From an uncultured delta proteobacterium (GTDB lineage Bacteria > Myxococcota_A > Polyangia > Polyangiales > Polyangiaceae), in contig CAVQUB010000007.1 of the NCBI GenBank assembly GCA_963716725.1, forward strand, positions 128,001 to 192,000: a DNA stretch of 64,000 nt. Reading direction: 5' to 3'. Shown here piece after piece: positions 1 through 64,000 of the stretch. A program made the translations under genes and the position numbers. The notes beneath the pieces were generated by a model. The model was not told where the DNA came from. It searched no databases and saw nothing but the letters and a program-made list of their open reading frames with translations. How positions within the stretch are numbered: the stretch's first letter is position 1; every line of letters starts with the position of its first letter.

Positions 1-1
1 C

Positions 2-397
2 AACGCCGTGTTGCTGCACGCGGGCGTTCCGCTGGCCCTGGCAAACCACAAACACTTCAGCTGGCAGCTCGTGCCGGAAGTGAACATCGGATTTGCCCAG
101 CAGACGCAGAAGGATTTTCAGGCCGCCAACGACGAACTCAAACTCAGCGGCCTCTTGGTCGAGGTGGGTGTGCGTGTAGGTGGTGAGCTCCACTTCGGAT
201 TCATGGGCGTGCCCGAGCTGAGCCTGCAGGGCAGCGTCGGCGCGGTGTTCCAGACCACCACCCGCTCCGGCGAGTACACCCCCCCCGCGGGGGCGAGCAC
301 GTCGTTCGAGGACAAAAACACGGTCATCGGCACCACCGTGTACGACAACCCGTGGAACATCTTCACGAGCAACGTCGCCGCCCTCTACTATTTCTGA
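2..397 (+). CDS. C-terminal part of a probable outer-membrane beta-barrel protein (5' end outside window)
   Basis: Open frame from the window edge; alternating hydrophobic beta-strand pattern; aromatic C-terminus ..AALYYF. Confidence 0.6.
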   Translation, partial: NAVLLHAGVPLALANHKHFSWQLVPEVNIGFAQQTQKDFQAANDELKLSGLLVEVGVRVGGELHFGFMGVPELSLQGSVGAVFQTTTRSGEYTPPAGASTSFEDKNTVIGTTVYDNPWNIFTSNVAALYYF

Positions 398-428
398 TAC
401 ATTCGAAGCTCGAAGGGAATTCGCCCCC

Positions 429-875
429 ATGAAAAACCGCGCTTTGCTTTGGTTGGGTACCGCCGTCTTGTTGCTCGGTTGCGCAAGCACCGGCAACGGT
501 GGCGACGCCTCGGGACTCGATGACGACTACGGTGCGCCCGGCAACTCGAGGAACCCACTGCCCGGCGGCGGCATCGGCACGCCCGGCGGCGGCGAAGGCG
601 GCGGCGGCGGCCAAGGTGCTCAGGGCGGCGGCGGATCCGGCGGCGGCATGGGCGGCGAAGGCGGCGGCATGGGCGGCGAAGGCGGCGGCATGGGCGGCGA
701 AGGCGGCGGCATGGGCGGCGAAGGCGGCGGCATCGGCGGCGAAGGCGGCGGCGGCATGGGCGGCGGCACCGGAGCCTGCGAGTACCCCAACTGCGGGGGC
801 TGCACCGACACATGCGAGTCGTGCTTGTGCATTTACCAAGGGAACGGCGAGGCGTGCGGCTCGGTCTGCGGCTAG
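429..875 (+). CDS. Gly-rich lipoprotein with small Cys-rich C-terminal domain
   Basis: Signal peptide with lipobox LLLGC; GGMGGEG repeats; CxxxxCxxCxxxCxxCxC tail. Confidence 0.8.
   Translation: MKNRALLWLGTAVLLLGCASTGNGGDASGLDDDYGAPGNSRNPLPGGGIGTPGGGEGGGGGQGAQGGGGSGGGMGGEGGGMGGEGGGMGGEGGGMGGEGGGIGGEGGGGMGGGTGACEYPNCGGCTDTCESCLCIYQGNGEACGSVCG
639..743 (+). repeat. Intragenic 21-bp tandem repeat, 5 units (GGCGGCGGCATGGGCGGCGAA)
   Basis: Read directly; fifth unit has ATC instead of ATG. Confidence 0.9.
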
Positions 876-990
876 CGGCGATCGCCACACGTGACCGGCG
901 CTTCGCCGGTCGCTGAAGACGAGGCGCTCGGGTTTCCCGGGCGCCTTCGTCGTTTGTGGTTCTGGCCTGCGGATTGCTGGAGTTGGCGGC

Positions 991-3351
991 GTGCGCGCCG
1001 ACTCTCTCTTGTTGATCGCGTTGTCTCTCGCGGCGGGTCCGCTGGCGGCGGTCGCACCCGCGGCCGCGGGACTCAGCTTTGCGTTCGGGCTGGTCGTGGC
1101 GAGGAAGCGGACCTCGACCCGCGTGCTGGTGCTCGCGGCCCTGGCCTTCGCGCTGGGCGCCGTCGGTGCACGGGCCCGGGTGGCGTCTTGGTCGAGTGAT
1201 TGGCAACGGACTCGCGCCGCGCTGCCCGAGCCTCAGCGCTGCGCGGCCAGCGCGCGGGTCGTCGTCTCTCCCACGCGTCGCGGCGACAGCACCTCGTTTC
1301 TGGCGGAATTGCGCGCCATCGACTGCGAGGGCCGCGCCGTGCCGCCGCTGACGGCGCGGCTCTACGGTGAGAGCCACGATCTCGCACGCGGGGACGAGCT
1401 CGTGATCGTGGCGCAGATCGCGCCGGTTCAGCTATTTCAGAACCGCGATCTGCCCGATCCAAAGCCGGGTTCGGCTCGCCGGCGTGCGACCGCCAGCGGC
1501 ATGATGCTCTCGGCAGACCGCGTGGCGCGAGGCTCTTCGCTCAGCGCCGCCATCGACGCTGCTCGCAGCCACGCGCGCGCGGCCATCGAGCGCTCGTTCG
1601 TGCCCGCGGCCGCGCCGCTGGCGCGCGCCCTCGTGCTCGGTGAGAGTGACCTGGCTCCCGAAGACGATCAGGCCTTTCGCGAGAGCGGGCTCTCGCATCT
1701 GTTGGCGGTGAGCGGCACGCACCTCGTGTTTGCGGTGGCGGCCCTGGTCAGCGCGCTTTCGGCGCTCCTGGTGCGCGTCGAGTGCATCGCGTGCCGGATG
1801 GACGCGGGGCGTATCGCGGCCGCGCTCGGCGTGCCCATTGCCCTCGGCTACGCGGACTTTGCTGGTGGCAGCGGATCGGCCTGGCGCGCCGCTTGGATGC
1901 TCTCGGCAGCGTACCTCGTGCGCGCGCTCGGTCGACACGCTCGGCCGGAGCGCACCCTCGGCCTCTCGCTGATCGTCGGTGTGTGCGTCGATCCACTGCT
2001 TCCGTTCGACGTCTCGTTCCTGCTGTCGGCAGCGGCGACCGTCGGGCTGATCGTGCTCGGGCGTCCGTTCACCCGCCTGACCGCCCGCGTTGGCAATCGC
2101 GCGCTTCGCTTCGTGGCCGGGTCGGTCGCGACGACGCTGTCCGCGATGATCCCCTGCGCGCCGCTGTTGGCGCTGATGTCACCGGAGCAGACCCTCGCTG
2201 GGATCGCCGCCAACACGCTGGCTGCGCCCATCGGTGAGGCGGTCGCGCTGCCGCTCTGTCTGCTTCACCCGGTCGTCAGCGGAGTCGCCGGGCTCGAGCG
2301 CGGCATCGCCTTGGTCGGGTCCGGCGCGTTGCTCTGGGTGCGAGCCGTGGCGCATCTCGGAGCCTCCGCCAAATGGGCTACGTTTGCCGTGCCCGCGCCC
2401 ACCGAGTGGCATTTCGCCGTGCTCGCGGCCGCGGCGCTTGGCGCGTGGCTCCGGCGCCCGCGCTGGGCGTCGCTCAGCCTCGGTGCTCTGTTGCTAGTGC
2501 TGGTCGAGGGCGCCGCGATCCGCGCAGGCCACCCGAAGGGCCTCCTGCGGATCTCCATGCTCGACGTCGGGCAGGGAGACGCGCTGCTGGTCGATCTTCC
2601 CGACGGAACGCTGATGTTGGTCGACGGCGGCGGAACCGTCGGCAGTCCCGTCGATCCAGGAGCGCGGGTGATCGCGCCCGTACTGCGCGCGAGGCGCCGG
2701 GATCGCGTGGACATCGTGGTGCTCTCCCACCCGCACCCGGATCATTTCGGTGGCCTGAGCGCGGCCCTCGCGCGAGTCAACGTCGGCGAATTTTGGGACA
2801 GCGGACAGGGCGAACGCGAGGGCGCGGGACCAGCTTATCGTGCGCTGCTCACCAGCCTCCGAGCTCGGGGCACTCGCGTGATCCGCCCGGCGCAGCTCTG
2901 CGGGCGGCCGCGGATCTTCGGCGCTGCGGGGGTGTCCGTGCTCGCACCGTGTCCGAGCTTCGTTCCGGGTCGCGACGCGAACGACAACTCGATCGTGCTC
3001 GCGCTCGAGCTCGGAGGGCGGCGCGCGCTCTTGCTCGGTGACGCGGAGCAAGCGGAAGAGCGCGAGCTGGTCCAACACTGGGGGCATGCCTTGCGCTCTG
3101 ACTTCCTGAAGTTGGGACACCACGGCAGCCGGACCTCGAGCAGCGCGGCCTTCCTCGACGTCGTGAGTCCAACCCACGTGGGGATTTCCTGTGGACTGCG
3201 AAACCGCTTCGGTCACCCCCACCCGGAGACGCTCAGGGCCCTCCGCGAGCGAGGTGTCCACAGCTTGCGCACAGACCGACATGGGGCCGGATTCTGGCTG
3301 ACGGACGGCGCGAGCGTGCGCGTCGCCGTGAGCGAACCAAGCACCGATTGA
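991..3351 (+). CDS. comEC: DNA internalization competence protein ComEC/Rec2
   Basis: [12 protein letters not shown] competence motif, multiple TM segments, metallo-beta-lactamase domain ([22 protein letters not shown]). Confidence 0.95.
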
Positions 3352-3382
3352 CGGGCGGCTCCGGCATCGTTACCCGCGAGCC

Positions 3383-3931
3383 ATGGGCAACGCCTGGTAT
3401 CGAGAGAAGGTCACGACGCTGTACTCCGCCGAGCAGATCCAAGCGCGCGTCCGGGAGCTCGGCGCCGAGATCGCCCGAGACTACCGCGGCAAGCCCTTGG
3501 TCATCCTGTGTGTGCTCAAGGGCAGCTTCGTCTTCGCGGCGGATCTCGCGCGGGCCATCGACCTGCCCTTGCGGGTCGAGTTTCTCGGCGTGCAGAGCTA
3601 CGGTGACGACACCAATTCGAGCGGTGTGGTGAGGATCACTCTGGATCTCGCACGCCCCGTCGATGGCGAAGACGTGCTGATCGTCGAAGACATCGTCGAT
3701 ACCGGGCTCACGCTCGATTACCTGATGCACCAGGTGCAGTCGCGCAACGCCGCGAGCGTCAAGGTCTGCGCCCTCTTGCACAAGCCGGCGCGCACCCAGA
3801 AGAAGGTCTCCATCGACTACCTCGGATTCACCATCGACGACGTGTTCGTCGTTGGCTACGGGCTCGACTGGGCTCAGACCTACCGCAACATGCCGGAGAT
3901 CGGCGTGGTCATTTCTCCGAACGACGGCTGA
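3383..3931 (+). CDS. hpt: Hypoxanthine phosphoribosyltransferase
   Basis: [22 protein letters not shown]-binding motif, FVVGYGLD. Confidence 0.97.
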
Positions 3932-5253
3932 GTCGCTCGAGGCGCTCGCGGATCTGCTTCTCCAGACCCTCGTCGGACGGCTGGTAGAAGCGCCGTTCCG
4001 CGATCTCGTCCGGCAGGTAGGTCTCCCCGGGGACGTGGCTGCCCTCGAAGTCGTGGGCGTATTGGTAGCCCTTGCCGTAGCCCTCGTCCTTCATCAGCCG
4101 GCTCACCGCGTTGCGCAGCTTCATCGGTACTGGCAGCGCCCCCCTCTCCTGCAGAGTCGCGCGCGTGGCCTCGATGGCCCGCTTGACCGCGTTGGACTTG
4201 GGGCAGCTGGCCAAATACAGGCAGGCGTGAGCGAGGGGGTAGACGCCTTCGGGCAGGCCGATCCGTCGATACGCTTCGTCGGCGGCCACCGCCACGGTCA
4301 GCGCGCGCGGGTCCGCATTGCCGACGTCTTCGCTCGCAAAAATGATCAAGCGTCGCGAGAGGAAGAGCGGATCGTCTCCGGCGTCGAGCATGCGGAGCAG
4401 CCAATAGATCGCGGCGTCGGGATCGCTGCCGCGCATGGCTTTGATCAGCGCGCTGGAGACGTTGTAGTGCTCTTCTCCGGATTTGTCGTAGAGCAGCGTG
4501 CGCTCCTCGGCGCCGCGCCGCACGTCGTCGATCTCGAGCTGTGTGGCCTCGTCCGGCAACAGGCTCACCGCGGTCTCCAGCAGGCCCAGCGCTCGCCGCG
4601 CATCTCCGCTGCTCGTCTCGGCGATGGCCCGCAGGGCTTCGGGGGAGGCCTCGAGGCCGCGCGCGCCGAGGCCGCGCTCGCGATTTTCCAGGGCGCGCCC
4701 CAGCAAGCCCACCAGCGCCTCGTCCTCCAGGGCGTGGAGGCGCAGCACCTTGCAGCGCGACAGCACCGCCGCGTTCACCGAGAACGAGGGGTTCTCGGTG
4801 GTGGCGCCGATCAAGGTGATGGTGCCCGCCTCGACGTGGGGCAAGAAGGCGTCTTGTTGGCTCTTGTTGAAGCGATGGATCTCGTCGACGAAGAGCGTGG
4901 TGCGCTGTCCCTGGTACGAGAGGCGCTCACGGGCGGCGGCGATGATTTCCCTGAGTTCTGCCACCCCGCCGAGAACCGCCGAAAAGGGAACGAAATGGGA
5001 GCGCGTTGAACCCGCGATCACGTGGGCGAGGCTGGTCTTGCCGGATCCGGGTGGCCCCCACAAGACCAACGAGGGCACGCGGTCCTTCTGGATCGCGTCG
5101 GCCAGCCACTTCTCGTCGCCGATCAGGTGACGCTGTCCCGACCAGGTCGTCGAGCTTCCGCGGACGCATGCGGTCGGCCAGCGGGGCGTTCCCGGTCGCC
5201 TTGGCCGCCAGCAGCGTCGGCTGCTCCGGCACGTCCCGGCGCCGCTGCGCCAT
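3909..5253 (-). CDS. rarA: Replication-associated recombination protein A (AAA+ ATPase); apparent +1 frameshift near 5136
   Basis: PLADRMRP N-terminus in one frame; [40 protein letters not shown] in the next. Confidence 0.93.
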
Positions 5254-5943
5254 CAGCCGCGGTCTCCGAAGATCGCGGTCCCGACCCGCACCCAGGTGGC
5301 GCCTGCCGCGACAGCGTGCTCCAGATCGTGAGTCATGCCCATGCTGAGTTCCGGCAGGCGCCCGGCGCCGCCGTGGGCGTCGCGGAGCGTCACCAGGCGA
5401 TCGAAGAAGGGGCGCGCGCCGACCGGATCGTCGGTGTGGGGCGGCACCGTCATCAGTCCGGTGAGCTGCAAGCTCTGGTGCGCGCTCGACCGCTCCGAGC
5501 ACCTCGCCCAGCTCAGCCGGCGAGCAACCGCTCTTCTGCGCCTCGCCGCCCACGTTGACCTCGACCAGCACGACCATGGGTTCGCGTCTCAAATCTGCTG
5601 CCCGCTTGCCCAGCTCCTCAGCCAGGCGGACCGAGTCCACGGTGTGGATCGTGCAGGCGAGCTCGGCGACGAGCTTGGCCTTGTTGCGCTGCAGATGCCC
5701 GATCATGTGCCAGCGCAGGCCGTCGAGATCCGCGAGCAAACCGGCTTTCTCGGCCAGTTCTTGCACGTAGCTTTCGCCGAAGTCGCGCTGACCGGCCGCG
5801 TAGGCGGCGCGCACGTCGTCGGCGGGCTTCGTCTTCGATACCGCGAGCAAGCGCACGGTTCTGGGTTCGCGGCCGGCGTTCAAGGCGGCGTGGGCGATGC
5901 GTTCGTTCAGCGCCTCGAGACGTGCGACGATGCTGTCACTCAA
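5253..5943 (-). CDS. yggS: PLP homeostasis protein (YggS family); apparent frameshift near 5470
   Basis: LLAVSKT, WHMIGHLQRNK, then GLMTVPP, ELSMGMTHD, WVRVGTAIFG in a second frame. Confidence 0.92.
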
Positions 5944-7141
5944 GCACCCCTCCGCGTCTGCGCGATGACATCGCGGTAGACCGCCATCGTGGCCTCGGCC
6001 ATGCGGTCGAGGCTGAAGCGCCGCGCGCGAGCCGTACCTCGCGCACTCGATCGCTCGCGCTCCCCCGAGCTACTGAGCAGCGTTCGGATCGCGTCTGCGA
6101 TGGCGTCGGCGTCTTCGGGGTCGACCTGATAGGCCGCGTCGCCGGCGATCTCGGCCAGGCTCGAGCGATCGCTGGTGATCACCGGGCAACCGCAGGCCAT
6201 GGCCTCGACCACGGGATATCCGAAACCCTCGGCGCGCGACGGGAAGAGCTGCGCCACCGCGCCGCGGTACAGTGCGGCGAGCTCGGCGTCGGACACGTAC
6301 CCAACCAGCCGCAGCGCGCCCGAAACGCCGTGTTCCAACGCGGTGCGACGGAGCTCGAGTTGCATTCCGAGATCCAGGCGCGCCGCCCAGACCATGACCA
6401 CGTCGGAGTCGGGAGACCGGCGGCGCACGTTGGAGAGCGCAGCCAGCATGCGCTCGTGGTTCTTGCGAAAGTCTGCTGAGCCGACGCAGAGCACGTAGTG
6501 CGATTCGCCGAGGCCGAAGCGAGCGCGCACCGCGGCGTCGTGCTCGCCCGGTTCGCTGGACCACCGCGACGAGATCGACGCCGTTGTAGACGACGCTGAT
6601 CTTCTTCGGTGACACGCCGAGCAGCGTGGTCAGATCGTTGGCGGTGGACTCGCTGACGGCGATGACGTGGGCGGCGGAGTGAAATCTGCCGCTGATCCAG
6701 CCGCTCCCGGCTAGCCCGAGTCCCGTCGCGCCACCCCACGTAGTGCCGGGGAAAGCGCAGTGGGATCAGATCGTGGCAGGTGGTGACGCGGGGGCAGCCC
6801 GGGGCGCCGAGGGGCGTCGCGCCCGGGTGTCCCGTGTGCAGCAGATCCGGTGACAGCGCCCGGGCCGCGGCCGACATCGCCACGCGGACACGGTAGGCCC
6901 AGGTCATGTGGGCCTGCGTCGCTCGGCCCTTTGCCGTGAGTCGTCCGACTGCGCCGGCCAGATCTTCGGTGACCGACGCGCCGCCCGCCCAGCCGAGGTC
7001 TTCGACACCGAGCACCCGGAGGTCCTCCGCGTTCGCGCTGGCGCGCCCGAGTCCGACGGCCAGGTCAGCGACGTAGCGCCCGATGCCGCGCGTGCGTGCG
7101 TTGGTCGTGAGCACGGTCAGATCGAGCAGGGCCGTGGTCAC
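5940..7141 (-). CDS. Glycosyltransferase family 4; apparent frameshifts near 6688 and 6570
   Basis: RGIGRY, TCHDLIPL, VVYNGVD, RKN and PSRAEGFGYPVVEAMACG motifs spread over three frames. Confidence 0.88.
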
Positions 7142-7163
7142 GGCGACGATCTAGCACGAAACC

Positions 7164-7739
7164 TCAGCCCGAAGACGAGGGAGCAGGGCTCGGGGCGGCG
7201 CTCGCGCCCCCGCGACTGACGCTGATCAGCGCGTCGCGCACGGTCTTGCTGTCGCCGGTCGAGCCTTGAAGGCGGCCCTTCAGCGCATCGCCGTCGAGCG
7301 TCAGGATGGCAAACCCGCCGAAGACACGCTCGCCCGGTTCTTTGGGCACGAAGCGGACTCGATACGAATCGCCGTCCACCTCGCCGACGACCAGGTGCTC
7401 GCCCAAGGCGCCGCTCGCGGATCCTCGGATGGCGCCAGAGGCGCTGATCGTGAACGTCACGCTGCCTCTCCCCTCGAGCGCGCCGCCGTCGTCCGCGGTC
7501 CACTCCCGCGGCCCTTCGTTCTTCGGAACTTCGATGGCGTACGCTTGCGCGTCGTAGTTGCCTTGCCAGGTCTGACTCTTGGCGGGGGCGGCGCTCGCCG
7601 ATGCGCTGGGGGCAGCGCTGGCGGCCATGGGCGCGGAAGGAAGTGCGGAGGAGCTGGCTGCGGGAGTCGGGGGTGCCGGTTGATCGCATCCCACGAACAG
7701 GACCAACGCCAACGCGGTCACCCCGAGGCGCAGGCTCAC
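7164..7739 (-). CDS. Hypothetical lipoprotein
   Basis: Lipobox LFVGC, Pro/Ala/Ser linker, beta-rich domain; 4-nt overlap with the upstream gene. Confidence 0.75.
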   Translation of the reverse strand: MSLRLGVTALALVLFVGCDQPAPPTPAASSSALPSAPMAASAAPSASASAAPAKSQTWQGNYDAQAYAIEVPKNEGPREWTADDGGALEGRGSVTFTISASGAIRGSASGALGEHLVVGEVDGDSYRVRFVPKEPGERVFGGFAILTLDGDALKGRLQGSTGDSKTVRDALISVSRGGASAAPSPAPSSSG

Positions 7740-8809
7740 CTCGGACCCCCGCTCAGGATCTCGCGGATCCGCACGCCGAGCTCACCTTCGACCTCCACCA
7801 ACTCACCGCGGGCGACCTCGCGGCCCGCGACCCGCAATACGACGGGCTCGTTGATGCGCCGACCCGTCTCGATCACGTCGCCGGGCGCCAGCGCTGCCCA
7901 CTCCGCTGCGGTCAGCGAAATCGTCCCGACCTCGACGCGCACCACCACGGGCGCGTCCAGCACCGCTTCGGCGAGCGCCCCCTCCACGCCTTCCCGTTCC
8001 GAACTCATCTCGCCTTCCACGTCGAGCCCCAGCTCGACCACGCAGTCCCCTACCACGACCCCACCGTCCGGCGCCAAGTCCAGCGCGACGCCGCGCTCGC
8101 TCCGCGGCGCCGCCAGAGCGGCTCTGCCCGCACCACGCGGGTCGAGAAGCCAGCCCGCGCCGGGAAGCCAGGCGTCACCCGGAGTCAGCGACCCAAGCTC
8201 GCTCGGACTCGCGACGCAGACGGCCACGACCACGCCGAGACCGATTCGAGCTCACCCAGGGAGGCCAAGCTGACCGGCGGCGCCGGTCGCGCGCTGGCGC
8301 GGATCCACGCGCGCGCCGAATAGGGCCGTCCGTCGAACACGACCGTCGCCGAGACGTTCACGCAGGCCTCCCCGGGTCGCGCGCGACTCGAAGTCACCGA
8401 ACGCCTCCGGCGCCCCGCTCCGCCGCGCGATCTCACCGAGCAACGCGGCGAGGGCACCGGCAACGGTCGCGTCCAGCGGCGTCCCCGGCGCGGTGAGCCC
8501 GACCGGCCGCCCGAGCACGCGTCCGAGCAACCCGGAGATCAACGCAGCGTCGAGGGCGACCATCACCAGGGATCCGTCCGAGGTCTCGAAGGCAACGGTG
8601 TCGGCGTTGGTCGGGAACACATCGACGCTCACGTCTCCAAGCACGAGCGCCGTCTCGACCGACAGCACCTCGGAAGCCGCGCGCCCGAGCGCGTCTACCG
8701 TGATCGCCCGCGCGAGCGCGCGACGAGCGCGCCCCGCTTCGCGCCAGGCCGCTCTCGGGAGGCGCTCCAGCGACGCCCACGGGTAGGCGGAGACCCGCAT
8801 CGGCACCAC
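7736..8809 (-). CDS. SctQ/FliM-FliN family (SpoA domain) C-ring protein; apparent frameshifts near 8365 and 8245
   Basis: C-terminal SpoA motif PVVVRVEVG..L.PGDVI..V.LRVAGREVARGELVEVEGELGVRI; N-terminal part in two other frames. Confidence 0.8.
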
Positions 8810-8903
8810 TCATAACACGGCGACCGGCAATAACCCCTGAATTTCCCGGCGAATTCCCGGGCAATGTCGCGCTGTCGAATCTGACCGTGTTAGCGTTTGA
8901 GGC

Positions 8904-9509
8904 ATGAAGAGCAGGTTGTGGGTGCTGCCCCTCGCGTCAATCGTGTTTGCGCTGCCCGCGACCGCGAAGGACGACGCCGGACCGCGCAAGGATCCCCAAG
9001 GCATCAAGGGCATCAGCCCGTTTTGGGAGCAGATCAAGAAGGGCGACGACCTGTACGTGGCGCGGGACTTCGATGGTTCCATCGCGGCGTTCAAAGACGC
9101 CATCACCAAAGAGCCGCAGAACGCCCTGGGGCACTACCGCATCGGCGAGGCCCACCTCGCCAAGGGCGATACTCAAGAGGCCGAGACCGCCTGGGTCGCG
9201 GCGCTGCGCTTCGTCGGCAACGATCACCCCTTGAAGGCGAAGATCTTGTTCGTGCTCGCCGATCTGCGCGAACGCCAGAAGTCCTACGACGACGCCACGG
9301 ATCGCTGGAACGCCTACGCGCAGTTCGCCCAGCAGCAACCGGCGGCCAAGGCCTTCCCGAAGAGCGCCGAAGATCGCAAGGGCAAGATTGCGACCTGGAC
9401 CAAGCTCGTCACGGAGTACGCTGCGGTGAAGAAGCGCATCGAGACGCGTTTGAACGAGGCGGACGCCAAGGCCAAGGCCGACGCGATCAACTCCAAAAAA
9501 GACAAGTGA
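8904..9509 (+). CDS. Secreted tetratricopeptide-repeat protein
   Basis: Signal peptide; TPR pattern (AFKDAITKEPQNALGHYRIGEAHL). Confidence 0.8.
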   Translation: MKSRLWVLPLASIVFALPATAKDDAGPRKDPQGIKGISPFWEQIKKGDDLYVARDFDGSIAAFKDAITKEPQNALGHYRIGEAHLAKGDTQEAETAWVAALRFVGNDHPLKAKILFVLADLRERQKSYDDATDRWNAYAQFAQQQPAAKAFPKSAEDRKGKIATWTKLVTEYAAVKKRIETRLNEADAKAKADAINSKKDK

Positions 9510-9512
9510 GCG

Positions 9513-12500
9513 TCAGCGCCCGAGGCGCAGGCGCACGTCCCGTCCGAGTGCCGCGTCGGCGCGACGGGCAAAGTCGAGGAACGCGGGGTAGGCCTCCGGC
9601 GTGACGCGTCCGGCCGGAATGTCCAGCACGCGATCGAGCAGGAGGACGCTGCCATCCAGACGATCGGCGATGGTCACGGAGCGATCCGCGTCCTTGATGG
9701 TGACGCCGGCCAACACGTCGCGGGGTGCGGCACCTTTCGGCGGCTGAATGCGCAGGCGGATCTCTTGATGCGTCGCTTCGCCGATCATGAGCGGCGTCTG
9801 GCGTGCCGGGAGCGTCGCGAGTTGGGCGACCCGCGGAGAAAATGGGGGTGAGATCGACAAGTCGCCGCCCACGCTCTGGGCAAACCCCGGCATCTCGGCC
9901 TTCATCTTCAAGAGCAGCGGGTGGTCCAGGTCGTCGAGATGGGTGATCTCGTGGCTCAGCAAGCGGGCGCCTCGGAGCGCCCGGCCCAGGAGCTTCGACT
10001 CCACGAGATCCCGCAGTTGGCTCTCGGGCAGTTGAATGAACGCGCTGCGCACGGCCATGGCGTACTTGCCGGAGAAGCTCTGGACCAGATCGAGCTTCGC
10101 GGATCCGTCCGCGGCCAGATCCACCGTGCCCTCGTAGGTCACGGAGTCTTCGGTGCCGCCCGCCGGCGTCACGATCTTCTTGGGTCCCGCCTCGGTCAAG
10201 ACGAAGGCCTCCACGCCGCGGATCTCAGCCGGAACGTAGCCGAAGGGAGCGAACTTGCTGGCGACGGTGAGCCAGATCGGTCCCTGTCCGGTCGATACGC
10301 GCACCAGCGGTTCCACGTATTGCGTGGCCTGCGTGATCTGGCCCGGAGCCGCCGGCGACAGGCGGTTCTTCGCCACCGCGTATTCGGTTTTGATCCCGAG
10401 CGAGCGGCACAAGGTCATGAACGCCCGCCAACGGTTGCCGCGCTTGCCGACGATGACGCGCCGTCCGTCGGCCTCGGGACCTTCTTCGACGTTCGATAGC
10501 ACCCAGCGGTAGAGCTTGCGGGTGCGTTCTCGCGTCTCGGTCCGCGGCAGCGGCGACACGATCTTGGTCGCGATGCGCCGGATGCGCGGATCGACCGGCG
10601 CGGCTTCGGCCAGTGAGTCGCCCAAGACAGCGACGCGTTCTTCCAAGCTGATACCCCAGCCGACGCGCACGCTCGGGAGGAACTCGGTGATGGGCGGGCT
10701 ACCCGGCTCGACCTCGGCCGCGGGGCTCTTGTCCACGCGCCAGCGCCGGCTCACGATGCCGTCCTTCTTCTCGATGGCAGGCGGCGGCACGTTGCCGTGA
10801 GTCTCGATGGCCAGGTCCTTGCTGTCCGGCACGATCATCACGAACTCGCTGCGCGCGTAGGCGATGTTCTCCTCACGGAAGAACCAGTGCGGGCTCACGT
10901 ACTGCTTGCCGCGGCCGTCGCCGGCCTTGCTCATCACGTGCTCGGTCTCGATGTAGTCGCCCACCTCGAGATGGGGGAAGGTGATGGTCGGCTTGCCGAC
11001 GACCTCCTCCGGCTCCAGTACTCGGCCGTCCTTCTTGATCACGCGGGCGTGCAGCACCACGCCTTCGAGCTTGGGGTGTTCCGCCAGCTTCCCGATGGCC
11101 TCGGGGCTCTGAATGCGGATGACCTCGTGCTCGAGCATGCGGCTCGAGCCGTCGTCATGAACCCAGATCGCGGCGTAGTCGAGCACGCGCGCCGCGGTGC
11201 CCTGCAGCGCGATCCCGCTCGCCTCGTAGTCGCGAATGATGGCCCGTGCGTCGAGCCGATAGTGCTCGAGCTCCGTCGTGCCCTCGACCAGATCCAACGC
11301 CTCCTCGAGGGCGCCAGTTCCCGCGCCGCTTGCCAGGGCGTCCACCAGCGCTTTGCGAAGCGAGTCGCGCTTGCCTGCGCCGTAGCGCGCGTCGGCCAGG
11401 GCGAGTCGCGCGGCGCCGTCCAGCGGGCTCTTGTCGATGGCGGCCTCGAGCTTCTTCCAGGTCTCCGAGGTATTGCCCGCGCGCACCATCACGTCGAAGA
11501 TCCGCTCCGCGAGGTCTTTGCGCTCCGGGTGCCGAGCCCCGATTCGGCGCAGCTCAGTCAGCGCCGCAGCGTAGTCTTCCCGGGCCAGCGCCCGGGTCAG
11601 ACCGACCTCGCTGTCCGGATCGAGGCGCCGGATGCGGGCCGCCAGGGCATCGGCCCGCGCCCGATCGCCCTGCACCTCGTGGACGGAGAGCGCCGCCGAG
11701 AGCGCCTCGACGTCGTCGGGGAAGCGCTCCGCGAGCTTCTTCGCCGCCTCGGTGTATTCCGCGGACCAGCCGAGCTCGCCGTAGAGACGCGCGAGCGCAA
11801 ACAGGAGCCCGGACACCTCGGGGTAAGCTTCCGTGAGCCCACGCAAGCGGCGCACGGCCTCCGTCGGGCCTGCGCGCTCGCCTTCCCAGAGCGCCAGGCT
11901 CAGCTCCGACTGCCAGAGCTTGGGATCCTTCTTGATAGCGCGCCCGTGGAGCTCGCGGGCGAGGTCACGCACGCTGGTGGGATCGAAGAGCGGATCCTTG
12001 TCTGCGAAGGTCGCCGACGCGCCCAGCACGAGACCAGTGGCCTTGGCGTTGTCCTTGATCAAGGGCTCGGTGAGCACCGCCGCGACGTCGCCTTGTCCCT
12101 CGGCGTAAGCCAGGTACGCCAACAAGAAGCGCGACACGTCGTCGCCCGGATCCACGACGCCGCTGGCTGCGATGTGTCGGCTCACGACGTTCGGATCGCC
12201 GACCACCTTCGGAGGCACGACGCTGTACGGTGCCGCGGCGTCGCTGGACGCCTTCACGTCCGCCGGGCGGCCGTCGGCCCGGAGTACGCGCAGGCTGGTC
12301 TGCGGATCCGCGAGACGCGCCACCACGCGGTGCCGACCAGCGTCGAGCCAGACCTGCACGCCGAAGCGCGGCCACACGCCCCAGATACGTGGATCGCGAT
12401 CCAAGAGCTTGGCATCGTCGATGAACAAAGCGAGGGCGCCTTGGGCCGCGATGATCACCTCCATCGATGACTCGAGCTCGAGGAAGGTCTCCGCGTAAAA

Positions 12501-13265
12501 TACCCCGGAGCTGACCGGCTCGTTCACCCGCAAGAAGCACCCCTCCTGCTTGGTGTCGAGGACTCGTGGAGGCACGAAGGCGCCCGGCGTCGCGCTCCAG
12601 CGAGCCGGCCAGGGTCCGGGCCGCTCCGCGTCGAAGCCTCGATACGAGTCCGGTGCCGCGCCGCGGCCGAAGGGTCCGGCCAGTCGCAGGTGATCGACAC
12701 AGCCGTACTCACGGGCCGAGAGCTGCTCGACGTTCTTGGTCGCGCCCGCGTAGGCCTCGTCTGCCCACCACTCGACCAGCTCGGCGCGCGCTCGCCAGCC
12801 CATGGCCAGCGGTTCCTTCATCGCGTCCGAAACGAACGAGCGCCAACGCGGCCAGAGATCCTTGCCATGGTTGCGCAGCGCGACCGCGCGGTTCGCCGCG
12901 AACCAGGCCACGATGGGCGCCCGCGGATCGCTCGACGCCCGTGCCGCGCGGGTGGCGTTCAAATAGTGATCCGGTGCCTGCTGCATCTTGCCGTGGATGG
13001 CGTCGTCGAGCCCGCGAGCGAGGTGCGCGAGCATGCCGCCGCCTCCGATCTCCTCGAGCCGAGTTCGTGCTCGCGCGGCCGTGCGGGCGTCGCCGCCGGG
13101 CGAGATCATTTCGAGCAGCAGCCACTCGCCCGCGAGCTCGGCGCTGGTCGTGGTGGGGCCGACGCGCCGCAGCTCGCCCAGGGGCGTCTGCGCGTGCTCT
13201 GCGCCACGGCCGCCCGTGCAGGCGGCGAGCACGGAGAGCAGAACCAAGAAGAACCAATGCTTCAC
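9513..13265 (-). CDS. Large lipoprotein: TPR + DUF3857-like + degenerate transglutaminase-like domain
   Basis: Lipobox LAAC; FPHLEVGDYIE DUF3857-type motif; catalytic-Cys position reads GKRGNR. Confidence 0.8.
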   Translation of the reverse strand: MKHWFFLVLLSVLAACTGGRGAEHAQTPLGELRRVGPTTTSAELAGEWLLLEMISPGGDARTAARARTRLEEIGGGGMLAHLARGLDDAIHGKMQQAPDHYLNATRAARASSDPRAPIVAWFAANRAVALRNHGKDLWPRWRSFVSDAMKEPLAMGWRARAELVEWWADEAYAGATKNVEQLSAREYGCVDHLRLAGPFGRGAAPDSYRGFDAERPGPWPARWSATPGAFVPPRVLDTKQEGCFLRVNEPVSSGVFYAETFLELESSMEVIIAAQGALALFIDDAKLLDRDPRIWGVWPRFGVQVWLDAGRHRVVARLADPQTSLRVLRADGRPADVKASSDAAAPYSVVPPKVVGDPNVVSRHIAASGVVDPGDDVSRFLLAYLAYAEGQGDVAAVLTEPLIKDNAKATGLVLGASATFADKDPLFDPTSVRDLARELHGRAIKKDPKLWQSELSLALWEGERAGPTEAVRRLRGLTEAYPEVSGLLFALARLYGELGWSAEYTEAAKKLAERFPDDVEALSAALSVHEVQGDRARADALAARIRRLDPDSEVGLTRALAREDYAAALTELRRIGARHPERKDLAERIFDVMVRAGNTSETWKKLEAAIDKSPLDGAARLALADARYGAGKRDSLRKALVDALASGAGTGALEEALDLVEGTTELEHYRLDARAIIRDYEASGIALQGTAARVLDYAAIWVHDDGSSRMLEHEVIRIQSPEAIGKLAEHPKLEGVVLHARVIKKDGRVLEPEEVVGKPTITFPHLEVGDYIETEHVMSKAGDGRGKQYVSPHWFFREENIAYARSEFVMIVPDSKDLAIETHGNVPPPAIEKKDGIVSRRWRVDKSPAAEVEPGSPPITEFLPSVRVGWGISLEERVAVLGDSLAEAAPVDPRIRRIATKIVSPLPRTETRERTRKLYRWVLSNVEEGPEADGRRVIVGKRGNRWRAFMTLCRSLGIKTEYAVAKNRLSPAAPGQITQATQYVEPLVRVSTGQGPIWLTVASKFAPFGYVPAEIRGVEAFVLTEAGPKKIVTPAGGTEDSVTYEGTVDLAADGSAKLDLVQSFSGKYAMAVRSAFIQLPESQLRDLVESKLLGRALRGARLLSHEITHLDDLDHPLLLKMKAEMPGFAQSVGGDLSISPPFSPRVAQLATLPARQTPLMIGEATHQEIRLRIQPPKGAAPRDVLAGVTIKDADRSVTIADRLDGSVLLLDRVLDIPAGRVTPEAYPAFLDFARRADAALGRDVRLRLGR

Positions 13266-16200
13266 GGCGTCACCACCAAGCGTGCGCCAATGGCGCGGTC
13301 CACGTCTTCGCAGAACTTCTTGAACGCCGGGTATTGGGCCGGCGTGACTCGAGTCGCGCTCACCTCGATTCGGGTCTTCACCGTCACCTGGGCGCCCTGG
13401 ACCGTGACCTCCACCGCAAACGATCCGAAGGCGGACTTGCCCGAGCTGCTGACCGGTGACGATTTGACCTTGGTGCCCGCGGGAAGCTTCACGACAATGG
13501 TGTCATCGATGGTCGAGAACGACGGGATCCGCACGTCTTGCTTGCGCTGGGAGAGCGCCGCGTAGTTGGTCGTCAAGCGAACGCTCGGCGTGACGGACAT
13601 GCTCGAGACGTCGCCCTCCTTCCGGGCAAAGCCGCGCGCCGTGCCGCGCACCGTGAGCTTGGGGCTGACCTCGAGGTTCTCGAGATCTCCGGCCACGATG
13701 CCGGCGGCGCCCGGGTTGATCTCGAAGCCAGGGAACTCGCGGCCGAGATCCGTGTTCACGCGCGTGCGCCGCGTCGACTCGGCGTGATAGCGGCGCCGCC
13801 AGTCCGCCGCCTCGGCGCCCCGGGCTTCGTAGTCGAGCTCGAGCTTCGCGTCCCCGGTCGGGCTGAGCGCTGCGGTCACCGTGCGCGCGAGCACGCTCTT
13901 CTTCGCGTCGCGCTCCGGCACGCGAACCAGCTTCGAGTCCCCTTTGTTCACCAAGAGCGCCAGCGCGCCGGCGTCCATGTCGGGGAGTTCGGAGGAGCCG
14001 GTGTACTCAGCGGTTCCGTCCAGGTAGAGATCGAGGGACGGCACGTAGGCGATAGCGTGATCGAAGGCCGCCAGGCTCGGGACCTTCGAGCGGAAGTCGC
14101 CGCGCATCTGGGTGCGCAAGATCACGATGGTCGACGGCACGCCGAGCTCCTCGAGCAGGGTGACGATCACCGTCGCCTTGTCTTTGCAGTCGCCCCACCC
14201 CCGGGTGACGGTCTGCACGCAGCGTCGGGGTTTGTAGCCGTAGATGCCGAACTCGAGGGCAACATAGCGGGTGTTCTTGACCACCCAGTTGTAGACCGCC
14301 TTGACCTTGTCGAGGTCGGTCTTGGCTCCCTTGGCCACCTCGTGCGCCAGCTTCTTGGTCTCGGCGTCGAGGTCGAACTGCTCCTTGACCAGTCCCCAGT
14401 ACCAGCGCCCCAGATCCTTCCAGTCTTTGTAGGTCGAGACGTGCACGAAGCCGAGCACCTCGGACCACGGAGGCATGGCGCCCTCGGGATTCAGGGCCGG
14501 CACCTTGGCGGCGCTGAAGCGATATACGCGCTGATCGCCGCGATCGAGGGTCTCGCGCTTCAGACCCGGGACCTGCTCGTCGATGTAAAACGTGCGTTTC
14601 TTCGGGGTGATCAGCACGTATTCCGCGTTCTGCACCGGCTCGCTCGACTGGAGGTAGACCACCTCGCCGAAGTAGTCGGCGTAGTCGTTGCGCGACGTGA
14701 CCTCGTCGATGCGGTATCTGAGCTCGACGACGTCGCCGGGGTCGAGGCGTGGGAACTGCACGTAGAAGTTCCGCGCCGAGGTGTACATGCTGATCGAGGG
14801 ATCGTCCGCGGCCCCCTCGCCGTATTCGACGGCTTCGTCCGTGCGTCCATCGCCTCGGTAGACGCGCGCGCCGCGGAGCTGAACCACCTCCCGATCCGAC
14901 TCGTACTGGAAAGCGTACTGTCGGGCCAAGGCAGCGCCTGCGTCGTTGAGGGGCTGGAACACGACCTGACGGAACTTGCCGCTGAGGCCGTTCTCGTAGA
15001 CCGTGGTCACGGTCAGGTCGCGGAGCACACGCTTGTTCTGCCCGGCCGCCGGCGCGTGCCGCAGCTTCAGGAACTTCTCGCTCTTCCAGGCCCACGCCTC
15101 GTCGGGTCGCGGCTTCTGGGGCTCGATGTGCTCGACGTACTCCCGCACGTCCTTGTCCTGCGGTCGGATCTTCAAAATGCTCCGAAGCAAGGTCAGCTGT
15201 TCGTCGCGTCGCCCCAGCTCGCCCTGCAAATCTGCCAGTGCGCGCAGGGTGCCGACGTCCTCCGGAGCGAGGGCCAGCGCGCGCTGATAGGTGGCGATGG
15301 CGCGCTCCGCCTGGCCCTGAGCCCGGAACGCTCGGGCGGCGACCCCATGGGACCACTGGCTGTCCGGATCGATCTCCAGCAAGCGTTCGACCCAGCGTGT
15401 GGTCGCCGCGCGGTCCCCACGGGACAGCGCTAGATCGATCTGCCCGTTCAGGAACGCCGGATCGTCGAAGCGCAACGCAGCGTAGCGTGCCTCGCTCTCG
15501 TTGGCCTCGGTGGCGCGCCCCAGCGATCGCAGCTGAGAGGCGTGCATGTTGAGCAGGGAGAGCGCCCTCGGGTTGCGGTCGATGGCGGCTTCCAACGTCG
15601 CCAGCGCCGTTCGCTTGAGCCCCGCGATGTTGTAGGTCGCGACACGGCCGGCGATGGCGTCCACCTGATCGGGATCGATGGCGAGCACCCGGTCGAAGTA
15701 GCGCGTTGCGGTCTGCCAGCTCAGCCCCGTGCGCGCCAGATCGGCCCGTGCGAGCAACACGTCCACGTCCTCTTTGCCACGCTTCTTTGCCAGCGCCTCC
15801 GCCTTGTCGACCCAATCGCGGCGCTGATTGCGATCTTCGCTGAGCTCACCCGCGAGCAGCAGGCGGTCCACGGTGGGCTCCAGCTCGGCCGCGCGTCGCG
15901 CGGCGTCGCGCGCTTCGTGTTTGTTCTGGTCGTCGCCGCTGGTCGCCGCCAGGTAGCGCGCCCAAGCCTCGAGGTCCGATGCTCGCGGCGCCTTGCCGCC
16001 CACCACCGCTGCGAAGGCCTGCACCGGTCCCAGGGGGCCGCGAGCCGGCGCGGCTTTCATCGGGGCCTTCTTGTCTGTCTTGTTGGGCGCGAGCTTGGCC
16101 GCCTCGGCGCTCGCTGCCAGATCGTTGCTGGTCTCTAGTGCCGTGTCCGGCGCGCCCTTCGCGTCCGCGAGCCGCACGGAAACTGCGGGCGGAGCGTCGT

Positions 16201-16966
16201 CGCTGCACACCTTGACGGTCAGATCGTTGTACCCCGGCGCGAGCGTCAGCTGGGTCGCGAAGCGATCCGCGTCGTGGCCCCGGTAGGCCGGGTCTTCGAG
16301 GGCCGCGCGCCCATTCCAGTAGAGCCTGAAGCTGCCGCTCGCTCCGACCCAAGCGCTGATGGTTCGCGGCGCCTTCGAGCCGGCCTTGGCCCGGACGAAG
16401 GTCGTGGCAAACGCGCACACCTTCCGGTCCGGTCTCAGGAGCGATCCGAAGTCGACGTACCCAAATGGAAAGGCGTCGGGCGCGACGCGCCACCGCACGG
16501 GTCGCTCCTTGCCCGAGTAGGCGCGGCCCGGCACGATGGCCTGCGCGAAGTCCGCCTCCGGTCCGTGCTCGACACCGAGGCCACCGCGATCTTCGTTGTC
16601 GAAAGGCCCCACCACCAACCAACGCCTGACGAATCCCAGGGAGTCGACCTTCGATCGCGCCGCCGCGACGTCACCACGACGCATGCGCGCGTAGGCGCCG
16701 AGCAAACCGGCGTAGGCGCGCACCGGGGCGTCGAGCCTGCCGCTTTGCTCCGCCGCCGCGAGCGCCTCCTCGACGTGGGTAGGATCGGCGCGGTCCCAGG
16801 TGTTCCACACCCCCCGCAGCGCCTCGTAGGCCTGCGCGCCGCGGGCGCCGTCGAGTCGCGAGAGCTCCTTTTTCAGCGCCGGATGAAACTGGCCCAGGTT
16901 CGCGTCCGAATGCGAAGCGAGGCAGCACGTCGCCAGCGCGAAAAGCCAGAAAGCACAGCGTTTCAC
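13262..16966 (-). CDS. Large secreted protein: TPR + DUF3857 + transglutaminase-like domain with intact triad
   Basis: Signal peptide after GTG 16966; FPRLDPGDVVELRY; GWGDCKDKA, FDHAIAY, LYLDGT. Confidence 0.88.
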   Translation of the reverse strand: MKRCAFWLFALATCCLASHSDANLGQFHPALKKELSRLDGARGAQAYEALRGVWNTWDRADPTHVEEALAAAEQSGRLDAPVRAYAGLLGAYARMRRGDVAAARSKVDSLGFVRRWLVVGPFDNEDRGGLGVEHGPEADFAQAIVPGRAYSGKERPVRWRVAPDAFPFGYVDFGSLLRPDRKVCAFATTFVRAKAGSKAPRTISAWVGASGSFRLYWNGRAALEDPAYRGHDADRFATQLTLAPGYNDLTVKVCSDDAPPAVSVRLADAKGAPDTALETSNDLAASAEAAKLAPNKTDKKAPMKAAPARGPLGPVQAFAAVVGGKAPRASDLEAWARYLAATSGDDQNKHEARDAARRAAELEPTVDRLLLAGELSEDRNQRRDWVDKAEALAKKRGKEDVDVLLARADLARTGLSWQTATRYFDRVLAIDPDQVDAIAGRVATYNIAGLKRTALATLEAAIDRNPRALSLLNMHASQLRSLGRATEANESEARYAALRFDDPAFLNGQIDLALSRGDRAATTRWVERLLEIDPDSQWSHGVAARAFRAQGQAERAIATYQRALALAPEDVGTLRALADLQGELGRRDEQLTLLRSILKIRPQDKDVREYVEHIEPQKPRPDEAWAWKSEKFLKLRHAPAAGQNKRVLRDLTVTTVYENGLSGKFRQVVFQPLNDAGAALARQYAFQYESDREVVQLRGARVYRGDGRTDEAVEYGEGAADDPSISMYTSARNFYVQFPRLDPGDVVELRYRIDEVTSRNDYADYFGEVVYLQSSEPVQNAEYVLITPKKRTFYIDEQVPGLKRETLDRGDQRVYRFSAAKVPALNPEGAMPPWSEVLGFVHVSTYKDWKDLGRWYWGLVKEQFDLDAETKKLAHEVAKGAKTDLDKVKAVYNWVVKNTRYVALEFGIYGYKPRRCVQTVTRGWGDCKDKATVIVTLLEELGVPSTIVILRTQMRGDFRSKVPSLAAFDHAIAYVPSLDLYLDGTAEYTGSSELPDMDAGALALLVNKGDSKLVRVPERDAKKSVLARTVTAALSPTGDAKLELDYEARGAEAADWRRRYHAESTRRTRVNTDLGREFPGFEINPGAAGIVAGDLENLEVSPKLTVRGTARGFARKEGDVSSMSVTPSVRLTTNYAALSQRKQDVRIPSFSTIDDTIVVKLPAGTKVKSSPVSSSGKSAFGSFAVEVTVQGAQVTVKTRIEVSATRVTPAQYPAFKKFCEDVDRAIGARLVVTP

Positions 16967-17268
16967 GGCCGGACCATAAGCACCGGTCCGAGGGACCTGC
17001 AATTCTCTCCGCCCGAGCGCGAGCCCCGGGGCCGGACCGCGCAGAAATCCGCAGGTTTCCCCGGCTCGTGAGCCACCCCGCGAGGCGGTGCTTGCTGGCC
17101 CGTAGGGTGTTCGGTAGAAGGGTGGAACGCTATCAGGCTCGAACCCTTCGTTCTCCGGCGGTTTTCGTCGAAGCGCGGGGGGAACAACTGGGACGGCACT
17201 TAGCAAGCCGTTTCGGTGCCGCGTAGGCGGCGCTCGTGAGTGAGCACGAGCGGCTTGCGGAGGTTCGG

Positions 17269-17751
17269 ATGGTTAACCCGCAGATGGTGATGTACGAAGA
17301 GGAGTTCAACCAGATCCAGACGGTCGTAGACCGCCTGGTGAAGGAAGCGAACGCCAGAGTCGTCTTCATCGTCGACAAGAATGGGCAGCTCATCGCAGCA
17401 GCTGGCGACATCGACAACTTGGATACGACGTCGCTCGCCTCGCTGACGGCGGGCAACATCGCCGCTACCGGCGGCATCGCAAAGCTCCTACGTGAGAACG
17501 AGTTCGCAGCTCAGTTCCACGAAGGGGAGAAGGCGAACATCCACATTCAGCTCGTCGGCAACCGCGTGATTCTCGTGGTGATCTTCGACGCCAAATCGAG
17601 CCTCGGGCTGGTACGCCTGCGGGTGCGCAAGGCGACGGACGAGCTGAATCGGATCTTCGAGGCCTTACTCTCGAAGGTGGCGGCGCCCGGCGCAGACTCG
17701 CCGTTCGCCGAAATCACCGACGAAGACATCGACAACCTCTTCAACGACTGA
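17269..17751 (+). CDS. mglB: Gliding-motility polarity protein MglB (roadblock-domain GAP)
   Basis: VMYEEEF, DTTSLASLTAGNIAATGG, SSLGLVRLRV, EITDEDIDNLFND; directly upstream of mglA. Confidence 0.96.
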   Translation: MVNPQMVMYEEEFNQIQTVVDRLVKEANARVVFIVDKNGQLIAAAGDIDNLDTTSLASLTAGNIAATGGIAKLLRENEFAAQFHEGEKANIHIQLVGNRVILVVIFDAKSSLGLVRLRVRKATDELNRIFEALLSKVAAPGADSPFAEITDEDIDNLFND

Positions 17752-17766
17752 GGAGAGGTCCGGGCG

Positions 17767-18354
17767 ATGAGCTTCATCAACTACATGGCCCGGGAGATCA
17801 ACTGCAAGATCGTCTACTACGGGCCCGGGCTCTGCGGGAAAACGACGAACCTGCAGTACATCTACGAGCGCACGAACCCCGACGCGAAGGGCAAGATGAT
17901 CAGCCTCGCGACGGAGACGGAGCGCACGCTCTTCTTCGACTTCCTGCCGCTCTCGCTCGGTGAGATCCGCGGATTCAAGACGCGCTTCCACCTCTACACG
18001 GTGCCCGGTCAGGTGTTCTACGACGCCAGCCGCAAGCTCATCCTCAAGGGTGTGGACGGCGTCGTCTTCGTGGCCGACTCGCAGATCGAGCGCCTCGAAG
18101 CCAACCAAGAGAGTTTGGACAACCTTCGCACCAACCTGGCGGAGCAGGGCTACTCTCTCGAGAAGCTCCCCTACGTGATCCAGTACAACAAGCGCGATCT
18201 GCCCAACGCCGTCGAAGTCGCCGAGCTTCGCGAGCTTCTGAATCCCACCGGCGTGCCCGACTACGAGGCCAACGCGCGCTCCGGCATGGGCGTGTTCGAC
18301 ACGCTGAAGGCCGTGAGCAAGCTGGTGCTCACCGAGCTGAAGCGCGGCGGCTGA
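17767..18354 (+). CDS. mglA: Ras-like GTPase MglA
   Basis: [38 protein letters not shown]. Confidence 0.98.
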
Positions 18355-18382
18355 GCGCGTTGTTGCGGCGCGCACGCGGCAG

Positions 18383-18862
18383 TCAGACGACGAGCGTCGA
18401 CTGCAGCTGACGATGTGCCTCGAAGAGTACGATCGCCAAGGCCACCGCGAGGTTCAGGCTTCGAGTCTGACCTAGAGACGGCACCGTCACGATCGCCGTC
18501 GCGGCGTCGAGCTCGGCCTGAGGGAGGCCTTGGCTTTCGGAGCCAAAGAGGAGCAGATCCGTCGGCGCGAATCGAAACCGCGTGAGGTCGGTCGCCTGGG
18601 ATTGTGCCGCGGTTGCGATGACTCGGCCAGGGTGGCTTCGGAGGACTCGCTCAGGTTCCTCGACCCGTATCCAGTGGATCTTGCTGAACGCTCCGGCCGA
18701 AACGACGCGCATCTCCCGCGACCGGGACTTGCCATAGCGATCGCGAATCAGCCGCCGTGGATCGAAGACATGGCACTCGGACAGGCCGAAGACTTCGAGG
18801 GTTCGAGCGAGCACGCAGAGATTGCGAAAGTCCTGCGGTGCGTACAGAAACACGTTCGCCAT
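18383..18862 (-). CDS. SpoU/TrmH family RNA methyltransferase
   Basis: PQDFRN, LLFGSESQGL, RSLNLAVA SPOUT motifs. Confidence 0.88.
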   Translation of the reverse strand: MANVFLYAPQDFRNLCVLARTLEVFGLSECHVFDPRRLIRDRYGKSRSREMRVVSAGAFSKIHWIRVEEPERVLRSHPGRVIATAAQSQATDLTRFRFAPTDLLLFGSESQGLPQAELDAATAIVTVPSLGQTRSLNLAVALAIVLFEAHRQLQSTLVV

Positions 18863-18870
18863 CTGTCTCG

Positions 18871-19251
18871 TCAGCCCACCCTTCTCGGCAGCCGCCCGAC
18901 CTCCTTCACTCGAAACTTCACGATCTTCGCGATCAACGCCAGGGGCATCGGCTCATCGAGGGGGAACTGAACGGAGCCTTTCGCGCTCTTGTATCCGGCC
19001 AGCTCCTTCTTGAATGCGGCGATACCGGACGGAGAGGGATAGAACCCGATGTGCCTCGCGAAGGCGGCGAAGTGCACCAGATTCTCGTGGAGGACGAAGG
19101 TCGGAATGCCGTACTTGATGGTCTCGGTGGCGGCGGGCGCCGACTTCTGCACGGTCGCCCTCAGCTGCTCCAGCAACGCTCGCACCTCCGGCCGACAGCC
19201 TGCGATGTAGGCGTCGACATTCTTGGGCTTTGACTTCGCGCCGACGCTCAC
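18871..19251 (-). CDS. DUF1801/YdhG family protein
   Basis: VDAYI..., ETIKYGIPTF, HIGFYP, KGSVQFPLDEPMP. Confidence 0.88.
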   Translation of the reverse strand: MSVGAKSKPKNVDAYIAGCRPEVRALLEQLRATVQKSAPAATETIKYGIPTFVLHENLVHFAAFARHIGFYPSPSGIAAFKKELAGYKSAKGSVQFPLDEPMPLALIAKIVKFRVKEVGRLPRRVG

Positions 19252-19361
19252 TTGCCCGCAGCATAGCGTAGAAGCGCAAGACCTCCGCCGAAAGGCCGCG
19301 CTCACCCGGGCGGCGCGCCTTCGACCTGGTCATCAGGCTTCGTCGACCGCAGTCCACACCG

Positions 19362-20045
19362 CTACCATGGCGCCGAAGCGCCCGGCATCGCGAAGTAGCC
19401 GGCTTCGATCGCCATCACGGCGAGCAGCCACAGCGTCGCTTCTTCGTCGAGCGCTGGCGCGAGCCACGCGCAGAACGGCTCTGGCACCGTCGGCAACGCT
19501 GACTCGGGCTCGGTGGCGTGTCTGACGCGGGCCAGGTCGCGACCGCGCAAGAACAGGCGCCCCCCGTCGGAGCCTCTTTGGTAGGCGCCCAGTTCGCCAC
19601 CGTGCGGATCGGAGATGCGGCCCGTCGCGAGGCCGAGCACGCCAAACTCGGATCGATTCACCCAGATCCGACAGTCCGACGGCGTGAAGCTGATGTCGAG
19701 CCGAGTCCAGTGGGTGAGCACGGTGATCTCGCCGCCCTTGCTGCGCTTCTCTGCGCTGAAGCGCGCCAGCTCGCCGCGAGTGCGACAGGAGTGCATGCCA
19801 GCCGTCATGCGGAACACCCGTCTCCCGCCCATCGGCCGGTAGAAGTGCCAGCTGCCGACGCTGTTTCGGGAGACCTCGGCGAGGGTCTGGCTGGTCCAGT
19901 CTTCGAGCCCGTCCGCGCTGCCCGAGGCGATCTGGGCAGCCGTCACGTCGGACTCCTGTTTGTTGAAGAGCACGCCGAGCATCGCGGCAAGGACCACGAC
20001 GAACGCGCCACAGCCGATGAGCCCGCCGATCAGTCCGAGGATCAA
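19362..20045 (-). CDS. Hypothetical membrane-anchored protein (most distal recognisable cassette)
   Basis: TTG start with purine-rich SD-like sequence, N-terminal TM helix; follows the attC at 20208; start uncertain. Confidence 0.6.
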   Translation of the reverse strand: MILGLIGGLIGCGAFVVVLAAMLGVLFNKQESDVTAAQIASGSADGLEDWTSQTLAEVSRNSVGSWHFYRPMGGRRVFRMTAGMHSCRTRGELARFSAEKRSKGGEITVLTHWTRLDISFTPSDCRIWVNRSEFGVLGLATGRISDPHGGELGAYQRGSDGGRLFLRGRDLARVRHATEPESALPTVPEPFCAWLAPALDEEATLWLLAVMAIEAGYFAMPGASAPW

Positions 20046-20207
20046 CGGCTCCGCCTTCCTGTCGCGACTTGACGCGCGTCTTTGGTGCAACGAAGAGCCG
20101 TCGCCTTGGCGGCGTCGGTCCCGATTTGGGCTGCGAGCGGACGGAGCCTCACGGTCTCTGTCTAGCGGAGTCCGCTCCGGTTGCCAAAGGCCAGGCTCCA
20201 GACCGTC

Positions 20208-20350
20208 GCACAACAACCTGGCGTTCACCCGCGAACGCCGCGCATCATCGTAACGGACGGCGTGGCGCTTTTTGAGGCCGCTCGCTCGCCCGAGCCGTCA
20301 TCGCGCCAGAAGTCGCGGCGTTGTTCCTCGGTGTGCCGCGACCGATAGCT
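20208..20350 (-). mobile_element. attC-K (family 1, R''-side arm degenerate)
   Basis: + strand GCACAAC-8nt-GTTCACCCGCGAACGCC; other end decayed (GATAGCT instead of GTTRRRY). Confidence 0.7.
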
Positions 20351-20401
20351 GGCGCGGAAGCTAGCCTCAGCCCTTCGACGCCAACGCTGCGGCCGGCAGT
20401 G

Positions 20402-21250
20402 TCACCGCTCGAGCGGCCGGTACAGTGGGCTGTTGCACCTGGGGTCGAGCCCGAGATCGCGCACCCGGCAACGCCCGCCAACGCAGGCCGCCTGCAACGA
20501 ATCATCAATGCCCTCGGAGAGGCAATCTGGACAGCCGCCCTTGGTCTTGCAACGAGCATTCTTGCGGCGATCAACGGCGATCACCTGGTCTCCGGACGCG
20601 ACGCCGCAGTAGCAGCAGTCCTCGGCCATCAGCGCGCAGTGGGCATCTGCCGAGCAACTGGCCAGCGCTGCCGGCATCACGCGGCGCAAGAGCTTTGGGG
20701 GTCGGACTCTTGGGCACGACGACTTGGTCGTGACGTCGCAACGCGTCTCGACCACGACGCAGCGACGGTTCACACATTCGGCGCTCAAGCCCGACGGAAA
20801 TCCCGAGGCGCACGCCGGGCAGTTGGAGGTGCAGAGCACGTCGTCACCGGAGTCGACGGCCCGCACCTGCTGTGCGCTCAGGGCACCGCAAGGCGGGCAA
20901 CACGCGGCGGGGCGCAGCAGGCATTGATCGTTGCGCGTACAGGAGGCGCGGCGCGCGCTCTGTCCGAGCACGCTGCGCTTGCACTCCGGTCGCGCGGCAT
21001 CGACACCAGCAGCGCGACCGGAATCAGCGTCAGGGACCGAGGTGGAATCGCGCGACGCATCGGGACTGGAAGCGTCGACCGCATCCTGCGCATCCGCCTC
21101 CGGAGCCCAGGTGGCGCTGGCGCCCGGTCCGTCAGCCGCCTCGCCGCCGGCATCCCCAGGCATCAGGGGTTGCGGGGCTTTGGGCGCCCGACAATGCGTG
21201 AGCGCGAGGGCCACGCCGAAGCTCGTCAGGGCGAAGCGAGTGCGACTCAT
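20402..21250 (-). CDS. Cys-rich lipoprotein with two internal repeats (cassette gene)
   Basis: Signal ending LTHC, D/A/S-rich linker, two units of C..C.L....CC..CG..S..QV.AVD..C..CP.C.S..CV..RC. Confidence 0.75.
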   Translation of the reverse strand: MSRTRFALTSFGVALALTHCRAPKAPQPLMPGDAGGEAADGPGASATWAPEADAQDAVDASSPDASRDSTSVPDADSGRAAGVDAARPECKRSVLGQSARRASCTRNDQCLLRPAACCPPCGALSAQQVRAVDSGDDVLCTSNCPACASGFPSGLSAECVNRRCVVVETRCDVTTKSSCPRVRPPKLLRRVMPAALASCSADAHCALMAEDCCYCGVASGDQVIAVDRRKNARCKTKGGCPDCLSEGIDDSLQAACVGGRCRVRDLGLDPRCNSPLYRPLER

Positions 21251-21449
21251 CGGCCTCGCCTCGAGCTTACGCCAAAGCCGCGACTTTGCGGCGCGAGAGC
21301 TGAGGAGGCAGGCTACGCTCTTTCGCGTTCGTGGATGGACAGATCGTGTTGGCGATCACTGGGACGTGTGGCATCCCGCCGATCGCCGCGAGCCCGGGCG
21401 AGTTCAAGTCGTTCAAAGAGCTGGTCGTCCAGAACTGGGTGCGTGGACG

Positions 21450-21560
21450 CTAGGAGGTCTGGATCAAACGATCGTGGAGCCAGAACACCTCCGTCGGCGA
21501 GAGGTGCCTCATGCCAGGGGTCGATAGAGCTCTGCGTTCCTGCGGAGCATCTGTTCGGCG
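21450..21560 (-). pseudogene. Remnant of a Doc(Fic)-type toxin-antitoxin pair
   Basis: AEQMLRRNAELYRPLA-stop overlaps by ATGA (21512-21509) with MRHLSPTEVFWLHDRLIQTS-stop, resembling an antitoxin C-terminus and a Doc N-terminus. Confidence 0.6.
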
Positions 21561-21683
21561 CGCGTCGGGCGCGCCGACCGGTGCGATCCGGGCGGGGGAT
21601 CACGAGCGGAAGCGAGGCCCTACAACCGCTGTGTGGCACGGCGGTCGGGGCGCCGGGCCCCCGCTGTAACGTGGCGGAGTCTG

Positions 21684-21849
21684 TATCAACGATCCGGCGT
21701 TCACCCGCGAACGCCGAGACCAAGAGATACCAGAGAGCGCGGCGCTGCACACGCGGGCGAGTGCCGCAGACAGGGCGAGCGCCCGCGACGCGCGACGGAC
21801 GGAGAAGTCGGCAAGGCCGGCGTTCGTCGGGTGGAACGGCCAGTTATGC
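21684..21849 (-). mobile_element. attC-J (family 1, 166 bp)
   Basis: TATCAAC GATCCGGC GTTCACCCGCGAACGCC ... GGCGTTCGTCGGGTGGAAC GGCCA GTTATGC. Confidence 0.92.
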
Positions 21850-21886
21850 GGCTGTCGGCAGGGCGCAATCGAGCTATGCTTCAGGC

Positions 21887-22129
21887 ATGGCGCAGTCACA
21901 CCCCGACGAGTTGCTTTGGCGGCGCGCGTTGGCGCTTCCACCGGACAAGCGCCTGGCGCTTGCTACCGAGCTGCTGAACAGTGTGGAAGAGCGCCACGAC
22001 GAACGCTGGGAGCGCGAGTGGCTCGCGGAATTGGACCGACGAAGCGCAGCGATCGACCGCGGGGAAGACAAGCTCGAGGACTGGGAGACGGTGAAGGCCA
22101 GGTTGCGGGCCGAGCTGCGCGCAAGGTGA
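21887..22129 (+). CDS. Putative addiction-module antitoxin component (TIGR02574-like)
   Basis: ALALPPDKRLALATELLNS..W..EL.RR..I..G...WE.VK pattern; GTGA overlap with toxin remnant. Confidence 0.85.
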   Translation: MAQSHPDELLWRRALALPPDKRLALATELLNSVEERHDERWEREWLAELDRRSAAIDRGEDKLEDWETVKARLRAELRAR

Positions 22130-22265
22130 AGACGCGGTTTTCCGACGGCTCCACAGGTTCCCGTTCGTCATCCACTTTCGTCTCGGCGAAAACGAGGTCT
22201 TCGTCCTGGCCGTTGCCCACGGGAAGCGCAAACCAGGCTACTGGGTCTCGCGCGACGAACCTTAG
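22126..22265 (+). pseudogene. RelE/ParE family toxin with large internal deletion
   Basis: MKTRFS start, then out-of-frame RRLHRFPFVIHF..VLAVAHGKRKPGYW-stop; only 140 bp against about 300 expected. Confidence 0.8.
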
Positions 22266-22268
22266 GCC

Positions 22269-22423
22269 GAATAGCGATTGAGGCGTTCAGCAGCGAACGC
22301 CAGAAACAACATCACCAGATTCTACCCCGCGCGAGACCCTGGGGAACAGCCGAAGGGGTGCAGGGCGCCACGACATCACCAGTCAGAAAGCCAGCGCTCG
22401 TCTGCTGCAACCTCCTGTTAGGC
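22269..22423 (-). mobile_element. attC-I (family 2, 155 bp, R' core mutated)
   Basis: Ends closely match attC-A (GATTGAGGCGTTCAGCAGCGAACGCC ... GTCTGCTGCAAC..CCTGTTAGGC) but AAC is AGC. Confidence 0.85.
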
Positions 22424-22436
22424 GGTCCGTCGAGAA

Positions 22437-22820
22437 CTAGCGCCACTCGCCCACCATGCCCGCCTTTCGATAGTCCAGTCCGCGCGAGCGTACCGCCAAT
22501 CCATTCGCATACGGCACGGCCCACGCGAACGCCGCGGCCTCGCGCCCTGTACGCAGACGGACCACGCCGTCCGCTCCGAGTTTGCGGGCATGGTCGGCCA
22601 ACTCGTCGAGAAGAGGATCCATCGAGCCGTACGTCCCACGCTTCAGTTTGATTTCACCGAGGTACTCCAACGGAGCGCCCGGCGGCGGCACATCCTTCGT
22701 GAAGAACACGGGACCTGCGTGCGGCGGGTATCGAGACTCGGGCATCTCGGTGCTTGTGCCGCACGCTGCAACGCTGCCGAGGACGGCGGCGAGAACAAGC
22801 GGGGACACACACCTAGCCAT
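22437..22820 (-). CDS. Small lipoprotein, possibly YbjQ-like fold (cassette gene)
   Basis: Lipobox VAAC; L...ARKLGADGVV motif; cassette ends GTTAGGCGG / CCGCCTAAC are perfectly complementary. Confidence 0.8.
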   Translation of the reverse strand: MARCVSPLVLAAVLGSVAACGTSTEMPESRYPPHAGPVFFTKDVPPPGAPLEYLGEIKLKRGTYGSMDPLLDELADHARKLGADGVVRLRTGREAAAFAWAVPYANGLAVRSRGLDYRKAGMVGEWR

Positions 22821-22830
22821 TATGCAATCC

Positions 22831-22996
22831 GCCTAACGAAACGGCGTTCACCCGCGAACGCCGAGACTCAAGATAACAGACGGCACAGCGCTGCACACGC
22901 GGGCGAGTGCCGCATCAGAGTGGTCATCCGCGGCCGCAGAATGGACGGTGAAACTCGGCATGGCCGGCGTTCGGCGGGTGCAACGGCCAGATATGC
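22831..22996 (-). mobile_element. attC-H (family 1, 166 bp, R'' mutated)
   Basis: GCCTAAC..GTTCACCCGCGAACGCC ... GGCGTTCGGCGGGTGCAAC GGCCA GATATGC. Confidence 0.88.
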
Positions 22997-23005
22997 GGTG
23001 CCTGG

Positions 23006-23314
23006 TCACCTGACCCCTTCGAGTCGATCAATCCAGTACAGCGGCGCCTGGTTGCCCAAGAACGCGACGACCACTACCCGGGGATCGGTGATGTAGATGA
23101 TCGACACGGGGAACGTGCGCAGAACGACGTGCCGAACGCCCGGAGGGACGCCCTCGAGCACCCACGGAGCGCCGAGGTGGGGAGATTCGTCGATCAGCCC
23201 GAAGATTTCCTGGGCTTCGTCGACGAAGCGGGAACCGTAGCCGGACCGCTTCTCTTCGTACCAGAGCGCGTTTGCGGCGAGTTCACGCGGGGCAGCGTCC
23301 AGAACCTCAGGCAC
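23006..23314 (-). CDS. RelE/ParE family toxin
   Basis: A..EL..ALWYEEKRSGYGSRF..P..G..R..LRTFPVSIIY; overlaps the antitoxin stop. Confidence 0.85.
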   Translation of the reverse strand: MPEVLDAAPRELAANALWYEEKRSGYGSRFVDEAQEIFGLIDESPHLGAPWVLEGVPPGVRHVVLRTFPVSIIYITDPRVVVVAFLGNQAPLYWIDRLEGVR

Positions 23315-23546
23315 GGCGAGAAGCCACTGCGGCTCGAGCCCTGGACAGCGCGTCTTGCGCAGAAACGGTCTTCGCCGTGCCGTCGCGAAGGCGCTCCACT
23401 CTGCGCGCGATCTCACCAACCCAAGCGTCGTGCGCAGATGGCGCCGGCGTTGGAGTCAAGCTCTCCGCCAGCCGGAGCGCGAGCTGAGCGCGCTCGTCGT
23501 CGGGAAGCTCAAGTGCCTCTGCAAGAATGAGGTCGATGCGAGACAT
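23307..23546 (-). CDS. Putative addiction-module antitoxin component (TIGR02574-like)
   Basis: EALELPDDERAQLALRLAESL..AW..EIARR pattern. Confidence 0.88.
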   Translation of the reverse strand: MSRIDLILAEALELPDDERAQLALRLAESLTPTPAPSAHDAWVGEIARRVERLRDGTAKTVSAQDALSRARAAVASRRA

Positions 23547-23629
23547 CGCGCCAAGCGTACCACGTCGTGTGGGGGGGCGAATCGGGCGTCGACGGTCCAG
23601 TTGAAAGCGCGCGCCATCTCCTCGCGGCC

Positions 23630-23713
23630 GGATAACGTATCGGCGTTCTGCGGCGAATGCCAGACCGAGCGCAGCGAGGGAGGGCAGTCGTCCGCAGCAA
23701 CGCCTTGTTAGCC
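23630..23713 (-). mobile_element. attC-G (short type, 84 bp)
   Basis: GGATAAC..GGCGTTCTGCGGCGA ... TCGTCCGCAGCAACGCCTTGTTAGCC with extrahelical bases; vapC stop lies in R''. Confidence 0.93.
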
Positions 23714-24109
23714 AGCCTCAGCAGACCAGTTCACGACCCTGAGCCCCTTCACCTTGGAGAAGTGCTTGAGGTTGTTGCTTACCAGCGTGAAGTTCAGCGC
23801 GAGCGCATGGGACGCGATCAACGTGTCCAGGGTGCCAATGGGTGTGCCCTTCGTCTCGAGGGCTGCCTGAACGCGACCGAAGGCGGCGGCAGCGGCGTCG
23901 TCAAAGGGCACGACAGCAACCGTGCGACTGAACGCGTCGATGATGCCGTGGAGTTTCCGAGAGCGCCGACGCTCGGCCCCGAATCGCAGTTCCGCCAGGG
24001 TGAGTGCGCTTATGGACACCTCCGACGGCTGATGGTCGGTGAGCCGGGCGGCAGCGGGGCCTTGGCCGCGCAGGATGTAGCTGACGGTGTCGGTATCGAG
24101 GAGAAACAT
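23708..24109 (-). CDS. vapC: PIN-domain toxin
   Basis: MFLLDTDTVS, TLAELRFG, IGTLDTLIASHA, LVSNNLKHF. Confidence 0.93.
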   Translation of the reverse strand: MFLLDTDTVSYILRGQGPAAARLTDHQPSEVSISALTLAELRFGAERRRSRKLHGIIDAFSRTVAVVPFDDAAAAAFGRVQAALETKGTPIGTLDTLIASHALALNFTLVSNNLKHFSKVKGLRVVNWSAEAG

Positions 24110-24113
24110 GGCC

Positions 24114-24353
24114 CTAATCCCCGAATGGATCGCGCGGAGCGGAGGCGTCACGCGCTGGCCGAGGAATCTCGCCGGACCACGCCCCAATGCACGCCAAGAA
24201 ATCCTCCGGCCACGCGTCCACGGGCTCGAGGATGATGCGACGTCCCTCGCGGCGAACGACCACTTCCGCCTGGGTGTCGGGGAAGCGGCAGTCCTTCGGA
24301 AGTCGGACGGCCTGGCTTCCACCATTCCTGAAAAGCTTGGCTCGAGCGCTCAC
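24114..24353 (-). CDS. vapB: AbrB-fold antitoxin
   Basis: AKLFRNGGSQAVRLPK motif, directly upstream of vapC. Confidence 0.93.
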   Translation of the reverse strand: MSARAKLFRNGGSQAVRLPKDCRFPDTQAEVVVRREGRRIILEPVDAWPEDFLACIGAWSGEIPRPARDASAPRDPFGD

Positions 24354-24359
24354 TTGGGA

Positions 24360-24389
24360 AAGTATAGACGCATGTCTATACTTCGTCAA
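24360..24389 (-). promoter_or_regulatory. sigma70-type vapBC promoter with palindromic operator
   Basis: TTGACG-17bp-TATACT; perfect 10-bp arms AAGTATAGAC-N4-GTCTATACTT; GTG start 7 nt after the -10. Confidence 0.88.
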
Positions 24390-24424
24390 GCAGCGCCGGC
24401 GCGTGTGTTTCTGCGGTCTGGCTA

Positions 24425-24459
24425 GCCTACCGACGTTCAGCAGCGACGTCTTGTTAGCC
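24425..24459 (-). mobile_element. attC-F, collapsed 35-bp remnant (family 2)
   Basis: GCCTACCGAC-GTTCAGCAGCGA joined directly to CGTCTTGTTAGCC; the upstream cassette's stop codon lies in its R''. Confidence 0.65.
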
Positions 24460-25038
24460 GGCCGTCGGAGGTCGAGCGGTCGCCAGTATGTCTTGAGCGG
24501 TCATCGAGGATGCTTCGTTCGGGTGCAGGGCGGTAAGGCGCCAGTCCGCCGCGGCCTGGTCGTCGATCAAGATGTCGGGCTTCGCCAAGAAGTCGACGAA
24601 GCAATCCGCAATGCCCAGCTCGACTGCGGATCGGTGGGCGTATGGCGCGCCTCCGACGCTCCAGCAATAGAGAACGGCGTTGGCCGCGTGAAGGTCACGA
24701 ACACGTTGTACGACGCTGCTCATCGGGATGCGCTTCGAACCGAAGGAGCGAACGAGCGTGTCATCGACGTCGACGAAGATGATAGGCGTGTTGGGCGCGG
24801 TGCGGTCGCCAGGCGCCTGCTGCAGACGTTGTCTGGCAGCGTCGAGCATCTCCGGATAGTTGGTGCTGAGGGGCTCCACCAGCGTGGTCTCGAGCTGGCA
24901 CTCGATCTGCCAGAGCACGTGCTGCTCAGCCGAATCGAGCACCCGGACGGCGCCGCCTGAACCGGCTCGGTGGAGCATCTCGAACAGAAGGAGAGCCGCG
25001 TCTGGCTCAAGTTCGAGCTTGTGGCTTGGCGGGCTCAT
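24454..25038 (-). CDS. Two-domain cassette protein: small helical domain + HAD-superfamily hydrolase
   Basis: IIFVDVDDTL (DxD), YCWS, KP, LIDD HAD motifs in the C-terminal part. Confidence 0.8.
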   Translation of the reverse strand: MSPPSHKLELEPDAALLLFEMLHRAGSGGAVRVLDSAEQHVLWQIECQLETTLVEPLSTNYPEMLDAARQRLQQAPGDRTAPNTPIIFVDVDDTLVRSFGSKRIPMSSVVQRVRDLHAANAVLYCWSVGGAPYAHRSAVELGIADCFVDFLAKPDILIDDQAAADWRLTALHPNEASSMTAQDILATARPPTAG

Positions 25039-25047
25039 CTCGGGTCC

Positions 25048-25212
25048 GCCCAACGAGACACACGTTCACCCGCGAACGCGCGAGGTGATCGTAACAGAGC
25101 GCGGGGCATTTTCGAGGCCGGCGCGTGCCGTTGAAAATTGGGCGCCGGCCGCCGCGGGACGGACGGTGAAGTCGGCAAGGCGCGCGTTCGGCGGGTGCAA
25201 CGTCCGTTATGC
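25048..25212 (-). mobile_element. attC-E (family 1, 165 bp)
   Basis: GCCCAAC..GTTCACCCGCGAACGCGCG ... CGCGCGTTCGGCGGGTGCAAC..GTTATGC, with compensatory stem changes. Confidence 0.92.
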
Positions 25213-25560
25213 GGCATCTCGCGGCGTCACCGCCCCGGGCGCCCGCACGAACATCACCAACGCGACCATGCTGGGGACGAAGAAGCCCAGCACTCCGAGT
25301 GCGGTGAAATTCATGGCCTCGGCGATGCCCTCGCCGAGCAGTCGTGCCTTTTGTGACGGATCCACAGCCTCACCACCGACGGCAACAGAAGCCTTGAACG
25401 CGCCGAGCGCAATACCGGTCGCAGGTGCAAGGAAGAGGCACAGGAGGCTGAGAAGAAGGACGCGGCGAAGGGTCTTGCGGGGCTGGGACGACCAGCGCGC
25501 AACTATGGACGCGGCGACGAACCCAAAGCTGGTGAGGCCGATCAGAACCCACCAGTGCAC
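25207..25560 (-). CDS. Small membrane protein resembling a MotA/TolQ/ExbB channel segment (cassette gene)
   Basis: Three hydrophobic segments; AVGGEAVDPSQKARLLGEGIAEAMN; GGGGAG SD before GTG; stop in R''. Confidence 0.7.
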   Translation of the reverse strand: MHWWVLIGLTSFGFVAASIVARWSSQPRKTLRRVLLLSLLCLFLAPATGIALGAFKASVAVGGEAVDPSQKARLLGEGIAEAMNFTALGVLGFFVPSMVALVMFVRAPGAVTPRDAA

Positions 25561-25569
25561 GATCTCCCC

Positions 25570-25735
25570 TGCCAACGATCCGGCGTTCACCCGCGAACGC
25601 CGAGACCAAGAGATACCAGAGTGCGCGGCGCTGCACACGCGGGCGCGTACCGCTTGATGATGGGCACCGGCGCATTCGGCGAGGCGCCAAGGCAAGGCAC
25701 GACCGGCCTTCGGCGGGTTCATCGCCTTGTTAGCC
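25570..25735 (-). mobile_element. attC-D (family 1, 166 bp)
   Basis: TGCCAAC GATCCGGC GTTCACCCGCGAACGCC ... TTCGGCGGGTTCATCGCCTTGTTAGCC. Confidence 0.9.
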
Positions 25736-25754
25736 AGGCCTCTGCCGCAGCGAC

Positions 25755-25783
25755 TTGACATAGTTATCGTTTCGGATAACTAT
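25755..25783 (+). promoter_or_regulatory. TA promoter with palindromic operator
   Basis: TTGACA -35; 9-bp arms ATAGTTATC-N6-GATAACTAT; GTG start at 25790; -10 is weak. Confidence 0.8.
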
Positions 25784-25789
25784 TGGCTT

Positions 25790-26128
25790 GTGAGTTTCGT
25801 CGTCCGCGAGTACGTCGATGAAAGCGGACGCATCCCCTTCCGGGATTGGCTAGGAGAGCTAGACACGTCGGTCCGCGCTCGCGTGCAGGCGAGAGTTTTG
25901 CGATTTGAAACCGGCAACCTCGGCGACCACAAGGAGGTCGGAGAAGGGGTCTGGGAGGCGCGGCTAGACTTCGGTCCCGGGTACCGCTTGTACTTCGGGA
26001 GAAGCGGCCGCGAGGTCGTTCTGCTCTTGCTGGGTGGCGACAAGACGTCTCAAAGGAAGGACATCCGGCGAGCTCGAGAGTTTTGGGCGACGTACGTGAA
26101 GGAACTGAAGCATGGCAAGACGCAGTAG
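25790..26128 (+). CDS. RelE/HigB-like addiction-module killer toxin (antisense to the array)
   Basis: PFRDWL..L..R..GNLGDHK.VGEGVWEARLDFGPGYRLYF..LLLLGGDKTSQ.KDI. Confidence 0.92.
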   Translation: MSFVVREYVDESGRIPFRDWLGELDTSVRARVQARVLRFETGNLGDHKEVGEGVWEARLDFGPGYRLYFGRSGREVVLLLLGGDKTSQRKDIRRAREFWATYVKELKHGKTQ

Positions 26129-26423
26129 AGACTGGAACGAAGGACTGGCCGAAGACCTTCAGGACCCGGAGTTCGCGCGACAGTTCTTGACGGCTGCCGT
26201 GGAAGACGGCGTGCCCCTGAAGATTGCTCTTGCGAAGGTCATTCGTGCCACAGGTGTGAAGGAGTTCGCGGAGAGCGTCGGGATGCTGAGCCCGAATGTG
26301 CTGAGGGCGATTGACCCGAAGCACAACCCAACGCAGGAAACACTCGAACGTCTACTGAAGCCATTCGGGCTTCGAATTGGCCTCGCCCAGATCAAGCCTA
26401 GGACGAAGGGTCGCGCGGCATAG
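26112..26423 (+). CDS. HTH addiction-module antidote protein (HigA-like)
   Basis: LQDPEFA..L..A; HTH; NPT..TL..LLKPFGL; toxin-first gene order. Confidence 0.88.
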   Translation: MARRSRDWNEGLAEDLQDPEFARQFLTAAVEDGVPLKIALAKVIRATGVKEFAESVGMLSPNVLRAIDPKHNPTQETLERLLKPFGLRIGLAQIKPRTKGRAA

Positions 26424-26437
26424 CGTCCGCCTCTCCA

Positions 26438-26600
26438 GCTCAACGATCCGGCGTTCACCCGCGAACGCCGGAGATCATCGTAGCAGACGGCGGGGCGCAT
26501 CAGAGCGGGCGCGTGCCGCAGACAGTGAAGGCGCCCGTGACGCGCGACGTGCGGTGAAACTCGCCTGGCCGGCGTTCGGCGGGCGGAACGTGAGTTATGA
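26438..26600 (-). mobile_element. attC-C (family 1, 163 bp)
   Basis: GCTCAAC GATCCGGC GTTCACCCGCGAACGCCGG ... CCGGCGTTCGGCGGGCGGAAC..GTTATGA. Confidence 0.9.
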
Positions 26601-26624
26601 GGCGGGCTTGCTCACTGGCTTGTC

Positions 26625-26734
26625 ACTCAACCGCGGCGTCGTCCGTGGACGAATCGCCCTCAGAACCGTCGTCGAGCGACGAGTCAAGCGCAGCGTCCGG
26701 AAGCTGTGTGTCCGTAGGGCTGTCGGGCTTGGTA
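26625..26734 (-). pseudogene. 3' fragment of a cassette gene left next to the IS
   Basis: Reads TKPDSPTDTQLPDAALDSSLDDGSEGDSSTDDAAVE-stop just before attC-C. Confidence 0.5.
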
Positions 26735-26765
26735 TGAAGTTCCCCCGCTTCCGTGGACAGCATGA

Positions 26766-27646
26766 TTATGCCGCAGCCTTCACTGTTCGTGAACGCAATT
26801 CGAACTCGATCGGGTTGAGGTAGCCGAGGTGAGAGTGGCGCCGCTCGATGTTGTAGAAGTTCTCGATGTAGTCGCCGATGGAGGTCTCGGCCTGGACGGT
26901 ATCGACGTACAGCTCATGGTCTACGAGTTCGGCGCGCAAGGTGGCGAAGAAGCTCTCCGCGACTGCGTTGTCCCAGCAGTCGCCCTTGCGGCTCATGCTC
27001 GCCACCAGACCGTGCGCGGCCAGCTCCGCTCGGTATGCGTCGCTGGCGTAGGGGCTTCCGCGATCGGAGTGGTGCACGAGGCCTGCGGCAGGGCGACGCG
27101 ACAGAAGGCCCTTTCGGAGCGCTTCGAGAGCCAGCAAGCTGTGTCGTTGTTCTGGCTCGCGGCCCACGCAACAACCCGACGGGAGATAGAGGTCGAGCAT
27201 CACGGCAAGAAACAGCCAGCCCTCGAGAGTCCAGATCGCAGTCACGTCGGTGACCCAGACGCGATCGGGAGCGGCGACTTCGAACTTCCGAGCGAGCACG
27301 TTGGGCGCGATCGGGTTCGAGTGTTTCGAATCGGTCGTCTTCCTGAAGCGGCGCTTCCGCCGCGCTTCGAGGCCGTTTTCCTGCATGAGCCGCTCCACTC
27401 GCTTCTTGCCGACGCGGATCCCCTGGGCTCGCAGTTCCGCATGCACGCGCGGGCTACCGTAGGTGCTTGCGGCTGCGCGTGTGGACCGCAGCGACCTGGA
27501 CCGCGAGCTGTGCGTCGGCGCGTAACACGAGGCGCCTGGGGCCGCTTACGCCATGCATGGAACCCGCTGCAAGAGACCTCGAGAACGCGGCACAGCATCG
27601 TGATTGGGTAGAAGGCCTTCTCGGCGAGGATGAACACGAACTTCAT
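26766..27646 (-). CDS. IS3 transposase OrfB (DDE), with several extra frameshifts
   Basis: WVTDVT, HHSDRGSPY, SMSRKGDCWDNAVAESFF, YN..RRHS.LGY. Confidence 0.9.
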
Positions 27647-27954
27647 GTGCTCTCCTTCGCGAAGAAGGCCGCCGCTTTTTTCAGGATTTCGCGCTCCATT
27701 TGCAGGCGCTTGTTGTCCCGCCGCAGTTGCGCGAGTTCCGCCCGCTCGTCACTCGTGAGCGCACCTGGCGGTCCGTTGCCGGCGTCGATGTCGGCCCGTT
27801 TCACCCACTCGCGCAAGGCCGTCTCGGTCAGGTCCAGGTCCCCGGCCACCTGCGTGACGGTCCGATCTCCGACCTTGCAGAGCCGCACTGCCCCGGCCTT
27901 GAACTCGGGGGTGAATGCTCGTCGCTTCCTACGCTGCTTCTTTCGCTTGTCCAT
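27643..27954 (-). CDS. IS3 transposase OrfA
   Basis: RRAFTPEFKAGAV, HTH, EREILKKAAAFFAKE. Confidence 0.93.
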   Translation of the reverse strand: MDKRKKQRRKRRAFTPEFKAGAVRLCKVGDRTVTQVAGDLDLTETALREWVKRADIDAGNGPPGALTSDERAELAQLRRDNKRLQMEREILKKAAAFFAKEST

Positions 27955-28011
27955 GGATCACTCCAGGCGCATTGTCGCGCGAGTTGGGGTGTCCACGAAA
28001 CCGGGGGAAGA

Positions 28012-28413
28012 TCACTCGGGCGCTCCCCCGTTCGCCAGACGGCGATTCTCCTCATCCAGGTACTCATCGAAGTGCTCAAGAGAGTTGCGCACTTTGGAGT
28101 TGAGGAGCTCATCCATTGGCACGCCGTCGAGAATGGAACGCAAGGTCTTGGCGCGCCGTTGCCGGAAGCTGTGCGAGACAGCGGTTTCCGATTTGCGGCG
28201 CTGCGAGGGTTCGACGAGCTTTCTCAAATTCGCGCTCGCGATTAGCGCCACTGAGATATTCGTATGGAGTTTCAAGGATACTTGGAGCGTGAATCCCGTG
28301 TCGGGAACGGCGGCTTCGTTGAAGACGGCGTCACATGCGTCGACGATCGCATGAGCGAGCCACACGATCTCGTGAAGGCAAACACCGAAGAGTGGCGTGT
28401 TGGTGATGTCCAC
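28012..28413 (-). pseudogene. Cassette-3 gene truncated by IS3; helical protein with HEPN-like R-x4-H motif
   Basis: Its stop codon is the IS terminal TGA; contains VRNSLEHFDEYLD. Confidence 0.7.
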
Positions 28414-28430
28414 GATTCGATCCTGCGTCG

Positions 28431-28595
28431 GTCTAACGCTCTGGCGTTCACCCGCGAACGCCGAGACTCAAGGTAGCAGACGGCACGGCGCTGCACACGC
28501 GGGCGAGTGCCGCATCAGAGTGGTCGTCCGCGGTTGCGGAACGGACGGTGAAGACCGGAAGACCGGCGGTCGGCGGGTGAAACGCCTTGTTATGC
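28431..28595 (-). mobile_element. attC-B (family 1, 165 bp)
   Basis: GTCTAAC..GTTCACCCGCGAACGCC ... CGGCGGGTGAAACGCCTTGTTATGC; closely similar to attC-H. Confidence 0.92.
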
Positions 28596-28904
28596 CGTGA
28601 CAGAATCACGGTGATTCTCGGGTCGGAGACTTTCGGCGCCGCCCGACGCGTCGACGCCGTGGTCTTGGATCTTCTCGACATCTGCGACCGCAACTGTCGC
28701 TGCTGCTTCTGCGGGCACAGTCGGCAAGACATCGGTGGTCTTGGTGCAGCGCTGTCGTTCAACCGCCGGAACTTTTTCCCGCCGCGACGACGCTCGGGGC
28801 TCGCCTCGCGCGACCGGATGCGTCGGAGACTTTCGGCGCTGCCCACGGCAAGACCGTGAAGTCTCGCCAGCGCTGCCCGCTGCATAAGAAATGAACAGCG
28901 GCAT
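28590..28904 (-). CDS. Cassette-2 ORF, function unknown (may be non-coding)
   Basis: ATG lies in R' (GTTATGC) and TAA in R'' (GCATAAC); no recognisable domain. Confidence 0.4.
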   Translation of the reverse strand: MPLFISYAAGSAGETSRSCRGQRRKSPTHPVARGEPRASSRREKVPAVERQRCTKTTDVLPTVPAEAAATVAVADVEKIQDHGVDASGGAESLRPENHRDSVTA

Positions 28905-29084
28905 AACGATTGAGGCGTTCAGCAGCGAACGCCAGGAACAACACTACCCAACAATACCACGCCGACAGGCGCGGGGGTGGCGCCGAGGTTCGCAAGAACC
29001 GAGGCGCTAAGCCCCGCGCGCAGGGCGCCACGACATCAGCCAGTCGGAAAGCCAGCGATCGTCTGCTGCAACGTCCTGTTAGGC
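28901..29084 (-). mobile_element. attC-A (family 2, 184 bp)
   Basis: GCATAAC..GTTCAGCAGCGA ... TCGTCTGCTGCAACGTCCTGTTAGGC; cassette-1 stop lies in R''. Confidence 0.92.
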
Positions 29085-29465
29085 AGTACTCCATGAGTCG
29101 AGATCTGTGACCGGACTGGGAAGTCGGCCTTCGAGCCATTTCGCACAATCAGCCGGCGTGAACTCGGTGTCGGTTGACTCGATGACCCACGAAAGGAACT
29201 CAACGCCGCCGTTCATGTAGGGTGGTGGGGACACCGGCATGAACACTGTGGGAAGGCGCTCGTCAATCGACATGTAGTTGAGCACGTGGCCCAGTTCCTG
29301 GACAACTCGCCACGCGAGGCCGTGTGTCGTGTCGAGGGAGAACTTCACCCACCAGAGGCCACCATCAGATCCACACCCGATGGACCGACGCCCTGCCGGA
29401 AGCTCGATTGCAGGCAGCTGCTCAAGAAAACGCAGGAGCGGCTCGAACGATTCTTCCTCCCCCAA
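29079..29465 (-). CDS. Cassette-1 hypothetical protein (TTG start, or ATG 29495 inside attI)
   Basis: Globular-looking sequence ([30 protein letters not shown]); cassette ends GTTAGGC / GCCTAAC are complementary. Confidence 0.8.
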
Positions 29466-29482
29466 ATGACACCACCAAATCT

Positions 29483-29501
29483 GCCTAACCTCCATTCTAC
29501 C
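29483..29501 (-). mobile_element. Putative attI site
   Basis: GGTAGAA-TGGAG-GTTAGGC: core site, 5-bp spacer and degenerate L box, between the integrase 3' end and the first cassette. Confidence 0.7.
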
Positions 29502-29645
29502 TCGGACGCTTCCGCGAAGCACCGGGGCTCGGCTCGTGCCGTCCCCCATGATCTTCAGCGCTTGCGCCCGACGTGGCGCGTCCGGGGTCGCGTTATGCGG
29601 TTCCGCATAGCCTGATAGGTGGTGCCCGAGGGGGAGGTTGATTGC

Positions 29646-30248
29646 GAGCTGGTCGAGGGGGCTCCGAACGCCATGTCCGACGCGGTTCAGGACGTGCGTG
29701 TAGATCATGGTCGTGGTGACGTCCGCGTGGCCGAGCAGCTCTTGGATGGTACGGATGTCGTACCCGGCTTCGAGCAAGTGGGTGGCGAACGAGTGCCGGA
29801 GCGCGTGGCAGCTGGCCGGCTTGGGGAGGCCCGGGCCGGCTTCCAGTGCGGCCCGCCGTACCGCGCGTTGCAGCACAGTTTGGTGGGTGTGGTGGCGCCG
29901 GCGCTCGCCGGTGACGCGATCCCTGTAGTGACGTTCCGCGGGGAACACCCACTGCCACGCCCACTCACGCGGGGCATCCGGATACTTGCGCGCGAGCGCG
30001 TGAGGCAGCTCGACGCTGCCCACGCCGTTCCGCAAGTCGATGTCGTGCTGGGATCGGACGGTTGCGAGGTGACGCATCAGGGGCTCGAGCATCGAGGCGG
30101 GGAGTGGGGTCACGCGGTCCTTCTTCCCCTTCCCGCAGCGGACCGTGATCTCGTGGCGATGCAGGTCGATGTCCTCGACGCGCAAGCTCGCGCACTCCAT
30201 CAGGCGCAAGCCTCCGCAGGATGTCGGAGACGTGCCCGGCGAAAGCAA
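29646..30248 (-). pseudogene. intI: Integron integrase (tyrosine recombinase) lacking the N-terminal domain
   Basis: [14 protein letters not shown], integron-specific [59 protein letters not shown]. Confidence 0.93.
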
Positions 30249-30288
30249 TCTTCGTCGCCGGCGATCGCCACCCTGCCGCGCCCGCGGC

Positions 30289-31710
30289 TCAGGCGGCCTT
30301 CGCACCGGGAGCGTTGCGGAGCTCACCCAGGATGGCGTCAATGGTCTTCTTGGCGTCGCCGAAGAGCATCTGGGTGTGCTCTTTGAAGAAGAGCGGGTTC
30401 TCGACGCCCGCGTAGCCGCTGGCCATGCTCCGCTTCATCACCACGCAGGCCTTGGCCTTCCACACCTGGAGCACGGGCATGCCGTAGATGGGGCTCGACC
30501 GATCGTCGAGTGCGCCCGGGTTCACGATGTCGTTGGCTCCGATCACCAGCACCGCGTCGGTCTCGGGGAAGTCCTCGTTGATCTCGTCCATCTCGAGCAC
30601 GATGTCGTACGGGACCTTCGCTTCGGCCAAGAGCACGTTCATGTGGCCGGGAAGTCGGCCCGCGACCGGGTGAATCGCGAAGCGCACCTTCACGCCGCGC
30701 TCGCGCAAGAGGGCCGCCACCTCCCACAGCGGGTACTGCGCTTGGGCAACGGCCATGCCGTAGCCCGGCACGACCACCACGCTCTTGGCGTTGGCGAGCA
30801 GCGCTGCCGTGTCGGTCGCGGTGACGCTGACCACCTCGCCCTGGGGTTCGCCGGAGGTCTTGGCCGGGGCTGCGCCTTCTTCGGCGCCAAAGCCGCCGAA
30901 GATCACGCTGACGATGGATCGGTTCATCGCCTTGCACATGATGTAGCTGAGAATGGCGCCGCTCGATCCGACCAGCGCGCCAGTGATGATCAAGAGATCG
31001 TTGGCGAGCATGAAGCCCGCCGCGGCAGCCGCCCAGCCAGAGTAACTGTTGAGCATCGACACGACCACCGGCATGTCGGCGCCGCCGATGGCCATCACCA
31101 GGTGCACGCCGAGCACTCCGGCGATCGCCGTCATGATCAGCAGCGGCTGCAGGCCTCCGTGCTCCGGCGCCGAAAGGAACTGCGCTCCGAGCCAGAGGCA
31201 AGCCGCGACCATGGTGAGGTTCGCGAGGTGGCGTCCTGGGAGCAGCAGCGGCTTGCTGCGGATCAGACCTTGGAGCTTTCCGTAGGCGACGATTGAGCCG
31301 GTGAAGGTGATGGCGCCGATGAACACGCCGATGAACACCTCGATCTCGTGGATCACCGCCTCGGCGCCGCTCAGATCGGAGGGAGGCGCCAGGAAACTCG
31401 CGATGCCCACCAGCACCGCGGCCGCGCCCACGAAGCTGTGCAAGATGGCGACGAGCTGGGGCATGTTGGTCATGGCCACGCGCGCGGCGAGAAGCGCGCC
31501 GATCACTGCGCCGACGCCGATGGCGCCCGCCAAGACGGGGTAGCCGGTGACCGAGGGGTGCGCGGCGGTGGCGACCAGCGCGATGATCATGCCGACGATG
31601 CCGAAGACGTTGCCGCGTCCTGCGGATTGCTGCTTCGACAGCCCGCCGAGGCTCGAGATGAAGAGCACGCCGGCGACGAGGTACGCGATGTTCTGAAGGC
31701 TCTGCGGCAT
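30289..31710 (-). CDS. pntB: NAD(P) transhydrogenase beta subunit
   Basis: [50 protein letters not shown]. Confidence 0.98.
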
Positions 31711-31716
31711 GGTCGA

Positions 31717-33291
31717 TCACCTCTGGAACATGCGCAGCATGCGCTGCGTGACCAGGAAGCCTCCCGAGATATTGATGGTGGCGATCAGCACAGCGATGGC
31801 GCCGAGCGCTGTCACCGGGGCGGTGACGGGGCCGGAGACCTGAAGCATGCCGCCGATCAGGATGATGCCGCTGATGGCGTTGGTGACGCTCATCAGTGGC
31901 GTGTGCAGCGCGGGCGTGACGTTCCAGACCACCTGCCAACCGATGAAACAGGCCAGCACGAACACCGTGAAGTGCGCGAGGAAGCTGGGCGGTGCTACCA
32001 AGCCGAGGCCGACCAGCGCGGCGGCGATGATGGCCAGCGTGACGGCGCTGCCGACGCCAGACTTCTTGGGCGCGGCGCGCTCCTCGAGCTTCTTCGCCTC
32101 TGGCGGCGGGATGGTGCTGGGCGGGTTCTTGGGCCGGCTCTTGAGCTCGGGCTCCGGCTTCTTGGGCGGGGGCCACATGAGCTCGCCCTCGAGCAACACC
32201 AGAGATCCACGAATGACTTCGTCGTCCAGGTCCACGTGCCAGCTCTTGGCGCCGCCCATGTCCGCCAGCAGGTGCGTGAGGTTGGTGCCGTAGAGTTGGC
32301 TGGCGGTGGGCGCCAAGCGGCTCGGCAGATCGACGTAACCGATGATGGTGACGCCGCGGTGCACGATCACCTCGCCCGGGCGAGTGAGGCCGCAGTTGCC
32401 GCCGGCTTCCGCCGCGAGGTCCACGATCACCGAGCCCGATCGCATGCTCTCGACCATCGATTGCGTGATCAAGACGGGGGCGGGTCGACCCGGTATGAGC
32501 GCGGTCGTCACGATGATGTCCACATCGCGCGCTTGGGAGGCGAAGAGCGCCATCTCAGCCGCGATGAACGCGGGGCTCATTTCTTTGGAGTATCCGCCTT
32601 CGCCGGTGCCGTCTTCGAGCAGGGTCACTTCGAGGAAGTCGGCGCCCATGCTCTTGACCTGTTCCTTCGCCGCCGGGCGAGTGTCGAAGGCGCGCACGAT
32701 GGCGCCGAGGCCACGCGCGGCGCCGATGGCGGCCAGACCCGCCACGCCGGCGCCGATCACCAACACCTTGGCAGGCGGCACCTTGCCCGCGGCGGTCATC
32801 TGTCCGGTGAAGAAGCGCCCGAAGAAGCTCGCTGCCTCGATCACGGCGCGGTAGCCCGCGATGTTGGCCATCGACGAGAGCGCATCCATCTTTTGTGCGC
32901 GCGTCACTCGTGGCACCTGGTCGATGGCGAGCAACGTCGCGCCCTTGGACGCAATGTGCTCGATCAGCTGCTTGTTCTTGGCGGGCCAGATGAAGCTGAC
33001 GAGGGTTTGCTTCTCTTGGATCAGATCGGCCTCGTGGATGCCCAGATCCGGGTGCTCCTCGGGGGGCTGCACCTTCAGCACGATGTCGGCGCTCGCCCAC
33101 AGTTCGGTCACGTCGGTGACGATGCTGGCTCCGGCGGCCTGGTAGTCTTCGTCCGAGAACGACGCCTTCTCACCGGCGCCACTTTCGATCGCTACGTCGA
33201 AGCCGAGCTTCTTCAGCCGGGCGGTACTCTCCGGGGTCGCGGCGACGCGGCGCTCACCGGGACGCACCTCTCTAGGGATGGCCACTAACAT
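31717..33291 (-). CDS. pntA: NAD(P) transhydrogenase alpha subunit
   Basis: [45 protein letters not shown]. Confidence 0.98.
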
Positions 33292-33524
33292 CTCGGTCTC
33301 CACGCGCCACCAGGGCGCGGCCAGGACGGATCAATTCGCCGACATGGGCGGAGGGGGGTCGTCCGGCCCGCCTTCCATACCGCAAACCGACGGCGTCGAC
33401 GCGAAGAAGTTGAGCGGAGCCGTCCCAGCGGGTTTGCGCGAGGAAAGCCCAGACGATCAGCCGCGAATTTTGCGCACTTTGCCCGTGCTACTTTGCATGT
33501 CGCGGGTCCCGCTTTGCGGGCCGA

Positions 33525-34523
33525 TTGGCGACAATGAGCACCACCGGTGAACGAGACGCGCCTCGATCCGCCGTCGGGAGCGCCGGGCGCCGGCTGATGC
33601 GCCGCTGGGCGGCAGCAGCTGCGGCGCTCGTGATGGTCTGCGCCGGCGCGGGCGCCGCGGGGGCAGAGCCGCTGCGCGAAGACTCGCGCGGCCTCTTGGC
33701 CGACGTCGAACGCATCGTCAGCGTCGAGCAGAGCCTCGGGTGGTTCGCCGATCGGCGCGCCTACGAGGAGGTGCTGCCGGCGTTGTTGCAGTCCCTGTGT
33801 CGTGCCGATCCCGCGGCGCGCATCGATGCGCGCTCCGAGCTGGTGCGTCGATCCCGTGAGCTCGGGAGTTCGCGGGAGCTCTTTCTGCGAGCGGGGCGCG
33901 AGCTCGACTCCAAGACCAAGGAGGCGCTGTTCGCGGAGCGTCAGCTGGGCGCCTTCGAGCACGCGATGGCGCGCGCAGCGGACGATTGCCCCTACTTCGT
34001 GGAACCCGAGCCGGACTTCATTGGGCGCCAGACGGATCGCAATCGCTTCACGCTGAGCCTCGAGACCGGCGGCATGCTGCAAATCCGCCGCACCGAGGGC
34101 GACTGGACCTTCGGCGGTGGCGGCACCGGACGCATCCTTCCAGGCTGGGGTTTCGGTGGCTCGATCACCCTCTTGGCTGGCGCGGAGTTCGGCGGCGGCG
34201 CGATGATTCGACCGAACGTGCAGCCCACGCAGCTCGCGATCAACTACTTCCCGGCCATCCCCCTGGTCGTGCGTTTTCACGACGTCTCGTGGCACTACGA
34301 CCTCGAAGTGGCGCCGGTGGCGCTGTTTCAAGCCGACGATCAGGACATGAGCTTTGGGCTGCGTGTGGGCGGGACCGTCGGCGTCGCAGCCCTGCGCACC
34401 CGCGGGTTCCTGCCCTGGGCAGGACTCGCCGTCGCCTACGAGCGCTACTTCGAGCGCGAGGGCCGCGCTTCGGCGGTGTTCCTGCGCGGAGGCTTGCGCA
34501 TCGGCGTGATGTGGGATCCCTGA
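33525..34523 (+). CDS. Hypothetical exported protein, beta-strand-rich C-terminus
   Basis: Signal-like hydrophobic stretch; GC3-biased codons; start uncertain. Confidence 0.65.
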   Translation: MATMSTTGERDAPRSAVGSAGRRLMRRWAAAAAALVMVCAGAGAAGAEPLREDSRGLLADVERIVSVEQSLGWFADRRAYEEVLPALLQSLCRADPAARIDARSELVRRSRELGSSRELFLRAGRELDSKTKEALFAERQLGAFEHAMARAADDCPYFVEPEPDFIGRQTDRNRFTLSLETGGMLQIRRTEGDWTFGGGGTGRILPGWGFGGSITLLAGAEFGGGAMIRPNVQPTQLAINYFPAIPLVVRFHDVSWHYDLEVAPVALFQADDQDMSFGLRVGGTVGVAALRTRGFLPWAGLAVAYERYFEREGRASAVFLRGGLRIGVMWDP

Positions 34524-34596
34524 GGCGCGTCTGACGCGTGGCGCCACGTCACTCGGCTTGCATGCGGCGCCCGGCTGACGCTTAGCTGCGCGCCGC

Positions 34597-35556
34597 ATGA
34601 CCGAATACGCCGCCACGCTCGAGAGCATCCGCGCCGCGCGGGAGACCATTGCTCCTCACGCCCATCGAACGCCCATCTTCACGTCGAGCGCCCTCGACCG
34701 CCTCGCCAGTCGGAAGCTGTTCTTCAAGTGCGAGAACCTGCAGCGCGTGGGCGCCTTCAAGTTTCGGGGCGCGCTCAACGCGGTCATGCGCCTCTCGGAA
34801 GATCAAGCGCGCCGCGGCGTCGTCACGCACTCGAGCGGGAACCACGCACAAGCGCTGGCGTTGGCCGCCAAACTTCGAGGGATCCCGGCTCACGTCGTGA
34901 TGCCGACCAACGCAACTCGAGTGAAAATCGACGCGGTCATCGGCTACGGAGCGCGGGTGGTTCCCTGCGAACCCACCCTCGCTGACCGCGAGCGCGTGGC
35001 GCAGCAAGTCGCGGAGGAGACCGGCGCCGCCATGATCCCTCCCTACGACCACCCGGACGTCATTTCGGGTCAGGGCACCATCGCGCTGGAGTTGCTGGAA
35101 CAAATCCCCGAGCTCGACGCGGTCGTCGCGCCGATTGGTGGCGGCGGGCTCATCAGCGGCATCGCCATCGCGATCAAGGCCCTGACGCCGGGGATCTCCG
35201 TCTTTGGCGCCGAGCCGGAGGGTGCCGACGACGCCGCGCGCAGCAAGGCCGCGCGCGAGCTCGTGCCACAGCTGAAGCCCAACACCATCGCGGATGGATT
35301 GCTCGCGGGACTCGGTCGCCACACCTGGCCCGTGATACGCGACGAGGTCGATCGCGTGATCACGGTCCCGGACGACGCCATCGTCGCGGCCATGCGCCTG
35401 ATGTTCGAGCGCATGAAGCTGGTCGTGGAGCCGAGCGGTGCCGTTTCGGCAGCGGCGGCGCTCTCGGATGTCTTCCGCGCGATGCCCGGCCTCGGACGGG
35501 TTGCGGTGGTCGTCTCGGGCGGCAACGTGGATCTCGGGAAGCTTCCGTTCCGCTGA
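34597..35556 (+). CDS. PLP-dependent serine/threonine dehydratase (serine racemase-like)
   Basis: FKCENLQRVGAFKFRGA, SSGNHAQ, PIGGGGL, EPSGA, SGGN. Confidence 0.93.
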   Translation: MTEYAATLESIRAARETIAPHAHRTPIFTSSALDRLASRKLFFKCENLQRVGAFKFRGALNAVMRLSEDQARRGVVTHSSGNHAQALALAAKLRGIPAHVVMPTNATRVKIDAVIGYGARVVPCEPTLADRERVAQQVAEETGAAMIPPYDHPDVISGQGTIALELLEQIPELDAVVAPIGGGGLISGIAIAIKALTPGISVFGAEPEGADDAARSKAARELVPQLKPNTIADGLLAGLGRHTWPVIRDEVDRVITVPDDAIVAAMRLMFERMKLVVEPSGAVSAAAALSDVFRAMPGLGRVAVVVSGGNVDLGKLPFR

Positions 35557-35566
35557 GCCCGCCGCC

Positions 35567-36754
35567 TCACTCCGGGATGGCCACGACCACGATCGTGTCG
35601 TTGTGGTAGCCGTCCAGGCGGTTCTGCGTGCTCGCAACCTCCCCGTAGCTCGAGAGCCCGGCCAGCGGAACGTCAGGGAAGACTACCTGAATTGCCCTGA
35701 TCTCTTCGGCGTAGCGCGCGCCGAGCGTCATGGCGCGGCAAACACACGAGAAGAGCAATACGCCGGCGGGCTGCACTCCCTTCAATGCGTCCTTGGCGTC
35801 TTCCGCGGCGGTGCGCGCCGCGGCGATCATTTCCTCCTCGGTGCCGCGAACGATGCATACCGTCGAGCTCTCGGGCACCTCTCCCGCCACGAACAGCGCG
35901 CCATCGGGCAAGACGCGCAGCGGCGCGCGGATTCGAACCAGCTCGTCGAACAGGAGCACGCCGAGCTCGTTTTCTACGAGAAATTGCGGCAGGTCCAGGG
36001 CGTCCCACTCGAGGCCCAGGGAGCTGGCGTACTCGCGGTACGCCTCCAGCGCCGGCCGGTGGTCGAGCTCCAGCACCACGTTGCCGCGGGCCTTGGTCAC
36101 CGTCATGTGCTTCGACGACGGCGTGAGACCATGAGCGACACCGACCCCCCACGGGCGCGATGACGAGATTTGCACGCAGGCGATCCCGCCCACGAACACC
36201 TCGCGGTTCAACCCCACCGCGGTGCTCGAGTATTTCCCGTCATCGCCCGCTCCGGCGCCCACGATGGGGTGGCGGTGGTGCGCGGTCGTACGCAACGCGG
36301 TCACCACCTGCTCGAGCTCCGGAGCGAGACCGTCGCCGAGCAGCAAGCACGCGGCGTGTCGTGCCGTCTCGGGGGAGTGTTCCAAGAAGTCTCCGGCGAG
36401 CTCCCGCGCCAAGGCTGTGGCGTCGGACAGCGGCGGACCTCGACCCACGGCCAGGTGCGAGGCCTCACCCCAGGAGCAGAGCATGATCGCCACGCCCCCC
36501 CGAGTCAGGCCGCGTTCGGTGATCTCTCCCGCCGTGGTGCAGCCCAGGACGTCCGCACGCGGCAGAGCACGTCGTGCCTCGCGCAGCACCTCGGCCAACG
36601 CATGCTGCGGCGACGCGAAGACGAAGCCGAGATCGACCCTCGAGCCTCGAAGCTGCGCGCGCGCCGCGGCGATGGCCGTGCTCACCGCCTTTGGTGTCAC
36701 GGTTTCGTCGCTCGCGCCGCTGCCGCAAGTGGTTCTTGGACGGTCTTTCGCCAA
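35567..36754 (-). CDS. Stand-alone FIST N/C domain protein
   Basis: GCTTAGEI, GAGAGDD, HG..P, NVVLELDHRPA, FSCVCR, SYGE; TTG start with GAGGAGG SD. Confidence 0.88.
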   Translation of the reverse strand: MAKDRPRTTCGSGASDETVTPKAVSTAIAAARAQLRGSRVDLGFVFASPQHALAEVLREARRALPRADVLGCTTAGEITERGLTRGGVAIMLCSWGEASHLAVGRGPPLSDATALARELAGDFLEHSPETARHAACLLLGDGLAPELEQVVTALRTTAHHRHPIVGAGAGDDGKYSSTAVGLNREVFVGGIACVQISSSRPWGVGVAHGLTPSSKHMTVTKARGNVVLELDHRPALEAYREYASSLGLEWDALDLPQFLVENELGVLLFDELVRIRAPLRVLPDGALFVAGEVPESSTVCIVRGTEEEMIAAARTAAEDAKDALKGVQPAGVLLFSCVCRAMTLGARYAEEIRAIQVVFPDVPLAGLSSYGEVASTQNRLDGYHNDTIVVVAIPE

Positions 36755-36857
36755 CGACCGCAGCCCTCCTCTCAGTCCGCGGAGAGCATATCGCTTGCGG
36801 CTCCGGGTACAAGGCTGCCGACTTGACGACCCGCCCGGGTAGCGCTGTCGTGCGCAG

Positions 36858-38276
36858 ATGTGGCGACGCTCACTGACTTCTTCGCTGTTGCTCCTCTCGT
36901 GCGCGACCGGCGCGCCTCCGCCGGCAGATCCCAGCGGGCCGCCCGCGCAGGACTCGCCGTACATGCAGGCCGGGGCGCCGGCGCCCACCGCCACCATCGT
37001 CGAGGTTCCCCCGCCGCTCGCCGAGGTCCCCAAGATCGATTCGGAGCCCGGCGTGCCCGTCGAGGTAACGAGCACTACGGGCTGGTCGACCTTCCACGGC
37101 AACAGCGCCCGGACCGGCTCGACGAACGCGCCGACGATCCGCGCTCCCAGCATCTCGTGGAAGGCCCAAGTCGGGATCTTCTCGTGGTTGAACTCGCCGC
37201 TCGCCCTCGGCAAATCCCTGGTCATCGCGCCAAGCTCGGGCACCGCGCACAACAAACCCGATCCCAAGGACGGCGTCTCGGCCTTCCACTTGGCGTCCGG
37301 TAAGCGCGCCTGGTTCGCGCATTTCGATGCTGACGCCAACGGTGTCGCTGCCAACTCGACCCACGTCTTCGCGACCTCGGACGACGAGCACCTTCATGCT
37401 CTCGAGATCAAGACCGGGAAGACCGCATGGAAGGTGCGCGGCACGGGCAAGATGTACACACACCCGTTGATCGTCGGCGATCGCGTGGTGGTCGGTGACG
37501 CTGGTGGATGGGTGTACGCCTTCAGCGTCGCCGACGGCAAACAGCGCTGGAAAGTCCAGCTCACCGGCGCCATCCGCGGCGGCGCGTCCAGCGACGGGGC
37601 TCACTTCTTCGTCGCCTCTCAAGGGGGCGACGTCGCCGCGCTGACCCTCGAGGGCAAGACCGTCTGGAAGAAGGCCGTGAAGCGTCCGGCGTGGAACAAC
37701 CAAGGGCCGGAGCAGTCCATTGAGGCCTATTCGCCGCCGATCGTCGGAAGAGCCGAGATTTATTTGCCCTTCGCTCGGGACACGTCCCACGCCGATCAGC
37801 CCGGCATCGTCGCCCTCGACAAGAAGACCGGCGCGCTGAAGTGGAGGGCAAAAGGCCCCGGCGATTGGGGCAACCTGCGCTCGACCCCGGTCCTCGTCGG
37901 CGAGACGCTCGTCTACGGCGAGCCCTACTCCGGCGACGTCGCCGCCATCGATGCCAAGACCGGACGCATGCAGTACCGAAGGGAAATCGGCGGCTGCTTC
38001 TTCCCGCAGTGGTCTTCGCCGGCGGCCGCGGGTGATCTCGTCTACCTGCCGCGCTTCGACGGCACGGTCTACGCGCTCGGCGCGTCGACGGGCAAGGTGA
38101 AGTGGGAGATCTTCCTCGGCGACTCGAAGCGTGCGGGGCAGGGCGCTGTGCCCAAAGCTACGACCTGCTCGTGGGAAAACCCCAACGGTGCCATCTACGC
38201 GCCCGCCGCTGTCGCCGAGGACGGCACGCTGCTCATCGGCACCGCCGAAGGCATGCTCTACGCCGTGACCGGTTGA
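36858..38276 (+). CDS. PQQ-like beta-propeller repeat lipoprotein
   Basis: Lipobox LLSC; W.TFHGN..RTG; repeated ALD..TG..KW. Confidence 0.88.
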   Translation: MWRRSLTSSLLLLSCATGAPPPADPSGPPAQDSPYMQAGAPAPTATIVEVPPPLAEVPKIDSEPGVPVEVTSTTGWSTFHGNSARTGSTNAPTIRAPSISWKAQVGIFSWLNSPLALGKSLVIAPSSGTAHNKPDPKDGVSAFHLASGKRAWFAHFDADANGVAANSTHVFATSDDEHLHALEIKTGKTAWKVRGTGKMYTHPLIVGDRVVVGDAGGWVYAFSVADGKQRWKVQLTGAIRGGASSDGAHFFVASQGGDVAALTLEGKTVWKKAVKRPAWNNQGPEQSIEAYSPPIVGRAEIYLPFARDTSHADQPGIVALDKKTGALKWRAKGPGDWGNLRSTPVLVGETLVYGEPYSGDVAAIDAKTGRMQYRREIGGCFFPQWSSPAAAGDLVYLPRFDGTVYALGASTGKVKWEIFLGDSKRAGQGAVPKATTCSWENPNGAIYAPAAVAEDGTLLIGTAEGMLYAVTG

Positions 38277-39572
38277 TCAGTCCGCGGGGCGCGGGCGCTC
38301 GAGGGGCGCTTCGGGTGCGGTCGGTGCCCCGACTTCGTTCGGGAGTGGGCTTGCGGGCTCCTCTTCGGGAGCGGGGAGTGGCAAGAGCTCGAGCTGATCG
38401 CGCTCGGGAGCGAGGGCCGCTGCCAAGGGATTGCCGACCAGATCGCCGCTCGCTGCCGCGGCGACCGGCAGGCCCAGCACCGGCGCCGGCGTGAACGGCA
38501 CGTCGCGATCCATGGCCGGCGTCTGCCACGCGTCCTCGAGCAGATGCACCGCGCGCTCGATCTGGGGGATGTGGCTGCAGTGCGCGTGTTCGTTGCCGCC
38601 CTGGTAGCCCCAGAGATGGAAGCCGCGCTCATCGACCGTCGAGGTCTGAGAAAACCGCGCGTTTCCTGGGGAGATCTCGGTCCTTTCGAGGCCGAGTTCG
38701 GAGAGCAGGAGATCCGCGGTTTGTCGGGTGGAGGGGTACGTCTCCGGGACGATCTCCGAGTGCGTGAAGACGAATAGCTTCTGGCCCTCGCTCGCCTTCT
38801 TGGCGAAGCGGAAGGTCGGGCCGAGCGGCAAGCTGCTGAGTGAACTCACGCCGGCGTCGCGTGACGGCGCCGCCGGGTTCCAGGCGGCGTGCAGACCATC
38901 GAGCAACACGACCGCATCGATGCGCTCGTCTCCGTACTTCAGGATTTCGTTCACGGCACCGTAGCCGGCGCTCCACGCCGACAAGGCCAGGTGTCGAATG
39001 TGCGCCCGCGGATCATCACTGTGTCGCTGGAGCGCAGCCTCGATGGATTTGAACAAGGTGTTGAACGTGTCCGGATTGGCGAAGGCGTCCGAGTACGGCC
39101 CGCTCCCGAGCCCCTTGTCGATGCCGACGTAGACCAAGCCGCGCGTGACCTGGACGAAGGTCTTTCTCACCGGGCTGTGGCCATGGAATTGGATCAACAC
39201 GTCGTAGCCCATGTCGGGCGTGTGGCCCCCGCGCTGGGGCAGCGCGATGCGCCCCATGCTCAAGTTCTTGAAGGCGGTGTAGGGTCCCAGACCGATCGGG
39301 TCGTGGGGGAAGCACTCGTGGTAGCCCTTCTTCTTGAGCTCGTCGCTGAGCGGCTGCGCGTGCAAGTGCTCCGGTGCCGGACGCTCGTCGGCCAGCGCGG
39401 TGACGGCGACGGGTGCGCTGAAGCGACGGAAGAACGCGGCGGCCTTGCTGACCGGTTCGGCCCGGAGGCCGCTCGCGATCGCCACACCCGCGACGCCGAC
39501 CAGCCCCAGCGCCAACCCTCGCCGGAGCAGCTCGCCGTTGGTCGGCGCCGGTGTTTTCTCGGGCTTAGACAC
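38277..39572 (-). CDS. Hypothetical protein, probable alpha/beta-hydrolase fold
   Basis: N-terminal TM; FHGH; LSAWSAGYGAV nucleophile-elbow-like; LLDGLH. Confidence 0.65.
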   Translation of the reverse strand: MSKPEKTPAPTNGELLRRGLALGLVGVAGVAIASGLRAEPVSKAAAFFRRFSAPVAVTALADERPAPEHLHAQPLSDELKKKGYHECFPHDPIGLGPYTAFKNLSMGRIALPQRGGHTPDMGYDVLIQFHGHSPVRKTFVQVTRGLVYVGIDKGLGSGPYSDAFANPDTFNTLFKSIEAALQRHSDDPRAHIRHLALSAWSAGYGAVNEILKYGDERIDAVVLLDGLHAAWNPAAPSRDAGVSSLSSLPLGPTFRFAKKASEGQKLFVFTHSEIVPETYPSTRQTADLLLSELGLERTEISPGNARFSQTSTVDERGFHLWGYQGGNEHAHCSHIPQIERAVHLLEDAWQTPAMDRDVPFTPAPVLGLPVAAAASGDLVGNPLAAALAPERDQLELLPLPAPEEEPASPLPNEVGAPTAPEAPLERPRPAD

Positions 39573-39763
39573 GGGCTCTCAGTCTATTCAAAATATCGGG
39601 AATGGAAATACCCTCTTGACTAGTGGGGTATGCCACGGGGGCCCCAAGAACCAGCCAGATCCGCGGATCACACCAATTTTCTAGGCAAAAACGGCTCTGG
39701 AACGCTGCGGCATTTGCCCGTGCGGCGGCCGCCCCGAAAGCGTGCTGTAGGCTGCCCGAACCG

Positions 39764-41101
39764 GTGCTCCGCACGTTCCGCGCCCTGTTCATGTTCTGGA
39801 CGATCTTCGCGTCGTACGGACTGCACTGGCTCGCCGCCAAGGTGTTCGGCGGCAAACGGGTGGCGTCGCGCTGGCAGCACGTGCACCGCAACAACGCTCG
39901 CCGGCTGGTCAACGGCTTCACGCGGCTGCGCGGTGTGTTCATCAAGGTTGGCCAGGTTCTCAGCGTGATCGGGACTTTCCTTCCGCGCGCGTACGGCGAA
40001 GCCCTCGAGAAGCTGCAAGACAAGGTGCCGTCGCGCCCCTTCTCCGAAATCGAAGGACGGCTACGCGAGGCGCTCGGCGAGGACCCATTGTCGCGATTCG
40101 CCGAATTCGATCGCGAGCCGTTGGCCGCAGCGTCGCTGGCGCAGGTGCACCGCGCGGTCACCAAGGACGGCCGCGCGGTGGCGGTGAAGGTTCTGTATCC
40201 GGGCATCGAGAAGCTGATCCGCACGGATCTCGGCGTGCTGCGCTCCATCATGCCGGTGGTGGGGCGTTTATTCCCCATCACGCGCTTCGAGCGGGTGCTC
40301 GATCAGCTCGCTGCCATGCTCTCCCGGGAGACTGACTACTCGAACGAGCGCAAGAACATGGAGCGCATGCGAGCCATCTTCGCCGACCGCGCCGACGTGA
40401 TCGTGCCTCAGGTCGTCGACGAGCTCACCAACGCTGGCGTGCTCACCATGACCTTCGAGGAGGGCACCAAGATCAGCGACGCACCCACGCTGAAGGCGCG
40501 CGGCATCGACGGTGAGTCCGTCGCGAAGCTGCTCACCGAGTGCTATTTCGGGATGCTGCTCGAGCATCAGGTGTTCCACGCCGATCCGCACCCTGGGAAC
40601 TTCTTGGTGCGCCCGGGACCTCAGCTGGTGATCTTGGACTACGGCGCGGTCGAAGAGGTGACGCCCCAGCTCGCCGACGGAATGCGGATGGTGGTGCTCG
40701 GCGCGGTCACTCGCAGCGACGATCAGGTCCTCGACGGGCTCGAGCGCATGGGGTTCGTCGCCGAGGGTGGGGATCGCGAGCTCTTGGCCCGGGTGGGGCG
40801 CGAATACCTGAAGATGCTCTCGAGCATCAAGATCACCGATTTTTCCCAGCTCGACCGCGAGACGGTCGAGAAGCTCACCGTCAACGGCTATCAACAAGTG
40901 CGCGGGCAGCTCCGCGACATCATGAAGAGCGTGGAGTACCCCGACGGTTACTTCTACGTCGAGCGCACCCTCGTCTTGCTCTTTGGCTTGGTCGGCCAAC
41001 TGGCGCCCAAGGTGGGCTTGCCTGGGCTGGTGCTGCCCTACGCCTCTTTGGCCTTCGCCAAGGGGCTCGCTGCGAGACCGCCTGCAGAGGCCGCGCCATG
41101 A
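39764..41101 (+). CDS. ABC1/UbiB (AarF) family kinase
   Basis: FIKVGQ, AAASLAQVHRA, VAVKV, FHADPHPGN, LDYG. Confidence 0.93.
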   Translation: MLRTFRALFMFWTIFASYGLHWLAAKVFGGKRVASRWQHVHRNNARRLVNGFTRLRGVFIKVGQVLSVIGTFLPRAYGEALEKLQDKVPSRPFSEIEGRLREALGEDPLSRFAEFDREPLAAASLAQVHRAVTKDGRAVAVKVLYPGIEKLIRTDLGVLRSIMPVVGRLFPITRFERVLDQLAAMLSRETDYSNERKNMERMRAIFADRADVIVPQVVDELTNAGVLTMTFEEGTKISDAPTLKARGIDGESVAKLLTECYFGMLLEHQVFHADPHPGNFLVRPGPQLVILDYGAVEEVTPQLADGMRMVVLGAVTRSDDQVLDGLERMGFVAEGGDRELLARVGREYLKMLSSIKITDFSQLDRETVEKLTVNGYQQVRGQLRDIMKSVEYPDGYFYVERTLVLLFGLVGQLAPKVGLPGLVLPYASLAFAKGLAARPPAEAAP

Positions 41102-42540
41102 AACGCTGGGCCGCGCCGCTCGCCGTGTTCATCGCGGCGGGGTGCGCGCGGTCCCCAGCGACGCCCACCGTGACCGCGAGCTCGTGCGACGCGCGGGTGC
41201 GAATCGTCAGCGAGCGACCGCTGTTGCTCGATGTCGAGCTGCACTGTACTGGTCGACCGTTGTCAGGCTTCGTGGCCACCGAGCCCGCGAGTCTGCCCGC
41301 CATCGCGGTCGGGTCTGGTGTGGTTCGTCGTGGCTCGCGGTTCTCCGCAAGGTCCTCCGGCTCGGAGTCGACCCTTGGCTATCGTATCGATCTCGACGCC
41401 GTGGCCGCTCGCGCCCGGAGCTTCGACGTCGCGCTGCGCTCGGGATCGTCTCTGGTGGCGCCGGTCTCCACCTGGCTCTTGCGCCCCGATCCGCTCCGGA
41501 GCGACGTTCCGGTGCGCCTTCGGGTCGAGACGCCACCTGGCGTGCGTTTCGAGACCGGCCTCGCCAAACAAGGTGGCGGCTACGCCCTCGCGTCCCACGA
41601 GATCCCCGTCGCCACTTATGCGGTCTTCGGCCGCTTCGAGTCGCGTGCGCTCAGCGTCGATGACTCGCGCATCGACCTCAGCTTTGCAGATGGGCGCATC
41701 GCGGCGGGACGCGACACGCTCGCGCGCTGGGTCTCGGAATCGGCGCAGGCCGTCGGCAAGTTCTGGCGACGCTTTCCGGTCCCTCGCGTGCACATCACGA
41801 TCATCCCCGTCGCGGGCCGCGAGGGCGTCTTGTTCGGCAAGGTCCTGCCCGAGAGCTCACCCGGCGTCGCGCTCTTGGTCGGTGAGAACACCACGCGCGA
41901 GCGGCTCTACCAGGACTGGATCCTGATCCACGAGCTGTTCCACCTCGGGGTGCCCAGCTTTTCGGGCGAAGGCAAGTGGTTCGACGAGGGGCTCGCCACC
42001 TATTTCGAGCCCATCATCCGAGCGCGCGCGGGCTGGCGATCCGAAGCCAGCGTTTGGCGCGAGTTTCAGCGCGAGATGCCCCGCGGGCTCGTCGCAGTCG
42101 AGCAGAGAGGCGTCGAGCGCGTCGATGATTTCTCGGGCGTGTACTGGGGCGGCGCCATCGTGGTGATGCTCGCTGACCTCGAGATCCGGCGCCGCAGCGC
42201 CGGCGCGCGAGGGCTCGAAGACGGGCTGCACGGCGTGCTCGACGCAGGCGGACACGCCAGCGTGGTCTGGCCCCTGGCCCGGGCCCTCGAGCTCTGCGAC
42301 AGGAGCGCGGGAGAGACGGTGCTCGGGCCGCTGGCCCAAAAGCACGCGCGTGGGGGACGAAGGGTGGATCTCGAAGCGCTTTGGCGCGAGCTCGGCGTCC
42401 GAGCGACCGGCGACGGGGTTCAGCTGGTGAACGACGCGCCGCTCTCGGCGGTGCGTCGCGCCATGGTGCGGGGCGGGGCTCACTCCACGTCGTCGAAGCT
42501 GGGCAGGTTTCCGAAGTTGAAGCCAATCCCCGCCATGTAG
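41098..42540 (+). CDS. Lipoprotein zinc metallopeptidase (M61/gluzincin-like)
   Basis: Lipobox AAGC; HELFH followed by WFDEGLATY; YWGGA. Confidence 0.82.
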   Translation: MKRWAAPLAVFIAAGCARSPATPTVTASSCDARVRIVSERPLLLDVELHCTGRPLSGFVATEPASLPAIAVGSGVVRRGSRFSARSSGSESTLGYRIDLDAVAARARSFDVALRSGSSLVAPVSTWLLRPDPLRSDVPVRLRVETPPGVRFETGLAKQGGGYALASHEIPVATYAVFGRFESRALSVDDSRIDLSFADGRIAAGRDTLARWVSESAQAVGKFWRRFPVPRVHITIIPVAGREGVLFGKVLPESSPGVALLVGENTTRERLYQDWILIHELFHLGVPSFSGEGKWFDEGLATYFEPIIRARAGWRSEASVWREFQREMPRGLVAVEQRGVERVDDFSGVYWGGAIVVMLADLEIRRRSAGARGLEDGLHGVLDAGGHASVVWPLARALELCDRSAGETVLGPLAQKHARGGRRVDLEALWRELGVRATGDGVQLVNDAPLSAVRRAMVRGGAHSTSSKLGRFPKLKPIPAM

Positions 42541-43205
42541 AGCAGCGAAGCCTCGTCGCGGAAGTTGCGAAAGACCGTCACCTCGGGGTGCACCGCGAAC
42601 TTCTTGCTGGCGCGGATGTTGATACCGAGTCCGATGCGCGCGAACACGCCATCGGCGGAACGAGCCGCTTCGTTCCCGCTTCCGCCGCTGACGTCAGCGG
42701 ACACATAGGAATATTCGATTCCCGGGCTGAGCACGAAGGTCAGCGACTTGTTGACGTTGAAGTCGATCAGCAGCGGGCCATGGAGATACACGACGTTGAC
42801 CTTTGTCTTCGTGTCGTTGACCCCGATGGAATACTGATACCACTGCACCCCGGGATCGATGCCCAGGTCCACGCGGCCCTTCACGATGTTCAGCTTCGCG
42901 TCGAAGCCCAGCGAGCTCATGTTGTAGACGTGAAAGCCGACGTCGATGTTGTCACTCGCACCGAGGCGCAGATGATAGGAGGGTGGCAGCGGCAAGAAGA
43001 CGTTGGTCTTCTCGGTCTGCGCGGTGCCGTTGTTGTCCGTGGTGGGGGTCTCGATTCGGGCGCCGAAGCCCTCGGCCGAGATCGAGTGGTTGACCTTGCC
43101 CGCGGGGGTGGTCCGTGCGGTGCCGTAGGTATTTGCGTTGGGGCAGCCCGTCGCCAGCAGCCCCGCGACCACGATCACGGACGCACCAGTTCGCAGCTCG
43201 CCCAT
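42480..43205 (-). CDS. Lipoprotein with outer-membrane beta-barrel-like sequence
   Basis: LATGC lipobox; alternating beta strands; ends GIGFNFG. Confidence 0.75.
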   Translation of the reverse strand: MGELRTGASVIVVAGLLATGCPNANTYGTARTTPAGKVNHSISAEGFGARIETPTTDNNGTAQTEKTNVFLPLPPSYHLRLGASDNIDVGFHVYNMSSLGFDAKLNIVKGRVDLGIDPGVQWYQYSIGVNDTKTKVNVVYLHGPLLIDFNVNKSLTFVLSPGIEYSYVSADVSGGSGNEAARSADGVFARIGLGINIRASKKFAVHPEVTVFRNFRDEASLLYMAGIGFNFGNLPSFDDVE

Positions 43206-43297
43206 GCCCCATGCTACGTCGGGCGCTGGGCCGAGCCTTCCCCGCGCACGGCGGGGCTACCCTCTTTCTGCGAGTCGTGCTGGAAGTACGCCACGCA

Positions 43298-44278
43298 ATG
43301 GCTTTTTCAGTCTGGGCTGAGCTCATGGACGACGACGCCGTCGAGGCGGCCTTCGGGGCCCTGGCGGCTCAGGGTGTGGGCGTCGGCCTCTCGCTGCCGA
43401 GTGTGCGGGTGGGTGACGCTGGCTTCGCCAAGCTCACCCGCAAGGCCGCGGGGGCGGGCGTGCCTCTTCGAATCTGGCCGCTCTTGTCCCCGGAACACGG
43501 CTACTGGATCGGCGAGACCAACGTCGCGGAGACCCGGGACCTGATGGCATCGCTGCTCGCGTGGCGCTCACGCCGCGGCGGCCCGGTCTTTGATGGCGTG
43601 TCCTTCGATCTCGAACCCGATTTTCAGTATAGCGAAGCGCTGCGCCGATGCGCCCGGCTGCGCCCCGACCGAGCGCTCTCGCTCTTGCTCGACAACGTGA
43701 CACCGACACGTTTTGCCAAGGCGCGAGCGAGTCTCGCTCGCACCGTGCAGACGCTGCGTCGGGCTGGCATCGTGGCACACGCGGTCACCTACCCGGTCGT
43801 GCTCGATCAAGCGGTCGGTGACACCACGCTGGAGGACGCGCTGTCGATCCCAGTGAGCGGCATCGACTGGGACGAGGTCAGCTTCATGGTCTACCAGACG
43901 CCCATTGCGCAGCTCACCGGGCGCTGGTTCGGGCCCGCGCTGGTGCGCTCGTACGCAAGGACGGCGGTGGAGCGCTTCGGCGCTCGAGCGGGCATCGACC
44001 TCGGCGTCGTCGGCGATCACGGTGTGGGGCTCGACGCAGGAGATCGCTACCCGACGCCGTCGGCGCTCGCTGCGGATCTGGCGGCGTCACGAGGGGCGGG
44101 CATCCCGCTCGAGCGCACGCGGGTCTACGGGCTGGCGGGCGTGCTCGACTCCGGCGGCGTCGAGGCCTGGCTCGCTGCCCGTCCCAGCGACGTGGAGCCG
44201 GGCGAGAGCCGCGAGGTGGAGGGGTTTCGCAATATCGTGCGCGCCATCGCGACGGGCCTGGGCGCAATGCGCCGCTGA
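43298..44278 (+). CDS. Hypothetical protein, possibly glycoside-hydrolase-like TIM barrel
   Basis: DGVSFDLEP and WDEVSFMVY resemble GH18-like strands. Confidence 0.6.
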   Translation: MAFSVWAELMDDDAVEAAFGALAAQGVGVGLSLPSVRVGDAGFAKLTRKAAGAGVPLRIWPLLSPEHGYWIGETNVAETRDLMASLLAWRSRRGGPVFDGVSFDLEPDFQYSEALRRCARLRPDRALSLLLDNVTPTRFAKARASLARTVQTLRRAGIVAHAVTYPVVLDQAVGDTTLEDALSIPVSGIDWDEVSFMVYQTPIAQLTGRWFGPALVRSYARTAVERFGARAGIDLGVVGDHGVGLDAGDRYPTPSALAADLAASRGAGIPLERTRVYGLAGVLDSGGVEAWLAARPSDVEPGESREVEGFRNIVRAIATGLGAMRR

Positions 44279-44282
44279 GGGC

Positions 44283-45213
44283 TCAGGGAATGCCGAAGCG
44301 AGCCTTGTTCTCGGCCAGAAACTCCACGTAAAATCCGCTCTCTTGGCGAGCCGGGATCTCTCCGGCTTCGACGGCCGCCTCGAGCGCGCGCTTGATGTCG
44401 CCCAGCTGCTTGGAGGGCGGGATGCCGAAGGTCGCCATGATTTCGTTGCCCACCCCGGTGGGCAGCGGCGGCAGCTTGGCGTCCTCCGCCGCCAGGTCGT
44501 CGATGCGGCCCGCGAGCTCGTCGATCGTGCCGATGCCACGGCGCTTCTTCTCCGGGCGCTTGGTGGTGATGTCCGCGCGCGACAGGCACAACAGGTCGTC
44601 GAGGTGCGGGCCGATTTCCCGCGCGAAGCGCCGCACCGCGCTGTCGGTCCAGCTGCCGTCGTACTGGCTCGCGCGCAGGTGATGCAGGACCAGGAAGCGG
44701 ATCGGTCGAGCGCAGCGCTTCGTCGTCCGCAAAGAAGCGACGCCGACGTTCGAGCTTGTCGAACATGCGCGCGCCCACCTCGGCGTGACCGAAGAAGTGC
44801 ACCTCGCCGTGCTCGTCGATACTGCGGGTCTTCACCTTGCCGATGTCGTGAAGCAGGGCCGCCCAGCGGACCTCGAGGCGCGGCACGCTCTGACACACCA
44901 CCTGCTTGGTGTGCTTCCAGACGTCCTTGTGACGCCACTCGCCGTCGCCGAAGCCCACCATGGACTTGACCTCGGGGATCAGCACGTCGAGCACACCGGT
45001 AACCAAGAGCGAGTCGAGCCCCGCGTCGGCGTACTCGCCCATCATCACCCGGTCGAGAAAGGGGCGCGCGTCGGTCGCCGCGAGCGGCTCGAGGTCGCCG
45101 GGGGCAACCACCACCACCGGATGGTCGCTCACCCCGCGCTCGGCGAACTCCGCCGCGCGCGCGAGTGCGTGCATGGCTCGGGTCTTGTCCACGGCGATCT
45201 GCATTTCGGTCAT
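44283..45213 (-). CDS. HD-domain protein resembling the body/tail of CCA-adding enzymes; frameshift near 44704
   Basis: LIPEV, HKDVWKHT, AALLHDIGK, F.GHAEVGA, then DSAVRRF, GNEIM..FGIPPS..LG. Confidence 0.82.
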
Positions 45214-45313
45214 GGGTCGGGGCGACTGGGCTTCGCGGGCGGCCGGCCCTTTAGCATAGCTCCGCCAGGAAATGGCCTTACCCCGCGGGCGGTCCTGCGC
45301 CATGCTCGGGCCG

Positions 45314-46282
45314 ATGCGCCGAATCGCCGCGCTCTTGCTGCCCTTGTGCTGGGTCGTTGCCGGTTGTCCGGGAACCGACCAGGACTTCTCCGTTCCAACG
45401 AAAGACGCGGAACCCGGGCCACCGGACGCCGCGATCGACTTCGAGGCGGGGCCGCCCGTGCCCGTGACGGTCATGACCTGGAACGTCAAGAATCTCTACA
45501 ACGACAAGCGGGACAGCCTCGAGATCGCCCAGGCCGACGAGACCATCGTCTCGGCCAGCGAGTACAAAGCCAAGCTCGCCGCCGTCGCCGCCGTCATCGC
45601 CGCGGCCAAGCCCGACGTGGTGGTGCTACAAGAAGTCGAGAACCAGGTCGTGCTTGGCGACCTCGGGACCAAGCTCGCTGCCTATCCCCACCGCTCGATC
45701 AGCCAAGGCAATGACCCGCGCGGCATCGACATCGCGGTGCTGTCCGAGTTGCCCCTTCAGATCGGGCCCTCCCACAAAGGCGAGTTCTTCAAGGCCTCCA
45801 CCGATCCGACGCAGACCTTCAAGTTTGCGCGCGACGTGCTCGAGGTTCACCTGAACGTCAACGGGCGCCACTTGGCGCTGCTCGGCGTGCACTTCAAGGC
45901 CGAAGACGGCGATCCAAAGAGCGCCGTCAAGCGCATCGCCGAAGCGGAGCAGACCCGAAAGATCGCCACCGGGATCAGCTTCGGCAACTCGAGCGCGGCC
46001 ATCGTCGTACTCGGCGACTTCAACTCCACCCCGGATTCCGATCCGATGAACGCGTTGGCAGGCAACGCCCCGTTCCTCTTCTCGAGCGCCACCGAGACAC
46101 TGGCGACCGCCGACCGCTACAGCGTGACCTTCGGCGGCAATCCCCAGCTCTATGACGACCACCGGTGCGACCCCATCGCCAAGGGGCTCTTGGATATCGC
46201 GAGCGTGACCATCGTGCACGACGCAGCGGTGAACGCCGCGAGCGATCACGACCCCGTGGTCGCGACCTACCAGCTGCATTGA
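45314..46282 (+). CDS. Endonuclease/exonuclease/phosphatase family lipoprotein
   Basis: TWNVKN, LQEVEN, HFK, GDFN, SDHDP. Confidence 0.9.
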   Translation: MRRIAALLLPLCWVVAGCPGTDQDFSVPTKDAEPGPPDAAIDFEAGPPVPVTVMTWNVKNLYNDKRDSLEIAQADETIVSASEYKAKLAAVAAVIAAAKPDVVVLQEVENQVVLGDLGTKLAAYPHRSISQGNDPRGIDIAVLSELPLQIGPSHKGEFFKASTDPTQTFKFARDVLEVHLNVNGRHLALLGVHFKAEDGDPKSAVKRIAEAEQTRKIATGISFGNSSAAIVVLGDFNSTPDSDPMNALAGNAPFLFSSATETLATADRYSVTFGGNPQLYDDHRCDPIAKGLLDIASVTIVHDAAVNAASDHDPVVATYQLH

Positions 46283-46391
46283 CTGGGAGCCTGTTCGCTT
46301 CCTGCGGGAGGTTTTGCGGCTAAGTCCGCGAAATCACATGCTGAAGCGCGGGAAATTTGGCGCGCGCTGTACGCTTCCACGTCCAACCTGC

Positions 46392-49300
46392 ATGGTCTCG
46401 CACCGGCGCCCCATCGATTTCGGCCGCCTGCTGGCGCGGCTTTTGTGCGCCCTGTTCGCTCTGATCGGCGCGGTACCGCTGGCGTTGGCGACCGCGGTGC
46501 GCTCTGGGCCCGTGCTCGATTGGGTCTCCCGCGAGACGTCTCGGGTCCTGGCCCAAGAGCTGGGGGTGACCGCCAGCTACCGCGTCGAGATGCAGCTCGT
46601 GCCCTTGCGGGTGGCGCTTCACGACTTGACCCTTCCTTCATCCGACGGCGGCGCGCCCTTTCTCGTTGCCGAGAGCGCGTCGGTGCGCCCGCGCTTCTTC
46701 TCGCTCTTGGCTGGGCGCTTCGACGTTGGTGAGGTCGAGATCCAACGCCCCAAAGCCCGCGTGGTCCTGCGCGGCGGCAAGCTCGCCAACCTCGCCTATC
46801 GGCTGCCGGAGACCCGAGCGCCTTCCAAGAAGGTCACGCGCGCACCCTTCGGATCCCTCGGTATCACCGAAGCCGAGATCGACCTCGACGTGGACGGGGT
46901 CCGGGTCACCACGGGCCCGATGGACGTGGACGTGTTCGCGGATCCGGGGCCGGTCTTCGAGATCGGGATTCGCGCAGCCGAGACCCTGATCACGACCCCG
47001 CGCCAGGTGAAGCTCAGCGCGGTCGACGCGCGACCGAATCGTCGCGGGGAGCTCGACCGGGTGAGCCAACGGGAGTTTGCCTTCGACGCGTTCGACGAGG
47101 ATGTCGTCTGCCAGCTCGACGCACGCCTGCGCGTCGAAGGCGACAAGCTGCTGGTGCGGCGCCTGAGCCTGATCGGAGTCGCGGACCAGGACCCCGGTGA
47201 GAACACCCGACCCGCCTGCGTGGCCGAAGACGATCCGAGCGCGGCGCGGGTGGCTTTGCGCCTATCTCAGCTGCGAATCGAGCCCCGCGCCGGCCTGATG
47301 CCTCTCGTCGACGGCCACGTGGTGGTGCGCGCGCCCGCCTCGGTGGCCAACCGCTACGTGAACATGGGACCGCTCGCGGGCTGGGTCGCGTTTTCGGGGG
47401 ACCTGCGCTTCGATGGGCGCACCAAGCTGCCCGAAGTGCGCGGACGGCTCCGGGGCGGCGATCTGCAAATCGATGTCTATCGTCTCGCGAAGAAGCTCGA
47501 CGCGACCGTCGCCCTCGAGAACGACAGCGTCGAGATTTCACGCTTCGAGACCCACTTCTCCGACGGAGTGGTGGTGATCAGCGATGCCAAGATCGATCCC
47601 TTCGAGCCTGGCGCACCCCTCACGGCGGCCCGAGTGGACGGCAATGGCGTCTCGTTCTCGAAGATGATGGACGATCTCGGGGTGACGCCGGACACCATTG
47701 TCGCTTGGGATCTCGACAAGACCCGGGTCACCAAGATCAAGGGCACGCTCTCGCCGCTGCGCATCGAAGGCGATCTGGCGGCGGAGACCAGTGACTTCGA
47801 GGTCTTCAATCGCGCGTACCACGACCCCGCGCGCAAACACATGATCGGCGTGCGCTCGGCCAGCATTCGCGGACGCTTTGGGGTGCGACCCGACGCCTTG
47901 GACTTTTTCGACACGCGCGTGACCTTCGGCAAGAGCGTCATCAACGCGCACCTGGTCAGCATCGGGTTTCACAACCAGATCGAGCTCGACATCACCAAGG
48001 GCGTGAAGATCGATCTCGCCGACGTGAGCCCGCTGGTCGACATCCCTTGGGCCGGATCCGCCGAGCTTTCCGTGCGCATGTCCGGCAAGATGGGGCACCC
48101 CGTCCTGACCGGCGATCTCGCCATTTCGAAGTTCGAGTTCGGCGGCTTCCCCGTGGGCGATCTCAAGAGCGGCAAGGTTCGCTTCCAGCCGCTGACGGTC
48201 GACTTCTTCGACTTGCACGGCAGAAAGGGCAAGAGCGACTTCGTGATCCCGACGGCGCGCCTCGACTTCGAGAGCGGCTCGACGGTGATCGCCGACGCCA
48301 CGCTGCAAGCTCAACGCTTCGACGTTCGGGACTTCTTCGCGATGTTCTCGTTCGACAAGGATCCACGCTTCGATCCCATCTTCGGAGCGGGCAAGATCGA
48401 CGCGCGGGTGCACTACGATCTCGGGGGTCGGAAGGACCGTTGCGGCGGGGGTGTATTGAGCGTGGCCGGCAGTGTCGACATGAAGAACCTCGACCTGTTC
48501 GAGGAGAAGTACGACACCGGTCGCGCCGACTTCGACTTCCGCTGGCTCGATCGAGACGCGAGCTACCTCGGGATCGAGATGGACATACCGAGCATCACGC
48601 TCAGCAAAGGCACGGGCACCTTGCTCGGATCGCTGAGCATGCGCCAGGGCGGCGACGTCCGCGGGAACCTGGTGGGCACTTCGCTTCCCCTCTCCGAGAT
48701 CGACAGCATGGGCGTGCTGGGCGCGATGGTGGACGCACGCGGCAGCGGCGTCGCCGAGGTGAGCGGTACGGTAGATGCGCTCGCCTTCAGCAGCCACGTA
48801 CGGATTTCGCCGGCACGACTCGGCAGCCAGACGTTGCCCGCGTCCGACTTGTCGGTGACGCTGAAGCCCGTCAAGCGCTCGCCCAAGGTCATCGGGCGGT
48901 CGCGCTGCGGCGGCGCGATCACCGCGCCCTTCGACCGCTCGGAGTGGGAGTCGGACGCCATCGCCGGCGTGTTTCACCTGCGCGGCAAGCTGTTTGGCGG
49001 GCAGATCGGCTTCGACGATCTGCGCCTGACCCGCCAGCGCAAGAAGACCGTGCGCGGCGAGCTCGCCTTCGCGGATCTCGATCTTGGCGCCTTCGCGGAT
49101 CTCGCTCCGGCCGCGGGCGGGGCCAAGACCCTGGGCAAGCTGAGCGGCAAGCTGGCCGTAGACGAGCTGCCGCTCGACTCCCCGAGCCGGGCCGCGGGCT
49201 CCCTCACCATCGAGCGGCTTTCGCTGAGCCGAGGCGGGCTCTCGGCCGACGTGCTGCCGGGCGCCCGACCCGTCGCGCTCGCTGGTGGAAAGCTGACCTT

Positions 49301-50810
49301 CCCCGGCCTCGCCCTCTCAGTACGCACGCCCGGCGGGCAAGAGAGTGTCTTCGACCTGAAGGGCGGCGTCACGGATCTTGGCAGGGGCTCCAACGTCGAT
49401 GCTTCGCTCACGCTTCGCCCGATGAACCTCGAGAAGCTCTCGGGAGCGTTCCCTCGCGTGCAGAACGTGAAGGGCAAGCTGGCCGGAGGCGTCCAGGTCA
49501 CCGGACCCGTCGCTGCGCTGCGCTATCGTGGCGGCTTCGATCTCGATGGCGGCGAGGTGCAAATCCGAGGCTTTGCGCCCATCACAGAGGTGAAGGTGTC
49601 GCTGGCCGTCGACAACGACGAGTTGCGGTTGACGCGCGGGTCGGCGCGGGTCGGCAATGGATCGATCGGCATCAGCGGCAGCGCGCCCTTCAAGGGTTTT
49701 CAGCTCGGCAGCGCCGCGGGCATCATTCGCGCGCGTGACATCGCGCTCCCCCTCGCCGAGGGCGTGAAGGGCAGTGTGGACGGCGATCTGGCCGTGAAGT
49801 GGGATCCTGCGCCCGACGGCGCCACCGAGCGCACGCTCCCGCGGCTGACCGGCAACGTTCTGCTCAAGTCCTTCGAGTATACGCGGCCGGTGGTCATGAC
49901 CGCCGACATCGCCACCTTGGCTCAGCGCGGAAAGCGCACGACCTTCGAAGCCTACGATCCTGCTGACGACTTCCTGGACTTCGACGTCACGCTCAGGAGT
50001 GATCGCGCGCTCAAGCTCCGCAACAACCTGATTGAAGCCGAACTCCTGCTCGAGCCCGAGGGGCTCACTCTGGCTGGCACGAACCAGCGCTTCGGCATGC
50101 GCGGCGAGGTGAAGATCAAGCCGGGTGGGACCATCAAGCTCCGGCGCAACGAGTTCGAAATCCGCCAAGGCGTCGTGCGCTTCGACGACGTGACGCGGAT
50201 CGCGCCCCAGGTGGACGTCACGGCGGTCACCGAATACCGGCGATACAGCGAGAAGGGAGCACAGGCGGCGCCGAGCGCCGGCTCCGGGCAGTCGGGCACG
50301 GCCGCGCAGGGCGGACGCTGGCGGATCGCGATGCGCGCCCACGGCGACGCCGACAAGCTGGCCATCGATCTGACCAGCGATCCCGCCTTGGCGCAGGACG
50401 ACATCTTCTTGTTGCTCACCGTGGGCCTGACCCGCGCCGAGCTCGACCAGGCTCAGAGCGCGAGCGTGGGCGAGTCAGTGGCCCTCGAGGCCCTCGGTAC
50501 CCTGAGCGGCGCCGATCGCGCGGTGACGGAGGCCTTGCCGGTGATCGACGAGTTCCGTTTCGGCAGCGCCTACTCGTCGCGCACGGGTCGCACCGAGCCC
50601 ACGGTCACCATCGGCAAGCGCTTGGCGGAGCGCATTCGGGCCAACGTGACCAGCGGTCTGGCCGAGTCCCGGGAGATCCGCTCCAACCTGGAGTGGCGCC
50701 TCTCGAATCGCGTGAGCCTCGAAGGCTCGTACGACAACGTGAACGACATCTCGAGCTCGTCGCTTGGAAACCTGGGCGCGGACATCCGCTGGCGGCTCGA
50801 GTTCGAGTGA
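46392..50810 (+). CDS. tamB: Translocation and assembly module TamB-like protein
   Basis: N-terminal anchor, long AsmA-like beta repeats, DUF490-type end (LTSDPAL.Q.DI..LL, GADIRWRLEFE). Confidence 0.85.
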   Translation: MVSHRRPIDFGRLLARLLCALFALIGAVPLALATAVRSGPVLDWVSRETSRVLAQELGVTASYRVEMQLVPLRVALHDLTLPSSDGGAPFLVAESASVRPRFFSLLAGRFDVGEVEIQRPKARVVLRGGKLANLAYRLPETRAPSKKVTRAPFGSLGITEAEIDLDVDGVRVTTGPMDVDVFADPGPVFEIGIRAAETLITTPRQVKLSAVDARPNRRGELDRVSQREFAFDAFDEDVVCQLDARLRVEGDKLLVRRLSLIGVADQDPGENTRPACVAEDDPSAARVALRLSQLRIEPRAGLMPLVDGHVVVRAPASVANRYVNMGPLAGWVAFSGDLRFDGRTKLPEVRGRLRGGDLQIDVYRLAKKLDATVALENDSVEISRFETHFSDGVVVISDAKIDPFEPGAPLTAARVDGNGVSFSKMMDDLGVTPDTIVAWDLDKTRVTKIKGTLSPLRIEGDLAAETSDFEVFNRAYHDPARKHMIGVRSASIRGRFGVRPDALDFFDTRVTFGKSVINAHLVSIGFHNQIELDITKGVKIDLADVSPLVDIPWAGSAELSVRMSGKMGHPVLTGDLAISKFEFGGFPVGDLKSGKVRFQPLTVDFFDLHGRKGKSDFVIPTARLDFESGSTVIADATLQAQRFDVRDFFAMFSFDKDPRFDPIFGAGKIDARVHYDLGGRKDRCGGGVLSVAGSVDMKNLDLFEEKYDTGRADFDFRWLDRDASYLGIEMDIPSITLSKGTGTLLGSLSMRQGGDVRGNLVGTSLPLSEIDSMGVLGAMVDARGSGVAEVSGTVDALAFSSHVRISPARLGSQTLPASDLSVTLKPVKRSPKVIGRSRCGGAITAPFDRSEWESDAIAGVFHLRGKLFGGQIGFDDLRLTRQRKKTVRGELAFADLDLGAFADLAPAAGGAKTLGKLSGKLAVDELPLDSPSRAAGSLTIERLSLSRGGLSADVLPGARPVALAGGKLTFPGLALSVRTPGGQESVFDLKGGVTDLGRGSNVDASLTLRPMNLEKLSGAFPRVQNVKGKLAGGVQVTGPVAALRYRGGFDLDGGEVQIRGFAPITEVKVSLAVDNDELRLTRGSARVGNGSIGISGSAPFKGFQLGSAAGIIRARDIALPLAEGVKGSVDGDLAVKWDPAPDGATERTLPRLTGNVLLKSFEYTRPVVMTADIATLAQRGKRTTFEAYDPADDFLDFDVTLRSDRALKLRNNLIEAELLLEPEGLTLAGTNQRFGMRGEVKIKPGGTIKLRRNEFEIRQGVVRFDDVTRIAPQVDVTAVTEYRRYSEKGAQAAPSAGSGQSGTAAQGGRWRIAMRAHGDADKLAIDLTSDPALAQDDIFLLLTVGLTRAELDQAQSASVGESVALEALGTLSGADRAVTEALPVIDEFRFGSAYSSRTGRTEPTVTIGKRLAERIRANVTSGLAESREIRSNLEWRLSNRVSLEGSYDNVNDISSSSLGNLGADIRWRLEFE

Positions 50811-50870
50811 CGGCTGCGCGCGGTCGCCCAGCGTGCTAGCAAGCAAACATCAGCAGCGGGAGAGCAAGCG

Positions 50871-51791
50871 ATGCGAAAAGGATCTTGGTTCTTGGCGTTG
50901 GGCGTGGGCTGGATCGCGGCTGCGGGCTGCGGGGGTTCGACCGGCGACGGCTCGAGTTCGGCGACGCCGGTCCCTGCGGACCAATTCGTTTCAGCATTCG
51001 TCAACGCGGTCTGCGACAACCTGGGCCCGTGCTGCCAGAAGTCAGGGCTGAAGTACGCCGCCGCGGGCTGCAAGGCCGTGGGAATGGAGGAGTTTGCGTC
51101 GGACTTCAAGCCGAACCTGCCGAACACCCTCTACGACGCGGCGGCGGCAGGCAAATGCGTCGCGGCAGTGAAGAACGCCGCCACCACCTGCAGTGACTTC
51201 GACGGCATCGACGAGCTCTGCAGCCGCATCCTGAAGGGCACGCTCCAAGAGGGCGCGACCTGCACCGAGGACGAAGAGTGTGCTGCTCCGGCCAACGGCC
51301 GCGCGGAGTGCGACTACGCCCTCGACGCCCCGAACGGCAAGTGCGTCGTGCAAGCGCGCGGCAAGCTCGGCGATGGCTGCACCGATACCTGCACCGAGAG
51401 CGCGTCGTCGATATCGTGCTCGGGCGGTTCGAGCGGCGCGCCGTCGTCGGGCAACGCCACTTGTTACACCAACGATGGCGTCTACTGCGACGGGACTTGC
51501 AAGCCCGTGATCCCCCTGGGCGGTGCCTGCGAGTACGAGGGCTGCGTGACCGGAGCGTTCTGCGACCAGGGCAAGTGCGCGGCGATGCCCGGTGCCGGTA
51601 GCCCCTGCGCTAACGGCTACGACTGCGCCGAAGGTCACTACTGCGACGAGAAGCAGATCTGTCAAAAGCAGAAGGCCTTGGGCCAGCCCTGCGCGTCGTC
51701 CGACGAATGTTCGACGAGCGAGTGCGACGGAACCACCTGCGTGGTGGACTCGCCGGTCTCGACCGAGATCTGCGACGGCACCAAGTCCTGA
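50871..51791 (+). CDS. Cys-rich lipoprotein
   Basis: AAGC lipobox; many G..C....C..G..C repeats. Confidence 0.82.
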   Translation: MRKGSWFLALGVGWIAAAGCGGSTGDGSSSATPVPADQFVSAFVNAVCDNLGPCCQKSGLKYAAAGCKAVGMEEFASDFKPNLPNTLYDAAAAGKCVAAVKNAATTCSDFDGIDELCSRILKGTLQEGATCTEDEECAAPANGRAECDYALDAPNGKCVVQARGKLGDGCTDTCTESASSISCSGGSSGAPSSGNATCYTNDGVYCDGTCKPVIPLGGACEYEGCVTGAFCDQGKCAAMPGAGSPCANGYDCAEGHYCDEKQICQKQKALGQPCASSDECSTSECDGTTCVVDSPVSTEICDGTKS

Positions 51792-51836
51792 GCTTCCGGG
51801 TCAGCGTGGGCCGTGAACTTCGGCTAGCATGGCCCG

Positions 51837-53825
51837 ATGGCGCGTCGCTCGGCGATGGTACCCGCGGTGATCGGGCTCGCGGTCGGGCTCACCGGCTGCG
51901 GGGGTGACTCCGAATCGACGGATTCAGCGTCGGTGGTAGTGGTCTACGGCGATCCGGCGAAGACCGAGCTCACGCTCTTCCCGTCGGATCGCTACACGGT
52001 CGACGACGAGGCGACTCCGAGCGGGCTGCGCGTGGACCTCGGCGCCCACAACACCATCGATCAGGTGCTGGCGACGTCCCCGATTTCCCTCGCGCAGCTC
52101 AACGAACTCGACGGGTTTTCCACCACCGGGGGCGTCGGGGTGAGGCTGTCCGGTCCCATCGATCCCCGCGGGCTCGTGCAGATGCCCGAGGCGGATCCAC
52201 CGGTGCTCGACCCTCTGAAGGACGCCAGCGACTACGCCTTGGTGGGCACGCCGATGTTCTTGGTCGAGCTCGAGAGCGGCGTGGCCATCGGCATCGTGCC
52301 GCGCTACTTCGAGCAGCCCAAAGACCTCGATTTCCCCGCGGACGATTTCGCGCTCCTGGCTGAGCCTGCCGTGCCGCTCTTGCCCGGCAAGCGCTACTTG
52401 TTCGCCGTCACCGACGAGCTCCGGGCCAAAGACGGCACGCGCGTCGGTCGCTCGAGCGCCATGAGCCGCGCGCTGGGCAGCTCCGGCGCTGCCTACGACG
52501 TCGACCTGCGGGCGGCCCTCGACCTGGCCGCGCCGGTGGTGGGAACGAGCGCGAAGCACGTGGTTGCCGCCACTCTCTTCACCACGGCCAGCGTGCAAGA
52601 CGGGCTGGTCGCTGCCGCCAAGGCGCGGCGCGCGGCAGCGCCGCCGAAGCAAGTCACGTCGTGGAGCATCGAGACCGCGTCGACGGCGATGGACCAGCGC
52701 GTGCGATTCAAGGCCAGCTTCGAAGCGCCGGAGTTCCGAAAGGCCAAGCCCGACGGCAAGTGGCAGATCGCCGCGTCCGGCGCGCCCGTGGCGCAGAAGA
52801 GCGTGAACTTGGAGGCGTTTCTGTCGTTTTCCAAGTCGACGGAGAGCGGACCGCGTCCGGTGGTGATCTACCAACACGGTCTCGGCGGTGACAAAGACGG
52901 TGGTTGGGGCACCACCGAGCGACTCGCGCCCATCGCTCCGCACGGAGTCGCGGTGCTTGCCATCGACTCCCCGGAGCACGGGTCGCGGGGAAACGGCAGC
53001 GCGTCGGTGGTCTCGAGCGCCTTCACTTTCTTCGGGGTCGAACCAGGATCGCTCGAGTTCGACATCGGCCGCGCGCGGGACAACTTTCGACAGATGGCCA
53101 TCGATCAACTCGAGTTGGTGCGTTTCATCGGCACCTTGGGTTCGCTCGATCTCCTGCCCCTGGACGCGAGCGGCAACCCGGCGCCGGACGGCAAGCCCGA
53201 TCTCGACGTGTCACGCATCCTCTACATCGGGCATTCGTTCGGCAGCGTGCAGGGCGCCAGCGTGTTCGCCCTGGCGCCGGAGATCACGATGGCCACCTGG
53301 AACGTGGGCGGTGCCGGCTTGATGATGCTGCTCCGCGACTCGCCGCTGTTCAGCCTCGGCGTAGTCAAATCTCTGGCGCCGCCGGCCACGCCCTGGGGAG
53401 CCGTGGCGCGCTTCATGGCATTCACGCAGGCTATCGTGGACCCGGGCGATCCGCTGAACTTCGCGCGCCACGCGGCGCAGGCGCCGCTGGACGGCGTGCC
53501 GGGTTGGACGGCCCGCGACGTGCTGATCCAAGAGGTGGTCAACGACTCCATCGTGCCGAACTCGACCAGTGAAGCCTTGGCCCGCGCCGTGGGCGCCGGG
53601 CTCATGCACCGAGTCACGAACGCGTCCGGACTCACGGATCTGGGAGCAACAGCCACCGCGAACGCCAGCGGGGCCACGGCGGTGCTGTGTCAGTTCGACC
53701 AGGTCGGCGGCAAGGCCGCCGAGCACGGCGGGCTGATCTTCACGACCGAGGCCATCGACCAGTACGTCGAGTTCTTCAAGACCGGTCTTTCGAGCAGCCA
53801 CGGGACCGTGAAGTCCCCCTACTGA
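51837..53825 (+). CDS. Lipoprotein alpha/beta hydrolase (extracellular lipase-like)
   Basis: LTGC lipobox; LNELDGFS; YQHGLGG; GHSFG nucleophile. Confidence 0.82.
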   Translation: MARRSAMVPAVIGLAVGLTGCGGDSESTDSASVVVVYGDPAKTELTLFPSDRYTVDDEATPSGLRVDLGAHNTIDQVLATSPISLAQLNELDGFSTTGGVGVRLSGPIDPRGLVQMPEADPPVLDPLKDASDYALVGTPMFLVELESGVAIGIVPRYFEQPKDLDFPADDFALLAEPAVPLLPGKRYLFAVTDELRAKDGTRVGRSSAMSRALGSSGAAYDVDLRAALDLAAPVVGTSAKHVVAATLFTTASVQDGLVAAAKARRAAAPPKQVTSWSIETASTAMDQRVRFKASFEAPEFRKAKPDGKWQIAASGAPVAQKSVNLEAFLSFSKSTESGPRPVVIYQHGLGGDKDGGWGTTERLAPIAPHGVAVLAIDSPEHGSRGNGSASVVSSAFTFFGVEPGSLEFDIGRARDNFRQMAIDQLELVRFIGTLGSLDLLPLDASGNPAPDGKPDLDVSRILYIGHSFGSVQGASVFALAPEITMATWNVGGAGLMMLLRDSPLFSLGVVKSLAPPATPWGAVARFMAFTQAIVDPGDPLNFARHAAQAPLDGVPGWTARDVLIQEVVNDSIVPNSTSEALARAVGAGLMHRVTNASGLTDLGATATANASGATAVLCQFDQVGGKAAEHGGLIFTTEAIDQYVEFFKTGLSSSHGTVKSPY

Positions 53826-53834
53826 GCGGTGCGC

Positions 53835-55433
53835 ATGCCCAAGCGAAGTTTCTGGGGTTGGGGGAACGAAGGCGTGGGGCCCGACCCCGCGATGCTCTCC
53901 GCGGTGGAGGGCGCCCTGCCTTCGCTCTTGGATCTGCCCGCGCTCAGCCCGCGGCCGGCGCCGCGCCTCGAGGACGTCGACCTGCGCGCTCCTCGCGTGC
54001 AACCGAGCCCGGCCATTTTGCGCCTCTTGTCGAATGATCGCTACGACCGCGCCTGCCACTCTTATGGCAAGAGCTACCGGGATCTGGTGCGGGCCTTCGC
54101 GGGACACTTCGACAACCCGCCCGACTTCGTGGCGTACCCGGAGAACGAAGCGGACGTCGCGGCGCTCCTGGATTTCTGCGGCGCCAGCCAGGTCGCCGCG
54201 GTGATCTTCGGGGGCGGCTCCAGCGTCTGCGGCGGCGTCGAGCTCTCGAGCCACCCGCGCTATCGCGGGTCCATCAGCATCGATCTCGGGCGCATGAACC
54301 GCGTGCTCGAGATCGACCACCTGTCGCGGGCAGCGCGCATTCAGGCGGGCATGCTCGGTCCCGATCTCGAAAGCGGCCTGCGCAGCCACGGCCTGACGCT
54401 CCGGCACTACCCCCAGTCATTCGAGTTCTCGACCCTCGGGGGGTGGATCGCCACGCGTTCGGCCGGGCACTTTGCCACAGGGCCGACGCACATCGACGAA
54501 CTGGTCGAGGCGGTCCGGGTGGTCACGCCGAGCGGAGTCATCGAGACGAGACGCTTGCCCGGCGACGGCGCGGGGCCGAGCCCCGAGCGACTGTTCATCG
54601 GCTCCGAGGGCGCCTTCGGTGTCATCACGGAGGCCTGGGTCCGCATCTTCGAACGCCCGCGGTTCCGGGCGAAAGCGAGCGTTCGGTTTCCGGACTTCGC
54701 GAGCGGTCTCCGAGCGGTCCGCGCCCTCGCGCAGTCGGGGCTGACGCCCTCCAACTGCCGGCTACTCGATCCGCTCGAGGCGATGATGAACGGCGCGGCG
54801 GGCGGGGACGCTGCCGTGTTGATGTTGGCATTCGAGTCCGCGGATCACGCCCTTGATGCCTGGATGGCGCGCGCCGCGGAGCTCTGCCGGGATCACGCTG
54901 GATCGGTGCCAGACAAAGCTCTGCACACGCGCCACGAGGACGCATCGACCCGAGACGCCGCGGAAGGCGCCTGGCGTGATGCGTTCTTGCGGGCGCCCTA
55001 CCTGCGCGACGCGCTGGTCGCACGTGGGATCTTCGTCGAAACTTTCGAGACCGCCGTCACCTGGGACAAATTCGACGCGCTGCACGCTCGGGTCGTGCAG
55101 GCTGCGCGGGACGCGGCCGAGACCAAGGCCTTGGTGAGTTGCCGGATCACGCACGCCTACCCCGACGGCGCCGCACCATACTTCACCGTCGTCGCGCCGG
55201 CGCGAGCGGACGCGGAGCTTTCGCAGTGGCTGGCCGTCAAGACCGCGATCACCGACGCCATGCTGGCCGAGGGCGGGACCACCACTCACCACCATGCGGT
55301 GGGGCGGGACTTTCGCCCTTGGTACGAGCAACAAGTTCCGACGCTTCTGCGGTCGAGCCTCGAAGCGGTCAAACGCCAGCTGGATCCGTCGTCGATCTTG
55401 AACCCTGGCGTGTTGCTTCCAGAAGCCGACTGA
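53835..55433 (+). CDS. FAD-linked oxidase, alkyl-dihydroxyacetonephosphate synthase-like
   Basis: FGGGSSV, HYPQSFEFSTLGGWIAT, GSEG.FGVIT, HHHAVG, LNPG. Confidence 0.88.
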   Translation: MPKRSFWGWGNEGVGPDPAMLSAVEGALPSLLDLPALSPRPAPRLEDVDLRAPRVQPSPAILRLLSNDRYDRACHSYGKSYRDLVRAFAGHFDNPPDFVAYPENEADVAALLDFCGASQVAAVIFGGGSSVCGGVELSSHPRYRGSISIDLGRMNRVLEIDHLSRAARIQAGMLGPDLESGLRSHGLTLRHYPQSFEFSTLGGWIATRSAGHFATGPTHIDELVEAVRVVTPSGVIETRRLPGDGAGPSPERLFIGSEGAFGVITEAWVRIFERPRFRAKASVRFPDFASGLRAVRALAQSGLTPSNCRLLDPLEAMMNGAAGGDAAVLMLAFESADHALDAWMARAAELCRDHAGSVPDKALHTRHEDASTRDAAEGAWRDAFLRAPYLRDALVARGIFVETFETAVTWDKFDALHARVVQAARDAAETKALVSCRITHAYPDGAAPYFTVVAPARADAELSQWLAVKTAITDAMLAEGGTTTHHHAVGRDFRPWYEQQVPTLLRSSLEAVKRQLDPSSILNPGVLLPEAD

Positions 55434-55467
55434 CGTTTGTGTCGAGGGGCACTAAGCTCCGGGCGCC

Positions 55468-55830
55468 GTGAAAGTCCGTCTGGTTCGAGAGTACCGTTTT
55501 GAAGCCGCGCACCGCTTGCCCCACGTCCCCGAAGGACACAAGTGCCAGCGACTGCACGGCCACAGCTTCAAGATCGATCTCGCCGTCGCTGGTCCCGTGA
55601 ACGACGTGACCGGGTGGTTCATCGACTTCGGTGATCTCGACGAAATCTGGGCGCCGCTCCACGATACGCTCGATCATCGATACTTGAACGAGATCCCCGG
55701 CCTCGAAAATCCGACCAGCGAAGTCCTGGCGCGCTGGCTGTGGGAGCGCATTCGGGCGCGGTTGCCGGAGCTCGTACGTGTCACCGTCTACGAGACTTGT
55801 GACGCGCGCTGCGAATACGAAGGCGAGTGA
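55468..55830 (+). CDS. queD: 6-carboxy-5,6,7,8-tetrahydropterin synthase
   Basis: FEAAHRLP, C.RLHGHSF, LDHRYLN, ENPTSE, YET. Confidence 0.95.
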   Translation: MKVRLVREYRFEAAHRLPHVPEGHKCQRLHGHSFKIDLAVAGPVNDVTGWFIDFGDLDEIWAPLHDTLDHRYLNEIPGLENPTSEVLARWLWERIRARLPELVRVTVYETCDARCEYEGE

Positions 55831-55833
55831 CCA

Positions 55834-56118
55834 TCAGCCTTCAGGGTCACCTTCGTATCCCCACTCGGGATCGATCCCCGCGAGGTCCGCCAGTCTTGCC
55901 GGATGATAGGGTGGCCGTGGAGTGAAGCCCGTGCTGGGATCACACCCTCGCTCCGCGAGCAATTTGCCGGTCAAGGCCATGCACCACTTGCCCTGGCACC
56001 ACCCCGTGCCGAAGCCGGTGTAGCGCTTCACTGACTCGATGTCCCTGTGTCCGATCGAGATGGCGTGCTCGAGTTCGTGCAAAGTCACGTCTTCGCAGCG
56101 ACATACCAGCGTCTTCAC
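55834..56118 (-). CDS. BFD-like [2Fe-2S]-binding protein
   Basis: VCRCEDVT, KRYT..GTGWCQGKWC, RPP. Confidence 0.88.
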   Translation of the reverse strand: MKTLVCRCEDVTLHELEHAISIGHRDIESVKRYTGFGTGWCQGKWCMALTGKLLAERGCDPSTGFTPRPPYHPARLADLAGIDPEWGYEGDPEG

Positions 56119-56213
56119 GGGTCCCAGGCTAGCCCCGCGTGGGGGTCGCAGCTATGCTTTCCGGGCGCGCACCGCTGAATCTCGATCCGGGCGCACGCTA
56201 CGAAGGAGAACCC

Positions 56214-57155
56214 ATGCGCTCCCGATCGCTCGCGATTTCGCTGTTGGCTTTTGGTGCAATCGCCGTCGCCTGCGGCGGCAGCAACGATGACGCGGGCCTC
56301 TTCGGGGGAACGGGGGGCCAGGCGAACACGGGAGGCAGCGGAAACGCCAGCGGCAGCGGGGGCGCGGTCGGTGGCGCCAGCGGCGCGAACAGCGGGGGCT
56401 CGGGCAACACCGGCGGCGCCGGCGGCAGCGGCAACACCGGCGGCGCCGGCGGCAGCGGCAACACCGGCGGCATCGGCGGCAGCGGCAACACCGGCGGCGC
56501 CGGCGGCAGCGGCAACACCGGCGGCATCGGCGGCAGCGGCAACACCGGCGGCATCGGCGGGTTTCCGACGGGCGGCGGGGGTGGCATCGGCGGATTTCCG
56601 ACGGGCGGCGGGGGTGGCATCGGCGGATTTCCGATGGGCGGCACCGGCGGCATCGGCGGATTTCCGACGGGAGGCATCGGCGGATTTCCGATGGGCGGCA
56701 CCGGCGGCATCGGCGGGTTTCCGACGGGCGGCGGGGGTGGCATCGGCGGATTTCCGACGGGCGGCGGGGGTGGCATCGGTGGCAGCGGCGGCACGACCGG
56801 TGGCGGATCCATCGCCTGCGGCGTTGATAACTGCGACGCGGCGAAGGAATACTGCTGTCAGTATTTCCAGGGCGGAAGCAGCTACAACGCCTCGTGCACC
56901 GCCAGCTCGGCGTCGTGTTACGGCACCGACGTCAAATGTGACGGCCCCGAAGACTGCGGGTCCGGTCAGACCTGTTGCGGCACCCTGGTGCAAGATGGCG
57001 GGACTTCGTATTACACGGACTTCAGCTGCAAGAAGTCGTGCAACTACACTGGTGCGCGGATCATCTGCGGCAATTCCCCTGGAGTCTGTCCGAACGGCAC
57101 CACCTGCAAGGCGAGCTCCATCCTGCCGCAGTACAAATTCTGTTCGTCGAGCTGA
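56214..57155 (+). CDS. Gly-rich lipoprotein with Cys-rich C-terminal domain
   Basis: AAGGAG SD; AVAC lipobox; CDGPEDC..GQTCC. Confidence 0.82.
   Translation: MRSRSLAISLLAFGAIAVACGGSNDDAGLFGGTGGQANTGGSGNASGSGGAVGGASGANSGGSGNTGGAGGSGNTGGAGGSGNTGGIGGSGNTGGAGGSGNTGGIGGSGNTGGIGGFPTGGGGGIGGFPTGGGGGIGGFPMGGTGGIGGFPTGGIGGFPMGGTGGIGGFPTGGGGGIGGFPTGGGGGIGGSGGTTGGGSIACGVDNCDAAKEYCCQYFQGGSSYNASCTASSASCYGTDVKCDGPEDCGSGQTCCGTLVQDGGTSYYTDFSCKKSCNYTGARIICGNSPGVCPNGTTCKASSILPQYKFCSSS
56403..56780 (+). repeat. Intragenic tandem repeats: 27-bp GNTGG(A/I)GGS units, then GGIGGFP(T/M)GG units
   Basis: Read directly in DNA and translation. Confidence 0.88.
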
Positions 57156-57161
57156 GCGCGG

Positions 57162-57836
57162 TCACTCCGCCGTGGCCAGGTCGGCGCACAAGCTAGCGTG
57201 CTCGCCGATCGCGCGTCCGCGCTGGAACCCGATCTCGCAGGCGTAGGGATCTTTCAAGCTCTCGGCGAATCCAACCGGGATCGAACCGTCCCAGGAGCGC
57301 GCTCCATCGACGCGTGCGCGAACCACGCCCTTCGGATCGATAAACCAAGTCTCGGGGTACAACTTGGTTCCGAAGCTGTCTCCCACCACCTTCGCGTCCT
57401 CGTCGATCAAGACCACGAAGGGCGGAGTGTCGGTGCCCAGAACGCTCTTGAGCGTCCCCCGTACGTCCTCGGCGCTGTCGTCGGTCGAGATGGTGACCAG
57501 CGCGATGTCCTGGTGGGTGTTGACGATCTTTCCGAGCTCGGCCAGGGACGGCATCTCTTCGAGGCAGGGGCGGCAGGTCTTCGTCCAGAAATTGAGGATC
57601 ACCACCTTGCCGCGGAAGCTCGACAGGCGAACCTTCTCGCCGGTGAGGGAGGGCAGTTCGAAGTCCGGGGCCAGGCGGTTGCGGCCGGCGTAGCTGGGGC
57701 CGAGGGCGCAGAGTGAGGTGCAGACCCTGCGCGCCTCGCCGTCCCGTGCCGTGCGCGCGAACGAATAAACGCCGAACGCGGCCATCGCCACCACGACGAG
57801 CTGGGCCAGCTGAGCCGGTTTCACCGGGGGCTTCAT
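57162..57836 (-). CDS. TlpA-family thiol:disulfide oxidoreductase
   Basis: APDFEL, LNFWTKTCRPC.EEMP, YPETWFID. Confidence 0.9.
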   Translation of the reverse strand: MKPPVKPAQLAQLVVVAMAAFGVYSFARTARDGEARRVCTSLCALGPSYAGRNRLAPDFELPSLTGEKVRLSSFRGKVVILNFWTKTCRPCLEEMPSLAELGKIVNTHQDIALVTISTDDSAEDVRGTLKSVLGTDTPPFVVLIDEDAKVVGDSFGTKLYPETWFIDPKGVVRARVDGARSWDGSIPVGFAESLKDPYACEIGFQRGRAIGEHASLCADLATAE

Positions 57837-57918
57837 AGTCCAGTGGCCCCCGAGGAGCCATGCCCCCGTCCACCTTGGTGCTGAACCGCATCCCCGACAA
57901 AGGGGGTAGAATCCCCCC

Positions 57919-59745
57919 GTGGCGCCCGATTCCGACCTCAGCCCAAAGCTTTCTGCGGCGGTGGACGAGGCGGGCCTGGGCCTGGTGGTCACCTCTGGCA
58001 CCGCCCCATCCACGCACGTCTACGTCAGCGCCGGTGCCGCGAGCCTACTGGGCTACGCAAGAGCCGATCTCGAGCGGTTGGACAGCGCGCGCTACCTGCC
58101 CGCCGGCGTGATCAGCGATACCTTCGACGGGTTCCGGGACGTCGCGCTCATCAAGCGCGACGGTTCTCCCTTGCGTGTGCGTCTCGCCAAGCTGCGTTCC
58201 GATGGCCAAGACGTGTTTGTGTTCCGGGGCCTACCCGCCGCTTCGGGCACGGGGACGCGTGCGGACTTCCAGCGGCTCCTGGATGCTGCCCCTGACGGCT
58301 TGGCTGTGATCGGACGGCTTGGGCTCATCTACGCGAATCCGGCGCTGCTGCGCTGGGTCGGCTTTGACGACGTGTCCGCACTGGCGAGCGCTCGCGCCAC
58401 CGAGATCGTTCACACCGACGACGTGCCGAAGGCCGCCCGGGCACTCGGAGCGTTGCTGGACGCGCCCGGCAACCGCGCCGTGCTGCGCATCCGCGCGCGC
58501 CGGACCGGCGGAGGACTGTTCGAGGCGGAGTGTGTCGGCCACGGTATCGAATGGGAGGGTCAGCGCGCGTGCCTGGTCGTCGCCCGGGATCTCTCGCAGC
58601 GTCAGCTCGATCAGTCCCGCCTCATCGTGGCCGATCGCAGCGCTTCGGTCGGGACCATGTCGGCGGGCGTGGCTCACGAGATCAACAATCCGTTGGCATA
58701 TTTGCTGCTGAATCTCGAGTATCTGATCCGCGAAGTTCCAGTTGCTGGAGATGATCGCGCGCGCCTGAACCTGCTCGCCGAACGGGTTCACGAGTCACGC
58801 CACGGCGCCGAACGGGTCGGGCACATTCTCCGAGAGTTGGGCTCGCTCTCGTCTCGGCGACGCACTCAGCGCTACGGAGTGGACCTGGGCGAGGTCATGG
58901 GCCGCGCGCTGCAAGCCGTCCACGCCGAGATCTCGCCACGAGCGAGCATCGTGGTCGAAAACGAGAACGTTCCGCAGGTGGACGCCGACCCGAACAGCCT
59001 GGAGCAACTCTTCGTCAACATCCTGTCGAACGCGGGCCAGGCCTTTCAGACAGACTGCCCCGGCGACAATCGGATCCTGATTCGCCTCTCATCCCGCGAA
59101 GACGGCAGCGCGCTGGTCGAGGTGAGCGACAACGGCAAGGGCATCGCGCCAGCGCATCTGAACCGGATCTTCGATCCCTTCTTCACCACCAAGCCTACAG
59201 GGACCGGCCTCGGACTTCCCATCTCGCATGCCATCGTGCAGTCCTTTGGCGGGCAGATTTCGGCGCAGAGCCAACTCGGACACGGCACCACGTTTTGCAT
59301 CGTGTTTCCTCCGGGCACAGCCCCGAAACACGAGTCGGCACGGACCTCCAGCCTGCCCGCGCCCAGCGGTCGCCGAGCGCGAGTGTTGGTGGTGGACGAT
59401 GACGCGTTGGTGGCCGAGACCGTCAGTCGAGCGCTCTCGGAGAGCTACGACGTGTCCGTCGCGACCAGCGCGCGGAGCGCGCTCACCGAGCTGGAAGGGG
59501 ACGCCCGCTTCGACGTCATCCTGTGCGACCTCCTGATGCCGGATATGTCGGGCATGGACCTGTATCAGGCGCTGGCTGATCGCCAACCGGGGCTCGAGGC
59601 GCGCGTGGTCTTCATGACCGGTGGCGCGTTCACGCAGCGCGCGCGTGACTTTTTGGCTCGGGTGAACAATCCCCGCCTCGAGAAGCCCTTCGAGCTCGAC
59701 CACTTGCACGAGATCGTCGCCCAGCGCCTGACGCAGTACGGATGA
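57919..59745 (+). CDS. Hybrid sensor histidine kinase (PAS-HisKA-HATPase-REC)
   Basis: AHEINNPL, DNG.GI, FDPFFTTK, GTGLGL, VLVVDDD, CDLLMP. Confidence 0.93.
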   Translation: MAPDSDLSPKLSAAVDEAGLGLVVTSGTAPSTHVYVSAGAASLLGYARADLERLDSARYLPAGVISDTFDGFRDVALIKRDGSPLRVRLAKLRSDGQDVFVFRGLPAASGTGTRADFQRLLDAAPDGLAVIGRLGLIYANPALLRWVGFDDVSALASARATEIVHTDDVPKAARALGALLDAPGNRAVLRIRARRTGGGLFEAECVGHGIEWEGQRACLVVARDLSQRQLDQSRLIVADRSASVGTMSAGVAHEINNPLAYLLLNLEYLIREVPVAGDDRARLNLLAERVHESRHGAERVGHILRELGSLSSRRRTQRYGVDLGEVMGRALQAVHAEISPRASIVVENENVPQVDADPNSLEQLFVNILSNAGQAFQTDCPGDNRILIRLSSREDGSALVEVSDNGKGIAPAHLNRIFDPFFTTKPTGTGLGLPISHAIVQSFGGQISAQSQLGHGTTFCIVFPPGTAPKHESARTSSLPAPSGRRARVLVVDDDALVAETVSRALSESYDVSVATSARSALTELEGDARFDVILCDLLMPDMSGMDLYQALADRQPGLEARVVFMTGGAFTQRARDFLARVNNPRLEKPFELDHLHEIVAQRLTQYG

Positions 59746-59805
59746 GTGGGGGGCGGAGCCAAGGAAGCGGACCTGGCCCGGGTTCCAAGCCATCGGAGGA
59801 GACAC

Positions 59806-60363
59806 ATGGCTCAGATCAACACGGGCTCGCGCGCAGCGTCCGGGCGGGCGACCAATCACGAATTGCCACTCGTGCCGTTCATCGACTTCCTGCTCTGTCT
59901 GGTGTCGTTCCTGCTGATTACGGCCGTCTGGTCCCAGATGGCGCGGGTCGACGTCTCGGCCAACGTGCCCGGCAAGCAGTGCGACGACGGCCCTTGCAAG
60001 GAAGACAAGCCCAAGCGCCTGCACGTCGAAATGAAGGACAAGAAGTTCGCCCTGGCCTGGAGGCAGGGCGAGACCGTCGTCGCGACGGCGGAGGTCGAGC
60101 GCAAACCCGTACGAACCGAGTCCGGTGATGTGCGCTTCCCGGACTTGGAAAAACGCGTCGCCGAAGAGTGGCGCACTCAGGGCGTGCACAAGAGCCCCAC
60201 CGACGACAAGAGCGACCAAGCCGTGTTGCACAGCCAGAACGAAACCGAGTTCGGCGAGTTGGTCGCGGTCATGGATGCGCTCCACGCGCAGCGGCGCGAG
60301 CGCCGCGTGGGCAATCTCACAGCGCAGGTTCCGGCCTTCGCCGTGACCTTCGCGGTGAACTGA
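59806..60363 (+). CDS. ExbD/TolR family protein
   Basis: [36 protein letters not shown]. Confidence 0.88.
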
Positions 60364-60407
60364 CCGCGGGACGACGGCGGTGGCGCGTGCTAGCGTCGCG
60401 CCCCTTC

Positions 60408-61244
60408 ATGACTCGTCTCGAAAAGCGCCTGCTCTCGCTGGTGGCCAAGGCGAGCTCGGACTTTAACCTGATCGAGCCGGACGACCGGGTCATGGTGGCG
60501 GTCAGCGGAGGCAAGGACTCGCACTCACTGCTCTACCTGCTGCGCGAAGTGCAGCGTCGTGCGCCCTTTTCGTTTTCGCTCATTGCCGTCAACCTCGACC
60601 AGGGGCAACCGGGCTTTCCCGGCCATGTGCTGCCGGAGTACTTCGCCCGCGAGGGCTACGAACACCGCATCGTCAGCGAAGACACGTACTCCGTCGTCCG
60701 CGAGAAGATCCCCGAGGGCAAGACCTACTGCTCGCTCTGTTCGCGACTCCGGCGCGGCGTTCTGTACAACGTGGCGGTTGAGTTGGGCGCCACCAAGATC
60801 GCTCTCGGGCACCACCGCGACGACGTGATCGAGACGTTGATCTTGAACCTGTTCTACTCGGGGCAGATGAAGGCGATGCCTCCGCGACTGCGCTCCGACG
60901 ACGGCAGAAATGTGGTCATCCGCCCGCTGATTTACTGCTCGGAGCCGGACATCGCCGCCTTCGCCCAAGAGCGGGAGTTTCCCATCATTCCCTGCGAGCT
61001 GTGCGGCTCCCAGGACAACCTGCAGCGCAAGCGGGTCAAAGAACTGCTCACGCGCTTGAACGACGAGAACCCCAATGTGCGGGCCAACGTCTTCGCAGCG
61101 CTCTCCAACGTGCGTCCGACGCATTTGCTCGATCCGGAGGTGCGCCGGCGCTTTGGCGTGGACGAAGCGCGAGAGTCCGACGGGAGCGCCGCCTCGCAGC
61201 ACGGCGCGCTCGTCCCGCTCGCGCTGGCCCGGCGCGCGGAGTGA
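60408..61244 (+). CDS. ttcA: tRNA 2-thiocytidine(32) synthetase
   Basis: [30 protein letters not shown]. Confidence 0.95.
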
Positions 61245-61314
61245 GTGCGGGTCGCGACCGAGCCCCGTCTCGAGCAGGTCCCACAAACCGTCCTCCCCGG
61301 TGGTTCGACCAGCC

Positions 61315-61797
61315 TCAGTTCAGCTGCCGGAGCTTGCACAGCATCTGCGCGGCGGTGGGGTCGTCGGGCCGAAGCTCCGCCGCTCGCTCGAACTCCGCGA
61401 TGGCGCGGGTGGGCTTGCCCTGCGCCGCGTAGATACGCCCGAGGTTCAGGTGTGGGAAATGGCGAGGGTCGTAGCGCTTCGCTGCTTTCGCGCGCTCGAG
61501 CCATGGGATCGCTTCGTCGAGGCGCCCGAGCTCGATCAGATACGCACCGATGTCGTTGTAGGGGTTGCCGAAGTCCGGGTCGACGCCGATGGCGCGCTCG
61601 CACTCGGCGATCGCCGCGTCGACGTCCCCGCGCCAGCTCAACGCCCAGCCGAGGAAGGTGTGAGCCTCACCGGTGGGGCAGACTTCGATGGATTGGCGGT
61701 AACACTCGATGGCGTCGTCGAGGCGGCGGCGCATCTGGAGCGCGCAGCCTTGCTCCCAGAGTTCGACGGCTCGGGCGTGAGGGTTTGGGTCCGGCAT
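61315..61797 (-). CDS. Tetratricopeptide-repeat protein
   Basis: EAHTFLGW, DPDFGNPYNDIGAYL, PHLNLGRIY. Confidence 0.88.
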   Translation of the reverse strand: MPDPNPHARAVELWEQGCALQMRRRLDDAIECYRQSIEVCPTGEAHTFLGWALSWRGDVDAAIAECERAIGVDPDFGNPYNDIGAYLIELGRLDEAIPWLERAKAAKRYDPRHFPHLNLGRIYAAQGKPTRAIAEFERAAELRPDDPTAAQMLCKLRQLN

Positions 61798-61949
61798 CGC
61801 CGAAAGACATGGGGCGGCGCCCCTGCCTTGGCGAGGCCTTGACGCGTCCGGGGTTTGGCCGTGCGTGGCAGAGTGCCGGGCATGGCGCCGCGTTTCTCAG
61901 CAAGTCCCGATTTCCGCTCGCGCTCGGCTGGAGATGCGGCGCTGAGTGC

Positions 61950-63488
61950 TCATCCAGACGCCAGCGCCAGCCGGCGCTTTCGCGCGCGATCGGGCGCCAC
62001 GGGCGGCACTGCTTCGGCGTAACCCCGGCCGTCCGGCGCGTGACCCAGGGCCAAGAACACCCGCTTGAACTCCGCAAATGTGCCGCCGGCTCGCACGGCC
62101 TCGGCCACGGCCAGGCCTTCCGCCTCGCCTCCCTGCGACAGCACGTGCTCGACCCACGACCACTTGGCGCTCACCGCGCGCACCTCGGCACGACCCCGAA
62201 GCCCGCGGCGCAGTCGTTCGAGGCGCCGTTGCACGGTGCCGACTCCGGCGTAGGGCATGCCGTCGAGCGGCGTGTTCTTCTTGGCGCAGAAGGGCGAGAT
62301 GCCGAGAGCAACGGGGATGATCTTCGAGAGCTCACCGACAAACTGCGCGCACTCGTCGATGTCGTCGTCCGTCTCGCCCGGAAGCCCGACCATCAGATAC
62401 AGCTTCAGGCGCTCGATGCCGTGAGCGCGGGCGGCTCGAGCGGCCCCGAGGTAGTGCTGTTCGCGACCCCGGCGCTCGATCAGGTCGCGCATGCGCTGGC
62501 TCGCGCCGTCGAGGGCCGTGGTCAGTGTGCGATGCCCGGCGGCGGCGAGCACGCTCACGAAGCCGTCTCCCAAGCGATCCGGACGTAGGCTCGACAGGCC
62601 GACCCGAGTGCCCCGCTCCGCCAACGTGCGCACGATCTCTTCGATGCGAGGGTGGTCGCTCACTGCTGCGCCGACCAAGCCGACCTTGGCGGTGTCAGCG
62701 GGGATTTCGGCGAGGATCACCTCCTTGGGCACGATGCGCATGCCGCCATTGGTGGTGCGCCGCATGACACAATAGGTGCACCCGCGCGAGCACCCGCGCT
62801 CGGTCTCGATCAGAAGCATGTCCGACAGCTCCGTGTGCGGGGTGCGGATCACGCTCTTCGCCGGCAACAGTTTGTCGTCGCAGGCTGCAATGGCCGGAAG
62901 GCTGTCGCCGTGAATCGATGGCACGTACAGATTCGGGTGCGCAGCCAGCTTGGCGAGCGCCGCCGCCTTGCTCGGCGCTTCGAGCACGGCGTCCGCGGCG
63001 AAGTCGATGATTTCGTCGGCCTCGCCCAGGACCACTGCGTCCGCGTAGCCCGCGAGCGTGAGTGGATTGCTGAAAGTGAGCGGTCCCCCCATCAGCACGA
63101 AGGGTTCACGTTCGCTTCGGCGCGAGCGTTCAGCGGTGATGCCCGCGGCGTCGAGCATGCGCACGATCCCGATGATCTGAAGCTCATAGGCGACGCTGAA
63201 GGCCAAGAGCTGGAAGTCGCCGAGGGGGCGCAGCGCTTCGTAGCTGACCGGGCCTTCGACCTCGGCACCAGGGTCCTCGCCGCCGTCGTCGAGGAACACG
63301 CGTTCACAAGCGACGCCGGGCAGGGACTGAATGCAGCGGTAGACCAGCTGATAGCCCAGCGAGCTCATGCCCACCGCGTAGGGGGATGGGTACACGAGCG
63401 CGATGCGCCGGGCGGCTTCCTTGTCGATGCGGCCGACCTCGTCCGCCAGGCGCTGACGGATGAGTCGGCGCGTGGCATCCGAGGGCAT
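61950..63488 (-). CDS. Radical SAM protein
   Basis: YP..Y.VGMSSLG; ERGCSRGCTYC; LKLYLMVGLPGE. Confidence 0.9.
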   Translation of the reverse strand: MPSDATRRLIRQRLADEVGRIDKEAARRIALVYPSPYAVGMSSLGYQLVYRCIQSLPGVACERVFLDDGGEDPGAEVEGPVSYEALRPLGDFQLLAFSVAYELQIIGIVRMLDAAGITAERSRRSEREPFVLMGGPLTFSNPLTLAGYADAVVLGEADEIIDFAADAVLEAPSKAAALAKLAAHPNLYVPSIHGDSLPAIAACDDKLLPAKSVIRTPHTELSDMLLIETERGCSRGCTYCVMRRTTNGGMRIVPKEVILAEIPADTAKVGLVGAAVSDHPRIEEIVRTLAERGTRVGLSSLRPDRLGDGFVSVLAAAGHRTLTTALDGASQRMRDLIERRGREQHYLGAARAARAHGIERLKLYLMVGLPGETDDDIDECAQFVGELSKIIPVALGISPFCAKKNTPLDGMPYAGVGTVQRRLERLRRGLRGRAEVRAVSAKWSWVEHVLSQGGEAEGLAVAEAVRAGGTFAEFKRVFLALGHAPDGRGYAEAVPPVAPDRARKRRLALASG

Positions 63489-63580
63489 CGGCTCAGGCGT
63501 ACAACGCCATGGCGCGCCGCGCCATGAAAGGTTCCGCGCCGGGGTTGCGAGGCCAGGGAGCGCTGGGCCATATTCCCGGC

Positions 63581-64000
63581 ATGCCGAGCCATCCGCCTCG
63601 CAGTGACGAACTCGTTTACGACTGGAACGAGATCGCACGCAAGGGTCGAGTCATCCCCAGCGGCGTCGAGTTCTTCGACGAGACCTTGCGGGACGGACTG
63701 CAAAACCCCAGCGTCAAAGATCCGAACATCGACGACAAGCTGGCCCTGCTCCACTTGATGGACAAGCTCGGCATTCAGCGGGCCGACATCGGCCTGCCCG
63801 GTTCGAGCAAGCGCGCTTTCGACGACTGCCTGCGCATGTGCCAGGAGGTCGTGAATCACAAGCTGAAGATCCGCGTGGCCTGCGCCGGCCGCACGGTGCC
63901 GGGGGACATCACGCCGATGGTCGAGCTTTCGCAGCGCGCGGGCATCCCGGTGGAGGTCTACGCCTTCGTCGGCTCGAGCCCCATCCGCGCGCTGGCGGAG
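63581..64000 (+). CDS. LeuA-family (2-isopropylmalate synthase-like) enzyme, runs off the window
   Basis: Translated by hand: MPSHPPRSDELVYDWN..FFDETLRDGLQNP (DRE-TIM motif). Confidence 0.85.
   Translation, partial: MPSHPPRSDELVYDWNEIARKGRVIPSGVEFFDETLRDGLQNPSVKDPNIDDKLALLHLMDKLGIQRADIGLPGSSKRAFDDCLRMCQEVVNHKLKIRVACAGRTVPGDITPMVELSQRAGIPVEVYAFVGSSPIRALAE

Follow-up and report, generated by a model that had tools for sequence, protein, structure and literature searches.

A long reading frame across attI in a reverse chromosomal integron is probably a by-product of integrase gene decay

The integron described here raises the question of whether an integrase frame that crosses its own attI site is a working arrangement or an accident. 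In the window, the whole stretch of 64,000 nucleotides that was analysed, the ORF list and translation contain an open frame of 420 codons on the minus strand (30341..29079) that leaves an integron-integrase domain, crosses the heptamer GTTAGGC and closes only at the TAA with which the first cassette gene ends. A preliminary description of this DNA had stated that the intI frame passes attI and ends at the cassette-1 TAA inside attC, and this ORF bears it out. From that observation it was proposed that attI lies inside the integrase coding sequence, so that each integration would rewrite the C-terminus of IntI or couple its translation to the newest cassette. Such self-editing, if true, would mean a recombinase that rewrites itself at every capture; the DNA does not show that. 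We estimate at about 90% the probability that the long ORF is instead a by-product of decay in an intI remnant.

In the reading that we prefer, the locus is a co-oriented ("reverse") sedentary chromosomal integron downstream of pntAB whose platform has decayed. One lesion removed the first ~147 codons of intI and everything upstream of them, up to 70 nt after pntB. A second, the loss of 1 nt ~40 nt ahead of the TAG that normally ends the gene, shifted the frame, which misses the TAG and runs on to the TAA of the cassette gene. The features of the integrase side, from upstream to downstream, are:

30289..31710, minus strand: pntB-like gene (transhydrogenase beta subunit), an ORF named by eye from its translation, directly upstream of the remnant
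30217..30218, no strand: truncation joint, where homology to intact intI starts, 70 nt after the pntB stop (30289)
29646..30217, minus strand: intI remnant, catalytic-domain part (TIGR02249, 279.1 bits; PF00589, E 3.5e-30)
29500..29645, minus strand: former intI C-terminal extension with the 1-nt deletion (~29537/29538), from the paralogue alignment; overlaps the upstream part of attI
29494..29500, minus strand: GTAGAAT, candidate L box of attI, invariant in 7/7 sequences; contains the normal intI stop TAG (29499-29497), out of frame in the window
29483..29489, minus strand: GTTAGGC, R box of attI, with the crossover between 29489 and 29488

Residues 43-232 of the long ORF cover positions 128-315 of the 315-position TIGR02249 model and score 279.1 bits (cut-off 265), and Phage_integrase (Pfam PF00589) also matches the remnant (E 3.5e-30). 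The remnant passes the family cut-off but is not full-length: model positions 1-127 are missing, and with them the N-terminal domain, as the preliminary description had cautioned in calling this intI truncated. A full-length paralogue with an ORF of 385 aa is present on another contig of the same genome (443.8 bits, TIGR02249 positions 1-315). Relative to this protein the remnant comprises residues 148-377, at 91% identity; the ~147 codons before them are deleted together with the region upstream, and contigs of the intact type diverge from the window at 30217. In tblastn searches pntB was found upstream of intact intI in three same-genus loci (L010, L011 and L013, in G001, G004 and G005) at 91-93% identity. 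The window therefore contains the syntenic, ancestral integron site, with its integrase cut down. In another genome of the genus, G003, several further intI-like copies (loci L021-L025) contain in-frame TGA codons or split frames; going by these copies, integrase decay seems to be common in the genus.

At the other end of the domain, the frame passes through VRSPLDQL (L at 29648-29646) and continues without a stop for 55 codons to GRMEVRQ. It then traverses GTTAGGC (29489-29483) and closes at a TAA (29081-29079), 188 codons past SPLDQL, in the GCCTAAC core of the first attC. The intact paralogue has the same tail as the window copy and ends in KRPR-stop, the stop being the TAG of GTAGAAT. From the catalytic domain as far as GTTAGGC the two copies hardly differ in DNA, and directly beyond it they are unrelated; their alignment contains a single 1-nt gap, in the window copy, at ~29537. 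Because this base is missing, the window frame is shifted past the TAG. For comparison we used the own paralogue and five same-genus genomes, five of these six copies being full-length and that of G003 split by a frameshift further upstream. The TAG of GTAGAAT is the intI stop in all six (own paralogue, G001, G002, G003, G004 and G005). The distance from the catalytic Tyr codon to this TAG takes five different values among the six relatives, all of them multiples of 3:

Own paralogue (C8): 204 nt, divisible by 3
G001: 207 nt, divisible by 3
G005: 207 nt, divisible by 3
G002: 219 nt, divisible by 3
G004: 210 nt, divisible by 3
G003: 222 nt, divisible by 3
Window copy: 203 nt, not divisible by 3

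As the preliminary description had recommended, the stop was thus located relative to attI in full-length orthologues, and it is the TAG within GTAGAAT, 8 nt upstream of the crossover. Since the stop precedes the crossover in intact relatives, no cassette can alter the integrase protein. With 0/6 relatives reading over the crossover, the proposal of an IntI C-terminus rewritten at each integration, or of translation coupled to the newest cassette, has to be abandoned. The narrower claim that attI lies within the integrase coding sequence survives in part: intI of this lineage does reach into attI, but the intact frames end short of the crossover. Intact orthologues with a stop soon after SPLD and upstream of attI had been named in advance as the outcome that would count against the proposal. 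What we found is a modified form of it, a stop upstream of the crossover but ~50 codons after SPLD.

The pattern GTAGAAT-N4-GTTA..C is common to 7/7 sequences, so that 8 nt separate the TAG from the G|TT cut. The similarity between the paralogous platforms ends right after GTTAGGC, which fixes the boundary between attI and cassette and confirms the earlier assignment of this heptamer as the crossover core. An attI with a G|TT crossover therefore lies beside intI, and a metagenome contig described below joins the same site to another cassette. From its position and its 4-nt spacing to the R box, we infer that GTAGAAT is the L box; an excerpt of PMC12614218 places attI boxes 4-5 bp apart. A conserved stretch containing GCATAAC lies ~100 nt upstream and may be an additional IntI binding site. 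The intI stop so close to the crossover gives a precise definition of attI for a group in which attI sites are poorly known. TAGAAT was also considered as the -10 box of a cassette promoter, which a simple scan of 29050-30350 (a scan that may not suit this organism) did not support.

The cassette side of the locus comprises the following features:

28907..29488, minus strand: cassette 1, consisting of gene and attC; its limits are the attI crossover and the GTTATGC core (28907-28901)
29079..29465, minus strand: cassette-1 gene, 128 aa, TTG start at 29465, TAA stop inside the attC core; conserved protein
28901..29084, minus strand: attC of cassette 1, a 184-nt imperfect palindrome and member of a repeat family
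20200..28597, minus strand: remaining array, eight more attC, with anchors at 20223, 21699, 22285, 22846, 25064, 25585, 26453 and 28446

Between 20200 and 29084 there are nine attC-like repeats of ~165-185 nt, which form an array; eight of the nine anchors were aligned, the copy at 20223 being left out. The first attC folds as DNA with -44.7 kcal/mol (z -3.64), and none of 200 shuffled sequences folded as well. The single-base bulges of its hairpin lie on the 3' arm of the plus strand, as expected if plus is the bottom strand; this is where extrahelical bases sit on the attC bottom strand. The side of these bulges, together with the minus-strand cassette gene, therefore shows that the array is co-oriented with intI, as had been claimed. 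With intI on the strand of the attC top strand and of the cassette genes, here and in the same-genus loci, the arrangement is that of a reverse, or inverted, integron. Rfam models at gathering scores, which may or may not include one for attC, gave no match in the whole window. Two minus-strand ORFs that by eye resemble orfA/orfB of the IS3 family (~26766-27954) split the array; the attC copies on either side are those at 26437-26600 and 28430-28594. Also by eye, the array contains toxin-antitoxin-like ORF pairs (RelE/HigA-like, VapBC-like and ParE-like) at 25727-26423 (plus strand), 23708-24389 (minus strand) and 23006-23546 (minus strand), one of them opposite in strand to the cassettes. Further along the window, an ORF at 17767-18354 (plus strand) resembles, by eye, the small GTPase MglA and may hint at a myxobacterial-type host.

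The gene into which the long frame runs has a history of its own. Its TTG lies 23 nt inside the cassette, and 11/11 aligned homologues begin at the column of this codon. Of 2879 candidates, 2871 proved related to the protein at E<=0.001, most of them 127-135 aa long and 70-86% identical, with source names from several phyla. The cassette-1 gene represents a free-standing family, with products of 127-133 aa and its own start, independent of the integrase. Its stop lies in the GCCTAAC core of the first attC; an excerpt of PMC4909258 reports that the stop codons of cassette ORFs mostly lie within that attC binding site. Pfam searches with the protein and with the neighboring ORFs returned nothing significant. 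The AlphaFold2 model (pLDDT 81, pTM 0.77) had no Foldseek match in the PDB at E<=0.001, the best being 0.16, and therefore provides no functional lead. The first cassette thus carries a very widespread and strongly conserved 128-aa protein without a family assignment. In the intact platform on the other contig of this genome, the first cassette gene (L001, 804-1340, minus strand) encodes a protein whose N-terminus, MNTLTKLLSAVPVPFAMMLSCGS, is lipoprotein-like by eye; no Pfam family was found for it.

The frame stays open as far as the TAA because GC-rich DNA has few stops and because the cassette gene (TTG 29465) happens to be in phase. The fusion needs only a frameshift and a phase coincidence of 1 in 3.

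A fusion made by accident could still have acquired a use. The truncated integrase-cassette-1 product might be made from pntAB read-through and act, for example, as a site-binding regulator. Several observations are consistent with such co-option: (i) Between the remnant and the intact paralogue, dN/dS is 0.30 over 188 codons when a 2-codon indel is taken into account (ignoring the indel gave a meaningless 1.06). Because this value is not ~1, either most of the divergence predates the decay or some constraint persists. (ii) The simple scan of 29050-30350, which may not suit this organism, returned no promoter-like and no terminator-like sites. The lack of a terminator-like site between pntB and the array means that the remnant could be transcribed by read-through. 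(iii) GLR..E, HALRH and YTHV, which we take to be the catalytic boxes, are still visible. (iv) The same allele occurs in several habitats. However, the remnant lacks a start codon with recognizable context as well as the N-terminal domain, a fusion in phase with the cassette gene is expected by chance in one case out of three, and identical alleles over runs may simply represent the same strain. Although a protein initiated at an internal Met of the remnant is conceivable, we consider co-option very improbable. We favor decay without a new function, and infer that the remnant is inactive.

A different objection is that the frameshift itself is a sequencing or assembly error, the TAG being the true stop of the window copy. 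The draft assembly (35 contigs, 84% completeness) could have been confused by the 96%-similar paralogue; the preliminary description likewise cautioned that the window has indel errors. We compared the locus with Logan contigs from four runs of four studies, which are contigs rather than raw reads and of which one run may be the source sample of the assembly. Three contigs cover both the deletion and the junction of attI with cassette 1: record 2 of run X1 (29272-29815) with 1 substitution and no gap, and record 18 of run X6 (29359-29782) and record 10 of run X2 (29463-29587), both identical to the window. Coming from three studies, although one run may be the source, these contigs span at least 29463-29587 without gaps and with 0-1 differences. 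The truncation joint is bridged without differences by record 15 of X2 (29938-30315) and record 6 of X1 (30183-30350), and run X7 yielded only short pieces in this part of the locus. A paralogue-type contig with one extra base behind 29537 coexists with the window type in X2, where both forms were resolved. That contigs from three studies repeat the deletion and both junctions argues against an assembly error. On this evidence such an error is unlikely to lie behind the frameshift, the objection as a whole is very improbable, and the caution about indels was misplaced for this region.

An ATG lies two bases after the TAG (TAG-AATG). It is present in 6/7 sequences and replaced by ATA in G003. 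Its phase relative to the first cassette gene was judged in three loci, the others being too short or without a clear cassette gene: the window and the own paralogue have the two in phase, G004 does not. An integrase frame meant to cross attI has in its favor the open frame of the window and this in-phase ATG in two loci. Against it, all six relatives end before the crossover, and in the sole copy that crosses, 127 of the 315 model positions are missing and 1 nt is deleted. The ATG, moreover, does not share the phase of the cassette gene in G004 and is absent from G003, and the cassette gene has its own start. On these grounds self-editing is hardly credible.

The intact paralogue has the same GTAGAAT-N4-GTTAGGC site, and the array may now be serviced in trans by its integrase. 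In record 11 of run X2, a paralogue-type attI (29486-29587, with 8 substitutions and the extra base) is joined to cassette 2 of the window (28879-28903). The join falls exactly at the TAAC/GTTA core, which is the product expected from integrase-mediated exchange. This contig suggests either cassette movement between the platforms or strains with different first cassettes. One broken and one intact platform thus share a core site in a single genome, with possible cassette movement between them.

The comparison with relatives also leaves one unusual feature, the normal position of the stop. In the same genus, intI extends ~50 codons past its usual end (SPLDxL) and stops inside attI, with tails of 68-74 codons that always end in the heptamer. 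We surveyed distant intI at 160 loci, of which 154 had the Tyr-box motif and 151 complete tails; 131 of the 151 tails end 17-34 codons after the Tyr box, and the other 20 are 44-81 codons long. The codon-position GC of the ~50-codon extension is flat (e.g., 0.73/0.61/0.71) compared with 0.71/0.47/0.85 in the core, and the other two frames of the tail region contain 0-1 stops. Neither its openness nor its composition, the latter if anything a point against translation, is therefore a sign of a coding tail. What points to translation, and would be the only evidence for it, is the phase kept through five lengths together with the synonymous changes noted by eye in the QLS(G/S)Y motif. Retention of a rare TTA codon there could equally reflect a constraint at the level of DNA, such as integrase binding sites. 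Tentatively, we consider it possible, if doubtful, that the overlap is selected. IntI bound at attI would then, for example, gate the 3' end of its own gene as well as read-through transcription or translation into the first cassette; alternatively, a fast-evolving proline-rich tail would modulate attI recombination. If so, the window copy would be a natural mutant in which that stop is bypassed.

Sites resembling this one occur near other integrases. At L021, on another contig of G003, intI is of a more distant type whose frame ends directly behind SPLDAL and is followed by GTATAAT and then GTTATTC ~130-150 nt downstream (by eye). The ~150-nt platform may thus be non-coding in the L021 type and absorbed into the ORF in the clade of the window. 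Three distant loci with long tails (L083, L159 and L173) have GTTAGGC, GTTAGCC or GTTATCC 17-25 nt after the stop; near-overlap of intI with a putative attI may occur more widely among GC-rich reverse integrons. Among the literature listings and excerpts covered, we met with no account of an overlap between intI and attI; the supplementary figures of PMC4889954, which list inverted integrases, might bear on novelty.

How, then, does the locus compare with known systems? Reverse chromosomal integrons, for example that of Treponema denticola, were reportedly described by Coleman in 2004 and Boucher in 2007. Like them, the present integron is chromosomal, with an array of many cassettes that includes toxin-antitoxin-like genes. 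The reverse or inverted integrase arrangement as such is already known, as excerpts of PMC3607928, PMC4909258, PMC4889954 and bioRxiv 10.1101/427781 attest. In Treponema-type integrons from saliva, one table row in an excerpt of PMC4909258 gives 271 bp from intI to the first cassette ORF, and Pc and attI are contained in the amplicons. Here and in five same-genus genomes, in contrast, the intI frame itself continues for ~50 codons to the heptamer beside the crossover. The locus also resembles CALIN elements with an intI pseudogene, which an excerpt of Cury et al. 2016 (PMC4889954) counts near 15/279 elements, in that an attC cluster lies beside a recognizable broken intI while a second, intact intI is found elsewhere in the genome. 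It differs from them in that attI is intact, with a core identical to that of the intact paralogue, and in that the frame of the pseudogene is fused to a cassette gene. A further parallel is ORF-11 of attI1, as presented in an excerpt of PMC2761259: in both cases a frame overlaps attI, and an ATG before the crossover could pass ribosomes to the cassette. ORF-11, however, is a short ORF of its own in an integron of the divergent type, and its effect has been tested (PMC2761259), whereas here the overlapping frame is the integrase itself; the ATG of the window clade is absent in 1/7 sequences and in phase in 2/3 judged cases. Set against these systems, the feature in the window is ordinary gene decay, and the overlap of intI with attI in its lineage would be a modest new variant of reverse integrons.
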